Source: Carcharhinus longimanus (lineage: Eukaryota). Taken from it: a stretch of 64,000 bases of DNA. The stretch is taken from the NCBI GenBank assembly GCA_030264375.1, contig JASCQW010000081.1:71905233-71969232 (forward strand), written 5' to 3'. The notes under the pieces are model-generated. The model had not been told where the DNA came from and did no database searches. It saw nothing but the letters and a program-made list of their open reading frames with translations. Shown one piece after another: positions 1-64,000 of the stretch. The stretch's first letter is position 1. Every line of letters begins with the position of its first letter. Made by a program: the position numbers and the translations under genes.

Positions 1-656
1 AAATATTGCAGGAAAGGTAAATCTACTTTAAGTTCATTAGTGTGATAAAGAAACACAGACTTTAAACTGATGAAATACAGATTTTAAACTGAAAACAAGA
101 AGCTCTTCACGTGTTCTATCAAAATTCATTTTATGGAATGTGGGCATCACTGGCCGAGGCCAATATTTATTGCCCATCCCTAATTGCCATTAAGAGGGCA
201 TTGGAGGGTCACACATCGCTGTGGATTTGGAGTCACATGTAGGTTAGACAGTAAGGACAGCAGATTTCATTCACTAAAAGACATTAGTTAAATCCTAATA
301 CATGTCACAGAGGCAACATTTCTATTACTTGTCTGGTAGATCTTATTGTGGGTTGGGATGCAGGCAGCAGGGTTTCAATACACTTTTAATTCCATATTTA
401 TTTCATCATTAACCTCAAATTCCACGAGCTGCTGCATTGGGATTCGAATCCAGGATACCCAGAGCATTAGCCTGGGTCCAATGCCAAAACCACTATACAG
501 ATATTCAGATATTGTAAACAACCGTGAAGAGTGTATCATTGTTAATGTTAATTTATGTTAATTTTAATTTATGAATTTATTAACATTTTCCAACTCTGTA
601 GTTATTATATTCAACAAACTGTTTCCATCATGGACTGTTTTCTTCTCTCCTTTTAG

Positions 657-784
657 GCAGAAGAATTTTGTGACTGGTATCCCACAGCAGCTGCCAGACG
701 GAATGCTTATTTCGGCTCTGCCCAGTGAAATCCAGTGTCAGGAAGAGCTATCTGATCCCATACCAGACCCAGATTACCTCACAG
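657..784 (+). CDS. ASTN1: Internal coding exon of astrotactin-1 (region at the start of the MACPF domain)
   Basis: Acceptor ttcttctctccttttag|G (AG 655-656), donor ACAG|gttagg (GT 785-786); 128 nt, phase 2 to phase 1. Encodes (R)[42 protein letters not shown](G), collinear without gaps with recalled human ASTN1 [44 protein letters not shown] and closer to it than to the ASTN2 paralog. Confidence 0.88.
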
Positions 785-1029
785 GTTAGGCTGAACCTGA
801 ACTTTCTTTTTTGTGGTTTGTTGCACTTAACTTGAAGACAATTAAAGTTTGAATCAATCAATATTTGACGTATTTGAGGCAAATGAGACCATTCCTCATT
901 AAATGGAACTTCATGCTCTGCTTGCACAGAGTGGCATATTCAAATGAGGGAGGAAAGCATGGATATTGGAGGCGTTAATTGACATGCTTGATTTTTTTTT
1001 CTCTTGGGATGTGCTCTTTTTTAAAATTT

Positions 1030-1325
1030 ACTTTATTATGTTACAAGTAGGCTTACATTAACACTGCAATGAAGTTACTCTGAAAATCCCCTAGTGGCCA
1101 CACTTTGGCACCTGTTCGGGTACATTGAGGGAAAATTTAGCATGGCCAGTGCACCTAAGCAGCACGTCTTTTGGACAGTGGGAGGAAAGCAGAGCGCCCG
1201 GAGGAAACCCACACAGACACAGGGAGAATGTGCAGACTCTGCACAGACAGTGACTCAAGCCGGGAATCAAACCCGGGGCCCTGGTGCTGTCAGGCAGCAA
1301 TGCTAACCACTGTGCCACTAAGCCG
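1030..1325 (-). mobile_element. tRNA-derived V-SINE (HE1-like head, alternative 'gtaagcctacttgtgaca' tail)
   Basis: Reverse complement reads gtggcacagtggttagcattgctgcc...gggtttcctccgggcgctc...catgctaaattttccctc...gtaagcctacttgt; many copies in the window. Confidence 0.85.
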
Positions 1326-2789
1326 TCCCTGCATCTTTGGAAAAGACAGCATTTGTTGCCCATCCATTTTGCCACAACTGTGTGGCCTGCTCAGCTATTT
1401 CAGAGTCAGTGACATTGCTGTGAAACTGGAGTCAAATATGTTTCTATTGTAGTTGAGGCCAAAATGTTGTCTGATTTCAAGAAAAAATTAGATATAGCTT
1501 TTGGGTCTAAAGGGATCAAGGGATATGGGAGGAAGGGAGGCATCAAGTTATTGAATTTGATGATCAGTCATGATCATAATGAATGACAGAACAGGGTCAA
1601 AGGGCCAAATGGCCTATTCCTGCTTCTAGTTTCTTTGTTTCTATAGGTCAGATCAGGCGAAGACAGCACATGTTGTCCCCTGAATAACATAGGTGAATCT
1701 GATAAATTTTTACAAAAATCAATCATTATTTCAAACTAGCTTTCAATTCCAGATTTATTAGTTAATTTAATTTATTAATTATTTGCATTTAACTTCTACC
1801 AGTTGCCATGCTGGGTTTGAAACCCATGTCCCCATTACCCTGTGGCTTGAGATTACTGCTCCAGTGACCTTACCACATCATCATCTTCCTTCAAAATGCA
1901 TTTGTCTTAACATGGAGAGGAATATATAGCACATACAGGACTACAGAGCCAAAGACGAATAGCACAAACTGACATCTCAATAGCATCATCAAATGTAAGT
2001 GGCACTTAACGGAAAGGAAATCCCAAACTAGCAATTCATCTCAAACTCTGTTGTCTGTGAAATTCTGTCCTATGTGCGACAGAACCTCCCAGGTACATAT
2101 AGGCCTTAGGAGTCACCTATGTACCCATTAGAACATCACCAAACACTCCAGGTGATAAATTAGGTCATTTTCATCAATGGACAACCAATAACAATCTTAG
2201 GATCTTTTCTTTAAAAGCAATACGTATCTGCTTGTGAGCCATGTTCTTGTCCTTGTTTGCTCCATTTGTTTGTCAACCCTATCCAAATTAATACTTCTTA
2301 ACCCTAGAATGAATGAACAGGCAGTTTGTTATTTAGTGGGCTGAATATTTCTTTAAAGCCTAATGTTATGCTCAGCATATAGTCTTATTTTGTTTTGGAC
2401 ATTCAGTTGTGAATCGATTCCATTCTAATATGAAATGGTTTCCCTTGTAGGGATTGCATACTAACTGAAAGAAAAACTCATTCAAGCCACAAATGTAATG
2501 GAAATTCGGGGGATCCATCCATAAGGAATATAGGAGCAGTAATTGGCTATATTGAGCATGTCAAGTCTGCTTTGTCAATCAATAAGAACATGGCTATTCT
2601 GTACCTTTATTCTATTTAAATACTGTAGACTCTTAAAACTCTTAACTAACAACAATCTACCCATCTTAATTTTGAAATTTTCAATAGATTCACTGCCTCA
2701 ACAACTTTCTTCAGGGAGAAGGTTCCATATTTCCACTACCCGTTCTATGATGAGATGCTTCCTGTCATCACTGCTGAATAGTTATAAGA

Positions 2790-3660
2790 TTTCACAGAAT
2801 CGTTACTGTGCAACAGGAGGCCATTTGGCCCATCATGTCTGCACTGGCTCTCCACATGAGCATCATGACTTAGTGCCTTTCCCTTGCCTTTACCCCATTC
2901 CCCAACATATTGTTTCTATTAAAGTAATCATCTAATGTCCGACTGAAGTGTTTGGTCTCAATTGAACCTGCCACCACCACACTTCTAGGCAGTGCATTCC
3001 AGACCAAACTACTTGTGTGAAAAGTTTTTTTTTCACATCACATCTTCTTATTTTGTAGATCACTTTAAATCTGTGCCCTCTTGTGCTTGATCCTTTTATG
3101 ACTAGGAACAGTTGGTACTTATCTACCCTGTCCAGCCCCCTCATGATTTTGAACACCTCCATCAAATCTCCTCTCAGCATTCTTCTCTTCAAGGAGAACA
3201 ATCCCAACTTCTCCAAACTTTCCTCAAAAGTGACGCTTCTCAACACTGGAACTGTTCTTGTAAACCTCTTCTGCACACTCTCTCCAATGTGTTCACGGAT
3301 TAGCACTGCTGCCTCACAGTATCAGGGATCATGGATTTGATTCCCAGCTCGGGTCACTGGCTGTGCAGAGTCTGCACATTCTCCCCATGGGTTTCCTTCA
3401 GGTGCTCCGGTTTCCTTCCACAGTCTGAAAGATGTACTGGTTAGGTGCATTGGCCATGCTAAATTCTCCCTCAGTGTAACCGAAGGGGCGCTGGAGTGTG
3501 GCGACTAGGGGATTTTCACAGTAACTTCATTGCAGTGTTAATGTAAGCCTACCTGTGACATTATTAAATAAACTTTAATTTTAACATCTTTCCTATAGCG
3601 TGACACCCAGAACTTAACACAATATTCCAGCTGAGGTCCAACTAGGGTCTTGTATACACT
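2790..3660 (-). mobile_element. CR1/HER1-type LINE 3' fragment interrupted by a V-SINE
   Basis: ORF 2932-3306 contains ESVQKRFTR...LEKLGLFSLKRRMLRGDLMEVFKIMRG...TRGHRFK, typical of the CR1 ORF2 C-terminus; the LINE resumes after ~3580. Confidence 0.85.
3296..3580 (+). mobile_element. V-SINE, alternative tail
   Basis: ttagcactgctgcctcacag...catgctaaattctccctcagtgta...cacagtaacttcattgcagtgttaatgtaagcctacctgtgaca. Confidence 0.85.
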
Positions 3661-4094
3661 CCTTCTATCCACTTGTTCTGGACATCGTACCAGAGGAAAT
3701 AATACAAATCTGCTTTATCAAATCCTTCAATCCCTCTTGAATGCCTTGATCAGATCATCCCTTAATCTACTGTAGCTGACAATAGAAGTCTCATCCATGC
3801 AACTTGTTTTCATAATTTAATCCTTTAGCCCCATTGCCATCTGGTGAACAGGGTGTTCACTCTTAATTAAATAAAGCATTCATTTGGTTCCATAGCCAAC
3901 AAGAGCCCTTTTCAAATGTTCAAAGCTTGAACAATGTAATCTGGGGTGGTCCTCTGTTATAGGACCATGCTTACTTAAATTTAGACCCCATCAATAGCCA
4001 ACCTTTAGACTAAGAGCTCCACAATTATTCTAATCAACAGAGACAAAACTCCATTGACCGAGTATCACTTGTTATTAAATGTTCTAAGCAAAAT

Positions 4095-4368
4095 AAAGTT
4101 TATTTATTAGTCACAAGTAAGGCTTACATTAACACTGCAATGAAGTTACTGCGAAATTCCCCTCGTCGCCAGAGTCCGGCGCTTGTTTGAGTCAATGTAC
4201 CTAACTAGCACGTCTTTCAGAATGTGGGAGGAAACTGAAGTGCATGGAGGAAACCCACGCAGACACGGTGAGAATATCCAAACTCCACACAGACCTAAGC
4301 CGGGAATCGAACCCAAGTCCCTAGCGCTGTGAGGCAGCAGTGCTAAACACTGTGTCACCATGCTGCCC
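4095..4368 (-). mobile_element. V-SINE, alternative tail
   Basis: Inverted copy of the 3296 element with intact head (gggcagcatggtgacacagtg) and B-box ggttcgattcc. Confidence 0.85.
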
Positions 4369-5283
4369 TAAGCTTGATCAAAGGAGCAGGTTTTAATAAC
4401 AACAACATAATGCAGTAAAACATACCAAGGTACTTAACAGGAGAGTTATCAAAATTGGTACCATGCTATATAACAGTATATCAGTCGCAGAGGTGTGTAT
4501 TTAGAAGGAGACAGAGATAGGGAAGTGGAGAAATTTAGGGAGGGATATTTATAAGTTAAGGCCTAGACAGCTGAAGGCATGGTTGCCAATGATAGAGTGA
4601 TTAAAATTCTGATTGCTTCTGAGGCCAGAAGCGCTGGAGCATAGATATTTCAGAGGGTCAGTCAGTGTACTAATGAAATGTGTGTTTACTAAGCAGGATG
4701 TGGTTAGTCCGTATGCTAACAGAGTTTCTGAATGGATTTGTACACTAATTGAATATGTTTCTATTCAGAAGAGTGGGTGTTGGTTGCTGTGTTCTGATGC
4801 AGGTTGCATCTATTCAGCGTAGCAAGTATTATTATAAACTTTAATGGAATTCTTAAGAATAAATTTCAGAGTGGTCATTACTCGAGAACCTCTCCTATTA
4901 TGGCATCTAAGGTTATATTGAAAAACTTGGGAGTTTCCATCTCTACTACCTTACTTCGTAATATGTCTTGATAAGCAGTATATACAATGATCTGATGAGC
5001 AGACAGATCAAAAGGAAGAAGCTGCAGCCATTCTGTCTTCAACATATGTTTATATTCAAAACCTGGTGTAAAGTAATTGTGGACTACTTCTCCTTGCCAC
5101 GCAGTTTTCCCCCGACACCAATGAAAGCAGGTTCTTATACTCGTTTTAATAAATAAAAATCAATCAAATAATCTAACGAAAGGGTGACCTGCTGGGACAC
5201 TGTAATGGAAACAAAACATCAAAAAGGAAACTTAACTAACTGAACTAAAATGTCATTCTCGAGGGCGATGATGCCCAAACTAT

Positions 5284-5598
5284 GGGCAGCATAGTGGTTA
5301 ACACTGCTGCCTCACAATGCCAGGGACCTGGGTTCGATTCCTGGCTTGGATCACTATCTGTGTGGAGTTGGCACATTCTCCCCGTGTCTGCGTGGGTTTC
5401 CTCCAGGTGCTCCAGTTTCCTCGCACAGTCCAAAAATGTGCAGGTTAGGTGGATTGGCCATGCTAAATTGCCCCTTAGTGTCAGGAGGAATTGGCTTGGG
5501 TAAATGCATGGGGTTATGGGCTGGGTGGGATTGTGGTCAGTGCAGACCCGATGGGCCAAATGGCACCCTTCTGCACTGTAAGTCTCTATGATTCTATG
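5284..5598 (+). mobile_element. HE1-type SINE, full length, CR1-type tail
   Basis: tRNA-like head (A box, B box ggttcgattcc), V-domain gtgggtttcctccaggtgctccagtttcctc, tail ending ctctatgattctatg. Confidence 0.9.
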
Positions 5599-6368
5599 AA
5601 CGCCCGCAGAGCCCATCAGTCGTAGGAAGGCCTGAAGTGTACTGATGAACAACTTGGGCTCCCTTTCCAAGGCCACCCGGCTGTCAATGTAGTCACAGTC
5701 GAGAGGCAGACAGTCAGGGTTGAACTGCCCCCTGTCTGGACCTAAACTGGTTCTTATCTATAATTGACCTCTAATCTTTCCCCAGTGAGCATCAGATGCT
5801 TTAAATCACAACAGCCTGCACTCAATGGTCACAGAGAGATTAATGCTATCCATCCTCTGTCCATCTGTAACTAACTTCATTTGTTCTCATTTGCAACAAT
5901 AATCTAGTATTTAGTTGATTGTTTTAAGGGTTTGTTCATTCAGCAAAGGAAAGGCCACTCACTCTATCCCTGTACGACATTTTTGTGAGAAGGCTAAAAT
6001 TAGATAAATTTACTTAGATGAGCAGATTCCTGCACATCCAAGTTTGTTGATAATGCAATAACTGGTGGCATAACTAATAGTGTAATGCAAGCATAAAAAT
6101 AAAAAGAGACCTTGATAGATTAAGCCAGTGGGTTTAGATAGGTGTGAAGTCATCCATTCTGACTCAAGAAGTTGAACATTATTTAAATCATGAAAAATTG
6201 GACGGCCAAAGAAATTTAGGAATTCATCTATGGAAGCCACTAAAATGTGGTTGTCAGCTCCAAAAAAAAAAAGCAAAAAGGATAATAGCTTAAAACTTTA
6301 TAACCAGCAAGCTAGAATATAAAGGAGAGGAAGTTTTACTTTAGCTGACAAAGCCCTGGTGAGACTAT

Positions 6369-7534
6369 AGGCCCGATTTTACCATTTTGATCAGACTTGG
6401 AAACCTGTTCTCAGGTGTCCCCATATGTACTTAGCATGAAAAAAAATCACGAGTCTGAATTGCGCTGTGGGTGGGGCTTATCACTCTCCGTGGTCTGAAC
6501 TGCGCATGCACAGTCAAAAAAAATTTGAAAAGTGCGCCCCTGTCACATTGCTGCCAGGCCGCAAAAGGTGGATAAAACGGGCTGAAAGCGATGGCCCACG
6601 CAGACATCGCCCCATCCCCACCACATAACTGTCCCCCTTATCCAGCCACTCCCCCCCNNNNNNNNNNNNNNNNNNNNNNNNNNNNNNNNNNNNNNNNNNN
6701 NNNNNNNNNNNNNNNNNNNNNNNNNNNNNNNNNNNNNNNNNNNNNNNNNNNNNNNNNNNNNNNNNNNNNNNNNNNNNNNNNNNNNNNNNNNNNNNNNNNN
6801 NNNNNNNNNNNNNNNNNNNNNNNNNNNNNNNNNNNNNNNNNNNNNNNNNNNNNNNNNNNNNNNNNNNNNNNNNNNNNNNNNNNNNNNNNNNNNNNNNNNN
6901 NNNNNNNNNNNNNNNNNNNNNNNNNNNNNNNCCCCAATAGAAAATGATCATGTCTTCCTCCTCGCCCCACAAAAGAGAATGATCAGGCCTGCCTCCCCGC
7001 ACCCCCCACCCCACCACCAGAGATACATCTGACCCGCCTCCCTTCTCTGAGAATGATTGGCCTTCTCTCCTCCCTCCCTCCCTCCCTCCCAGAGCACGAT
7101 TGGGCCTCCCTCCTCTCCTCATGCTCTCCCACTCTCCCCACCAGAGAATGATCTGGCCCGCCTCCTCCCCCTCACTGAGTCAGAGAGCCGTTGGAAGATT
7201 TGAACTTACCTCTGCAGAAGCTGGAGCACCCGAAACAGACCTTTGCCGAGCGTGCCTGTTTCGCGTCAAATCAGAACAGGCGAACGCAATGGTAAAGGGG
7301 GAAATGCAGGTAAAGTTGGGCGGGCAGCTCATTAATTTGATTAAATGCATGCAAATGCATTTAAATCAGCATTGCACCCACTTTGGGCATGGTTTGGGTT
7401 GCAGCCATTTTCAGGTCTTGGTAAAGTGGGCATCTGCACGGACATGGGCACAGATCACGCTAATCGCCTCACGCCCGACTTTACTGAGTTTTCACGCCCG
7501 TTTTCGTGTGTGACACAATGGTAAAATCGGGCCC
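6369..7534. mobile_element. Non-autonomous DNA transposon, PIF/Harbinger-like, inserted in a CR1 fragment
   Basis: 18-bp TIRs aggcccgattttaccatt / aatggtaaaatcgggccc (17/18 match), 3-bp TSD TAT at 6366-6368 and 7535-7537; CR1-like sequence is continuous across the flanks. Contains N gap 6658-6931. Confidence 0.8.
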
Positions 7535-8705
7535 TATGCCTAGACTTTGTGTTGGGTGTTGCATCTTAGAAAGGATATTTAGACCATTGGAAGGAGTGCA
7601 GTGCAGATTGACTGGCACATTAATGGGCTAGATTGTGAGGTGGGATCCCTCAAACTGGACACACATTCTCTGAAATATAAAGGGTTGAGAGGTGATTTGA
7701 TTGAAACATTTAGGATTTTGTAAAAGATTGATAGGGTCATTAGACAGGACATAGGGGCATAAGCTTAAAATTGGAACAAAGTCGTGAAGAAGTGAAGTCT
7801 TCTTCACACAAGGGAGGATCCTCCCACCAAAAGCAGTAGATACCAGCTCAGTTAATAATTTTCAATCTGAAAGTGATACATATTACATTAGCAAGCTCCA
7901 TCTTGTGAAATAATGGTTTGCACTTGGTAGTTGGCATTGCTTGGTGAGCCTCTGGAACTCTGTTCTGGCATGGCAGTCTCTGTCGCACTTGCTGCCAAGG
8001 AAGACAGTGGGCTGAGATGTGCCCGATTCGCTGGTCTCTGATTTTTCTGGACTCCCTTTTTGTCCATCTAAGCTTTTTTGTTTCTGCTCACCTCTTCCAA
8101 ACATTACCCAGTGTGCCGTGTACATAGTTATTGTTCATTCAACAACTTAATAAGTTGCCCGCTGTGCGGTCGTTTCTTGTTTACTCAGAGGAATAAGGAT
8201 GACTCACTGAGCTCAGAAATTGATTTATTTACCAAGAGAGTAAAAGTCAATAGACTATGGGTTGTTTTGGTTCGTAGGTCTATTCCCAGTACTTGTGAGT
8301 TTTATTTATCTGGTCCCAGTGGGGTTCAGGTAAATGATCCCGAACTCAATGACATTGCGATGATAAGCACTGCAACAGTTATGGAAATCAGAATATTTCA
8401 GTGCGAGAACTGATGCTGTCTCACCAGAAGCTGAAACTAAGTGAAGAGGGAATAGTCCACAACTGGTTTGATGTACAATGAAGAAGCATCAATCCTGAGC
8501 TGTAATTTCTCACTACTTGTGCACTGACATCAGACAGCCCACTGACTCCACACAGCGGCCACACTGTTCAATGTACGTGAAATGATCTTCACAGGATCGC
8601 TGAACATGGCGAGCACTTGTTCCAAAGTGGTTGGGCTGGTCGAGGCTGTGTTTGCTCCTAGTCCAATGCAGTGCACACCATTGCAAATGTTCATTCTGCT
8701 TTTCT

Positions 8706-8770
8706 TTGGAGATGCCAGCGTTAGAATGGGGTAAACACAGTAAGAACCTGGTGTTGTGAGATGACTTACT
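8706..8770. mobile_element. Tiny Penelope pseudo-LTR remnant (collapsed inverted ends)
   Basis: ggagatgccagcgttagaatggggtaaacacagtaagaa (reverse complement of the PLE 3' end at 11960-12000) is fused to cctggtgttgtgaga...cttac. Confidence 0.65.
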
Positions 8771-10074
8771 TTCTTTTACAGTACAGGGAAAATAAATAAC
8801 TTACATTTATATATCACCTTTCCCAACCTCAGGATGTCCTATGCCCTTTACAGCACTCTTTGAAGCTTAAGCTACTGTTGATTAATTACCGGGCTTAACA
8901 TATTGTGAGTAACTCTCACAGGTTTTCTTTTGTTTCATGTAAAGCTCAGGTATTTAGGTTGAAACCATCGTGAATAATAGGAGCCCCCTTTCAACGGTGC
9001 ATGTGTAGCGTCTTCAGTCTTTCTCTCCATCTGGGAAATTTTACTGCCCGAATCTCAGTTGTATTAATCTGCCTGTAATTTATTCAGGTAATAAAGAAAA
9101 AGCCTAACCTTTCCTTATCTGTCCCCACGCCTCCCAGTGGGCTTTTCGACTTCCCAGTATCATGTCCTTTGCAGCTGCTGTGTATTATGTATGAGTACAT
9201 GTGCCTTGTCTTGGTAGAAAAGGCAAGCTATTAATTTGACTCTGAACACATTTAGCATTAGAGGCATTTTATTACCTGCTGTTTGCAGTGAAAGCTATGG
9301 ACAGAAAATAAGTGTTACTGCTGCTGAACTGTTGGAAGCATCTCTTTGGTATATGTGTGAATAGTCATTAAATAATAGGCAAACGACCTACTTTAAGTTT
9401 ATGGAATTAGATCATAGTGAACAATTCGATTCATTTGATCTGAAAGTGATTAGTGTCTTAGAGAATGTAGAACATTTCTGGCTGCGTGCTCCGACTTCTT
9501 AGTCTGAAAACAAATAGGACGAGCCTTTTTTTTACTTTACTTTATTCGGATCTTTTAATTTCACTGATGTTCAGGGCAGAACTCACTCCTTATAACTTTC
9601 TATTAAAAAAGGACCTTAGAGACTATTGAGATGTGGGAGATTATATCGCAGACTCAAGGCATTGATACTCCCTACCTCGAACTTGAATGCAGACTGTTAC
9701 TGGATCTTATTAACGCAGAGGAATTGTGTTTACCCTTTTTGTTTGGAACAAAGTGGACCCGTAAATAAACTAAATAACATTGATTGAAGAGACACAATAT
9801 GCTGTCCTCCCAGAGATAGGTGTAGATACAATCAACAATTGTTAGGATCAAGGCAATGTTGTACTAAACCTGGAATCTAGTGCAATATATAAGATTTGGT
9901 GGGTGTAGTTTGTGATACAAAATGTCTTTCATGCAACTTTCATAAGCTTATTGCTTTAGATGGCTCCTAGCTGCAGGAGTTTCACCTGATTTCCTTTAAA
10001 AGGGCAGAATTGAGAGACTAAAGAAGGAGTTAATTGTCTCTGATCTGTGGAACAAAACAATTTCAGTTTTTCAA

Positions 10075-10335
10075 CTCTGAAAAAGAGTCAAATGGACTTG
10101 AAGAGTTAACTCTGGATGGGATTCTCCAGCTGTGTGAGCCCCAAGACCAGAAATTCCCACCCAAGCTCAATGGACCTTTGAATGGACCAGCATATTTTCT
10201 GTTCCACCCACTATGATTCCTGCGGCAGGCCAGAAATGAGAATTTTGGCCTCTGTTTCTCTCTCCGCAGATGCTCCCTGACCCGCTCAGCTTTTCCAAAA
10301 TATTATGTTTTTATTTCAGATTCTTTTGCGTGTTG
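10075..10335 (+). mobile_element. PLE-derived short repeat (degenerate hammerhead + cagatgct...tttcagatt tail) with nested MITE 10114-10250
   Basis: ctgaaaaagagtcaaatggacttgaagagttaac-TCT-[MITE]-TCT-gtttctctctccgcagatgct. Related copies at ~17948-18044, 28227-28510, 30308-30380, 35598-35755, 52328-52450, 61435-61500. Confidence 0.6.
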
Positions 10336-11008
10336 CTCTTATATAGTGTGAGACTTTCTTAACAGCTAAAAGCTACCTAATTTTATCACTAATCCCTTCT
10401 GTGGGATTCAGAGGGGAGATGGTGGCCTTGTGGTATTGTCATGAGATTTGCAATCCAAAGATCAGGGGTAATGTTCTTGGGACCTGGGTTCAAATGCCAC
10501 CATTTGAATCAAATAAAATCAGGAATTAAAATTCCAGATGTCTCTGCAGTGCCACTGGGAGCCATGGCCACTTCTCGGATTGCAGCATCATCAGGCAGGG
10601 GCAGAAGGAAATCGGGGTAGGGGTGCAGAATTACTTTTAAGGGCCTCTAGTGAGCAAGGAGGCCTGAAGAGAAGGGACTCCCTCCCCTCATCTTGCCAGG
10701 CACCAGTCTGCCGGGTGAACACTTGGTTGATAAAATTGCAGTGGGCTGGGGCTGATATGTGGTGCTTAATTTTACACCCCAACTGCCATACTTCCTCTGG
10801 GGAACTGTAAATCTAGCCTGGGTATGCAAGACAGTTCAATTCTTTCATTCACTTTCAGGATATAAAATTCAGAAATAGTTTGACTGAACTGAGGGTCAGG
10901 GCCTGGGGCCACATTGAGGGTCAGAGCCTGGGGCCACATTGAGGGTCAGAGCCTGGGGCCACATTGAGGGTCAGAGCCTGGGGCCACATTGAGTGATTGG
11001 GTCACATT

Positions 11009-11107
11009 AGTGGTGTTTGCTACCAAATAAACCTGTTGGACTTTAACCTGGTATTGTGAGACTTCTTACTGTGTTCACCCCAGTCCAACGCTGGCATCTC
11101 CACATCA
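11009..11107 (+). mobile_element. Penelope-like pseudo-LTR 3' piece
   Basis: gtggtgtttgctaccaaataaacctgttggactttaacctggtattgtgagacttcttac...ggcatctccacatca; near-identical to 11903-12001. Confidence 0.8.
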
Positions 11108-11142
11108 GCACATTGAGGGTCAGAGCCTGGGGTCACATTGTG

Positions 11143-11508
11143 GTAAGAAGTCTCACAACACCAGGTTAAAGTCCAACAGATTTATTTGGTAGCACATGCC
11201 ACGAGCCACAAGCCACTTCTCGCCAAGGCCATCCCCACACTCCCACTTCTTGCCTTCAAACAACCGCACAACCTCAAACAGACCATTGTCCGCAGTAAGC
11301 TGCCAGCCTTCAGGAGAACAGTGACCATGACACCACACACCCCTGCCACAGCACCTCTGCAAGATATGCTGGATTATCCTCATGTGAGAACACCATCCAC
11401 CAGGTAGACAGTACATACTCTTGCAACTCGGCCAACGTTGTCTACATGATACGCTGCAGGAAAGGATGTCCCGAGGCATGATACCTTGGGGAGACCATGC
11501 AGTCACTA
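11143..11508 (+). mobile_element. Penelope-like element: inverted pLTR piece + degraded RT-linker/GIY-YIG fragment
   Basis: Translates to PTLPLLAFKQPHNLKQTIVRSKLP and YSCNSANVVYMIRCRKGCPEA*YLGET (GIY-YIG-type motif with an in-frame stop). Confidence 0.85.
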
Positions 11509-11564
11509 CATTGAGGGTCAGAGCCTGGGGCCACATTGAGGACTGGAGCCTGGGGCCACATTGA

Positions 11565-12002
11565 GGAATCTCCCAACACCAGATTAACGTCCAACAGGTT
11601 TATTTGGTAGCAAAGGCCACTGGCTTTCGTAGCGCTGCTCCTTCGTCAGGTGAGTGGGAGTTCTGATCACAAACAGGGCACGTAAAGACACAAACTCAAT
11701 TTGAATGAATAATGATTGGAATGCGAGTCTTTACAGCTGATCAAGTCTTAAAGGTACAGACGATATGGACCTTTAAGACTTGATTAGCTGTAAAGACTCG
11801 CATTCCAATCATTATTCATGTAAATTGAGTTTGTGCCTTTATATGCCCTGTTTGTGATCAGAACTCCCACTCGCCTGATGAAGGAGTAGCGCTCCAAAAG
11901 CTAGTGGCATTTGCTGCCGAATAAACCTGTTGGACTTTAACCTGATGTTGTGAGACTTCTTTCTGTGTTTACCCCAGTCCAACGCTGGCATCTCCACATC
12001 AT
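11565..12002. mobile_element. Penelope-like inverted pLTR pair (~390-bp palindrome)
   Basis: Arms ~11567-11755 and 11769-11958 are reverse complements around a 13-nt loop; each arm has a hammerhead-like CTGANGA...GAAA motif. Confidence 0.85.
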
Positions 12003-14847
12003 GGCCACATTGCGGGTCAGAGCCTGGGGCCACATTGCGGGTCAGAGCCTGGGGCCACATTGCGGGTCAGAGCCTGGGGCCACATTGATCTCTCAAACTT
12101 GAGCACTTATTGAAAATGCTGATTGACCACAATATTTGACAAGTACAAATTACAGACATAGTAGAAATATATTTGAATGAAGGAAGCTGACTTGTACTGT
12201 GGAGTGCAGGAACTGTCAGGTTGAACTGCAGCAGAATAAAATTTAGTAGATATTCTGTAAAGTGATTTGATTATCTTTATCCTTTGTAGAGTATACATCC
12301 TGAACATTCCCTCTAAATATAAAATGGAAAGGTATGGTCTGTGGAAGGAGTGGGCTTGCTGGGTCAAATAGGCTCTATATTAAATTTGTTATTTTATGAC
12401 TCTGACTAATCCATCCAATATGTGACAAGGAAAGCAAGAGTTTTTAGAATATATACTGGTACTACCAGTAATGCAGAAGCAAGTTGAAAATCAGCATAAT
12501 ATTTACAGGCTATTTAAATAATTCTCAAATGAATAGATTAATAATTTTGGTACACTAACAACATTCCATAGGTTTCCCCCTCAAGAAGCCTGGTAATTGA
12601 CCATAATCAGAAGTCTTTATCTCTGATGCATACAACGGAAACAGAGATGCAGATGATAAAAATCAAAGCCGTGTATCACATCCTCAGAGTCTGCCTGCAA
12701 TTGCAAATAACCCATGGGTGAAATTCCAAAACATCCATCAAAATAGTTATTTTCAGCTTGCCAACAATCTCATTCACACATTGCAAACAGTAGATCATAC
12801 AAGACAATTTACTGACAAGAGCTATTTTATAATAAGTTTACTTGTGCTCTGGGGACAGCCCGTGCGCATACACTGCAATGTGTGATTGGGTTGGTGCCAA
12901 ATTGCAGGCAGACACTTGAAAGGGTGTGATGTTGTTCCTACTGCGGCTTGTGGTAACTTTCTGAAGACAGGTTAGTAATTTTCAGGTCTGATTTCTCATG
13001 CTTTTGTATACCTGCGTGTTGAATGCTTCCAGGTCATTCAACATAAATAGACAGTGTGGAAATGCCACCCTCCGACTATCTATTGGCTCACCTTGGGGAG
13101 CTTTTACAAGGCAGTCTAGCAGAAGTTCAGCAATGACCTTGATGCTTGATATTCCTGAGGAGAGCAGTATTCTGTCATGTGGAATTAGGAGACAATGTGC
13201 TCCATTCCTAAGTACTTTCATTGTATATCCTGAATGAACCAAAATTTTGCCAGGCAAAAGCCAAAGGCATTTGATATGAAAACACAGATGTAAATTGACA
13301 AAATAAAAATAACATATCTGGCTGATGTCAGAAAATGTTTTGGATTTTTTGCTAACTGCAATTTTAAAATGATCCAGAAACAAATCTACTCACAAAAGAG
13401 AATATATTATTTGTGTGTGGCCCCCTGATTGCGTGAGGAAACTAAAATATTCATGTAACCTACAGCATGAAAAACACCTCCATAATTTGAAGTGTGTAGA
13501 TATGAACCAGTGAATGAAGAATGTCATTGATGGGGAGGAATGTGGGGTAATTCTTTTCCCTTATTCTCACCTCTCAGCTGATTGCAGCAAGATGTATTTT
13601 GGAGAAGCAATGTCTTAACTCCTTGAGTACAGTGACTTTAACAGATCCGGACAGGATTTCTTTTAAGTTTAAGTGAAATGAAAGGATGAATGTTTATTTT
13701 TCACAATACATGAAATGCGTACGCAACAAGCCCCACTCCCCAAACACACACGTAGACACCCGCACACAAGAAGATATGATTCCTAAAGATGTAACAAGCA
13801 CTTAGATGACTGAAAGAGTACTAAGTACGAGGTCGCTTGCTTACGCAGTCTTTAAGATAGTTTTTGAAACATTGCAGGCCTGAAGCATTCTCTCTTGGTT
13901 AACTGGAAAGTGTGAAAGTTTGACATTTCTGACTGTTTCAGATGACATTGTGGCTAAGTTCCTGTAGTGAAGAAATATAACCTTGTCACTTAAGCAAAAA
14001 AGTCATTCTTCTCTGCCTAAGGTGACTTTTGAGACAAGGTCCTACCTTGTGCTGGATAAAATATCACTTCCCTCTAATCTGTAACTCAGACTGACCCATT
14101 AACCTGAGTTTGTGGATTAGGCGTTTGCTCTGACTCCACCTAGTTTCAGTCATGTGATGGCAGTATCACTGTGGTCCACTGTTCACACAGTAGGTTCAGA
14201 CCAATGTAACTGACCCACAATGGGGGAATGTTTGATATCCCATCCACGTTCCAGTTATGATTATCCTCCCGAATGACTATTTAAAATCCCATCTTCATGG
14301 GACCAGCAAGTCTAACAGCCGTTATTAGTTTAAACCTCTTCCATTTGAATGGTGAGGGTGAGGGGGATTCAATCAGCACCTGTGAAGGCCATTTGCATTT
14401 TAACTTTCCAGAGATGGGATTTTACAGCCTTGCTCACCCCGAAACCGTAAAATCCCGCCCAAGGTCAGTGGAGCTTCCTGACCACTCTGTGGTGGGTGGA
14501 GAAGTAAAATGCCAACCATGTCTCTGCACAGAAACTGCAAAAGGAATCATCTGACTTTCTGGGGTCGTTGTGTGATGGTACTGTGCCCATAAAAGTAGTG
14601 TCCATCTCTCAGTAAGCTTTATAGGCATATAATGTGACCATAACAAAAAACACTGATGTAACTCCAAAGTGTATTAATGTGGTAACTGTGGAAATTATGG
14701 TAAGTCAGATAAGAGTGATGGGATCATCAATAAGTTACTTGGCAGCATTGAGTTAACAAAGGGACTCCAATAAACACCAAAGTAACTCATTGATAGAATT
14801 ATTGAGCTTCAGCCACTTTGCACTGACTCTACCATTTGTTCCCTATT

Positions 14848-14915
14848 CTCCCCCCTTTCCCTCTTCCTCTCTTCCTTCTACTCTCTTTCTCCTTCTCCCT
14901 TCTTTCTTTCTCAAT
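14848..14915. repeat. Polypyrimidine (CT-rich) tract
   Basis: ctcccccctttccctcttcctctcttccttctactctctttctccttctcccttctttctttctc. Confidence 0.8.
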
Positions 14916-15262
14916 CTCCAGCAAAGAATTGAGACTGAAGATAGATTATGGTGAGGATGTTTCTGACATTAGTAACAAACCATGGACTAAGAACAGAAAT
15001 CCAAACCAAGGACTGATTATAATTAAAATCCAATGCTATTGGCCACTAATGGGATCTTCTGGCCTCATTGATATCTACAGAGTTTTGCAATGTTCACTGG
15101 CCATGTTGCCAGTGAACTCCCTGCACGGGATTGCTACTGGGGGACTGGAAAGGTTTGAAAATTCAGCCCTTTGTCTCCATCATTCACATCATTGACTATC
15201 ACTCATTCAGACAAATCGAACTGAGCCATAGGAAAATAAGAAATAGGATCAGGATTATGCCA

Positions 15263-16010
15263 TTTGAATTGAATTGATTTGATTTATTATTGTCATGTGT
15301 ATCAGGACACAGTAAAATTTATTGTTTCTTGCAAGCTCTACAGACAAAACACGTGGTTCATAGTGTACATAGGAGAGGAGGGAAGGATAGGGTGCATAAT
15401 ATAATGTTGCTGTTACCAATATGGTGAGGAGAAAGATCAGCTTAATATGTGACAGGATCATTCAAAAGTCTGATGGCAGTGGGGAAGAAGTTGTTCTTGA
15501 GTCAGTTGGTACACGTTTTCAGATTTTTATATCTTTTTCCCGACAGAAGAAGGTGGAAGAGTATGTCTGGGTTTTGTAGGGTCCTTGATTATACTGCCCG
15601 CTTTTCTGAAGCAGTGGGAATTGTAGACAGAGGCAGTGCATTGGGCTACATTCACAACTCTTTGTCGTTTTGCAGTCTTGGTTGGAGCAAGAACTTTACC
15701 AAGCTGTGATGCATCCAGAAAGAACGCTTTCTATGCTGCACCTGTAAAAAATTGGTGAAAGTTGTAGCGGACATGCCAAATTTCCTCCTGAAAAAGTAGA
15801 GGCTTTCTTAGCTGTTGCATCAGCATGGATTGCTGGTGATCTGAACACCTAGAAACATGAAGCTCTCGACTAGCTCCATTTCTTCATCTTTGATGTAGAC
15901 GAAGGCATGAACTTCATTATATTTCCTGAAGTTGATGACTATCTCCTATGTTTTACTGACATTCAGGGAGTGATTATTGTCATTGCGCCATTTCATCAAA
16001 TTCTCTACCT
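15263..16010 (-). mobile_element. Rex1/Babar-like LINE 3' fragment
   Basis: Same family as 55290-55908; (tcaaa)n tail on the minus strand; degraded FYR...ESVL...CITAW segment. Confidence 0.7.
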
Positions 16011-16939
16011 CTGAGAGAAGAAATTCTCCTTCATCTGTGTCTTAAATGAGAGATCCCTTGTTTTTGAACTGTACCCCCTAGTTCTCAATGCCCCAATGAT
16101 GAGAAACATCAATCCTCTCAGCATCTACTCAAAGCTGTTTCAATAAGGTTGCTTCTCATTCTTTGAACTTCAGTGAGTATAGGAACAACCTACACAACCT
16201 TTCCTCATTAGACAACCCCTTCATCCCAGGAGACAACATAGTGAACGTTGCCTAAACTGCTTTAAAACAAGTATATCCCTCTTTTTGTAAGGAGATGAAT
16301 ACTGAATCCAATGCGAGGTCTGGTCTCACCCACTAAGAAAAGTATATTGTAAAGTTTCTTTCCAAAGTTTGAACTGTACTGCCAATCCATGATGAGCTGT
16401 CTGTGTGAGACAGATATGCTCTAATAAGCAAGTTGTATAAACCTCAGCGTAGTTGAAGTAATGGAACTTCATCTAAAGGTTAACAGAAATCCAATCGAAA
16501 TCAGAAGTCAAAAATCAGGATTAGCTGAGCAGAGTATGGGTGAGCTGTAAGAGGATCAATTACTTCTTTATATAACTTTGAAATGATTAATATCTTAAAT
16601 TTGCCAAAGGGCACATATATAAGCAGCCTAAGCTTTCTGATTTGCAAAGCACTCTTTAAAAAAGTGTCAGTTTGGAATTGCAAAATTCTGTGCGTGCAAT
16701 GGTCACCTTGCTTTATCCGTCTCTGTAATAAGCTGGGAGATATTGAGTTCTAAAATAAGTGTGATGTCTCCCCATGACATTCATTCTCTTGATTTTGTAA
16801 TCTTCACCAATTTCCTTTACATATATTTCCATAAAATTTCCTACACAAGGTAACATAAAAGGAATAATTGCCATGCAGTATTGTCAAGGTGTGCCGATGA
16901 GAACGGAGAGTTTATTTTTCAGTCTGAAAGTCTAAAACA

Positions 16940-17110
16940 AACTTCAGTGCAGTATCGAGGGAGTGCACTTGAAAGATCCCATGGTACTATACAGGGAAGA
17001 ACAGGGTAGTTCTCTGCGCCTGATCCTGCAATCAGCATCGCTTAAGCAAATGATTTGGACATTATCTCATCGCTGTTTCTGAGACCTTGCTGTTCACAAA
17101 TCATGCCCAA
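16940..17110 (+). mobile_element. DeuSINE (SacSINE/AmnSINE-like) relic
   Basis: gcagtatcgagggagtgc...aaagatcccatggtactat...gaagaacagggtagttctc resembles the recalled Deu-domain consensus. Confidence 0.55.
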
Positions 17111-18835
17111 GTACTAGAGTGATTACATTCCTCAATAACATAAAGGACTTCATTCACCACAAAATGCAATGGGCCAATGGAAGCAATGCCAAACGCTCTA
17201 TAGATACAGCTTGTTTTCTCTTCTATAAACTGGGACCGACTCAAACCCATTGCGATAATCTCAGCATGAGTCATTACATGTTTAAACCCATAGAAAGAAT
17301 AATGCTGGAGTTACTGACAGTGCGAACCATTATACTTTATCTATAAGAAAATGACTGGCACTGGAAAGAAAAGGGCAGCGTGGTACATTATTAAACTGTG
17401 AGATGTCAAGAAGCTAGTATCGCCCTGACACAAAGGGATTGTTCTGTAGCGTTTTCAACTCCATTTATCCTGTGACTATTTCGACAACCTACTGGACATG
17501 TGGATGAGGCCACCAGCATCAACATAAAGCAACAAGTCAGTAAACAGAAGCCACTTTGTGTTGATTCTTTTCTGCTTTCACCATAACAATGAGAACAAAT
17601 GAACAAAAGTGGTTTAGACAGGCACTTATTGAAGCCTCAGGGTTAGTGATATTCATATAGACTGATACTGACCTACTCAGCGTCACTCATTAGGCATGAC
17701 TGTCACTCATTTATTTAAGAAACAGAACCTATTTTAATACATGTTTCTTTTTTAAAGAAAGAGCTATTAGGAGTTATTAAAGAGTAGAAAACAAAACATG
17801 GTGCCTTTGGTAACCTTAGGATAGTCCAATGATTTCACAGCCCATTATTTGATTTTGAAGTGTTGTTACTATTATTAGGAACATAGCAGTCAATTTACAT
17901 CCAGCGAGTTCCAACTAACAGCAATGTCCAGTAAGCCTGTTTGTGTAAGTAAAATACTGAGGATACTGGAAAGCTGAAATAAAAAGTGCACATGCGAGAA
18001 ATACACAGCAGGTCAGATAACACCTGTGGAAAGAGAGAAACAGAGGGTGGGATGTTCCAGCCCTTCCCATTGGCAGAATCTTCCAGTCCCGCCGAAGGTG
18101 ACCCTGACCACGGCAGCTTCCCAAAATCCCATAGACATCAGTGGGAGCGGAAGATCCCACCGGCAACCATGGTGACACACTTCTTTCACTGGAAAACTTG
18201 CTGTAACGGTGGAGGGGATCTGGCTCAACATGAAGAAAGTGTCCACCAAGGGAAGGGCTGGGTATGAGCTGGTATTGGCCTAATCTATTTAGGGAGAACT
18301 TTGGACATAGCCACAGGGGCTGCTGGATCTGGAGATGGGTTGTTTAGAAGGCCTTTCTCATTGCCATAAGACTACCCCACTGAAAAGAACACAAAGACCA
18401 TCCATTTCTCACCTTCAAACCTTCTAAACACATCCCATGTCCCATCCATTCCAAGTCATGCCTCTCATCTACCCCTAAGTGTCCTCATGCCCCCTATGTC
18501 AGGCTCCATCCTTCCACTCACCCCCTGAGGCCCCTCATGTCTCTATACCAGGTTTTGCCATCCTATTTACCCCCCCCCTCCAATACCCCTCATGTCCCCT
18601 ATGCCAGACTCTGCCCTTCCACTCACATCCTCAGGCCTCTCATATCCCAAATCAGGCCTTGGCATTTATATTGACCCACTGTAAACTTTCTTGAGTTAAT
18701 GAACACCACGGTGTAAAGTTTCAAATGTTAAAAAAAATTTTGAAAAAATGTAACCATTTATCCTTTTCACCTGTGAAGATTACCTGGATGGCAAGGTATT
18801 TAAAGTATCAATCATTTCAAAAACTTCAATCCACA

Positions 18836-20420
18836 AACATAGAGTCATACAGTACAGAAGACATCTTTCAGCCCATTGAGTCTGAACCAAAAATACTAAA
18901 CTGAATCTACACTGATCCCACTTTCCAGCACTTGACCCATATCCTTGAATGTTATGACATTTCAAATGCTCATCCAAATACTTTTTAGAAGTTGTGAGGT
19001 CCCCTGTCTCTACTACTGTTCCAGACAATGCATTCCAAACTCTCACCAGCCTCTGGGTAAAAACTGTTTTCCTCAAATCCCCACTAACCCTCATCTGAAA
19101 ATTATAGCCCCTTGTTATTGACCCTTCAGTAAAGGGGAACAGCTGTTTCCTACCAACTCTGTCCATACCCCTATAATTTTGTACACCTCAATGATATCCC
19201 CCCTCAGCCTTCACTGCTCTAAAGAAAATAATCTGAGCCTATCCAGCCTCGCTTCACAGCTCAAATGCTCCATTCCAGGCAATGTCCTTGTGAAGCTCCT
19301 CTGCACCCACTCCAGTGCTCTGATGGCAACACAGGTAGATAGAGTGGTGAAGAAGGCATACAGAATGTTTGTATTCATTAGAATATAGGAGCAGGGAGGT
19401 CTTGATACAAATTTATAAAATGTTAGTTATGCCACAGGTGGAATATTGTACGTAGTTCTGATCACCACACTATCGGAAGAACGTGATTGCACTGGACAGG
19501 GTGCAGAGAAGATTCACAGGATGTTGCCTGGGATGGAAAATTTCAGCAGTGAGGAGAATGTGTTCTCCCTTGAGCAGAGGAGTCTCAGGGGGAATCTGAT
19601 AGAGGTGTACACAGTTATGAGGGGCATAGATAGAGTAGATCATAAGAATCTTTTCTCCAGGCTGAGATGTCAAGACCAGAGGGCCTAGGTTTAAGGTAAG
19701 GAGTAAATGGGTTAGAGCATTTCTGAGGAAGCAATTTTGACCCAGAGGGTGGCCAAAAGATGGAAAGCAGTACCTGAGAGTGTGGTGTGGAGGAAGGTAC
19801 TCGCGCAACATTTAAAAAGCATCTGGACAAGCACTTAAATTGATAAGGCATAGTAGGTTATGGACCAAGTGCTAGTAAATGGGATTAGTATAGATTGGCA
19901 TTTGATGGTTGGTATAGACATTGTGGGCTGAAGGGCCTGTATCTGTGCTGTATGACAACTCTATGATAATCAATGCCACAACTGATAAAGGTAAATGTCC
20001 TGTATGCCTTCTTAACTGCTCTGTTGACTTATTCTGACATCTTCTGAGATGTGGACAAACACTCCAAGATACCTCTGTTTCTCTTAGCTTCCTGGTGTCC
20101 TGCCATTCATTGAGTACTCCCTTGTCTTGTTACTCCTTCCAGAGGGTATCACTTCACATTTTTCAGGGTTAAAATCCATCTGTCACTAATCAGACATCTG
20201 ACCAACCACCTAAGATCTTGTTCCTCATTATTAGTAACCCTGCCAATCTTTGTGTCATCCTCAAACTAACTTATCAACCATCCCCCACAATCTCATCTAT
20301 ATCATTTGTATATACCATGCGCAAAAAGGGACCTAGCACTGATTCCTGTTGTATGTCATTGGGCACTAGCCTCCAGTCATGCAAACAACTTTCTAACACC
20401 ATCCTCTGTCTCCTAGCACT
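18836..20420. mobile_element. CR1 fragments in opposite orientations (minus 18836-19320 and 19966-20420; plus 19321-19965)
   Basis: ORFs 18780-19166(-) and 19446-19688(+) both carry CR1 C-terminal motifs (SITRG..., FTQRLVRVWNAL; FSLEQRSLRGNLIEVY). Confidence 0.85.
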
Positions 20421-20543
20421 GAGAAGTCTCACAATATCAGGTTAAAATCCAACAGGTTTATTTGATAGCAAACGCCACTAGCTTTTGGATTTTCTACCAA
20501 ATAAACCTGTTGGACTTTAACTTGGTGTTGTGAGACTTCTTAC
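20421..20543. mobile_element. Short palindromic Penelope pLTR derivative
   Basis: agaagtctcacaatatcaggttaaaatccaacaggtttatttgatag ... ctaccaaataaacctgttggactttaacttggtgttgtgagacttct (~50-bp inverted arms). Confidence 0.8.
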
Positions 20544-21261
20544 TTGGTTTTGATTGCCAGCGAGTGTCACATAGGAATTTACCAGAATTTTTTTTTCTCC
20601 TCCTGGCCCTGGGGATTTTACTATTTTTTCTCTCTCTCCCAGGAGGTTACAAAGTTGCAGAGTACAGTTGAGGAGAAAGTGTCTATCCATGATGTTTCAT
20701 CATGGTGTGATGCTAGGTGAACATAAGAACATAAGAACATGGCCTTTTCTTGTCCAATAATTATGTGTGTACACACACAGTTGGGCTTTGAAGCTGTCAT
20801 TTCTTGCCCTTGACTGTTGTAGAAGGATCTTACAGCAACAATCATCCAAAACGCCCGGAGACTCCGTGGTGTGCTGAATGCATCACATTCTCAGAATTCA
20901 CCCTGACATTACTGACGAATAAAATTGTTCCTCAGTTCCAAACAAGACAAAACTGCCACAGCCTCAGCCTGGAGTGATGATCTCACACTGCCAAGAGAAA
21001 TATAACAACATCATTATGTGTCACTTCCACTGATCACCTCGATTTTCAGACTGATGTTGTGTTGGTAGTTCAACATTACAGAAATGCGTACTCTTGCCAA
21101 CTAATTTGTGGCATGAAATAAATGGATTTGAATTTATAAAGGAGATACATTGCTTTCATGATCATTTGACTGAAATCCAGTGGAACAGCAACCTAAAAAT
21201 GAAGACTTTCCATTAAAATACCCCCCCCTAGGCATTCCAAGCACTCCACAGCCAATAGTGG

Positions 21262-21578
21262 TCTGGTGGCACAGTGGTTAGCACTGCTGCCTCTCAGCTC
21301 CAAGGACCCGGGTTCAGTTCCAACCTCGGGTCGCTGTCTGTGCAGAGTTTGCACATTCTCCCCATGTCTGCATGGATTTCCTCTGGGTGCTCCAGTTTCC
21401 TCCCACAGTCCATAGATGTGCAGGTTAGGTGGATTGGCCATGCTAAATTGCCCCTTAGTGTCATGGGGATTAGTGGGTTAAGTGAGTGGGGTAATGGGGA
21501 TAGAGCCTGGGTGGGATTGTTGTCAGTGCAGGCAGATGAGCTGAATGGCTTCCTACTGCATTGTATGGATTCAATAAT
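21262..21578 (+). mobile_element. HE1-type SINE
   Basis: Same head, V-domain and CR1-type tail as 5284. Confidence 0.85.
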
Positions 21579-22961
21579 CTAATGGACTTGTTCTTTTGAA
21601 GGGTTGTTGCTGCTGTATTTTAGGGAAAGACTTGTGCACAGAAAGGTAAATGACCACATCATGAGATAGTTGAGGGATAAGTATTGGCCAGGATGCCATG
21701 GATAACTTCTTTGCTGTTTTCGAAATAGATTAGATTTTGTTCATTCATGGGATGTAAATGCCAGTGGCAGGGTCAGCATTTACTATTGGTTCCTAACCAC
21801 CTTTGAGCTGCTGCCTTAAACCACTGTAGTTTGTGTGATGTAGGTATCTCCACAGTGCTGTTAAGGAGGGCATTTCAGCAACAATGGAGGAATGGTGATA
21901 TATTTCTGAGTCAGGATACTGTGTGACTTGGATGGCAGCTTGCAGGAGGCAGTATTCCCCTTGTGCCTACTGCCTTTGTTTTTTTTTGATGGTAATGGCT
22001 GCTGGTTTGGAATTTGATGTTGAAGGAATCTTGGCATGTTACTTGAGTACATGTTGTGCATGGCCCTCACTGCTGCCACCCACGTGCCATGTGGGGGGCA
22101 TAAATGTTTAAGATACTGAATTGGAAACTGAAAAAAGTGGCCTATTTTACCCTTAATTACTTTGAATGTCTTGAGTGTTGTTGGAGCTGCACTCATCAGG
22201 CAAGTAAGGAAGACTCTATTGAACTCCTGACTTGCGGATGGTTGACAGGCTTTGGGGGGTCAGCAGGTGAGTTACTTACTGCAGAATACTTTTGACCTGC
22301 TTTTGAAGATACAGTATTTATGCAGCTAGTCCGGTTAAATCTCCAGACTGTAGTGACTTCCATGATGTTGATGTTTATGGTGGAGGATTGGTGTTCAGTC
22401 ATTGGAATGCTATTAAATGTCAAGGGCAGCAAGGTGGTACAGTGTTAATCATTGCTTCCTCCCAGCGCCAGGACATCGGTTCGATTACAGCTTGGGTCAC
22501 TCTTTGTGTGGAGTCTGCATGTTTTCCCCGTGTCTGCATGGGTTTCCTCCTGTTTCCTCCCACAGTCTGAAAGACGTGCTGGTTTGGTGCATTGGCCATG
22601 CTAAATTCTCCCTCAATGGACCCGAACAGAATGTGGTAACTAGAGAATTTTCATAGTAACATCATTGCAGTGTTAATATAAGCCTACTTGTGAAGTCAGA
22701 AATAAGCTTAAACAAGGAGACATGGTTAGACTCTGCCCTGCTGTGGACGAGGGTCATTGGCTGGCATTTGTATGGCATGAATATTACTTACCAGTTAACA
22801 GCCCAAGCCTGGTGTTGTCCAGATCATGTTGCTTGCAAGCATGCTTCAATTTCAGAGGAGTTGCAAATGGAGCGCAACACTGTGCAATCATCAGTGAGTA
22901 TTCCTGCTTCTGACCTTATATTGGAGGGAAGATCATTGATGAAGCAGTTGAAAATGGTTAG

Positions 22962-25178
22962 TGTTACATACGGGGGTAAAACAGTAGAATTATTCCCCTC
23001 TTCCTACCGCTCAAATTACTTAAGACAGCATTTTGTACAGATGTGTTAATCCCTGTAATCATTAGGAACAGATAAATGATAGGTTTTCTCATACGTTTTA
23101 AAAGAAAGATAAATATTTATTGTTCAACATCTGACTACATATGCAACCACATCTACCAACACATTTGTACAAACATACAAACAAAAGAAAATATTGTGAT
23201 TACAAAAGATAACATGCGCTTAGGTTTGAGAGTTCATGAGTTCTTTGTGACTTTTCTTGGGGTGAAGACTTTGAAAGAGCTTCAGATCTGTAATCCTTTC
23301 TTTGATCCACTGAAGTAAAGGATCTCTAGGTTTAGGAAGAGGGATTCACTGTAGTTTATTGTTTGCAGTAGCTGATTTCTCTTATTCCACTCCAGTCAAG
23401 GTTCAACCTGCAACCTTCATCTGGTTCCTCAAATAGCACAGTCAGGGCCAACTTGAATCTATAAAAGATTGGCAAAAGGACAAGACCCTGCCTTTAGTGT
23501 TTCTTAGTAAGAAGTCTCACAACACCAGGTTAAAGAGCGTAAGTTCATTTGGTAGCAAATGCCACTAGCTTTCGGAGCACTGACTGCCCCTTCGTCAGGT
23601 GAGTCAGGTACGTGTTTCTTAGGCACAGTCCTATCCTTTCGTTGACCTTTTCGCTCTACACCAAAGATGTACCTTACTAAATCTCCTTATGAGAAACCTA
23701 GACCAGAACCTTCCAGCCCCAGTGGGGTTCTTCTGTGGCGGTGGGTCCAGTGAGCCATTAAAATTTCCGTCCACATCAGTGGGACAGGAAGATCCTGCTG
23801 GCATGAGGAGCTGAAAAATTCTGGACTAGTTTCTCTCATGTGACCAGAGCATCTTTTTCCATTGTCCTTACAAATGGTTTCTGATGGCTGGGCCATTGCC
23901 AGACAGTGGGAGCCCAAGTGTTGCTCATTCATGTACCATCATGAAAAAAGGTTTTTTTCACAACCATTCTTTTGATTTCAACTCTGAAGTTAGAAAGCCT
24001 GCAAACAGTATTGTTTCAAAGGGGAAGGTAATCTTCTCTGAGAACTAACACTCAACTACTCAAAGATAAGTACCTCCCTTTCATAATCTTTTAAAGAGTC
24101 TGTGAGAAATGGCACAATTTGCCTACAGCAATTTTTAATGGTTAAATCAAAAATAACTACTTGAGAGTCTCTTTAAAAGAAACAGGTAACACTTTATTTT
24201 CTAACTAACTGTAAACAGGTTAACTGAACTATTAACAAATTAAATAAAATACCATTCTAATGGAATGCTGTTTGGATAATTACCATGCCCACTTACTAAC
24301 ACATAAAAAAAATAACTTTTTAGTCACATCAAAATATAGTCAAGTTTGCTGTCTTCCCATATCTTCTTTTCTTCTGTTCTTGTGTCCTTCTGAAATGAAA
24401 TTAGGCTTTCTTTTAAAGACATAAAATGTGGCTTTTACACTGGCTGAGAATTGTCTGTCTGTGTCTCTCTGGCTGGCTGTTAGCTGTGGCAGGCTGTTGG
24501 CAGTGGTCTTCTTGTGGTTTCTTGCAGTCTTCTGGAGTTGGGAGAGGTTTTACACTCCTTATGACGTGAAAATCTCACTATAGGATTGGTTTATAAGTTA
24601 TTGAAACCATCAAAATTCAAATCCAATAGGCTGCTGTGATTCAAATGCTTATTTAAAATTGATTGGTTAATATTCAAAAACATGTTTTGATTCAAATGCT
24701 AAAGGCTGTTACGACAGCAACCCTGTTGTTTTGCCTCTCAATACAATGTTTCCATCTGTACTGGATTCTTGCACCTGTAGCTTCTTAGCACACAGATAAA
24801 ACTAAATCATCTTTTAAACAATTTTTACAACTCTTAGCATATTACCAGTATTTATAATGTTTAGAATTTTACTAACTTCATAATAACATTGAGAAATAAG
24901 TTTGCTGAATTACTTGGAGAAGGACAGCCATTAACCACAGGAAAGGCTTTTTACACCTTTTAATGACTTCTCAAAGATGTGTCCAGAAAGTTTGTTTGCC
25001 TTTCATGACAATGTCAAGACTTGTCCAGACATGAAAATTAGCTCAGGGGGTCTTGTCATTCCATCTCTGCTCCAGGGAAAGCTAAAGAGTCACCTGCCAT
25101 TTCAATACCATTTTGTTTTAAAGTAACATGTAGACTTTAAGTTTTTAGTTCTTTAATCCATATTGTGTGAGCGTGGCA
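22962..25178. mobile_element. Probable solo LTR / LTR-type insertion (~2.2 kb) with nested repeats
   Basis: Starts TG(ttaca), ends (gtgg)CA, flanked by gttag (22957-22961) and tttag (25179-25183), a 5-bp TSD with one mismatch; it cleanly interrupts a LINE; no ORF. Confidence 0.6.
23562..23603 (-). ncRNA. Minimal type I hammerhead ribozyme motif within PLE remnant 23507-23605
   Basis: Minus strand: tcac-CTGACGA-a-ggggca-gtcag-tgctcc-GAAA-gCTA-gtgg; core, stem II, palindromic AGCT stem III and stem I (tcac/gtgg) are all present. Confidence 0.7.
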
Positions 25179-25389
25179 TTTAGGTCTAGGACACTATCCG
25201 AAGGAATTCCTGCTACAATGTCCTGTGACTGAGATGATTGGCCTTCAACAACCACAATCATCTTGTGACGCTAGTATATCATTAAGAATGTTTTAAAATC
25301 ATGTCCTATGCTGTTTGTAAGCTGGCCTTTTGATTTCATTGTGGCACTGGCTGTCTGTTAAACATCCTTTTATTGTTGCTTCAATGACT

Positions 25390-25489
25390 NNNNNNNNNNN
25401 NNNNNNNNNNNNNNNNNNNNNNNNNNNNNNNNNNNNNNNNNNNNNNNNNNNNNNNNNNNNNNNNNNNNNNNNNNNNNNNNNNNNNNNNN
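25390..25489. other. Assembly gap (100 N, probably unknown size); other gaps at 6658-6931, 32847-32868, 33147-33281, 37771-37870, 43286-43385, 47148-47157
   Basis: Runs of N. Confidence 1.
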
Positions 25490-25715
25490 ACCTCACACAT
25501 TAACCACCTCCCCCCCGCAATCCCTCTAACTTACATGTCCCAGGACACTAAGGGACAATTTAGCATGGCCAATCAGCGTAACTCAAACTTCTTTGGACTG
25601 TGGGAGGAAACTGGAACACTCAGAGGAAACCACACAGTTATGGGGAGGATGTATAAACTCCACACATACAGTGACCTAAACAAGGAATTGCTAACCACTG
25701 TGCCACCGTGCCACC
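25490..25715 (-). mobile_element. HE1-type SINE, partial
   Basis: gacactaagggacaatttagcatggccaatc...ctaaccactgtgccaccgtgcc. Confidence 0.75.
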
Positions 25716-26489
25716 CAATTATACCGATATGGACTGAGTAAAGACAGAAGGTTTTCTTTTAGCTTAGTTAAGGCATTATGATCGGCACAGGCTCGGAGGG
25801 GCAAAGGGCCTGTTCCTGTGCTGTGCATTTCTTTGTTCTTTCTGTTAAAAAGAAATGCATTTATGGTTGCTTCTGGTATTGCAGTGTCAATTGCTTTGAA
25901 TGGGATTTGAAGGACTATATGTTCATGTGTGTTGTCCAATATCAGGTCCAACGTGAATGATTACCTAATTGATCTGTCACTGAAATTTCTGCAATTACAC
26001 ATTTTATGTGTGATTAATAAACACAGGACGGAATAGAAGTAAGCCCTTTATTCAAGCTTGGGAGCAAATCTTAGCGCACAATGGACAAGGAAAGGAAAGA
26101 TTAGTTGAAGCTCTAGAGTGAGACGAGACTACTTCCACTAATTTGGTAATGAGCTTTGAAAGACTCTTCTTGAGGTCAGTGCAAGGAGTGAACTTCAGGT
26201 TTTATCTAAATTGGATTTTCATTTCCTATTAGCAAAATACCAATGGGAGAAGAAATAATGTCACTTATTGCTGGATGATAACAGCAGATCTATCGGCTAT
26301 TTAATGAAAAAAAAATTCCCCTCATTTCACCCTTTGCAGCATCATTCATTATCAGTTATGACAAATCCCATTGTATTCTTTGTTTGGCTGCAGTGCAATT
26401 TGTCAAAAGTTTTGCACAAAGCTTGCACCCCTCTGTTGCACTCCTAATGAAATCCTGACATGAGCACAGTGGGAATAGCATTAGCTAAA

Positions 26490-27225
26490 CTATTGGAGAA
26501 AGTTCTGAAGAATTAATATCCACTTGGAAAGGCATGGGTTAATTAGGGATAGTCAGCATGGCTTTGTCAGAGGGAGGTCATGCCTCACAACTTTGTTAGA
26601 ATTTTTCAAAAATGTGATCAAATGTTTGGACGAGAGAAGTTTAATTGATGTAGTTTATATGGATTTTTGCAAAGCTTTTGAAAGTTCCCACATGGGAGAC
26701 TGAATGAGAAGGTTAAAGCACAATGAAACTTGGTGAGATGGATCAGAAACAGGCTTAGTAATAAGACACAAAGGATAGTGGTAGAAGGCAGTTCGAGTGA
26801 CTGGAGTCTTGTGTCCAGTGGTGTATCACAACGATCGGTATTCAGACTCTCATTGTTTGTTATATACATAAATTATATGGATGAAAATGTGGAAAGAATG
26901 TTTGCAGATGACACCAAGATTGGTAGAGTGGTGGATAGTGAAGAAAATTGTTGTAGGTTACTGAAAGATATAGATGGATTGTTCATATCAGAAGAGCAAT
27001 GGCAAATGATATTTAACTCTGATAAGTGTGAGGTAATGCACATTGGAAGAAGAAACAAGATGAGGGACTATTTAATAAACTGCAGGACTCTGGGTAGCTC
27101 AGAGGAAAAGAGGGATGTTGGGTAATTATTCAAAGATCCCTGAAGACAGCAGAGCACGTGAATACGATACTTAAGAAAGCATATAGGATACTTGCTTTCA
27201 TCAGTCACGGTATAGAGTATGAAGA
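26490..27225 (+). mobile_element. CR1 LINE reverse-transcriptase fragment (degraded)
   Basis: ORF 26730-27125: WIRN.LS..TQR.VV.G.SS.W..V.SGVSQ...LFVIYIN...FADDTK...WQM.FN.DKCEVMH.G. Confidence 0.9.
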
Positions 27226-28322
27226 GGTAGGGATTGGGGCAGGGTCAAAATCAGGGGTGGTGATGGGGGGGGTGCGGTGCGCATGGCATGTTTTCTGTAA
27301 TTCTAATAGATGCCTGGGCACTTCGCCCCACCTACACAATGAAACATACATATTATCAGTATTCCCTCAGTACTTCACTAGGCGTTTCAGCCAAGGTTGT
27401 GAAGGGAGGCTTGAACCCTTCTGACTCAACAATGAGAAGTTTGGTGCCTGAGCATTTCAGTTTATCATAGCTTACTCTGTATATTCCCCCAAATGAAAGT
27501 AGATCAGAAATCGCAAAAGGGAAAAGCAAGATTTTGACTGCAAGTTCTGCCAACTTTCATGACAACCTGGGGAATTGTTCTTTTAAACCTCTAATTGCAA
27601 TGGAGAGGCTGCCACAATCTCTCTGCGTGCAAGGATAACCCAAATTTTGTAACAAGAAGACAAAATACTCGCTAAAAAGCTTGTTCTTGAGATGCATGCA
27701 ACACAAGCAATAAAGCATTAATTGTCCAACCCTGACTGATTAGGAGTAAACTAAACAGAATTGGACCAGAAACACTAGCATACTGGACTACATAGAACTT
27801 GAGAGGAATCCCACATTGAAGAATGTTATTGAAGAAAATGAATTGCAAAACACTAAATTTCAATTGTCATTTTGTTTCATGTTCACCACTTCCTCCCAGC
27901 TGTGTGCGAAAAAGGGCAAAAATGAATAAGAGGCAGAGGGAAAAGTGGATAAGTGAATGCCAGTTTCGCAGCCTGCACAACTAATGCAGCTTGCTACTTT
28001 TAACTTTGATTTTGATGAGTCCTTGGGGTCATTGCTGGAAATTGTGAGCTGAGAATATGTCTCAGTTTACCAACTCTGACAGACAAAAGAATAAAGGCAG
28101 CTTAATGACAAGGCTTCTGGTGTTTCACTGTGGAGGTTTATCATATGCCCATCTATAAACTGATGGCCGGGGGTAGCTCAAGTAGGTCTCAGTATTGTGA
28201 ATGCAGTGATAAACAAGTAGAAGCCGAATACTGCCGGTGCTGGAAGTCTGAAATAAAAACAGAAAATGCAGGATAAACTCAACAGGTTTGGTAGCAACTG
28301 TGGAGGAAGGAACACAGTTAAT

Positions 28323-28440
28323 GGGGTAAATTTTCCACTCATAACAAGCTGGATAGAAAATATGGCAGACCATTTAAAGTCCATTGACTTCGGGCAGGAA
28401 TTTCCAGACTTGTGGCAGATGGGGCCAGAAATATCCACCC
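28323..28440. mobile_element. ~120-bp MITE (same family as 10114-10250)
   Basis: 3-bp TSD AAT (28320-28322, 28441-28443); degenerate ggg...ccc termini; shared internal gaaaatatg...gtccattga...ggaattt. Confidence 0.65.
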
Positions 28441-30579
28441 AATATTTCAAGTCTGTATGACCCTTCTACAGGAGTGTGCTGCAGGAAAGTCATATGGACT
28501 TGAAATGATAAACAATACAGCTGTCTCGGTGAGGAATGTTCAGATAGCATGAAAAATGATGATTCTTATCGTTCATCCATTTAGTAGCACGATTGCATAT
28601 TACAGTCTGCGATAATGCGGCCTAAACATTAACTTCCTAAAAGACAGTTGGGGTTGTGTCAGACGATGAAATGCAGATATCCTGAGACTGGAACCCAATC
28701 AGCCTCAAACCCAGTCACTGCCAGCTATAATAGTAATGGAATAAAGTATGGATCATGTTGTCACTTGCATATTATCATCAGGTTGCCTGTCCTTATCTTA
28801 ACAAAAATTCCATGTCTAACTGCCTTCCACCCTCCTGAGACCCATCCAGTGATCAGGAGACCACCCCCTCCCCCCTGTGAAAGATATCTCTTACTGCCCT
28901 ACACCAATAAGCAAGCTGCAGTCTTGTGAAAGGGTGGTGGGAGGGGCAATGGGAGTGTGGGGAGGTGAGGATGGGGGGATGGGGTAGGGTGGTGGGAACA
29001 GACAGAAAAAAAACTAAAGGAGCCCTATACTTAGAAATACCTCCGGACTAAAATCCAGGCCAAAGTTTCGCTGCTTAATTTGTAAAATTGAGTTACAATT
29101 GAGTCATTGATAGCTACTGGCACAAGGCCTCTCTACTTGACACTTTCCAGCTCAAGTGCACTTTGTTAACTGGAGTATTATGTTTATGAAGTTAAGCAAT
29201 TGAAGTGATGAAGTATTTGAAGTTGAAATATAAATGACTTGTTTTACAAGAATGGAACCCATCGTTAAGAATTAAGTTCCTGAGAGGTACAAGTAGCCCT
29301 TTCCTGCCAATGAATGTCTGACTTCCAGTCTGGTAAAGAGTCATTGGCCAAGTTCTATTGGCAATTTTATGTGGCAGTAATATTATCAGAATGTTCGCCA
29401 CTGTTCTGCCAGTGTGTTTGCAATTTCTTGGGAAAGGAGTGAAAGGGATATCTTCAAGTGACTGAAGTGACAGTGAAATACCCACCCAATGCCCATGATT
29501 ATTGGAGGATCACAAGCCAAAGGTGAATGAGAACAGAGTGGGGTAATGGGAGAAGTTGAGGAGGAGGAGGTTGGACATAAGGACAGGGTGGAGGGAGGTG
29601 GTGGGAGTTGTGATGCTTGTCAGCCTCCACCGCCTTCCGATGCTGGGTCACTTCACCCAAAGGGGTGGCTGGCAGCTTTCTGAGGATTCAGGGAATTGTA
29701 GTCCTCAATTAATCCCTGGGCCACACTAGATTGTGTTAAGTCCAGGGATAATATGTGTCAATTAGCTCATTACTGGATCTCGCACCAAGAGATTGGCACA
29801 GGGCATCTCCCACCATTGAATGCCTAGCTGCCATGTTTCCTGTCATGATGGGCTGCATTAAATCCAGCCCTAATATTTATCAATCATTCTATCTAACAAC
29901 TCCTTGCTGGTGTTGATGCTCCATGTGGCTCTCCCCTCAACCTTCTTCAACTTACCAACAATCTTCTCTTTTCTTGAGAAAAGAGGCCCAGCCTCTTCAA
30001 TGTTTGCATAAACAATGAATGTGTCCATGCATTATCCCAATGTAGTGAATGTCCTGAAGTGATTCAGAGGAGTGATTGTCAAAATGAAATGAGAAAGGGA
30101 ACGTAATGTGAGAATATACCACATCCTTCATAATTTGGCCGAACATTTACAATTTAAGGTCATGAAACTTGAAGGAAGTATTTTTCATTTGTTTGGGAGA
30201 GCGGTGCTTTTTGTGACATGTTGCTTTCATGAGGTCCATCACTGTTCTACTAGTACTGGGCTTTTTCACCGCACATCATCAAACTGACAGGGAAGACAGC
30301 AACAGCAAGATGCTACAAAACTAGGAATCTGAAATAAAAGCAGAAAAATCTGAGAACATGCAACATTTATGGAGGGACAAACAACAATAAGGAGCAGAAC
30401 CTTAAATCCCCAAAAATGGATAGATAGGGGTCATCTCAGAGATTAAAATGCAAAACCTGCAGATACATGGGAATACCATCACCTGCAAGTTCCCCCCCAA
30501 GCCACTCACCATCCTGATTTGGAAATACATTGCCATTCCAAAGTCTTTTCAAACCTGCTTGAACACTTTTACTTCTGTT

Positions 30580-31110
30580 TTTTCATTCATTGGTGGGACA
30601 TGGGCGTCACTGGCTGGCCAACATTCATTGCCCATCCCTAGTTGCCCTTGAGAATGTGCTGGTGAGCTCCCTTCCTGAATTGCTGCAGTCCACGTGCTGT
30701 GGGTTGACCAGCAATGCCATTAGGGAGGAAATTCCAGAACTTTCACCCAGCAACTGCAAAGGAACGGTGATATATTTCCAAGTCAGGATGGTGAGTGGCT
30801 TGGAGGGGAACTTACAGGTGGTAGTGTTCCCATTTATCTGCTACCTTTGTCCTTCTAGATGGAAGTGGTCATGGGTTTGGAAGGTGCTGTCTAAGGATCT
30901 TTGGTGAATTTTTGCGGTGCATTTTGTAGATTATACACACTGCTGCTACTGAGCATTGGTGGTGGAGGGAGTGGATGTTTGTGGATGTGGTGCCTATCAA
31001 GCGGTCTACTCTGTGCTGGATGGTGTCAAGCTTCTTGAGTGTTGTTGGATCTGCACCCATCCGGACAAGTGGGAAATGTCCCACCACATGCCTGACTTGT
31101 GCCTTTTAGA
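30580..31110 (-). mobile_element. CR1/L2-group LINE 3' end
   Basis: ORF 30869-31087 KLDTIQHRVDRLIG...SLHHQCSVAAVCIIYKMH; related pieces at 42110-42300(-) and 45428-46445(+). Confidence 0.75.
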
Positions 31111-32017
31111 TGTATTCCTCACCTCTGACCTGTTTTCACAGAGGTGGGATGTGGGATAGATAACCAACCCTCTTTTGAAAAGCAGGTTGATCATTTAAAT
31201 ATTATAATGAAGTGCATATTTTCATTTTAACTGTAGATGGCTGGATCTCCCTTGCCTGAGGAAACCCAACCACTTAAACAGAAGTCCTGATTCAGTGAGA
31301 TTAGTGCCTTTAAAGTGCTGTTTGGGGGTCGGGAGGATCAGAAGTGCATCCGCTGAGCACAACAAGCAATCGAGTAAATAATCCCATGCTTCTCAACTGG
31401 GGATCTCTGAGTCCTTCCCCCAATTCTCCACAGTTCTCCTTGACCACCGTGAAGTCCCTCAAGATGATCCATGTGGTGTCTATTAGCTGACCCTTGTCTT
31501 TTGGTCCACAGCCAAACTTCCCCACCCCCCGCCCCAACTCACCCACAATGAAGTCAAGACACACTGGACACTGCCATGGGATCACTCTCTGTGATCTGAT
31601 CTCTCTGCAGTCTACCCACCCACGCCCAGCCATCTGTTCCACCAACTCTCCCACTCCCCCCTCCACCCCCAACAAACTCTGATCCATCCCCTCCTCATTG
31701 TGATCTGGACACTACCCCCCACCACACTGATTCAGGCCACCTGCTAACCTGGGTTGAGAACAATGCCTCCCACACTGTTCTCTGTCACTCCTCCAACTTC
31801 ACTGAGTTGCTGCAGTAGGCATCAGCCCCCTGAAGAGTTCTTCTGCGCCAAAAGATCTCCAGCCTGTCAATCAAAGTGCTGAAGGACAGGAACACTATTT
31901 AAAGGAGTTCTGTGTTAAAGTTTGCAAGATAGTCGGGAAACTAACTTTTCCAGTTTTCCTGACTGCAGAACAACAACACCCACCTGCCATGTGTACAACC
32001 CCTTGCCCCTTGCCACT

Positions 32018-32120
32018 CACCACACATGCGCGCACACACACAGACATGTACATGCACATGTACACACACACACGTGCGCACACGCACACGCACACGCACA
32101 CACACACACATACATACCCA
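32018..32120. repeat. Imperfect (CA)n/(CACG)n microsatellite
   Basis: cacacatgcgcgcacacaca...cacgcacacgcacacgcacacacacacaca. Confidence 0.9.
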
Positions 32121-33059
32121 TACCCAGGCTTAATGCAAGGCCAATCTATCAATCATTGACTTTTCATCAGAATCAGACCTTAGTCTTGATTTTTGGGCAC
32201 GGATTGGAAGTAAAAGACATTGAATATGAGCATCACTTCCCTCCTGGAAGAATTCTGTTTCATAACTCAAAATATTTCAAATCGAGGAGAGGCCATTAGG
32301 TAAAGCCTTCCTTGCACATTGCAAATTGATTAATAGCTAGCTCACAATTGGTGTACATAGGAATATTTATTTCATCTATTGTACATTTTGAAAGCAACTT
32401 CTTCAGCTTGTTTTGATTTTATTTTTGTTACATAATAGTCACAGTCTTATGGTGAGGGAGATCACCCGAGGTATTAGGAAGACATTTTATATTTGTGCTA
32501 TACAGTCCCTGGTTTGGTAATCTTGGTCAAGTGCCCATTGGAATAAATAGGTCTAAAAGATAATTAAGGCTATTCAGGATCAAATTATTTTGAGTCATCA
32601 CTTCAAAACTAATACAGAAATAGTAGAAGTGAAGAGCAGAATAATCGGCTTATGATATTTATGATGCAGTGTCATGCTACTCTGCTTAGTATAGCTACCA
32701 CTTAAACCATGTTAATCTCTGATTACTCATCTTGTGTGCCTCACCTCAGTAACGAGTAATATTTAAAGTACCCAACATCAATATGCTCATTTTCGGTTCC
32801 TCTCCCCTCACCTGAAAGTGGTGAAAGCTATTGTGCAACACAATGGNNNNNNNNNNNNNNNNNNNNNNTCATTCTTTATGTGCCTGTCAAGACAGTTAAT
32901 ATAGAGAGGCTTTGATAATTCTATCCAATACTCATGACTTTTATTTGATGACAAATGTGGCACTTCCATATTGTTAGCTGAACAGTAGAGGATGTCCTGT
33001 TGGGAAAAATCACGTTGTTGCAATTATACACCGAGGTCTTGTCTTGTATAGTTATTCTA

Positions 33060-33382
33060 GGGGCAGCACGGTGACACAGCGGTTAGCACTGCGGCCTCAC
33101 AGCACCAAGGGCCCGGGTTCAATTCGAGCCTTGGGTGACTGTTTGTNNNNNNNNNNNNNNNNNNNNNNNNNNNNNNNNNNNNNNNNNNNNNNNNNNNNNN
33201 NNNNNNNNNNNNNNNNNNNNNNNNNNNNNNNNNNNNNNNNNNNNNNNNNNNNNNNNNNNNNNNNNNNNNNNNNNNNNNNNNTAATTTAGGGACAATTTGT
33301 TACACCAATCAGCCTAACAGCACATCTTTGGGGTGTGGGAGGAAACCGGAGCACCCGGTACTGTAGGGATTCTATGACTCTT
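33060..33382. mobile_element. HE1-type SINE spanning an N gap, with an internal inverted SINE piece
   Basis: Plus-strand head at 33060, minus-strand V-domain at 33282-33358, plus-strand tail ctgtagggattctatga. Confidence 0.65.
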
Positions 33383-35140
33383 TGATAGATGGAATATCTA
33401 TAAGGGTAATAGAATTCGCGAGTTACTTTGCACCTCCTGAGCATATGACACAGAAATCATTAGATAGTAGCTGAGGCTGACAGAACCTTGGCTGTTATAT
33501 TACTGTCTGAGATCAGCTCTCAATATAGAACAGAGGACTGAAGTTTGTGTCTTCCTGGTCTTCTTGGAGGGGATCGAGCGCAATGTGATGCTCATAAGCT
33601 GGCTATCATAATGCTGTCAGTCACGTGAGAGTTTAATTGGCCTTCAACTTGTGCTCGAACAACAGTTAATCCAATCCCAGCCCTTTCTTCAAGAACTCTT
33701 ACAAGCGCGCTATCCCAAAGTTTGCCAGTTTTTTTGCTTGCAGGAGGCTTTCTGTGCAGCTGAACAGCCCGATGGAATTGCAGATATTTGTAAAACAGAG
33801 ATCAGAATCCGAAAGAACAGATCAGGTGAGCACTCAGCACGGCACAATGCCCAAACCAGCAGCTGGACCATGAGATAATTAGTCATTCATTCAATTTTCT
33901 GTCAATTACCATGTAGAAATGAGTCTATTTGATGAGTGGACCGAGCGCAACAGGAATCGCTGGGGAAGCCAGGGAGTTGAACATGGTGGAGATGCATGAC
34001 AGAATGGGGTCTGTCATGAGTGTATTTGCCCTTGACAGCTCCACTAGATTAATTATCATTGCTTTGGTCAGTCTATTTGTCACCATGTCAGCACTTCTGC
34101 AAGCCCGCGAAACCCTCTGAGGTTAAAGAACCCATTTACCTATTCATCTTTGAATTTTAAAGACGTTTTTCTTTGGTTTGGTCAGGTTTTGATGGCACCA
34201 TCAATTACTCTTAATGGTTTCAAGGGATATATTTGTTTAAACTTCTTTCACTGGGTCATACAGTAATTAGCTGCACAACATAATGTCATGCTTTTCGGAG
34301 GCTTTTTATTTATTGAATGTACATAGCCCGTGCACTACCCCCTCAATCTTGTGCTAGGAGTTTGACAGCGACTATTGTTTTAGTCTGTCAAGTGTACAGC
34401 AATAGAAGCTGCAGTTCCTCGTTACTGTGTGAATGTGACGTTAGTAAGCCTCTAGTGAGGAACCCCATAGGCACCTATGTTGTTTCAAACTTGCTTACGG
34501 TCCACACAGACCTTTTCTTTTTTTTGAAACAGAATTATGAAAGGAATCATGGCAGGGGGGTGGGGGGGGGGGTGGTGGGAGGTAACAGAAGGACCAACCT
34601 ATTGGGTTTTGTACAAGCACCAGGGCTGTTCTTCCCAAAGAGGTGGTGTTTGAAAATTAGACATTATTTTTGTTTTTAACTTTAATTTAGTGGGAACCAG
34701 CGTTTTCCCCTGGTGGCCGTAGCTCAACTCGTAGAGTTTTCTTTCAAGCCCCCATGGGAGTCTTTGTATTCAGTTCAAAGGACCGTATTTGATAGAAGTT
34801 GTTTCCCTTGTACACAGTGTTCAAATCACATTCAGCTTTAATGAGATGCAGGAAGAAAATGGAACTCCAATCAACAATGCTGCGAGGTTTACAACAGCAA
34901 CTTGCACCTATACAAATGACAGGTAGCCCCTGTACGCCGTTTTCATTTTAAGCTGCGACCAGAGAGCATTTGGTGGAAAGAACGTTTGATACTGGCTGAC
35001 TATAAAACAAAAGGAGCAATATTTTGTAGCACCCAGAAATAGGCTTGGGATCACGGTGACCGTGCCTCCACTGTTCAGTGTTGCCTGCTCAGGTCAGTGA
35101 CTTCAGCGCTAAGTGACTGCTCTCCTGACCAGAAGAGACA

Positions 35141-35156
35141 AGGTCACATGAGGTCA
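35141..35156 (+). promoter_or_regulatory. Perfect DR4 nuclear-receptor element AGGTCA-catg-AGGTCA
   Basis: Exact match to the DR4 consensus (TR/RXR, LXR/RXR); function not shown. Confidence 0.45.
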
Positions 35157-35759
35157 GCCTGTGCTACTTTAAAGCCAGGTTGAACCTCCTAACAGGGAGG
35201 ATGCAGCAGATGCTGGAAAACATTCCAGAAGCTAAGTTGACCTAGCAAAGACACAGTAAGGTATAACATGACAGAGAGAAGATTCCATGATTTTCTGATG
35301 TAGCACTGAAGCGTTGGTATAGCGGGTAGAGAGGAGGAGAGAGAGTTTCTGGACAAACTCTGAGGAATCAGTACTAGCGGGTAGCTGTGCAGGTGAATGC
35401 CAGCTATGTAGGCCCAAAAATCTGGAAGAAGTGTCAAGAAAAATAAAATAACCTCACACAAGTAATAAAGGTCAGTAATTGTGTCTTCGAATGTCATATC
35501 CCATCAACTGCACCACCTGCCTCACACTGATAATCTGTTTTCATTTTTGTGACATTGACAGAGAGCTATGTAATGGCCAGATCAGCAGGGACATTACTGC
35601 AAATGCTGGAAATCAGAAATGCTGGAAATACACACATATCAGGCAAAATCTGTTAATAGAAAAATAGAGTTACCATTTCTGGGAACCTGAAACACTCGCA
35701 ATTTTTCTTCACAGATGCTGCCAGGATAACTGAGTATTTCCAGCATTTCTGCTTTAATT

Positions 35760-36010
35760 ATACCAGCAATAACTTCCCTATTCTTAAATAGTGCCACCGC
35801 ATCTTTTATATCCATCTAAGGGTGCAGACAAGGCTTTGCTTTAATATCCCATTCAAAAGACAGCACCTTTGACAGAACAGCATTTCCTCAGTACTGCATT
35901 GGCGTGCCAACTTTGATTTTTATGCTTAAGTCCTGGAGTCAATCTTGAACCTGGAATCTTGTGATTCAGAGGCAAGTGTCTACCAACTGAGGCATGGCTA
36001 ACACCTTCGC
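35760..36010 (-). mobile_element. DeuSINE (SacSINE1-like)
   Basis: Minus strand: tRNA-like head (tcagttggtagacacttgcctctgaatcacaag..ggttcaag) followed by gcagtactgagg..tgctg...ggtgctgtcttttgaatg, Deu-domain-like. Confidence 0.65.
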
Positions 36011-36539
36011 CATGCTGTCCCTGATGTTGCTGATTAATATTAACATGCAACATTTTATACTTCACAGACCTGACTGTTATTAACAACTTCTTTTGTCTAC
36101 CAGCAACAACTCAACAGTAATAATTTGCATTTATATAGTTTTTTAACATCATTGTGGTAGGAATTGTTTGAACTGCAGGAAATAAAAAAAAAACGGGATT
36201 CTCGAAAAAAAATCTAAGTGCCCAAGATGGGGGAAACGGGAGTACTTCCCGTCCACTGATCATCAACCAGGTCCAGTAACAGGACCTAAAACAGGCACAA
36301 AGCCTCTTTTTACAGATGTAAATGGTGTATTGCCCATCCCAGCAGTCCAGGCATCCATGCAGGATTTTGTCCCAAAAACTGGTTTTGATGCATACTATTT
36401 TACACTAGTGAAGCGGGCAGAACAAAAAAACAATTTCTACTACTTTGTCTCTATACATCAGACCTTCAGTGTATAATCTCCAGTATGTGTCTTTATGTCC
36501 CTAGCCTTGTGTGTTAACCTTCAGTAGTAGTTAACTGCA

Positions 36540-36742
36540 TACTCCTAGTTATCTGTATATCCCTAGTTATCTGCAGTAGTTATCTATATACCCCTAGTTT
36601 TCTGCAGTAATCTATATACCTCATTTATCTGTAGTAGTTATCTGTATAACCCTAGTTATCTGCAGTAATCTACAAACCCTAGTTATCTGCAGTAGTTATC
36701 TGTATACCCCGAGTTATCTGCAGTAATTTGCATACCCCTAAT
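36540..36742. repeat. Minisatellite of alternating ~32/~28-bp units (ccctagttatctgcagta[gtt]atctgtatac)
   Basis: About 7 units are directly visible. Confidence 0.9.
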
Positions 36743-38054
36743 TTGTAAGCGCCAGCAGCCAATAACTTTTTAGTCTTAAATTGCTTGTCCCATCATTATC
36801 CTATGAGACAGCTGTTTTAATTTGCCAAGAAGACAATCTCTTGTTTCTTCGCTTATCTATTTAATTGTTCAAGACCTCCCTGTTGTGATCCGAATTAGAA
36901 AAGACAGATTAACGTTTGAGCTGGGAACCCTCATCAGATGTTCTGATGAAGCGTTGCATCAAAATATTAGTGTCTCCTTCTCTTTCAGATGTTGTGCAGA
37001 CATTACGCATTCATTAAATGCTCTGATTCTCACTTTGAAGGTTAAGTAATGGCCGGCATGGGTTATGATACAATGGGTAACACCCCTGCCTCTGAGTCAG
37101 TAGCTTCAGGTTCAAGTCTCACGCCAAGAATGTAATTTCCTGGCTCGTCTCTACCACCCTTCTTGAAAAGTGGAACCACATTAGCTGTGCTTCAGTCCTC
37201 AGGCTTGCATTCCCCCAACCACCCTTCCCCCCTCCAGCCCATGCCCCACATAAGAGTGGGACAGACTTGATTGGCCGTACTTGATCTAGAATAGCACTCC
37301 TCAAGCTATAAAGTGACAGACTCACGATCAGTTCCAGGAATTACTAGCTATGGAAACAGATAATAATCTCCCTGAGTGCACCATTAAATGAAAGCAGAGA
37401 ATTGGAACGGAATGGCTTGTGAGTATCTCTCCTGTGAGGGCAATACTGGATCAACCACTTGTGACCATGCCCTCCAGGCTGCTGGAGGATGCGTGGTAGG
37501 AAATTGGAGGAGTATTTAATGAATGGCAGGACATTAGAAAGTTCAGAGGATCAGAGGGATCTTGACGTAATTATTCACAGAACTCTGAAAGTTGCAGACC
37601 AGGTGAATAGGGTAGTTAATAACATAAGAGCCTGCCCCGCCATTCAATAAGGTCATGGTTGATCTGAAGTGGATCAGTTCCACTTTACCGCTCTCTCCCC
37701 ATAACCCTTAATTCCCTTGTCTATCAGAAATCTATCTACCCGTGACCTAAATATATTCAAAGAGATAGCCNNNNNNNNNNNNNNNNNNNNNNNNNNNNNN
37801 NNNNNNNNNNNNNNNNNNNNNNNNNNNNNNNNNNNNNNNNNNNNNNNNNNNNNNNNNNNNNNNNNNNNNNGAGTGGTGTCTTAAGACACAGGAAGGATCC
37901 TGAGACAGTCAGTAACCCTGAGGTGCACATGGAAAGGCCCCGGGACACACACGGAGGGCTCTGTGACACGGAGGGACCCTGAAATCTCACTATCTAACAG
38001 GAAGAATATTCCAGATCTGTTCCTGATTGTGTAGGTGACCTCGGCCAGGGAGGG

Positions 38055-38960
38055 AAGGATTGATCAAGGACAGTGAGCATGGTTTTGTAAGAGGGAGATC
38101 ATGTCAATCAAACGTGGCTGGATTTTTTTCGAGGTGGTGGTGTGTAGATGAGGGCAGTGCAGTTGATGTGGTCTACATGGGCTTCAGTAAGACAAGGTCC
38201 CAACATGGAGATAAGAGTCCATTGGATCCAGGGCAATCTGGCAAATTAGATCCAAAATTAGCTTCGTGGCAGAAGCAGAAGGTCCAAAGATCCCCTGAAG
38301 GCAGCAGGACAGGTAGGGAAGGTGGTTAAGAAGGTGTAATGGGATACTTGCCTTTATTAACTGAGGCAGTGACTATAAGAGCAGGGAGATGATGATGGAG
38401 CTGTATAAAACACTGCTTAGGCCACAGCTGGAGTACTGTGTGCACTCCTGGTCACCTCACTACAGGAAGGATGTGGTAGCATTAGTGAAGGTACAGAGGA
38501 GGTTCACCAGGATGTTGCCTGGGATGGAGCATTTGAGCTATAAGGAGAGACTAGATAGGCTTGGATTGTTTTCTTCAGAGCAGAGAAGGCTGAGGGGGGA
38601 TATGATTGAGGTATATAAGATTATGAGGGGTACAGACAGGGTGAGTAGGGAACAGCTATTCCCCTTGATGGAGGGGTCAATCACGAGGGAGCTTAGTTTT
38701 AAGGTGAGGGGCAGGAGATTCAAAGGGGACTTGAGAAAAAACATTTTCATTCAGAGGGTGGCGGGAATATGGAATGCACTGCCTGGGAAGGTAGTGGGAG
38801 CCAGAAACATTCCAACTTTTAAATGTATTTGGATGATCACATGAAACATCAGAACATTCAAGGATATGGGATTAGTGCAACTTTAGTGGTAGTTCATGTT
38901 GGTGCAGACTCGTTGGGCGAGAGGAGGTCCTTTTCTGCTCTGTATGAATCTGTGACTCTG
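38055..38960 (+). mobile_element. CR1/HER1-type LINE with internal deletion
   Basis: HGFVRGRSC...VDVVYM.FSK jumps to LYKTLLRPQLEYCV.SWSPHYRKD...WNALP; 3' tail tgaatctgtgactct. Confidence 0.9.
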
Positions 38961-39867
38961 TGCAGACTATCTACTTCACCTTGGTCTTGACATTAACCTT
39001 GAGTTACCCTGTTTTGTCTCCAGATCCTGCTCTGCAGTACTTTTCCTCATATTGGTTGTGCTCTGGTTCCAATTGGTTCATTGCAGGATAGGGCACTTCG
39101 ACAATATATGCAAGACACAGTCTGTCTAGCCTGAGGCCAGCAGCGACAAAAATAGAAACAGAATAACAGTGTAGAACATTTTCCCTGACAAAAAAAACTG
39201 CCTGCTTAGCATTTGGATTAGATTTATCTATAAACCCTGACCTTCAGACCTCTGGATGCTATAATAGCTCTGCTAGCCACTGACTTGCTTTAGTGCTGAT
39301 GGCTCGGAGGATGAAATAGACTGTAGCACAGCCAAGGGATTGCATAATTGGAAATAAAACATGAGAAAAGCTTACAACCAACTCCACTCTCTAAAGGTGC
39401 TTCAGAAGACAGTTTACCTCCAGCAAAATGGAATCATTGCACGCGTGTGTTGCCATTAATTTAGGTAGAAAGTGTGCTGAGCATAAATAATGCAAGGTAA
39501 CAGAGAAAACATAGCCTGGCATTTCTCTTCCACCGACATGATTAAACAGCGGCACTTTAATTATACTCATTCGGACGTACTTAATTGCATTACAAGCAAA
39601 TCGAGCTTGCTCCCCCACCCCCAGATGAGAATTAATAAGTGAAATTCATTATGTTAGTGATTAATCCAGTGAGAAACCAACTGTGGCTGCCCTTTATTGC
39701 AGTAAAAGTAACCAAGCAGCTACAAGGCTGTGAGATACACAATTGAAACTGTGAGTAGAAGAGGCATATTCTGGATTCTCAGCATGACTCTGATGTCATT
39801 TCGGAAGCTTACAAAGTAACAATATCAATAGAGACCCAGGCTGTGGGAAAGCACGCTGATATATCGA

Positions 39868-40412
39868 AGCCAGAAGCAGGGGAAGGCCATTCGGCCCTTC
39901 GAGGCTGCTCCGCCATTCATTACGATCATAGTTGACCATCAAATTCAACATCCTGATCGTCCTTTCCTGTCATTTCCTTTTATCCCCTTAAACACTGTAT
40001 CTAATTTCTTCTTGAAATCACACAATGTTTTTCTCAACTGTTTTCTGTGGTAGTGAGTTCCACACACATTCGCTATACTCTTAGTGAAAAAATTTCTCCT
40101 CATCTCAGTTCCAAAAAATTTACACTTTATCCTCAAACTATGACCTGTAGTTCTGGACTCCCCCACCATTGGGAACATTCTTTCTGAACCTACCCTGTCT
40201 AGCCCTGTTAGAACTTTATAGTTTTTATGAGATCTCCTCTCGCTCTTCTAAACTCCAGCGAAAGCAACCCTAACTGACTTAGCCTCTCCTCATATGGCAG
40301 ACTTGCCATCCCAGGAATCAGCCTATTAAAGCTTTGCTGTACTCCCTCTAGAGCAAGGATATCTTTCCTCAGATAAAGAAACTGCACACAATACTCCAGG
40401 TGTGACCTCACC
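39868..40412 (-). mobile_element. CR1 LINE 3' fragment
   Basis: [51 protein letters not shown]. Confidence 0.88.
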
Positions 40413-40545
40413 AACACCCAACACCAGAAATCAGCCACACAGCACAGAAAATGCAGTAGACACAAGGTACTGAACACATGCTGACTGTCCAACCATCCTA
40501 TTCCAAATTTACACATTCTTTTTTGCTGACCCCTTCCTTCCACAT

Positions 40546-40860
40546 GGGTGGCATTGTGGCATCGTGGTTAGCATTGTTGCCTCACAGCACCACGGACCCG
40601 GGTTCAATTCTGGGCTTGGGTGACTCTCTGTGTAGAGTCTGCACATTCTCCCTGTGTCTGTGTGGGTTTCCTCTGGGTGTCCTGGATCCCCCCATATTCC
40701 AAAGATGTGTAGGCTAGGCTGATTAAATTGCCCCATTTTGTCAAGGAGACTAGCAGGGTAAATAAGTGAGGTTATGGAGATAGGGCCTGGGTAGGATTGT
40801 GGTCAATGCAGATGTGATGAGCCGAGTGGCCTCCTTTTGCACTCTACGATTCAATGATTT
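40546..40860 (+). mobile_element. HE1-type SINE
   Basis: Head, V-domain and CR1-type tail. Confidence 0.8.
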
Positions 40861-41689
40861 TATTTTGTAGGTTGCTTTCAGCTACTCATCTGAATGGATT
40901 TTGAGTTTTGTAAATTTTAATCAGTAAGGGAATCACAGGTTATGGGGATAAGGCGGGCAAGTGGAGTTGGGGATTACTGGATCATTCATGACCTCATTGA
41001 TGGTGGAGCAGATTCGATGGGCTGAATGGCCTACTTCTGTATAGTAGAGGTCATACGACACATTCTATTCTATTCTATGATACACATATTCTCTCAATGA
41101 TACCAACTGCACCTACCACCACCCTCCCCCCGCCAACACCCTTATGCAGGGTGCAAAGTGGGATTGCTGTTGGAATAAATGTCTTGCTTTATAGTAGCAA
41201 TCCTCTCTCTTCCTTGGGAATGCACATTGACAGAAAGATGAAGGGGATCCTGAAGGGGAAATGCTTACAAAGTCAGTAGATAGGAGTTTTCTGTGAATAA
41301 AATGTGAGCTTGTTGGGTCATGTGGTCTTTTTCCTGGACTCTGAGATTTATGTGCAGCCACTTTGTATGTTGGAGCCACTCATTCCATGGTCAGCCAGCC
41401 TGCATTCTGTCGGAAACTTCCATTTTCAGATGCAGTTATGATTTCCTGATATTAATCCATTTCACGGCTGAAAAGGTTATCAGGAGGAGGTCTTATCTCC
41501 CTCTCGCTGGTGGAAAATGGGAATTAAAAAGAATTAAAATACTTTTCCGCTCTGATTCCACCCCTCGGCCTTTATTAAGTTGCAGCTTTCCTGGACATCT
41601 GAAGAGCCTGCCTGAATGACAGCTGCTGCAGAAATATATCAGGATCCTAGCCATTGTGAAGGCCAAGGGAATGCAAACGCTCCACGCAG

Positions 41690-41928
41690 TGTTAAAGTTA
41701 ATTTATTAGTATCGCACATCGGCTTACATTAACGCTGCCATGAAATTACTATGAAAATCCTCTAGTCGCCACACTCCAGCGCCTGTTCGAGTACACTGAG
41801 GGAGAATTTAGCATGACCAATGCACCTGACCAGCATGTCTTTCAGACTGTGGGAGGAAACTGGAGCACCCAGAGGAAACCCTGGCACTATGGGGCAGCAA
41901 CGCTAACTACTGTGCCACCATGCCGCCC
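41690..41928 (-). mobile_element. V-SINE, alternative tail, internally deleted
   Basis: Matches the 4095 copy but lacks the B-box region. Confidence 0.8.
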
Positions 41929-42404
41929 AATTGAGGATAAGACTACGTACAGACGTGGTTAACTAGGAAACAATGGATCATGTGTCTGACTCTGAATGTT
42001 TCAGCTGGTGACTAAACACAAATTGTGGGACCAATACATCACATCATCTCAAGGTACTAGTGATTGACAGCAGTTTAAGTTGTGCCTCCTCAAATGTAAT
42101 ACACTTATTTTTATGTGTTCCAAGGGATCTGGGCATTGCTGGCTAGGCCAACACCTAATACCCATCCCTAATTGCCCATGAGAAGGTGGTGGTGAGCTGC
42201 CTTCTTGAACCACTACAGTCTATGTGGTGTAGATACATCCACAGAACTGTTAGGGAGGGAATTCCAGGATTTTGACCCAATAACAGTGAAGGAACACCTT
42301 CCTTCAGCCTCTTGAAAACTTATAAAGTTAGTATTTTCAATGAAAATCAGGAAATGGGAGGCATGCTGAATAAATACTTTGTATCAGAGAGGTCAATATG
42401 CCAG

Positions 42405-42655
42405 AATTTTGATTCCCAGCTTGGGTCACTGTCTGTGTGAAGTCTGCACGTTCTCCTCGTGTCTGCGTGGGTTTCCATGTGATGCTCTGGTTTCCCCTCA
42501 CAGTTTGAAAGCCTTGCTGGTTAAGTGCATTGATCAGGATGAATCCTCCCTCGGGCACCAGAGTGTGGCGACTAAGGGATTGTCACAGTAACTTTAGTGC
42601 GTTGTTAATGTAAGCCTTCTTGTGACACTAATAAATAAACATTAAACTTAAACTT
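42405..42655 (+). mobile_element. V-SINE, alternative tail, 5'-truncated, inside a CR1 fragment (to ~43235)
   Basis: gattcccagcttgggtcact...gtaagccttcttgtgacactaataaataaac. Confidence 0.8.
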
Positions 42656-43608
42656 TCGATAGCCCCAGAGAACTAATACTGAAACCGGGCAGGGAGTTAC
42701 CAAAATTAATCAAAACAATATAACAGTATTGAAGAACATAATGGCATTAAAGAGTGACAACCTCCCAGGAGCAGGTGGTTTCCACCCCTGTGGTTTAAAG
42801 GGAGCTGGCCAGAACATTGTACATGACTGAGCAACAATCGACCCAAAGTTCTCTCAATCCAGGAATCGTTTTTTTACATTGAACATAATGCAAATTTCAG
42901 TCTGCTATTTAAGAAGTGAAAGAGAGAAATGAGGAAATTAATGACTTGTTAGCTCATTGTTACTGGGGAATTAGTGGAGTCTGTAATTAAGGACAGGATG
43001 ACTGAACACCTCAAATATTTTCAGCTGCTCACAGAGAGGCAGCATGGATGTGGCAAGGGTGGGTCATAACACATGAGACTGCTTGAGTGTTTTGAAGAGG
43101 TGATGAAAGTAGTGGCAGGGGATGTCCATGGATGTTATATGTATAGACTTCCAGAAGTCAATTGATAAAGTGCCTCCAAAATGAGGCTGTTAGTTAACAT
43201 TGAAGCCCATGGAATTGGAGACAAATTATTGACCTGAAAGGGTGGGAGAGGGGATGAAAGGGATGGATGGGAGGGAGGGGGCAGGNNNNNNNNNNNNNNN
43301 NNNNNNNNNNNNNNNNNNNNNNNNNNNNNNNNNNNNNNNNNNNNNNNNNNNNNNNNNNNNNNNNNNNNNNNNNNNNNNNNNNNNNGGGGACAGAGGGGGG
43401 TACTTTGCATCAGGGATCAAGGAGGGGTGATATCTGGGGAGATGCCTCACTCTGAAGGACTCTTCAGAGTTTGGGAATCCTCTTCACCAGGATGTCTGAG
43501 CCCAGGAACATCCTCCCCATTCCCCTCACCCCCACCTCCCTTGCCTGCCCTGTGATCTCTCTTTTGCAAACTCTCACAGGCATCCCCTATCCTCCTGTTT
43601 CTGGGATC

Positions 43609-43858
43609 CCTGGACTTACCCTCCCAATGATCCCAGGACTTAATCTCCCAATAGACTCAGGATTTACCCTCCCAATGACCCCAGAGCTTACCCTCCCAAT
43701 GATCCCAGGACTTAATCTCCCAATAGACATAGGATTTACCTTACCAGTGGTCTCAGGACTTATCCATGCAATGGTCCCAGGACCTATCCTCCCAATGGTC
43801 CCAGGACCTACCCCCCCCACAATGGTTCCAGACTTATCCTCCCAAAGGTCCCAGAACT
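43609..43858. repeat. 24-bp minisatellite (ccaggacttaccctcccaatgatc)n, ~10 units
   Basis: Directly visible; produces the PGLTLPMI-type repeats in ORF 43471-43896. Confidence 0.9.
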
Positions 43859-45097
43859 GCTTCCCACCACTGCAGTGTTGTGCCAAAATGGGTTGAAGAG
43901 CTGTCAGCTAATCATCATGGGCAGGACTTCCTTCCCGTGTCCACTGCCCATCAATGTTCACTTGAGCATTAAATGGCAGTGGGAGTTCCAGAGTCAGCAG
44001 TTGCGCATTCAGCACCAACTCTTGGCATAGTGAGTGCTGATCAATTGCTATCCTTAAAATCTGACCCATAGTTTACAAAATCAAAAGAATATCAAAAAAA
44101 TCAATAGGAAGTTTTGATGAATAATGTTTAAATAATCCTGCCATAGCAGTTACTCATTGCATGTTATTTTAGACATTACTTTGAGGGCAGTGAAATCAGC
44201 AAATCTACGGTTGTTTCAAATGCTGCCCCACAAGAAGACTCCTTCAACATCATCTTTGTTGGCAAGGTTCATCACTGCTTCCTGTGCAAGATTCAATAAA
44301 CCAGACAACAGTGTAAATCCTTGTCTCACACCAACCATTGATGTAAACCCTTCCTATCAACTCTAATGGTGCTCGGAGACCTGTTATAGATGTTTTTTTA
44401 ATCAGTTTGCCAAGTTTCTTTGGAGTAACAGCACTGATTCTCAAACCAGACACATTATCACTTCCTGCCAAGCTCTATCAAAGACCTGCTTACAAACTAT
44501 GAAGCTGTTGCAAAATGAATATGGCGTTCTATAAATTCTGCAAAACCTGTCTTTTCTCACACAGCTAACACAATCAAGCGCTGACAAGGGCGCATGTGGA
44601 GAATAGTAATTTTCAATTAGACTGACTTAAAGATGAGAAAGGTCATGCAATTTTGAAAGCATCAGGGAGATGTGCAAATTAACGTCGGAGGGAACGACGA
44701 TGAACAGATCAAAATGCTTGTGGGTTAGTGGCAGGGAACAGGAGTTGTGAAAAAGACATCAAAAGAAGGATTAAAGTTACTCCTGCTCTTTTTGTATAAT
44801 TAAGCAGGATATAGCTGAGCTAAAAGCTCAGGCACGTACCTTTATTGCATATTATTACATGGAGCTGAGTGTTGGAACATGAGAAAAGTTGATGAGCATT
44901 AAATATTAATAGCAGAGGTGTGTTGATCAAGAGGATTAATAGAAAATATTGCAGGATACAAAGGATCAAATACTTATTAGCAGGCTTGAACACATTGCAG
45001 TTTTTTTTTAACAAATCTGTTAACTGTGTAATGATGAAACAAAATGATCCTAACACCAACAGATCAATTCAAAGCTCTGCAGCCCTGCCACATTTTG

Positions 45098-45425
45098 GGG
45101 TGGCACGGTGGCACAGTGGTTAGCACTGCTTCCGCACAACACCAGGTACCCAGGTTTGATTCCCAACTTGGATCACTCTCTGTGTGGAGTTTGCACATTC
45201 TCCCCGTGACTGCATGGGCTTCCTCCGGGTTTTCTGGTTTCCTCCCACAGTCCAAAGATGTGCAGGTTAGGTGCATTGACCATGCTAAATTGCCCTTAGT
45301 ATTAGGGGGATTAGCTAGGGTAAGTGCATGGGGTTATAGGGATGGGGACTGGGCGGGATTGTGGTTGGTGTAGACTTGATGGGCCGAGCAGCCTCCTTCT
45401 GCACTGTAGGATTCTATGATTCTAT
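45098..45425 (+). mobile_element. HE1-type SINE, full length
   Basis: ggggtggcacggtggcacagtggttagc...attctatgattcta. Confidence 0.9.
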
Positions 45426-46467
45426 CCAGCTGTGAATGGTGGGGGAACAATTGAATGACTAAATGGATTTGCAAACATCCCCATCCTTAATGATGGAGGA
45501 GGCCAGCACTGCAGTGAAAAAGACAAGACTGAAGCATTTGCGAAAACCTGCAGTTAGAAGTGCCGAGTGGATGATCCACCTCTTGAAGTCCCCAGCACCA
45601 CAACGTTAGCCTTTATCCATGTGATATCAAGAAAATGGCACAAGGCACTGGATACTGCAAATGCTATGCGTGCTGACAACATCGTAGATGTCATACTAAT
45701 GACTTGTGCTCCACAACTGGGCACCCTCCCTAGCAAAGTGATTCTAGAATGGCTAAAACACTGGCGTCTAACCAAAAATTGAAAATTGCTCAGCTGTGTC
45801 CTGTCCCCAAAAAACAGGACAGATCCGCTCTAACCATATACTGCCTCAACCAGCAGCGCACGGTGACAGCAGTGTGTACCATCTACGGGATGTACTGTAG
45901 CGCTTTGTCAATTAAAACTTCTTTAATAGCTGCTTTCAAACTCACAACCCCTGCCAACTAGGAGAACAAGGACAGCAGGCACCTGGGAACTTGACTAGCT
46001 ACAAATTTCCCTCCATGTCATAAACAATCCTTACTTGGAACTATATTGCTTTTCCTTCACTAACTTAGGAGCTCTCTTCCAACAACGTCGTCAGTGCACC
46101 TACAGCACTTGGAATGCAGTGGTTCAAGAAGGCAGCTCATTTGTTCTGCATTTGCTTATGCAGGTCTGTTTACTATTGATGTTCACTGTGCTTGATCGGT
46201 TAAGGCGGAGCAAGAACTGAGAGTAGAGTTAAAGCTGTTGAAGGAGTTGGAAGTTCGAGCTGAAGCATGGAATAGACATTTGAAAGAACTGTGAATGAAA
46301 CAGTTACATACAGTAAACTAGTGTCATCTCTGTGTAGATCCAAGATATAAAGTATACAACACTCATCGCACCTTCTCAAGGGCAAATAAGGATAGGTGAC
46401 AAATACTGGTCTTGCCAGTAACGTTCACATCCCATGCTGAGTTTAAAAAAAAATGCTTAAATTAGTT

Positions 46468-46886
46468 CATGCAGTCCTCGACTTGATAACTTTCAAGTTA
46501 CAATGAACAGCACATACAAACTTTACAAATTGATATCCTATTTTGACTTTGTGACACCTTGCCAGTGAACTGTTGGTCTTTCCCAATTGTTACATTCTTT
46601 TATGTTCCACCTTTCACAGGAACAGCAGGTTACTTCTCAGATATAGTGTGGAAGTGTCTTTGAAAGTGTAGACACTATTATATCAAAGGAAATATACTAC
46701 TGTAAGGCAATTATACTGAAGCACGATCTCAAAAATGTTTCACCATTGAGTAAAAATAACATTTTGCTTTATGACCCAGGAACCAATCTCCCATTTATAA
46801 CATTGTTAAAACCAGTTCTGATATATGAGGTTTCGACTTATAATGCAGTTTTTGGGAACCAATTATGCCCAAGCAAAGACTGCCTG
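46468..46886. mobile_element. Tigger/pogo-like MITE (old)
   Basis: Degenerate TIRs catgcagtcctcgactt / aagcaaagactgcctg followed by TA. Confidence 0.5.
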
Positions 46887-47679
46887 TACAATGAATTTTT
46901 GTTACAAAAAGTCTATATTTTGAAAGGGTGTACAGAACTGCACTTCCTCTCATCCCAACACATTCCCCCCAACCTCCCCCTCCCTACCCCAAAACTGCTG
47001 CACCATTTTTATGCCTCCAGCATCTGACAGAGTATGATATTGAATCTGCGCCGTGCCCATCTGAGCAGAAAACACAATCACAAAGTGGCCGCCAGGAGAC
47101 CAAAGGACGTTGGTTGCTCTTTCGCTAGTGACACTTGGGAAATTTCTNNNNNNNNNNACATTGTGTCAAAATAGCAGTGTGTTTCTGAAATCAACAAAAC
47201 CTAAGTCAGAAACTGTCAAGCCTCAATTATCTTGAGGCCTGTTGCATTTTTCTTGGTGCACTGGGGTTATAGTCCATGATAGTTGTTCTCTTCTTATGCA
47301 GTCCCTCAGGATTGAGGAAGACTTCCTCAATGGGTCCACTTCAATGGGTCTGGGATGTCTGATCAGTCCAGTGGACTATCATAACTTGAACAAAAGGAGT
47401 GTCCCATTTCAGACAGGGACCGAGAAGATTTTTTTTCTCGGTGTTGTGAGCCTTTGGAGGTCTCTTTATCCCCAGAGCAGTGGAGGGGCGGAGTAATTGA
47501 ATATTTTCAAGTCAAAGATATATAGATTCTTGACTAACGAGGGAGTCACAGTTTATCGGGGTGGGCAGAGTGTGGAGGCCACAATCAGATCTCACTGAAT
47601 GGCAGAGCAGCCTCAAGGGACCAAATAGCGTCTTCCTGCTCCTAATTGGTTTGTTGGTATGATCTGCTGTCTCAGTCAC

Positions 47680-48480
47680 ATGCAGGGCGGGTGGTTAGGT
47701 GGATGAGTTGTTTGGAGATTTGTGAGCCCTCTCCCGTGCCTCAACATCATCTCTACACATTCCCAACAAAGTCTCTCAATGTGTTCGATGATTTCTCACT
47801 GAATGAAATGATCCTTCTCCATTTTGGTTGGTCAGAAACCAGGGACCCATCATGAGCTGTTGGGGAATGTTTGACCTCTTCAGGGATACTTTGAGGACAT
47901 CCCTAACGCGTTTCCACAATCCTCCTGGGAGCCTCCTGCTGCAACTGAGGTCTGAGTAGAGCATTTCTCAGAGACACTGGTGTCAGGCATATCATAGAAT
48001 CATTACAATGCAGAAGCATTTGACCCATCAAGTCTGTACCGACCACAATCCCACCCAGTCCCTATTCCCATAGCCCCATGAACTTACCCTCACTAGTCCG
48101 CTGACACTAAGGGGCAATTTAGTACGGCCAATCCACCTAACCCACACATCTTTGGACTGTGGGAAGAAACTAGAGCACCGGGAGGAAACTCACGCATTCC
48201 TGAGGAGAACGTGCAAACTCCACACAGACAGTGACCCAAAATGGGAATTGAACCCAGGTCCCTGGCGTTGTGAGGCAGCAATGCTAACTGCTCTGCCACC
48301 GTGCTGCTAGAACAATATGTGGGCCCAACAGAACTGGCATTGAGTTAATGCCTAGATGCTGGAAGAAAGAGCTGTTCTCTGATATAGAGTGTAACTCAGG
48401 CGCGATATGATGGTGTACTTTGGCTTTTACATTAAACTCCAATCTTTTGCTCAGACCATACTTGGACACGGAGAAAGGAA
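47680..48480 (-). mobile_element. RTE-clade LINE fragment with inserted HE1 SINE (47993-48306, minus)
   Basis: LYSDLSCSRRLPGGLWKRVRDVLKVSLKRSNIP resembles the RTE C-terminus (LYGEL..G.R..GGQ.KR.KD.LK.SL); the upstream part resumes beyond the SINE. Confidence 0.7.
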
Positions 48481-50664
48481 TCTTTGCAGAACTCTTCTCA
48501 CAACCTCAAACTTTCACTCGTACATTTTTACAGAGCAGGCTGTTAATTTTCATTGTTGACATAGAATCCAGGACACCGGGGAAATAACCCAGTGCAAAGA
48601 GGCTTTAGTTTTGATGTGGAAAGTAGGAGGATTGAAGGCAGCAAAGAAGCAAGTGCGATTTGCAGAAAAAAAACACTTTCAGTAATCCCCTAGTGATTCT
48701 TCCCTCAATTCTATCAGTGATGCTGAAGTAAAATGATCGAACAATTTCAGTTCAAAGAGCAAGCCCTCATGCAAGGGAGGCCTGTGAACAAACAAAAAAG
48801 AGCTGATGTGGATAGTACATTTTACATGAGCAGAGAGGAAAGAAAATCTGTTTGGGAGAACTGTTTGAAGTGTTCCAGGATGTCAGGAGATTTTTCCCTT
48901 TTGAGCTTTTGAGGCAAACATCAATTAATGTTATTAGTCCTCAATTCACCTTCTGAGGACCCCACATGAAGAGCAGTAAGCCTCAGGCTTGACTCTACCA
49001 GGTCATGCAGGTTGAAACCCCGTTCAGTATGTATTTTCTCCCGGACAATATCTAGCAACTGCACTGAATTACTACTATTACGTTATTACGCAGGTCAGCC
49101 GAATAGGTTTTCTGTGTCCTGTGGCATTTGTACTAAGGTGGTTGAAGAAAGAACCAGCAATTATTCAGAGGTCGTCATCTTACCGGCTGTTCACACCACG
49201 CTCCCGCTGGAGCAAAGTCGGAGAATTTGCGCCCAGCCAAATCTCCGTTCACTGCAGTGGGATGGGAAAATCCCGCCGTAATATTCTGGCCATAATCTTT
49301 TGTGACCTATGGCGATCCCAAAGACTTTAGCAGACACTGATACATTTGGGAATGAATTTTTATTGGGATCAGTCCCGAACCTGCTGTTTGGAGGAAACGT
49401 GAGTGGAGAATTCACACCTGCACTGGGACCCAGAGGATGATTTTTATTTGTCAAGACAGCAATTAAGCAGCCAATTGAGGAGCACCATCCAATTAAAGAT
49501 GAGGGGGCTCTCCAAAACAGAGAGATTGGCAACTTCACCATCAGAGGTAGGAGCTGTTGATGTAGGTAGGAGGAAGAGAGGCTGCCTCAAGACGGAGGGA
49601 CTGAAGGCCCAACAGATGGAGGATTGGACCCCAGGTCTGCAGCCAATTGGCTGCCTCCAGCCCTCACCTGTGCTTTGGCCTCTGCGTGGAGCCCCACATG
49701 ACAAATGGAATATGCCAGTCAGTACGTGATGAGATTGGTCTTAGTAAGACTTTAATTAGCCTAATTGGCTATATGCACTGCTTGTGCGCAGGTAGCTATC
49801 ACCCACTTCTCTATGCCCCCATTCTGCCACTCTGAAAACTCAGCAGAGGCAGGACCACAGTGAGAAATCAGCACAAACTGTGGCCCCATCCGCCTGCAGT
49901 CCCTCCTCCACATTGAATTTGCAGCGTCAACTGTTGTTACGAAGGGTAATGAATGGTCACATGTGGAATTGGTGGTTGTGTTTCTGTAGAACACATTCCT
50001 TTCCTAGAATATCAATAATACAATGATTCCACATTGTGATTTGTGTTTCTCATGTAACTTTATCAGAAGAAGGCACTGTAAGCTTCTGGTCTCTACAACA
50101 TTGCTTCATACATAATTATTTTTATTCGGAGCTAAGTATTAAAAAAAATCACTTTTCCTAAAAGCTAATAAATAGTCTTACATTCTCCTCTGAATGCACA
50201 GGGGCCTGGTTCTCAGCTCAGGCTTGGAGGTTGAGCCAAGATGAGACTGCTGGCAGGCTGTATGACTGTGGAGACATTGCAGCTGAGGCCAATCTTGCCA
50301 TCACCTGCTATTCATACAGCTACATATCTCAGCAAAGTCACAGTTATACTGGTCAGGAGAACATATGGCCATACAAGTGTAGAATCCTTACAGTGCAGAA
50401 AGAGGCCATTCAGCCCATGGGGTCTGCACCGACACCCTTAAAAAAGCATCCCACTCCAGCCTTCCACAACAATCTATCCCATAACCCCATTCATTTAGTT
50501 TAGCTAATCCACTTACCCTACACATTGGATACTAAGGGGCAATACTCTGGGATACCATTAACCTTGAGGAGCCCAAGGTCAACGGACTTTTCCATTGTTT
50601 GCCCCTCGCCCTCTCTGGTGGGCGGGATGGTAAGATTCTGGCCAGTGGTTGCGTTGGTGATCAG

Positions 50665-51345
50665 TTTACAAAATGCTATTGATTCAGGGCCGGTTCTGAA
50701 GATTCAGTGTTAGTAAATGTCATCCCGTGATTAAAGAAGGGAGGGAAAGAGAAAACAGGGAAATACTGATCTGTTAGCCCTTGCATCAATAGTAGGGAAA
50801 ACACTGGCATCTATTATAAAGGTGTGATAAATGAACATTCAGATAATAAAAATCTGGTTGGGCAGAATCAGTATGGATTTCTGAATGAGAAATCAACTTT
50901 GATGCTTTTGGAGGATGTTACTAACAGAATTGATAAAGGAGAGTTGGTGGATATAATCTACTTGAATGTTCAGAAGGCTTTTGATGAAGTCCCCCACAGT
51001 AGATTGAATAGCAAAATTAAAATGGGATAGGAAGTAATATAATGGTATGGAATTAAGGATGATTTGATTTATTATTGTCACGTGTATAAGCATACAGTGA
51101 AAAGTATTATTTCTTGCGCGCTATACAGATAAAGCATACCGTTCATTAAGAAGGAAACGAGAGAGTGCAGAATGTAATGTTACAGTTATAGCTAGGGTGT
51201 AAGAAAGATCAACTTAATGCAGGATAGGTCCATTTAAAAGTCTGATGGCAGCAGGGAAGAAGTTGTTCTTGTGGCAGTTGGTACTTTTGTATCTTTTCCG
51301 ATGGAAGAAGGTGGAAGAGAGAATGTGCGTGGAGTCCTTTATTAT
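50665..51345. mobile_element. CR1 RT fragment (+, to ~51058) abutting a Rex1-like 3' end (-)
   Basis: NQYGFL..KS...VDIIYL..QKAFDEVPH.RL; then tgatttgatttattattgtcac (reverse-complement Rex1-like tail). Confidence 0.8.
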
Positions 51346-54179
51346 GGTCACCATTGGATAAATATTCATGCGCCATTTGGCTGTTAACTACATCTGGTTC
51401 ATCACTCAGTCTAAATGACAAACCCATTGAAATACAATAGTATCTGTAAATAGTGGACAATGATTGACATGGTCAATCAAAGCTCAACCTTTGGAACAGT
51501 TAAATGAGTGAATTGCTATACGCTGCCTCTTTCTGTTATGAAGGAGTGAGTTTCATCAGTTGGCTGAAGAACTTAGTGATTCCTTGATTACACAAGCAGC
51601 AAGTAGAGGTAAATGGAGTCTAGTCACATCATGGATAGGCTGATCAATTGCTCTATTTGGTTTTTATGCTGATGGAACTTTTATGCATAACTTGGATTCT
51701 TGTGATTTTCACCCTGTCTCTGAAAACGCTGGACAGAATTTTACATTCCCCCATTGATGGATTTGCAGGCAGTGGAAGATGTGCAAAGTTCCCATCACCC
51801 TCCCACCTATCTTCAATTTAATGGTGTGACAGGCGAGGCCTAGGTTGGCCAGTACGCCCTTGCTGTCATTGAAGCCCTTAAGTGGATAATCCATGACCAC
51901 TTAAGGTTTCCCAGTTGGCCTCAATTTTGAAGGAAATGGGAGCCATTCATGAGTGGACAGGAAGAGAAGCAAATAAAATCACCCTGCCCAGGCCTCGGGT
52001 GAGAGGATTCCTCCATCAATGGCCTCCTATCGACATCCGGCACCCCTTCATGAGATCTCCCCTCTCCATGGTTGCTCCCACTCTCCCTGGCCTCTCCATC
52101 AATGCCTCCCCTCCCTTCCCTGGTCCTGACACCTTGCATTTAGACTCTGTGACTGCTTGTACGATCAACAGAAGCATGACTGTTTCTGGCATAGCTGGGA
52201 CAACAAACCAGCTGGACAGTCAGTCAGATTAACTGGCAGCTCTCTTCAAGAGGTCTTCCTCTTGTGTGGCAGGAGGAAGTCCCTGTTGTAGCCAATTAGC
52301 ACTCCTTGGAGCATTATGTGGGCCAGCACTGACAAAGGGTCATCTAGAATCGAAACATTGGTTCTACTCTTTCCCCAGAAATGCTGTCAGGCCTACTGAG
52401 ATTTTCCAGCATTTTCTGGTTTTGTTTCAGATTCCTGCATCTGTTTTGTTTTTATCTTAGTACCAACAGGGATGCTGGTTTTTCTACCGGTGCTTTGGGT
52501 GGCAGGGCAGGAAGTGCTGCCATCTGTAAAATCCTGTCCACCTTGGGCGTAAGGTTGTTATATTGCAACTGCGCCAATATATTTTCTTCACAGTGAGACA
52601 GATAATTGAATCCTTTCCCAAACACAGAACAGGCAAACGAGGGGCCAATTTGTGACCTGACAAAGGAGAGAAAGCTGGAGGGTGGGGACAGTGTTAATCG
52701 ATAATGAATATTCAATACATCTCCATCTCGAGTCACAATGCCACACCTTGTGGTCGTGTGATGTTTTAAACCATTTTAAAAACATTCAGTGAAATTAAAT
52801 CGATCACCATAAAAACATTTTAATGTGCAAGAGCCGGTTAATTGCTCTTAGTCGGTTTTTAATCTTCAGGGAAGGAAGAGGAATGGGAGTTCTATCAAAA
52901 AACCCATTGGTCCTGCATGCTTCAGCCCAGTCATTGAGAATTGTTTGCTTTTTGCCTTGAAAAGCTGCCTGTTTTTTGCCTCGAAAAACTGTCTATTTTT
53001 TGAGGCAAATTGAATGTCAGCGCTATATGCAATGATCAGACTGCAAAGAGGCTATAACATTGCAGACTAACTGAATACGCTAAAGAAGTGATGGATTGTA
53101 AATAATCTAGATGGAACCAGCAATATGAATCAAATTATACTGCAGTGTGGGTATGCATTGCATTGGAGATCTACTTTTGGATAGTGTTGATAAACACCAC
53201 CACTTGAGATAAGGCTGTAGCCAGCATAAATGGACAGCACGACTTGAGTAGGATATACATAGTTTAGACAGAGAGTGCACTGGAGATTGGATAACAAATA
53301 ATCTACACACTGCACTGGATTTCAGATACCGAATGGGCTAAATGGGCAATTAAAGACAGTTCAGATAGACATCAGAACCATGAGAGGGTCTTATTGATAA
53401 ATTGAGCTGAAATTATCGGAGAACACATTTTAAAAAGGGAACTGTATTTCACATTTAATAATATTCAGAGACTCCTCACATTTCCAACACTGGTATTAAG
53501 CAATAGAGAAATCTGTCAACTAGTCATTTTTGGACGTTTACCTGACAAACTTTGACATTCAGTGAATATAATAGTTGCAGAATATTATGTTCCATTCGGC
53601 AGTCATACAATATATTATGCAGATATTTTCATATTTTTTTTCAATGGTTTAGCAGCGTCCCCATATTAGGGACACAAGCATGGAAATGAAAACAAATGAG
53701 GTTATTTTGATGTGAAAAGTAATCTTTTTAAGAGAGGTTTGCAGTGCAATTCTACCTGAAAAATGTAATAAATATAATATTTATCCTTTAATTAGTTTCC
53801 CACCATCAGGAAACCACAGTTTTTATTCAAAACAAGCTGATTCTACATTCCGCTGAATTGTTAGAAGATTTATTTGCTCGTGTTTCAGAACATACCTTTG
53901 CATATTGCTGTCCATAGTTAGATGCTAAATCTTGTTATTAACCATGCATGTATCTCAGTGATGGACCCCAGCCTGCGGGTTACGATTACCAGAGTGTTAC
54001 TGGTGAGAAAAAGTCATGGATTTTACATTTTCTCCCCCTTCCTGAAGATCTTGTTGACAACGTTAAGGTTCTATGGCATGGCAGCTGAGTGGTTCCCCAG
54101 CCAAGCGATTCTCATTCCCATGCTTTGGTAGTACCATTCAGCCATGTGGTACATCATAGCTCAGCTATCTTCATCTGCA

Positions 54180-54416
54180 TAGTGGCACAATGTTAGCACT
54201 GCCTCACAGCACTGGGGACCTGGATTCGATTCCTGGCTTGAGTCAATATCCGTGTGGAGCTTGCACATTCTTCCCGTGTCTGAGTGGGTTTCCTTTGAAT
54301 GCACTAGTTTCCTCCCACAGTCTGAAAGACTTGTTGGTTAGGTGTGTTGTCCATGCTAAATTCTCCCTCAGTGTACCTGTACAGGAGCCGAAGTGTGGCA
54401 ACTAGGGGATTTTACA
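54180..54416 (+). mobile_element. V-SINE, alternative tail, 3'-truncated
   Basis: gtggcacaatgttagcactgcctcacagc...gtgtggcaactaggggattttaca. Confidence 0.8.
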
Positions 54417-55289
54417 GATATATAAACATTATATTTGTGTGTGCAGCTCCAGGGAGGGAGATGAAGGGTGGACCTGCTGAACAGCCATCAAGGACTGAGG
54501 TTTCATCTGTTCTCTCAGCTCTCCTAGCCTGGGACAATATTGAACTCACACAGTATTGTATGCTCATGGTTGAGGTTAACTCACCTACTTGAAATGGGGA
54601 CTTAACTTTGCTTTTATGATTGTAACAGCCTATTTGTTTTCTTTTGCTAGCAGGGGTTTTCACTTTTGTGGCTTCACAAAATGTGCAGGGGTGGTGATTG
54701 GGAAGGGAAGGGGCAATCCCCAACACCCAAGTGGTGAGAATCGCATCCTGGCTCTTTTCTTGCACTGTTATAAGATTGTAATGCACAGCTCGCTGAAAAA
54801 AAAAATTGGTGCCAGTCTCTCCTGTTTTCTCATTTGTTTAGCACTTAGAATGTTTTTTGTAAAATCGCACCCCATATCTTATACTGTGAGGTGATAAGGT
54901 CTTACCCACCTCGGCACACTTCCTGTGTCCTTTGAGATTGTCAGTTGGGCTGACCAGATGTAGTAGCACCCCAACAGACCGCTACCTCATCCTGGCTCTC
55001 TTGTTCCCTCCAAAACTACATGCTGCTGTCCTCGGGGGAAGGCACCCTGAGAGTGATGATTCAGGTATCCAGCTTCTGCTTCTGATTTTCCCATTATCCA
55101 ATAGAGAATGGAATGCAACTGGAGCCCAGCTCCTTAATTTCCTAACTTATCCATTTATTTTCCCCTTTCTTTCAACTTTGCTACTATTTCCTCTTCTCTT
55201 CCACCCCTCCCCATATATACTTGGAAAATGTTTTCATGTTTAAAAATATTCAGTGAATTTTACATTTGACTCTGAAAATTTGAAATTTC

Positions 55290-55908
55290 CATGACTTTGT
55301 CTACACTTCCCGTTGCCTCGGAAAAGCAGCCAACATAATTAAGGACACTACGCACCCTAGATATAGTCTCTACTTTGTCAGAAGACTAAGGAGATTAGGC
55401 AAGTTCGCTACAACTCTCACCAACTTTTACAGAAGCACCATGGAAAGCATTCTTTCTCGTTGTATCACAGCTTGGTATGGCTCCCGCTTGCCCAAGACCA
55501 TAAGAAATTATAAAGGGTGATTAATGAAGCCCATAGCATCACGCAAACCGGCCTCCCATCCATTGACTCTGTCTACACTTCCCATTACCTTGGAAAAGCA
55601 GCCAGTATAATGAAGGACCCCACGCGGCCTGGATACGCTCTCTTCCACCTTCTTCCATCAAGAAAATGTTATAAAAGCCTAAGTCAAGAACAGCTTCTTC
55701 CCTGCTGCCATCAGACTTTTAAATGGACCTACCTCACACTAAGTTGCTCTTTCTCTGCACCCTACTTATGACTGTAACACCACATTCTGCACTCTCTTGT
55801 TTCCTTCTCTATGAACGGTATGCTTTGTCTGTAAAGCATGCAAGAAACAATACCTTTCACTGTATACTAATACATATGACACTAATAAATCAAATCAAAT
55901 CAATTCAA
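55290..55908 (+). mobile_element. Rex1/Babar-like LINE 3' end
   Basis: Encodes LTNFYRSTMESILSRCITAWYGS (Rex1-type FYR..IES.L..CI..WYG) and ..FHLLPS.K.Y; tail ctaataaatcaaatcaaatc. Confidence 0.75.
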
Positions 55909-58269
55909 TTGTGGCTGTTTCCCCTTGAGGACAAATTGGTGTGAGGGTTTGAAGAGCAACTTTCTTTTCTTTTTGGCCATGATGTATTTCTTGAAATGAA
56001 GAATGTTTGTGGTGAAGAATAGAAGACTTTTCAATTAGTTGCTTTCATCAAGAATCCAAGGACAGATATTTACACATACACAGCAATTAATAACTTTAAC
56101 AGCAGGCCAGTCAGCGCATGGTTCGAGTCAGTGTTTATGCTCTGATGCTTCCACCCTTCATCTACCCACATTAACATTTCCTTCAGTTCTTTTCTCCCTC
56201 ATGAGTTTATTTACCTTGTCCTTTAAAGAACCTGTGCTATTTGCCTCAACTACTCCTTGTGGGATAAAACTGGCAAAGAAGTTTCTCTTGAATTCCCTAT
56301 TGGATTTATTTGCAGCTATCTTACTTTCATGGCACTTCGTTCTGGTCTTGCAATCGAGTGGAAATATCTTCTCTGATCTACTCTATCAAACATTTCTGCA
56401 TCCTTTAAAGCCTTGGACGTTTCTCAGTTTTCTCTTTCCTAGCATACAGTTTAAAGTCCCTTCGATTTTAGTCCCACCTGTGTAATGTCAGACTCATCTG
56501 AGAACAATAGTCTCCACTGCATCTCTGGGCCACATTCTTATTTTACCTCACATTCAAGTCATTGACTTTGGCAATTGGCAGTGTAATTAGCTTTGCGGTG
56601 TGGTCCCATCACTTGACTTATCAAAAAGGACAATTAAAGTGAGCAGAGGGAGAAGAGAGTCCCATTTGTCCGATTTTGAACTGTTGCCAGATCCTACAAT
56701 ATCTTTGTTGTGGGCAGCTGAGTTTGTTTTAAACTGAAACGTTGAGGGTTGTACATGAAACTGTTTTCCTTCTACCTGTTTGGTATACTTTTTGCATGTA
56801 AATATTGATCAATACACCAGAGGGATGACGAGCTCTTCTGTGGAAAATTATTTCTTTTCACGAATCCATTTAATTTAAGCGCTGCATCAAAAGTACATCA
56901 AAACGTAGCTGAATTTCCTGTTCTTGACCAATGTATGTTAATCTCAGCTGAAATGCTTAAGAATGGAAGCATAAAGTTAAACAATCAAATCAAATGCATA
57001 CAATCTGATTTAAAGGCAAAAGCATGAAGTGATATGGTGATATATCGTCTGCATTGCTGACATTTCATAAGGATTCTGAATGGAGTGAGGTGCTCCAAGT
57101 TGGATAAGACAGAGTTTAGAACAGATTGCAAATATAGTTTTTTTTTGATGTGTTAAGTGCAGAGAACACAAAGTGTCCCAAAAGCTTGATCAGCAAGTCC
57201 GCTGCCTAGTCTGAAACTGAGTCATGTAGTGCCAGGAGGACCTGATCTCCAACCTGTGCCAAATTACTCATCTCAGTTGCTTGGATGCTGCAGTTCTCTG
57301 CAGAGCCTATGGGGAAGACCAGCACACATAGAAACCTAGCATATCATAAATTAGCACCTTTGGTGAGGATGATGATAAAGTACCAATCACCAATTCCTTA
57401 ATCTTGTAGCAAGATTTGAGACAGTCAACATTTGTTCATTAGGAGCAGGTGTCACTTTCATTTGTCATAATAGATAACTATGCACAAGGCTCATTAAGAT
57501 CATAAAATATAGTCCCGATCATTTCCCCAACAGTTTTATTGGACTCCTGCTGTAGTCACGCTGGAGGCCAGCAGCAGAATGGCTGAAAATATTCAGCCCA
57601 ATTGGGATAATTGAATTGGTGTGCTCCCTGATCAGTCAGATCTTATATTTGCGAAGATTGTTTAACCATTGAGATCACTGATGAGGGGAAACCTAGTTTT
57701 CGCACCAGTTGTGGAGTAAACAGAGACGGTGGGCAGGGAAATTTTGTTCAGAGACTCTGTCTCACCCCACGGCCATTTTCATGGGGGTAAAGTTCGAAGA
57801 TGGCCCCAAGCTGCCACTTCACAATAGTAGAAGGCCAACTGAGGCCCATATTGTCAGATGCTATCTTCCAGGTCCTGAGATGTTGGGAATAGCACAGCTG
57901 CCTGGAGAGACCAGCACTCAAGGCAGGCTTTGAGGCCTTCACTGTCTGCCTGGTCTCTGCTGCTGCCACAGTCTTCCCTGTGAAGGGGTTCGTGGCTGCT
58001 GAGAGGAATTTATTAATTTAGAAATTAAAAATATTGGAGAAAAGCACCTCTATTTTGAGATTCGCTCTTTCCTACCTAGGATGACAAGTTTCTGCTCAGT
58101 GCCAGAGGGGTCCATATTGGCCCTCCTGCTTTGCATGCCAGCTGGGCCCAGCCTCTGATTACTAATTGGCCAGATTGGCAAACATCACTGCCAGGTGACT
58201 GTTTCCCACACAGAACTGGCTGTTGACCTCCAATTGACCTGATATTAGGGTCCCCAAGCAAAGTTTTTC

Positions 58270-59370
58270 CCATAGATTCAGCAATATAATTGGGTCAGTG
58301 GGATCCCTTTCAAAGAGCAATGTCTGCTGAGCCTTTTTAAGTTGGAATTCAAAGTGAGTATCTGATGCTTGAACTGCACAGATCCTTGGTGAAGTCCACT
58401 CTGGAGGATTGTATTCAGTTGTGGATACCAGTCCTTGGAAAGGATGCATTGGCCATGAAAGGGGTCCAACAGAGACTCACCAGAATAGGGCTTAAAAGAT
58501 AAGATTAAGAAGAGAAGCTGGGAATAGAGGGTTTGTAAGTCTGGGTCAGATGCAGAATGGCTAACCACAACAAGCAACAGGTAATTAATTACTGTGATTA
58601 AGAGACCAATTAAAGTCAGTGACCAAAGGCTGACCAGGAGTCCAGCACTCTGGGAAAGTTCTGAGCCCATCCTCGCCACAGTGGTGACCACAGACTGCTC
58701 TGTAGAGGTGTTCCTCCTCCTCCGCAACGGTGGCCTAGCAGCCGCAGCCATTTTGGATTTCAAACTTCGTAAGGTTGCTGAAAGGGCACCTCAAGATGCA
58801 AGCACTCTCTCTCTCTCCTCTACCTGCAACAGCAGTCTGCAGCCCCTTCTGTACCGGACAATCTCTTATTTGTCCTCCACGTTTGAGAACTGGTACAACC
58901 GTCATTACTGCATGTGCCCCTAATACAGGCAAAATTCATACGGGGGGTCTGCATCCAGCACAGTGCGGGACCCCTGACACCACAGTCCCAAACACAAATG
59001 AAAAACCTTGCCCACTTTCTGTAGCACTTAGAAGGCTGAGGCTGATTTAATCAAGGTATTTAAATTGATAAAGGGTTTGAATTGGGCATGTCGAGTAGTC
59101 TTCTGTGGTGGGGAAATGCAGGACAAGAGGGTGTAACATTTAAATTAGAGCTCACTCATTTAGGAGTGAACTTAGGAAGCAATTCCTCATGCAAAAGGCT
59201 GTTAAAATTTGGAACCCTTTCCCCAGATGACTATGAATATTTTGTCAATTGAGCTCTTCATGACTTGACATGACTGTGCTTTTTTGTTGCTAATGGCTAT
59301 GTATGAGGTTTCGAAGTACAAATCAGCTATCATCTAACTGAAGGGCTGAATGGCCTACTGTTGTTCCCAT
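58270..59370 (+). mobile_element. Degraded CR1 fragment split by a MITE-like insert (~58526-59015)
   Basis: ctgcacagatccttggtgaagtccactctggaggattgt... resumes at agaaggctgagg..tgatttaatcaaggta. Confidence 0.6.
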
Positions 59371-61039
59371 GTTTAAACTCTGTACTTGGTGTACCCGTGC
59401 CATCGACCATCGTGGACTGGCTGCTGCTGTACAGTCTACACCAAACATGTTCAATTATTCCAACCTATAAAATTTAATGCAGATGGATGACACATACAGT
59501 GCTACAGTGTGGCCCTTAAGAACTACTCAACTGGCTTTATAGCTGTACTTTGCACTGAACTGACTTTGAATGTAAAAGAGACACTGCTGCTCGGACTGAT
59601 GATTTGAGTTGCTGCTGTCAGTTTACTCAGTTCAAAATAAGGATAAGCATGCAGTCTGCAGTATTTTACCACATCTCACTGCCAGAATCAGCAAGAAAAT
59701 ATTCGTAACATAGATTATCAACCCATTTAAACTAAAGGAGCTGTGGTGTTTGCGACGAGTCATGTGTTGCTGTACAAACTCTGTAGATGATCGGGAAAGT
59801 TATAGCTGCAGAATGAAAACCATGAGATGTTAAGAACTTACACTAACCCTGTCTCTCATGCCCCTGTATGAGTGTGTGTCTATATATCCTGCCGTGCCAT
59901 TAATTGCCCATTAACGCTGTAATGATTTTAAAAATAGGACTTTACAAGGTCCATGAAACAGAGCAGGCAGTTTGTGCATCCTCCATTGGGAGGCTAGCAG
60001 GCATCACCAAACGAGCAGTTTCATAAAGGTTAGTTGTTGAAATGGTGCTGCAGGGTTAATGAGGTGCACCAGTCTTAACCAGGCGGAACGACTGTTATTT
60101 TACTATTTAGCAAAGTAGCGGAACAGATTAATTGTTTCTGTCCTTTCTGTGGTCTGGTTTCAATCATATGGGCAACCAGGGAGAAAGACATGAGAAACCC
60201 ATTTATCAAATAGATGGAAAAGGAATTGTACCTGGTATCGTGATGGTTCCGTTTGTAATTGTGTTAGGGAGTGGAACTGAACCACACAGAAACCTAATTC
60301 ATCCCTGCTGTGTGTTGAGTTGGCCTTTAGGGCAGGATTTTAATGATACAGTTGGTTTTGGTTCCTCTGATCTAGTGATAGGAAGGAAAAGTATACCCAG
60401 GTTTCCAAACCTGATCGTTGCCCAGTGTTTGTTACTGTCAAATATATGAGTGCAAATATGGGATGAGGACACAGAACAAACTCTGATCTGATGTTCCCTG
60501 CACTCCATGCAGGCTATGAATGGCCAAGGGCATTTATTCAACTGTTTCTAATGTGCGTCCACACATTTGGGAAAGAAGCTTAAAGGAAGAATATGATTAC
60601 AATTTGAGCGCAGTGGACTATTGGCTATGGTACTGAATCATTAATCTATAAATTATGCGTTCAAAGCATGGAATTAGTTTATTTGATTCAACCAGTCCAA
60701 GTTGGTATTCATCTTCTGTGTAAGAAAGAAATCCTTTCTGTAATCCTTATTCTCATAACCATTTATCTTCTCTTATCCATCCAGCCGATCTAAATTTGAA
60801 TTATAGCATTCAAATAGGTCTTCAACCTCGAATTCCAAGACTTCACAATTCTATGTGGAGGTATTTCTCTTCTAAATATTTTTGTTCTCAATATTTTTCT
60901 TGTATCTATGGTTCTTCATTCTCAATCCCTAGTATTTTATCAACACCATCTCTTTCATTCATAATTTTAAGCATGCCAATCATATTACCCAGTGTCCTTC
61001 AGGAAGAAAGGCCATTGCAAGTAATATTCTAGATATGAT

Positions 61040-61420
61040 TAGCTAGCGAATAATGGAACTGGGAGTACGCAGTGGAGAAGCATTGGAAGTGGATGATGTG
61101 ATTAGTCTTGTGAAAGACTACAGACAATTTGAGGAGGATGTCTACAATATTTCAGTATTGTGGCCGATTGGTGGGATTCAAACATGGCATTGCGGGAAAG
61201 ATGGGTACAGATTCTGGAGTTGACAACACACTTTCAAGGACTTTGGAGTGGAAGGGGAGGTTGGGATTGGGACAATATTTTGCAAGGACGTTGAAGTGAT
61301 GGATAGCTTTTGTTTGAAATGAAGGATGATGACAGCAAGTGTAAAGGAGAGAGGGACAGTCCCTGAAAAGAGTGAACTGTTTATAATATTGGCTAGCATG
61401 CAGACCAGGAAGCGAAGTCA
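61040..61420 (-). mobile_element. L2-clade LINE RT fragment
   Basis: LANIINSSLFSGTVPLSF and Y.P..NLPF.SKVLE in adjacent frames; typical L2 RT N-terminal motifs. Confidence 0.7.
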
Positions 61421-61769
61421 GATTCAGTAATATAAAAGCAAAATACTGCGGATGCTGGAAATTTGAAATAAAAACTGCAAGTGCTGGAAAAACCCAATAG
61501 GATTCGCTGTAGTTGACCACAGTGATTAGAAACATAGAATCTGGAAGCAGAAGTAGGCCATTTGGCCCTTCCAGCCTGTTCCGCCATTCATTTTGATCAC
61601 GCCTGATCATCAAATTCAATATCCTAATCTCCCCTTCCCCACCAATGTCTTCTGCCATTTTGAGGAGGCTGACAGTAACACAGGCATCTCTGTTCAAGAG
61701 AGAAATGTGCTGATAGCAGGTGACACACAAAATTTTGATTATTTGCTCGTGGCCAGACCAGAGCAGCTC

Positions 61770-62211
61770 TTGTGCATTGATTTCACTGCAACCATCTGGG
61801 ACGTATTGGAAAGATGTGTTAGTCCGAAACCTCGGGATGTGTGCAGGATCCCAAACACATCCATGAGATAAATGAGCCACATCAGGAAATCCAATAGTCA
61901 TGCCACTGATTGTCAGTTGGATTCCTCTGGCACCACACAGTGATGTATCTGTCATTTAGACATGGACCCTGTTCACACTCCATCACACTGTCCAACTTGA
62001 AATTTGTGAGGTGACTATTGAAAGATATGTCAGCATTCCAAAATGTGAATTTGGGATCCTTAATCTCTCTCAAGAAATATTGTTGGACTTTTTCTTGATG
62101 TGGTTCATTTATCTAATGGATGTGTTTGGGATCCTCAGTACATCCCAAGGTTTTGAACTAAAACTGCCCTTCTAATGTGTCCCAGATGGTTGCACTGAAA
62201 GCATTGCACAA
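61770..62211. repeat. Long imperfect inverted repeat (arms 61770-61896 and 62081-62211)
   Basis: For example ggatcccaaacacatccat/atggatgtgtttgggatcc and tgcaaccatctgggac/gtcccagatggttgca; roughly 80% identity by eye. Confidence 0.85.
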
Positions 62212-64000
62212 TGGTTGGTGGACACTACTCATGCGCTGACCTGGTCTTGTGTTTTGTTTGGGTATCGGTTTCCTTGGCCTCTAGGCTTTTAAAATATAAT
62301 TTCATGGGATGGGGCAGCATTTAATGCCCATTCCCGAATTGCCCTTGAGCTAAGTGGCTTGCTACGCCATTTCAGAAGGCAATTAAGAGTCATTGCTGTG
62401 GGTCTGGAATCATGTGTGGGCCAGATCAGAAAAGGACTGGAGATTTATTTCCCTAAAGGATCCAGATGACTTTTTACAACAATGGGCAATGGTTTCATGA
62501 TCATCGTTAGACTTTTAATTCCAGCTTTTTATTGAATTGAAATTTCACCATCTGCCATGGTCCCCAGAGCATTACCCAGCATCTCTGGATTGCTAGTCCT
62601 GTGATAATACCACTATTCACTGCCTCACCTTGCCCTTTTGTTGCTTTATGAGCTGGACAGTTGGATTTGCAATGTACCACATTTACCTGCCCCACACAAA
62701 ATGGATCAATTTTGCTGGTGGGCTGTTCAATTGTCTGACTATTAGGTCTTTTTTAGATTGGAGTACACCCAAAAGAGCATTATTGGCCACTCACACTAAT
62801 ATTTGGTCTTTTTATGAGCTCTGACTTAAAGTCACATTATCACAGCCTTCAGACGATCATTTATGAAAGAGTTTATGTGTTCCCCAGGCTTTTGGACTCC
62901 CTTGCTAAAGGTTTCTTGTTCCAAAGTTTTATTGCTTCTCAGGTTAAAGTACTTCACAGGACTTCATGATTTTTTTCAAAGTTATCAGGCTATGCATCTG
63001 TTCCTAGTCTGCCAATTATGTTGCTGACTATTGGACCTATTTAATGTAATGGTGTATATGACACTCTGTATTCATTTGTTTAGCCTCTGTTTTCTTGTTC
63101 AAACCTGATGCTATCATATATCTTAAAAATCTTCTTCAATTTTGCATCTAGCCTGGCCCTTCCATCTGCCTTAGTTGGTCTGGTAGCCATCCATGGCTGT
63201 TTTTAGCAAAGGGGAACACAGTTTTTATTTTTATTTTACATGGCATGACAATAATCATTTTCTTTTCTCTTCCTCTGTTTGGGATTTGGTGGACTCCTAT
63301 CGCAGTTATGGAGCCATTTTAAACTTCAGAGATTCTTAAGAAATCTTTTGAATTTCGCATTAAAGCTGGCTAGTTGCTTTCCTGAGCTCAAGGAATCAAT
63401 CTGAAGGTGATTTTTTTTTTTACTCTGACGTCTCTTTAAATGTTTTTTTCCCCCCATTTGCCTGCAGCCACCACATGATATGGTGCTTACTTTAGGTCCT
63501 GGCTGCAGTATTTTCAAGACGTGCCTGTTAAAACAATCAGTTCACCAGTGCTGCATTTAACAGTGTATTTAAGCCCATTTCTTTTGAAGCTTGCTCACCC
63601 TTTTGCCGGCATCTCCACATCTTCTGCAATCTGCTCAGGTCCTTTGACTCCACTTTCAATCAGGTCTCACAGAGGATTGACATACTCTGTTGGAGTCCTT
63701 TTACGCTACATAGTAGATTTTTTTGCACTTCAGCCTCCACACCTGCAATGAAGCTTCTTAGGTGATCTGTGGCTGTCTCTCCAAGCTCTTCTGCTTAGGC
63801 CAAACTGCAATTTCTTTAGTTTTCATCCTTAGGGATTTTGAGATCCTTCAACTACTGTTGTCTCATGAAGGGTTTTATATGGTTGAACAATAACTGTTCA
63901 TTATAACATCTAACATTATACATATAGGCAGAATAAGTTCTTTTTCAATGCTTTTTCAAGATGACGCCTGAGTGTGGCAACTTCTTGCAAGCTGTGCCCA

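Follow-up and report, generated by a model that had tools for sequence, protein, structure and literature searches.

Three Penelope-like inserts share one register of a 25-bp minisatellite whose unit junctions carry a likely target motif in Carcharhinus longimanus

Introduction

The insertions of EN+ Penelope-like elements (Penelope/Poseidon type) have a characteristic anatomy, described in the available text of PMC3846280 and PMC8557442 as 5' truncation, an inverted arm beside a direct pLTR and a one-sided tail of 30-40 nt, with target duplications of 8-10 bp in rotifers. The available text of PMC8557442 names target choice by these elements as the next task. On the biochemical side, the portion of PMC11167929 at hand describes a Penelope protein, a predicted dimer, that cleaves both strands and extends them, and the purified anole element (PAc) is said there to prefer ATT in AT-rich DNA. 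Repeated insertion has been described for other elements, namely the P-element, jockey, hobo and R1, whose double insertions are treated in the available sections of PMC5932611. Site preference leads to repeated hits in these cases, the duplication is kept between the inserts, and doubly hit sites match the consensus better than single sites do.

Here we describe a locus of Carcharhinus longimanus that bears on the open question of how Penelope-like elements choose and cut their targets. It lies in a 64,000-nt stretch of DNA (the window hereafter), where an array of 25-bp units is interrupted by three pieces of one Penelope-like family, designated p1, p2 and p3. This structure is as the original prediction had it, with slight refinement of the piece ends. 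We consider it likely that the three inserts are target-primed insertions at a preferred site that had been multiplied in tandem, and that the endonuclease reads a symmetric motif as a dimer.

Results

The array and its 25-bp unit

The minisatellite is recognized by TRF on both sides of the inserts, at 10890-10993 (4.2 copies) and at 12003-12087 (3.4 copies), and single 25-bp units starting at 11115, 11513 and 11538 stand between the inserts (Table 1). A genome search for the 25-mer, which had been proposed earlier, returned nine matches with at most two mismatches in the whole genome (2.68 Gb), every one at the array locus. This locus contains no N. Every junction of two units forms an exact CTG-N16-CAG, a pattern found at 0.07% of window positions, and the two other long minisatellites of the window carry neither CTG-N16-CAG nor an insert.

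The array appears to be older than the inserts, because the CACATT-GAG junction requires two units that were already present. An origin of the array units from the inserts' own duplications was ruled out on the same ground, given that these duplications are at most 12 bp long. Two neighbouring units around p1 share one variant, which we counted as a sign that the array came first.

Table 1. Features of the array and its inserts (positions in the window)
Feature	Positions	Strand	Description
Left array block	10890..10993	+	4.2 near-identical units; CTG-N16-CAG at three unit junctions (starts 10903, 10928, 10953)
Shortened, altered unit	10991..11008	+	Closes with bases 1-8 of the 12-bp target (T variant, also in the unit at 11115)
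p1	11009..11107	+	5'-truncated 3' end of Penelope-like pLTR with tail; 5/93 non-CpG differences from family majority
p1 second target copy and unit	11108..11142	+	Target copy missing one base, followed by a unit whose end is the p2 left target copy
p2 left part	11143..11206	-	Inverted tail-less pLTR arm; 138C, against 138A in p1 and p3 (one polymorphic family position)
p2 right part	11215..11509	+	Broken ORF fragment (putative endonuclease region); internal end about 870 nt before the tail; 83-90% identity to other copies
p2 right target copy and two units	11510..11566	+	Ends in the full 12-bp p3 left target copy (11555-11566)
p3	about 11567..12003	.	Standard family insertion unit: inverted tail-less arm (to 11758) and direct pLTR with tail (11766-12001)
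p3 right target copy and right array block	12004..12088	+	Target copy 12004-12015, one change; 3.4 identical units carrying the same change

Three inserts of different build

The inserts are uneven in length (99-437 nt) and identical in polarity, so their minus-strand pieces are not separate antisense captures. Capture in both orientations had been proposed for this array, but the minus-strand parts of p2 and p3 are the inverted tail-less arms normal in the family: of the first 90 copies on contig C1, taken unselected, 32 have one. In p3, the two arms are 88% complementary and have five subfamily variants in common, based on 224 projected family pieces. Both arms contain boxes like those of a minimal hammerhead core; they are intact on the left, and one box is changed on the right. 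Folding returned no hammerhead, and the Rfam search gave only weak miRNA matches below threshold and no hammerhead match. The whole of p3 is predicted to form one long hairpin (-311.7 kcal/mol). This potential for hairpins or dsRNA owes nothing to the array, since many other inverted copies of the family would fold likewise.

Outside CpG, the pieces differ from the family majority at 5/93, 3/62, 17/181 and 12/220 positions, which corresponds to 5-9% divergence and falls inside the range of the family (median 8%). The inserts are old, and the locus is likely an inert relic. Elsewhere in the window, the family occurs as scattered relics, as had been claimed, although three were found (8707-8746, 20422-20549 and 23506-23604) rather than about four.

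Three pieces of one family in one array could also result if a single insertion had been copied and rearranged by array recombination, or if the locus had been misassembled. Two variants are indeed common to p1 and p3, one a subfamily base and the other a CpG change, and no contig or long read spans the locus among the records compared. However, both are frequent, being carried by 30% and 27% of family copies, and p1 and p3 have no rare variant in common. ORF sequence is present in p2 and absent from p1 and p3, and the inversion points differ. With regard to assembly, the X1 flank contigs match the window without difference (10250-10930 and 12165-12800); both ends of the array are also present in a second organism (X8). 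Shared diagnostic mutations had been named in advance as the mark of one rearranged insertion, and the pieces have only frequent variants in common and are differently built. Judged by these sequence differences, the three pieces are not rearranged copies of one insert, and we give very little credence to either rearrangement or misassembly. In organism C (X6), there is no cover at 10896-10982, and a contig departs from the window at 10883 with 135 of its letters unaligned and without showing a joint, which might represent a shorter or empty allele.

An abundant Penelope-like family

The exact last 15 bases of the tail occur 18,660 times in the genome. Ten family segments were found in 90 stretches of 1500 nt, a density of approximately one per 13.5-15 kb, and the relics of the family likely number more than 100,000. 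Their anatomy is that of EN+ Penelope-like elements, in that p3 consists of a pLTR and an adjacent inverted, 5'-truncated copy with the optional 30-40-nt tail. Among 43 inverted arms, 27 start 32-42 nt inside the tail end. Short target-site duplications are likewise present, as a full 12-bp copy at p3 and as a 12-bp mode family-wide. Specifically, duplications of at least 7 bp were found at 24 of 90 loci compared with 4 of 90 controls, and the peak at 12 bp comprises 15 of the 52 duplications called among 168 loci. A 335-aa frame of a related copy (L148) resembles atlas clusters named GIY-YIG/HTH_animal (score 0.95, 17/30 matches), but Pfam gave no match on four coding-frame pieces or five other frames, and family membership thus rests mainly on structure.

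Target duplications at the array

The original prediction placed the entry of the inserts just past CACATT. A common entry point does exist, although it is defined by a 12-bp target duplication, G(C/T)CACATTGAGG, and not by CACATT alone. All three inserts lie in one register of the 25-bp unit. The duplication predicted by the matrix introduced below is GCCACATTGAGG, which is exact in the left copy of p3 and has one change in the right copy; p3 is the only insert with a clean 12-bp duplication. The left copy of p2 stops at the same base as the prediction and has one change, and the right junction of p2 is ambiguous, being either a 7-9-bp copy after element sequence or a T-variant 12-mer with three extra bases. 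At p1, the right copy is one base short, the left copy is without its last four bases, and the left unit today is without CTG.

No near-identical donor for p2 was found, the best other copy being 90% identical among the 40 scored of 4,580 candidates. This result and the ordinary target duplications at the junctions argue against a repair-type capture from a genomic donor.

A loose symmetric target motif

The family prefers a loose symmetric site composed of CTG-NN, the 12-bp duplication and NN-CAG. This motif was noted from the first 90 loci, and 78 further loci were fetched afterwards as a held-out set, 68 of them preselected for CACATT 30-36 nt downstream. Across the genome, CAG begins 14-16 nt past the tail in 5,397 of the 18,660 copies (28.9% against 6.5% expected from flank composition, a 4.4-fold enrichment). 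In the held-out set, it does so in 26 of the 78 loci, and of the 27 duplications called there, 11 are preceded by CTG at exactly 5 nt (background 2.2%). Duplications were callable in only 52 of the 168 loci, and the full CTG-N16-CAG is present at just six of these 52 sites (5/25 in the first set and 1/27 in the held-out set). The CAG half is found at +14 in one of 23 held-out sites, and CAG is spread over three positions. The symmetry is therefore approximate, because the motif is loose and its CAG half is not fixed.

When a symmetric matrix made from 45 other sites is applied to the 25-bp unit, the register used by all three inserts ranks first of 25, with a score of 6.4 bits compared with 4.5 for the next. 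Such a score belongs to the highest 0.06% of positions in the window and lies beyond the 90th percentile of real sites. The proposal of a sequence-directed hotspot is supported both by the shared register being the first choice of the matrix and by the enrichment of the motif at insertions.

These data also bear on pure chance. At the density given above, the Poisson chance of finding two more family segments within 250 bp of one is 1.4e-4. In a family this abundant, with more than 100,000 likely relics, the genome as a whole should contain a few triples within 250 bp. Chance nevertheless leaves unexplained why one register of 25 was used and why it is the one that the matrix chooses first, and we assign it next to no probability.

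Recurrent use of one target is also apparent in a dispersed repeat common to several loci, with 31 possible spacings. On one strand, 25 of 40 matches have the tail at a single spacing; on the other, two adjacent spacings account for 40 of 56. The 12-bp target is identical on both strands. Build varies among the three copies viewed over the whole insert (L078, L094 and L182); for a fourth, L021, the view covers the 3' flank alone. At L161, L168 and L182, one target duplication is written three times around two different inserts, and the same reuse is probable and partly visible at L169, L171, L180 and L181. All four tail-to-tail pairs are spaced 16-17 nt apart. The spacer bin of 16-20 nt, which was picked post hoc, holds 11 of 20 pairs.

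A general tendency towards local clustering or self-targeting was rejected, since pairs of a tail and an inverted arm are no commoner at close range (12 at 8-38 nt) than at a distant control range (14 at 308-338 nt). The window's own match is included among the 12 and the 20 pairs counted, and L164, L167, L172, L173, L184 and L189 were dropped because they are not true pairs. A preference for ATT, as in PAc, was abandoned as well (ATT or AAT in 8 of 23 duplications against 6.4 expected). Also discarded was the idea that the insert rebuilds the CAG half-site, which is off register by 1-4 nt in 12 of 12 cases.

A weaker second case of in-register array insertion is provided by the unselected locus L026. 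There, a different array of 24-25-bp units, whose consensus likewise builds the motif, carries an insert in register within a degenerate unit at its end. Among the 11 array segments in 555 kb of examined loci, only the two of L026 build it.

Array instability and end similarity

The mechanism first proposed for this locus was that a G-rich array breaks often and traps cDNA through the similarity of the element end to CCACATT. It is true that two of the 63 genome-wide junctions of a tail with CACATT are at the array locus. However, CACATT is not preferred, as it occurs 0-6 nt past the tail in 63 copies and at the control distance of 30-36 nt in 73, and it was therefore dropped as the family target. 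Tails are not in excess at arrays either, in that 0 of 90 unselected tails adjoin a TRF array compared with 0-3 of 90 at control offsets. General attraction to minisatellites, and with it the idea of unstable G-rich arrays as a general trap, was dropped at this depth of 90 tails; the adjacency test missed L026, where the TRF array starts 62 nt from the tail. Furthermore, the junctions carry ordinary target duplications, and the element retains its own CCACAT beside a separate CACATT, so the two do not overlap. This mechanism is already largely refuted, and it is highly improbable that it accounts for the inserts.

Discussion

Why one array was hit three times

On the preferred reading of target-primed insertion, the array multiplied a near-optimal site, because CTG-N16-CAG is completed only at the junction of two units. 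A score of 6.4 bits corresponds to approximately 85-fold over background, or by arithmetic estimate to about 0.6% per unit at the present density. At this rate, it is improbable that a given array of about ten units would be hit three times. The motif accounts for where the inserts lie but only in part for their number, which still calls for open chromatin, a single burst or a site stronger than the matrix suggests.

In such a concerted burst, several particles would have cut neighbouring units together, or the reverse transcriptase would have jumped between target ends and new RNAs, with an unchanged site preference and a different timing. The pieces are of similar age by the counts of non-CpG differences given above, a burst would account for the hits beyond the expected number, and exact reuse of a duplication between two inserts is known at other loci of the family. 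However, p2 seems to belong to a subfamily other than that of p1 and p3 (by one position only), each piece requires a separate bottom-strand primer, and the family has no overall excess of close pairs. We regard a burst as unlikely.

A further question is whether the site is read by the protein alone. It could be chosen with the help of pairing between element RNA and target DNA, given that the half-site CTG(G/A)C followed by T resembles TG(G/A)CT past the tail of the element and CTGTG at its tail-less start. The matrix consensus resembles the bases that follow the tail, T lies directly past the tail in 68 of 90 copies, and the left junction of p3 is in register with the start of the inverted arm. 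Evidence to the contrary is that the half-sites are outside the duplicated DNA at most sites and therefore not in the primer, and that the element's own CAG is at +10 to +13, not +14, in all 12 left junctions examined. In addition, the RT start sites are not homologous to the cut DNA in the available text of PMC11167929. Site choice through such pairing is very unlikely. Its fuller form, in which bases past the two RT start sites pair with the CTG/CAG half-sites and set a 12-nt staggered cut, is also quite unlikely. Were this correct, any tandem repeat of that geometry would be a row of slots that fill in register.

A proposed order of events

Beginning with the observed enrichment of the motif, the duplications of approximately 12 bp, the motif at each unit junction, the common register and the different builds, we infer the following course for target-primed insertion. 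A 25-bp duplication would have arisen at the locus and slipped to several units. The putative GIY-YIG endonuclease, which likely reads the CTG/CAG motif, would then place one nick on each strand, each 2 nt inward of a half-site and the two about 12 nt apart. The bottom-strand end would prime cDNA at the tail (p1 and p3) or inside the ORF (p2), and the top-strand end would prime the tail-less inverted arm (p2 and p3). Later, the outer blocks would have expanded through slippage, as suggested by one change that is common to the three right-hand units and the right target copy of p3. Two-strand priming as proposed here fits the available text of PMC11167929, although the protein described there preferred ATT.

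Comparison with known systems

Individually, the parts of this locus are ordinary Penelope-like insertions, and the principle that site preference leads to repeated hits is known from other elements. Neither a symmetric motif of this kind nor the multiplication of such a site in a minisatellite of the host turned up for Penelope-like elements in a literature search whose coverage stopped short of most subscription journals, Repbase and the supplements of PMC11167929.

The inserts resemble those of EN+ Penelope-like elements (PMC3846280 and PMC8557442, available text) in their 5' truncation, inverted arm and direct pLTR, one-sided tail and short duplications. In contrast to the AT-rich DNA or (TA)n, (CA)n and (C)n microsatellites given as targets in those texts, the target here is a bipartite, roughly symmetric motif that flanks the duplication. 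The duplication length peaks at 12 bp rather than at the 8-10 bp of rotifers, and the array is a GC-rich minisatellite of 25-bp units. The in vitro work on PAc, a Poseidon element of Anolis (PMC11167929), offers likeness in the cutting and extension of both strands, the two RT start sites, one for the tail end and one for the tail-less end, and the predicted dimer. PAc was cut at ATT on the single target tested, and the available text is without a CTG/CAG motif or a fixed stagger. A symmetric motif with a stagger of approximately 12 nt, drawn from thousands of natural insertions, therefore gives this existing in vitro system a concrete prediction and fits a dimeric two-strand cut. As in the double insertions of PMC5932611, L161, L168 and L182 keep the duplication between different inserts, and the array register exceeds the 90th percentile of real sites. 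Penelope is absent from the available sections of that paper, and whole repeat units separate the inserts at the present locus because its site is multiplied by a host minisatellite.

The array is a passive row of good targets and not an acquisition system. A CRISPR array adds one whole repeat for each unique foreign spacer and has cas genes nearby. Its likeness to the present locus is limited to a superficial repeat-insert-repeat appearance, since the inserts here are pieces of one genomic retroelement and are accompanied by 12-bp duplications rather than by copying of the repeat. The original prediction had stated that this is not CRISPR, and we agree, given that the inserts belong to a family whose exact tail recurs 18,660 times across this very genome and that no duplication exceeds 12 bp. 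Pfam gave no match on eight long frames of the window, where no leader or cas gene is in evidence. The locus instead suggests a plain route by which CRISPR-like repeat-insert-repeat patterns could arise in animal genomes, namely through a tandem repeat that by chance forms the site where two units meet.

Reuse of target sites by the Penelope-like family

A single 12-bp site within a dispersed repeat, presumably SINE-like, receives inserts of the Penelope-like family in either orientation (65 of 96 among the matches listed; example loci in the table). Two independent inserts, at L016 and L031, have the same 3' flank, which suggests that another dispersed repeat holds a second hot site. Exact reuse of a target site also occurs where no minisatellite is involved: at L161, L168 and L182, three copies of one target duplication surround two inserts of unlike build, and at L169 the duplication is probably present three times around three pieces.

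At L026, the 24-25-bp array holds a second insert, approximately 110-245 nt past the tail of the Penelope-like element and with the register unchanged. This one is another kind of repeat, with a weak match to positions 10267-10323 and 35712-35747 of the window. Judging from this locus, the loose motif (CTG-NN, 12-bp target duplication, NN-CAG) may be common to a second repeat family.

Other features of the window and the allele of organism C

Neither of the other two minisatellites in the window contains CTG-N15-17-CAG or carries an insert of the family. Three other relics, one of them palindromic, appear to be flanked by short duplications. When positions 10883-12154 were compared with sequencing run X6 of organism C, the left array was without coverage and 135 letters of the flank contig were unmatched to the window; the allele of this organism is possibly shorter or empty.

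Features bearing on insertion by the Penelope-like family
Feature	Unit	Window position	Example loci
Hot site in dispersed repeat			L078, L094, L182, L021
Minisatellite	31 bp	36546-36727	
Minisatellite	24 bp	43605-43858	
Penelope-like relic		20422-20549	
Penelope-like relic		23506-23604	
Penelope-like relic		8707-8770
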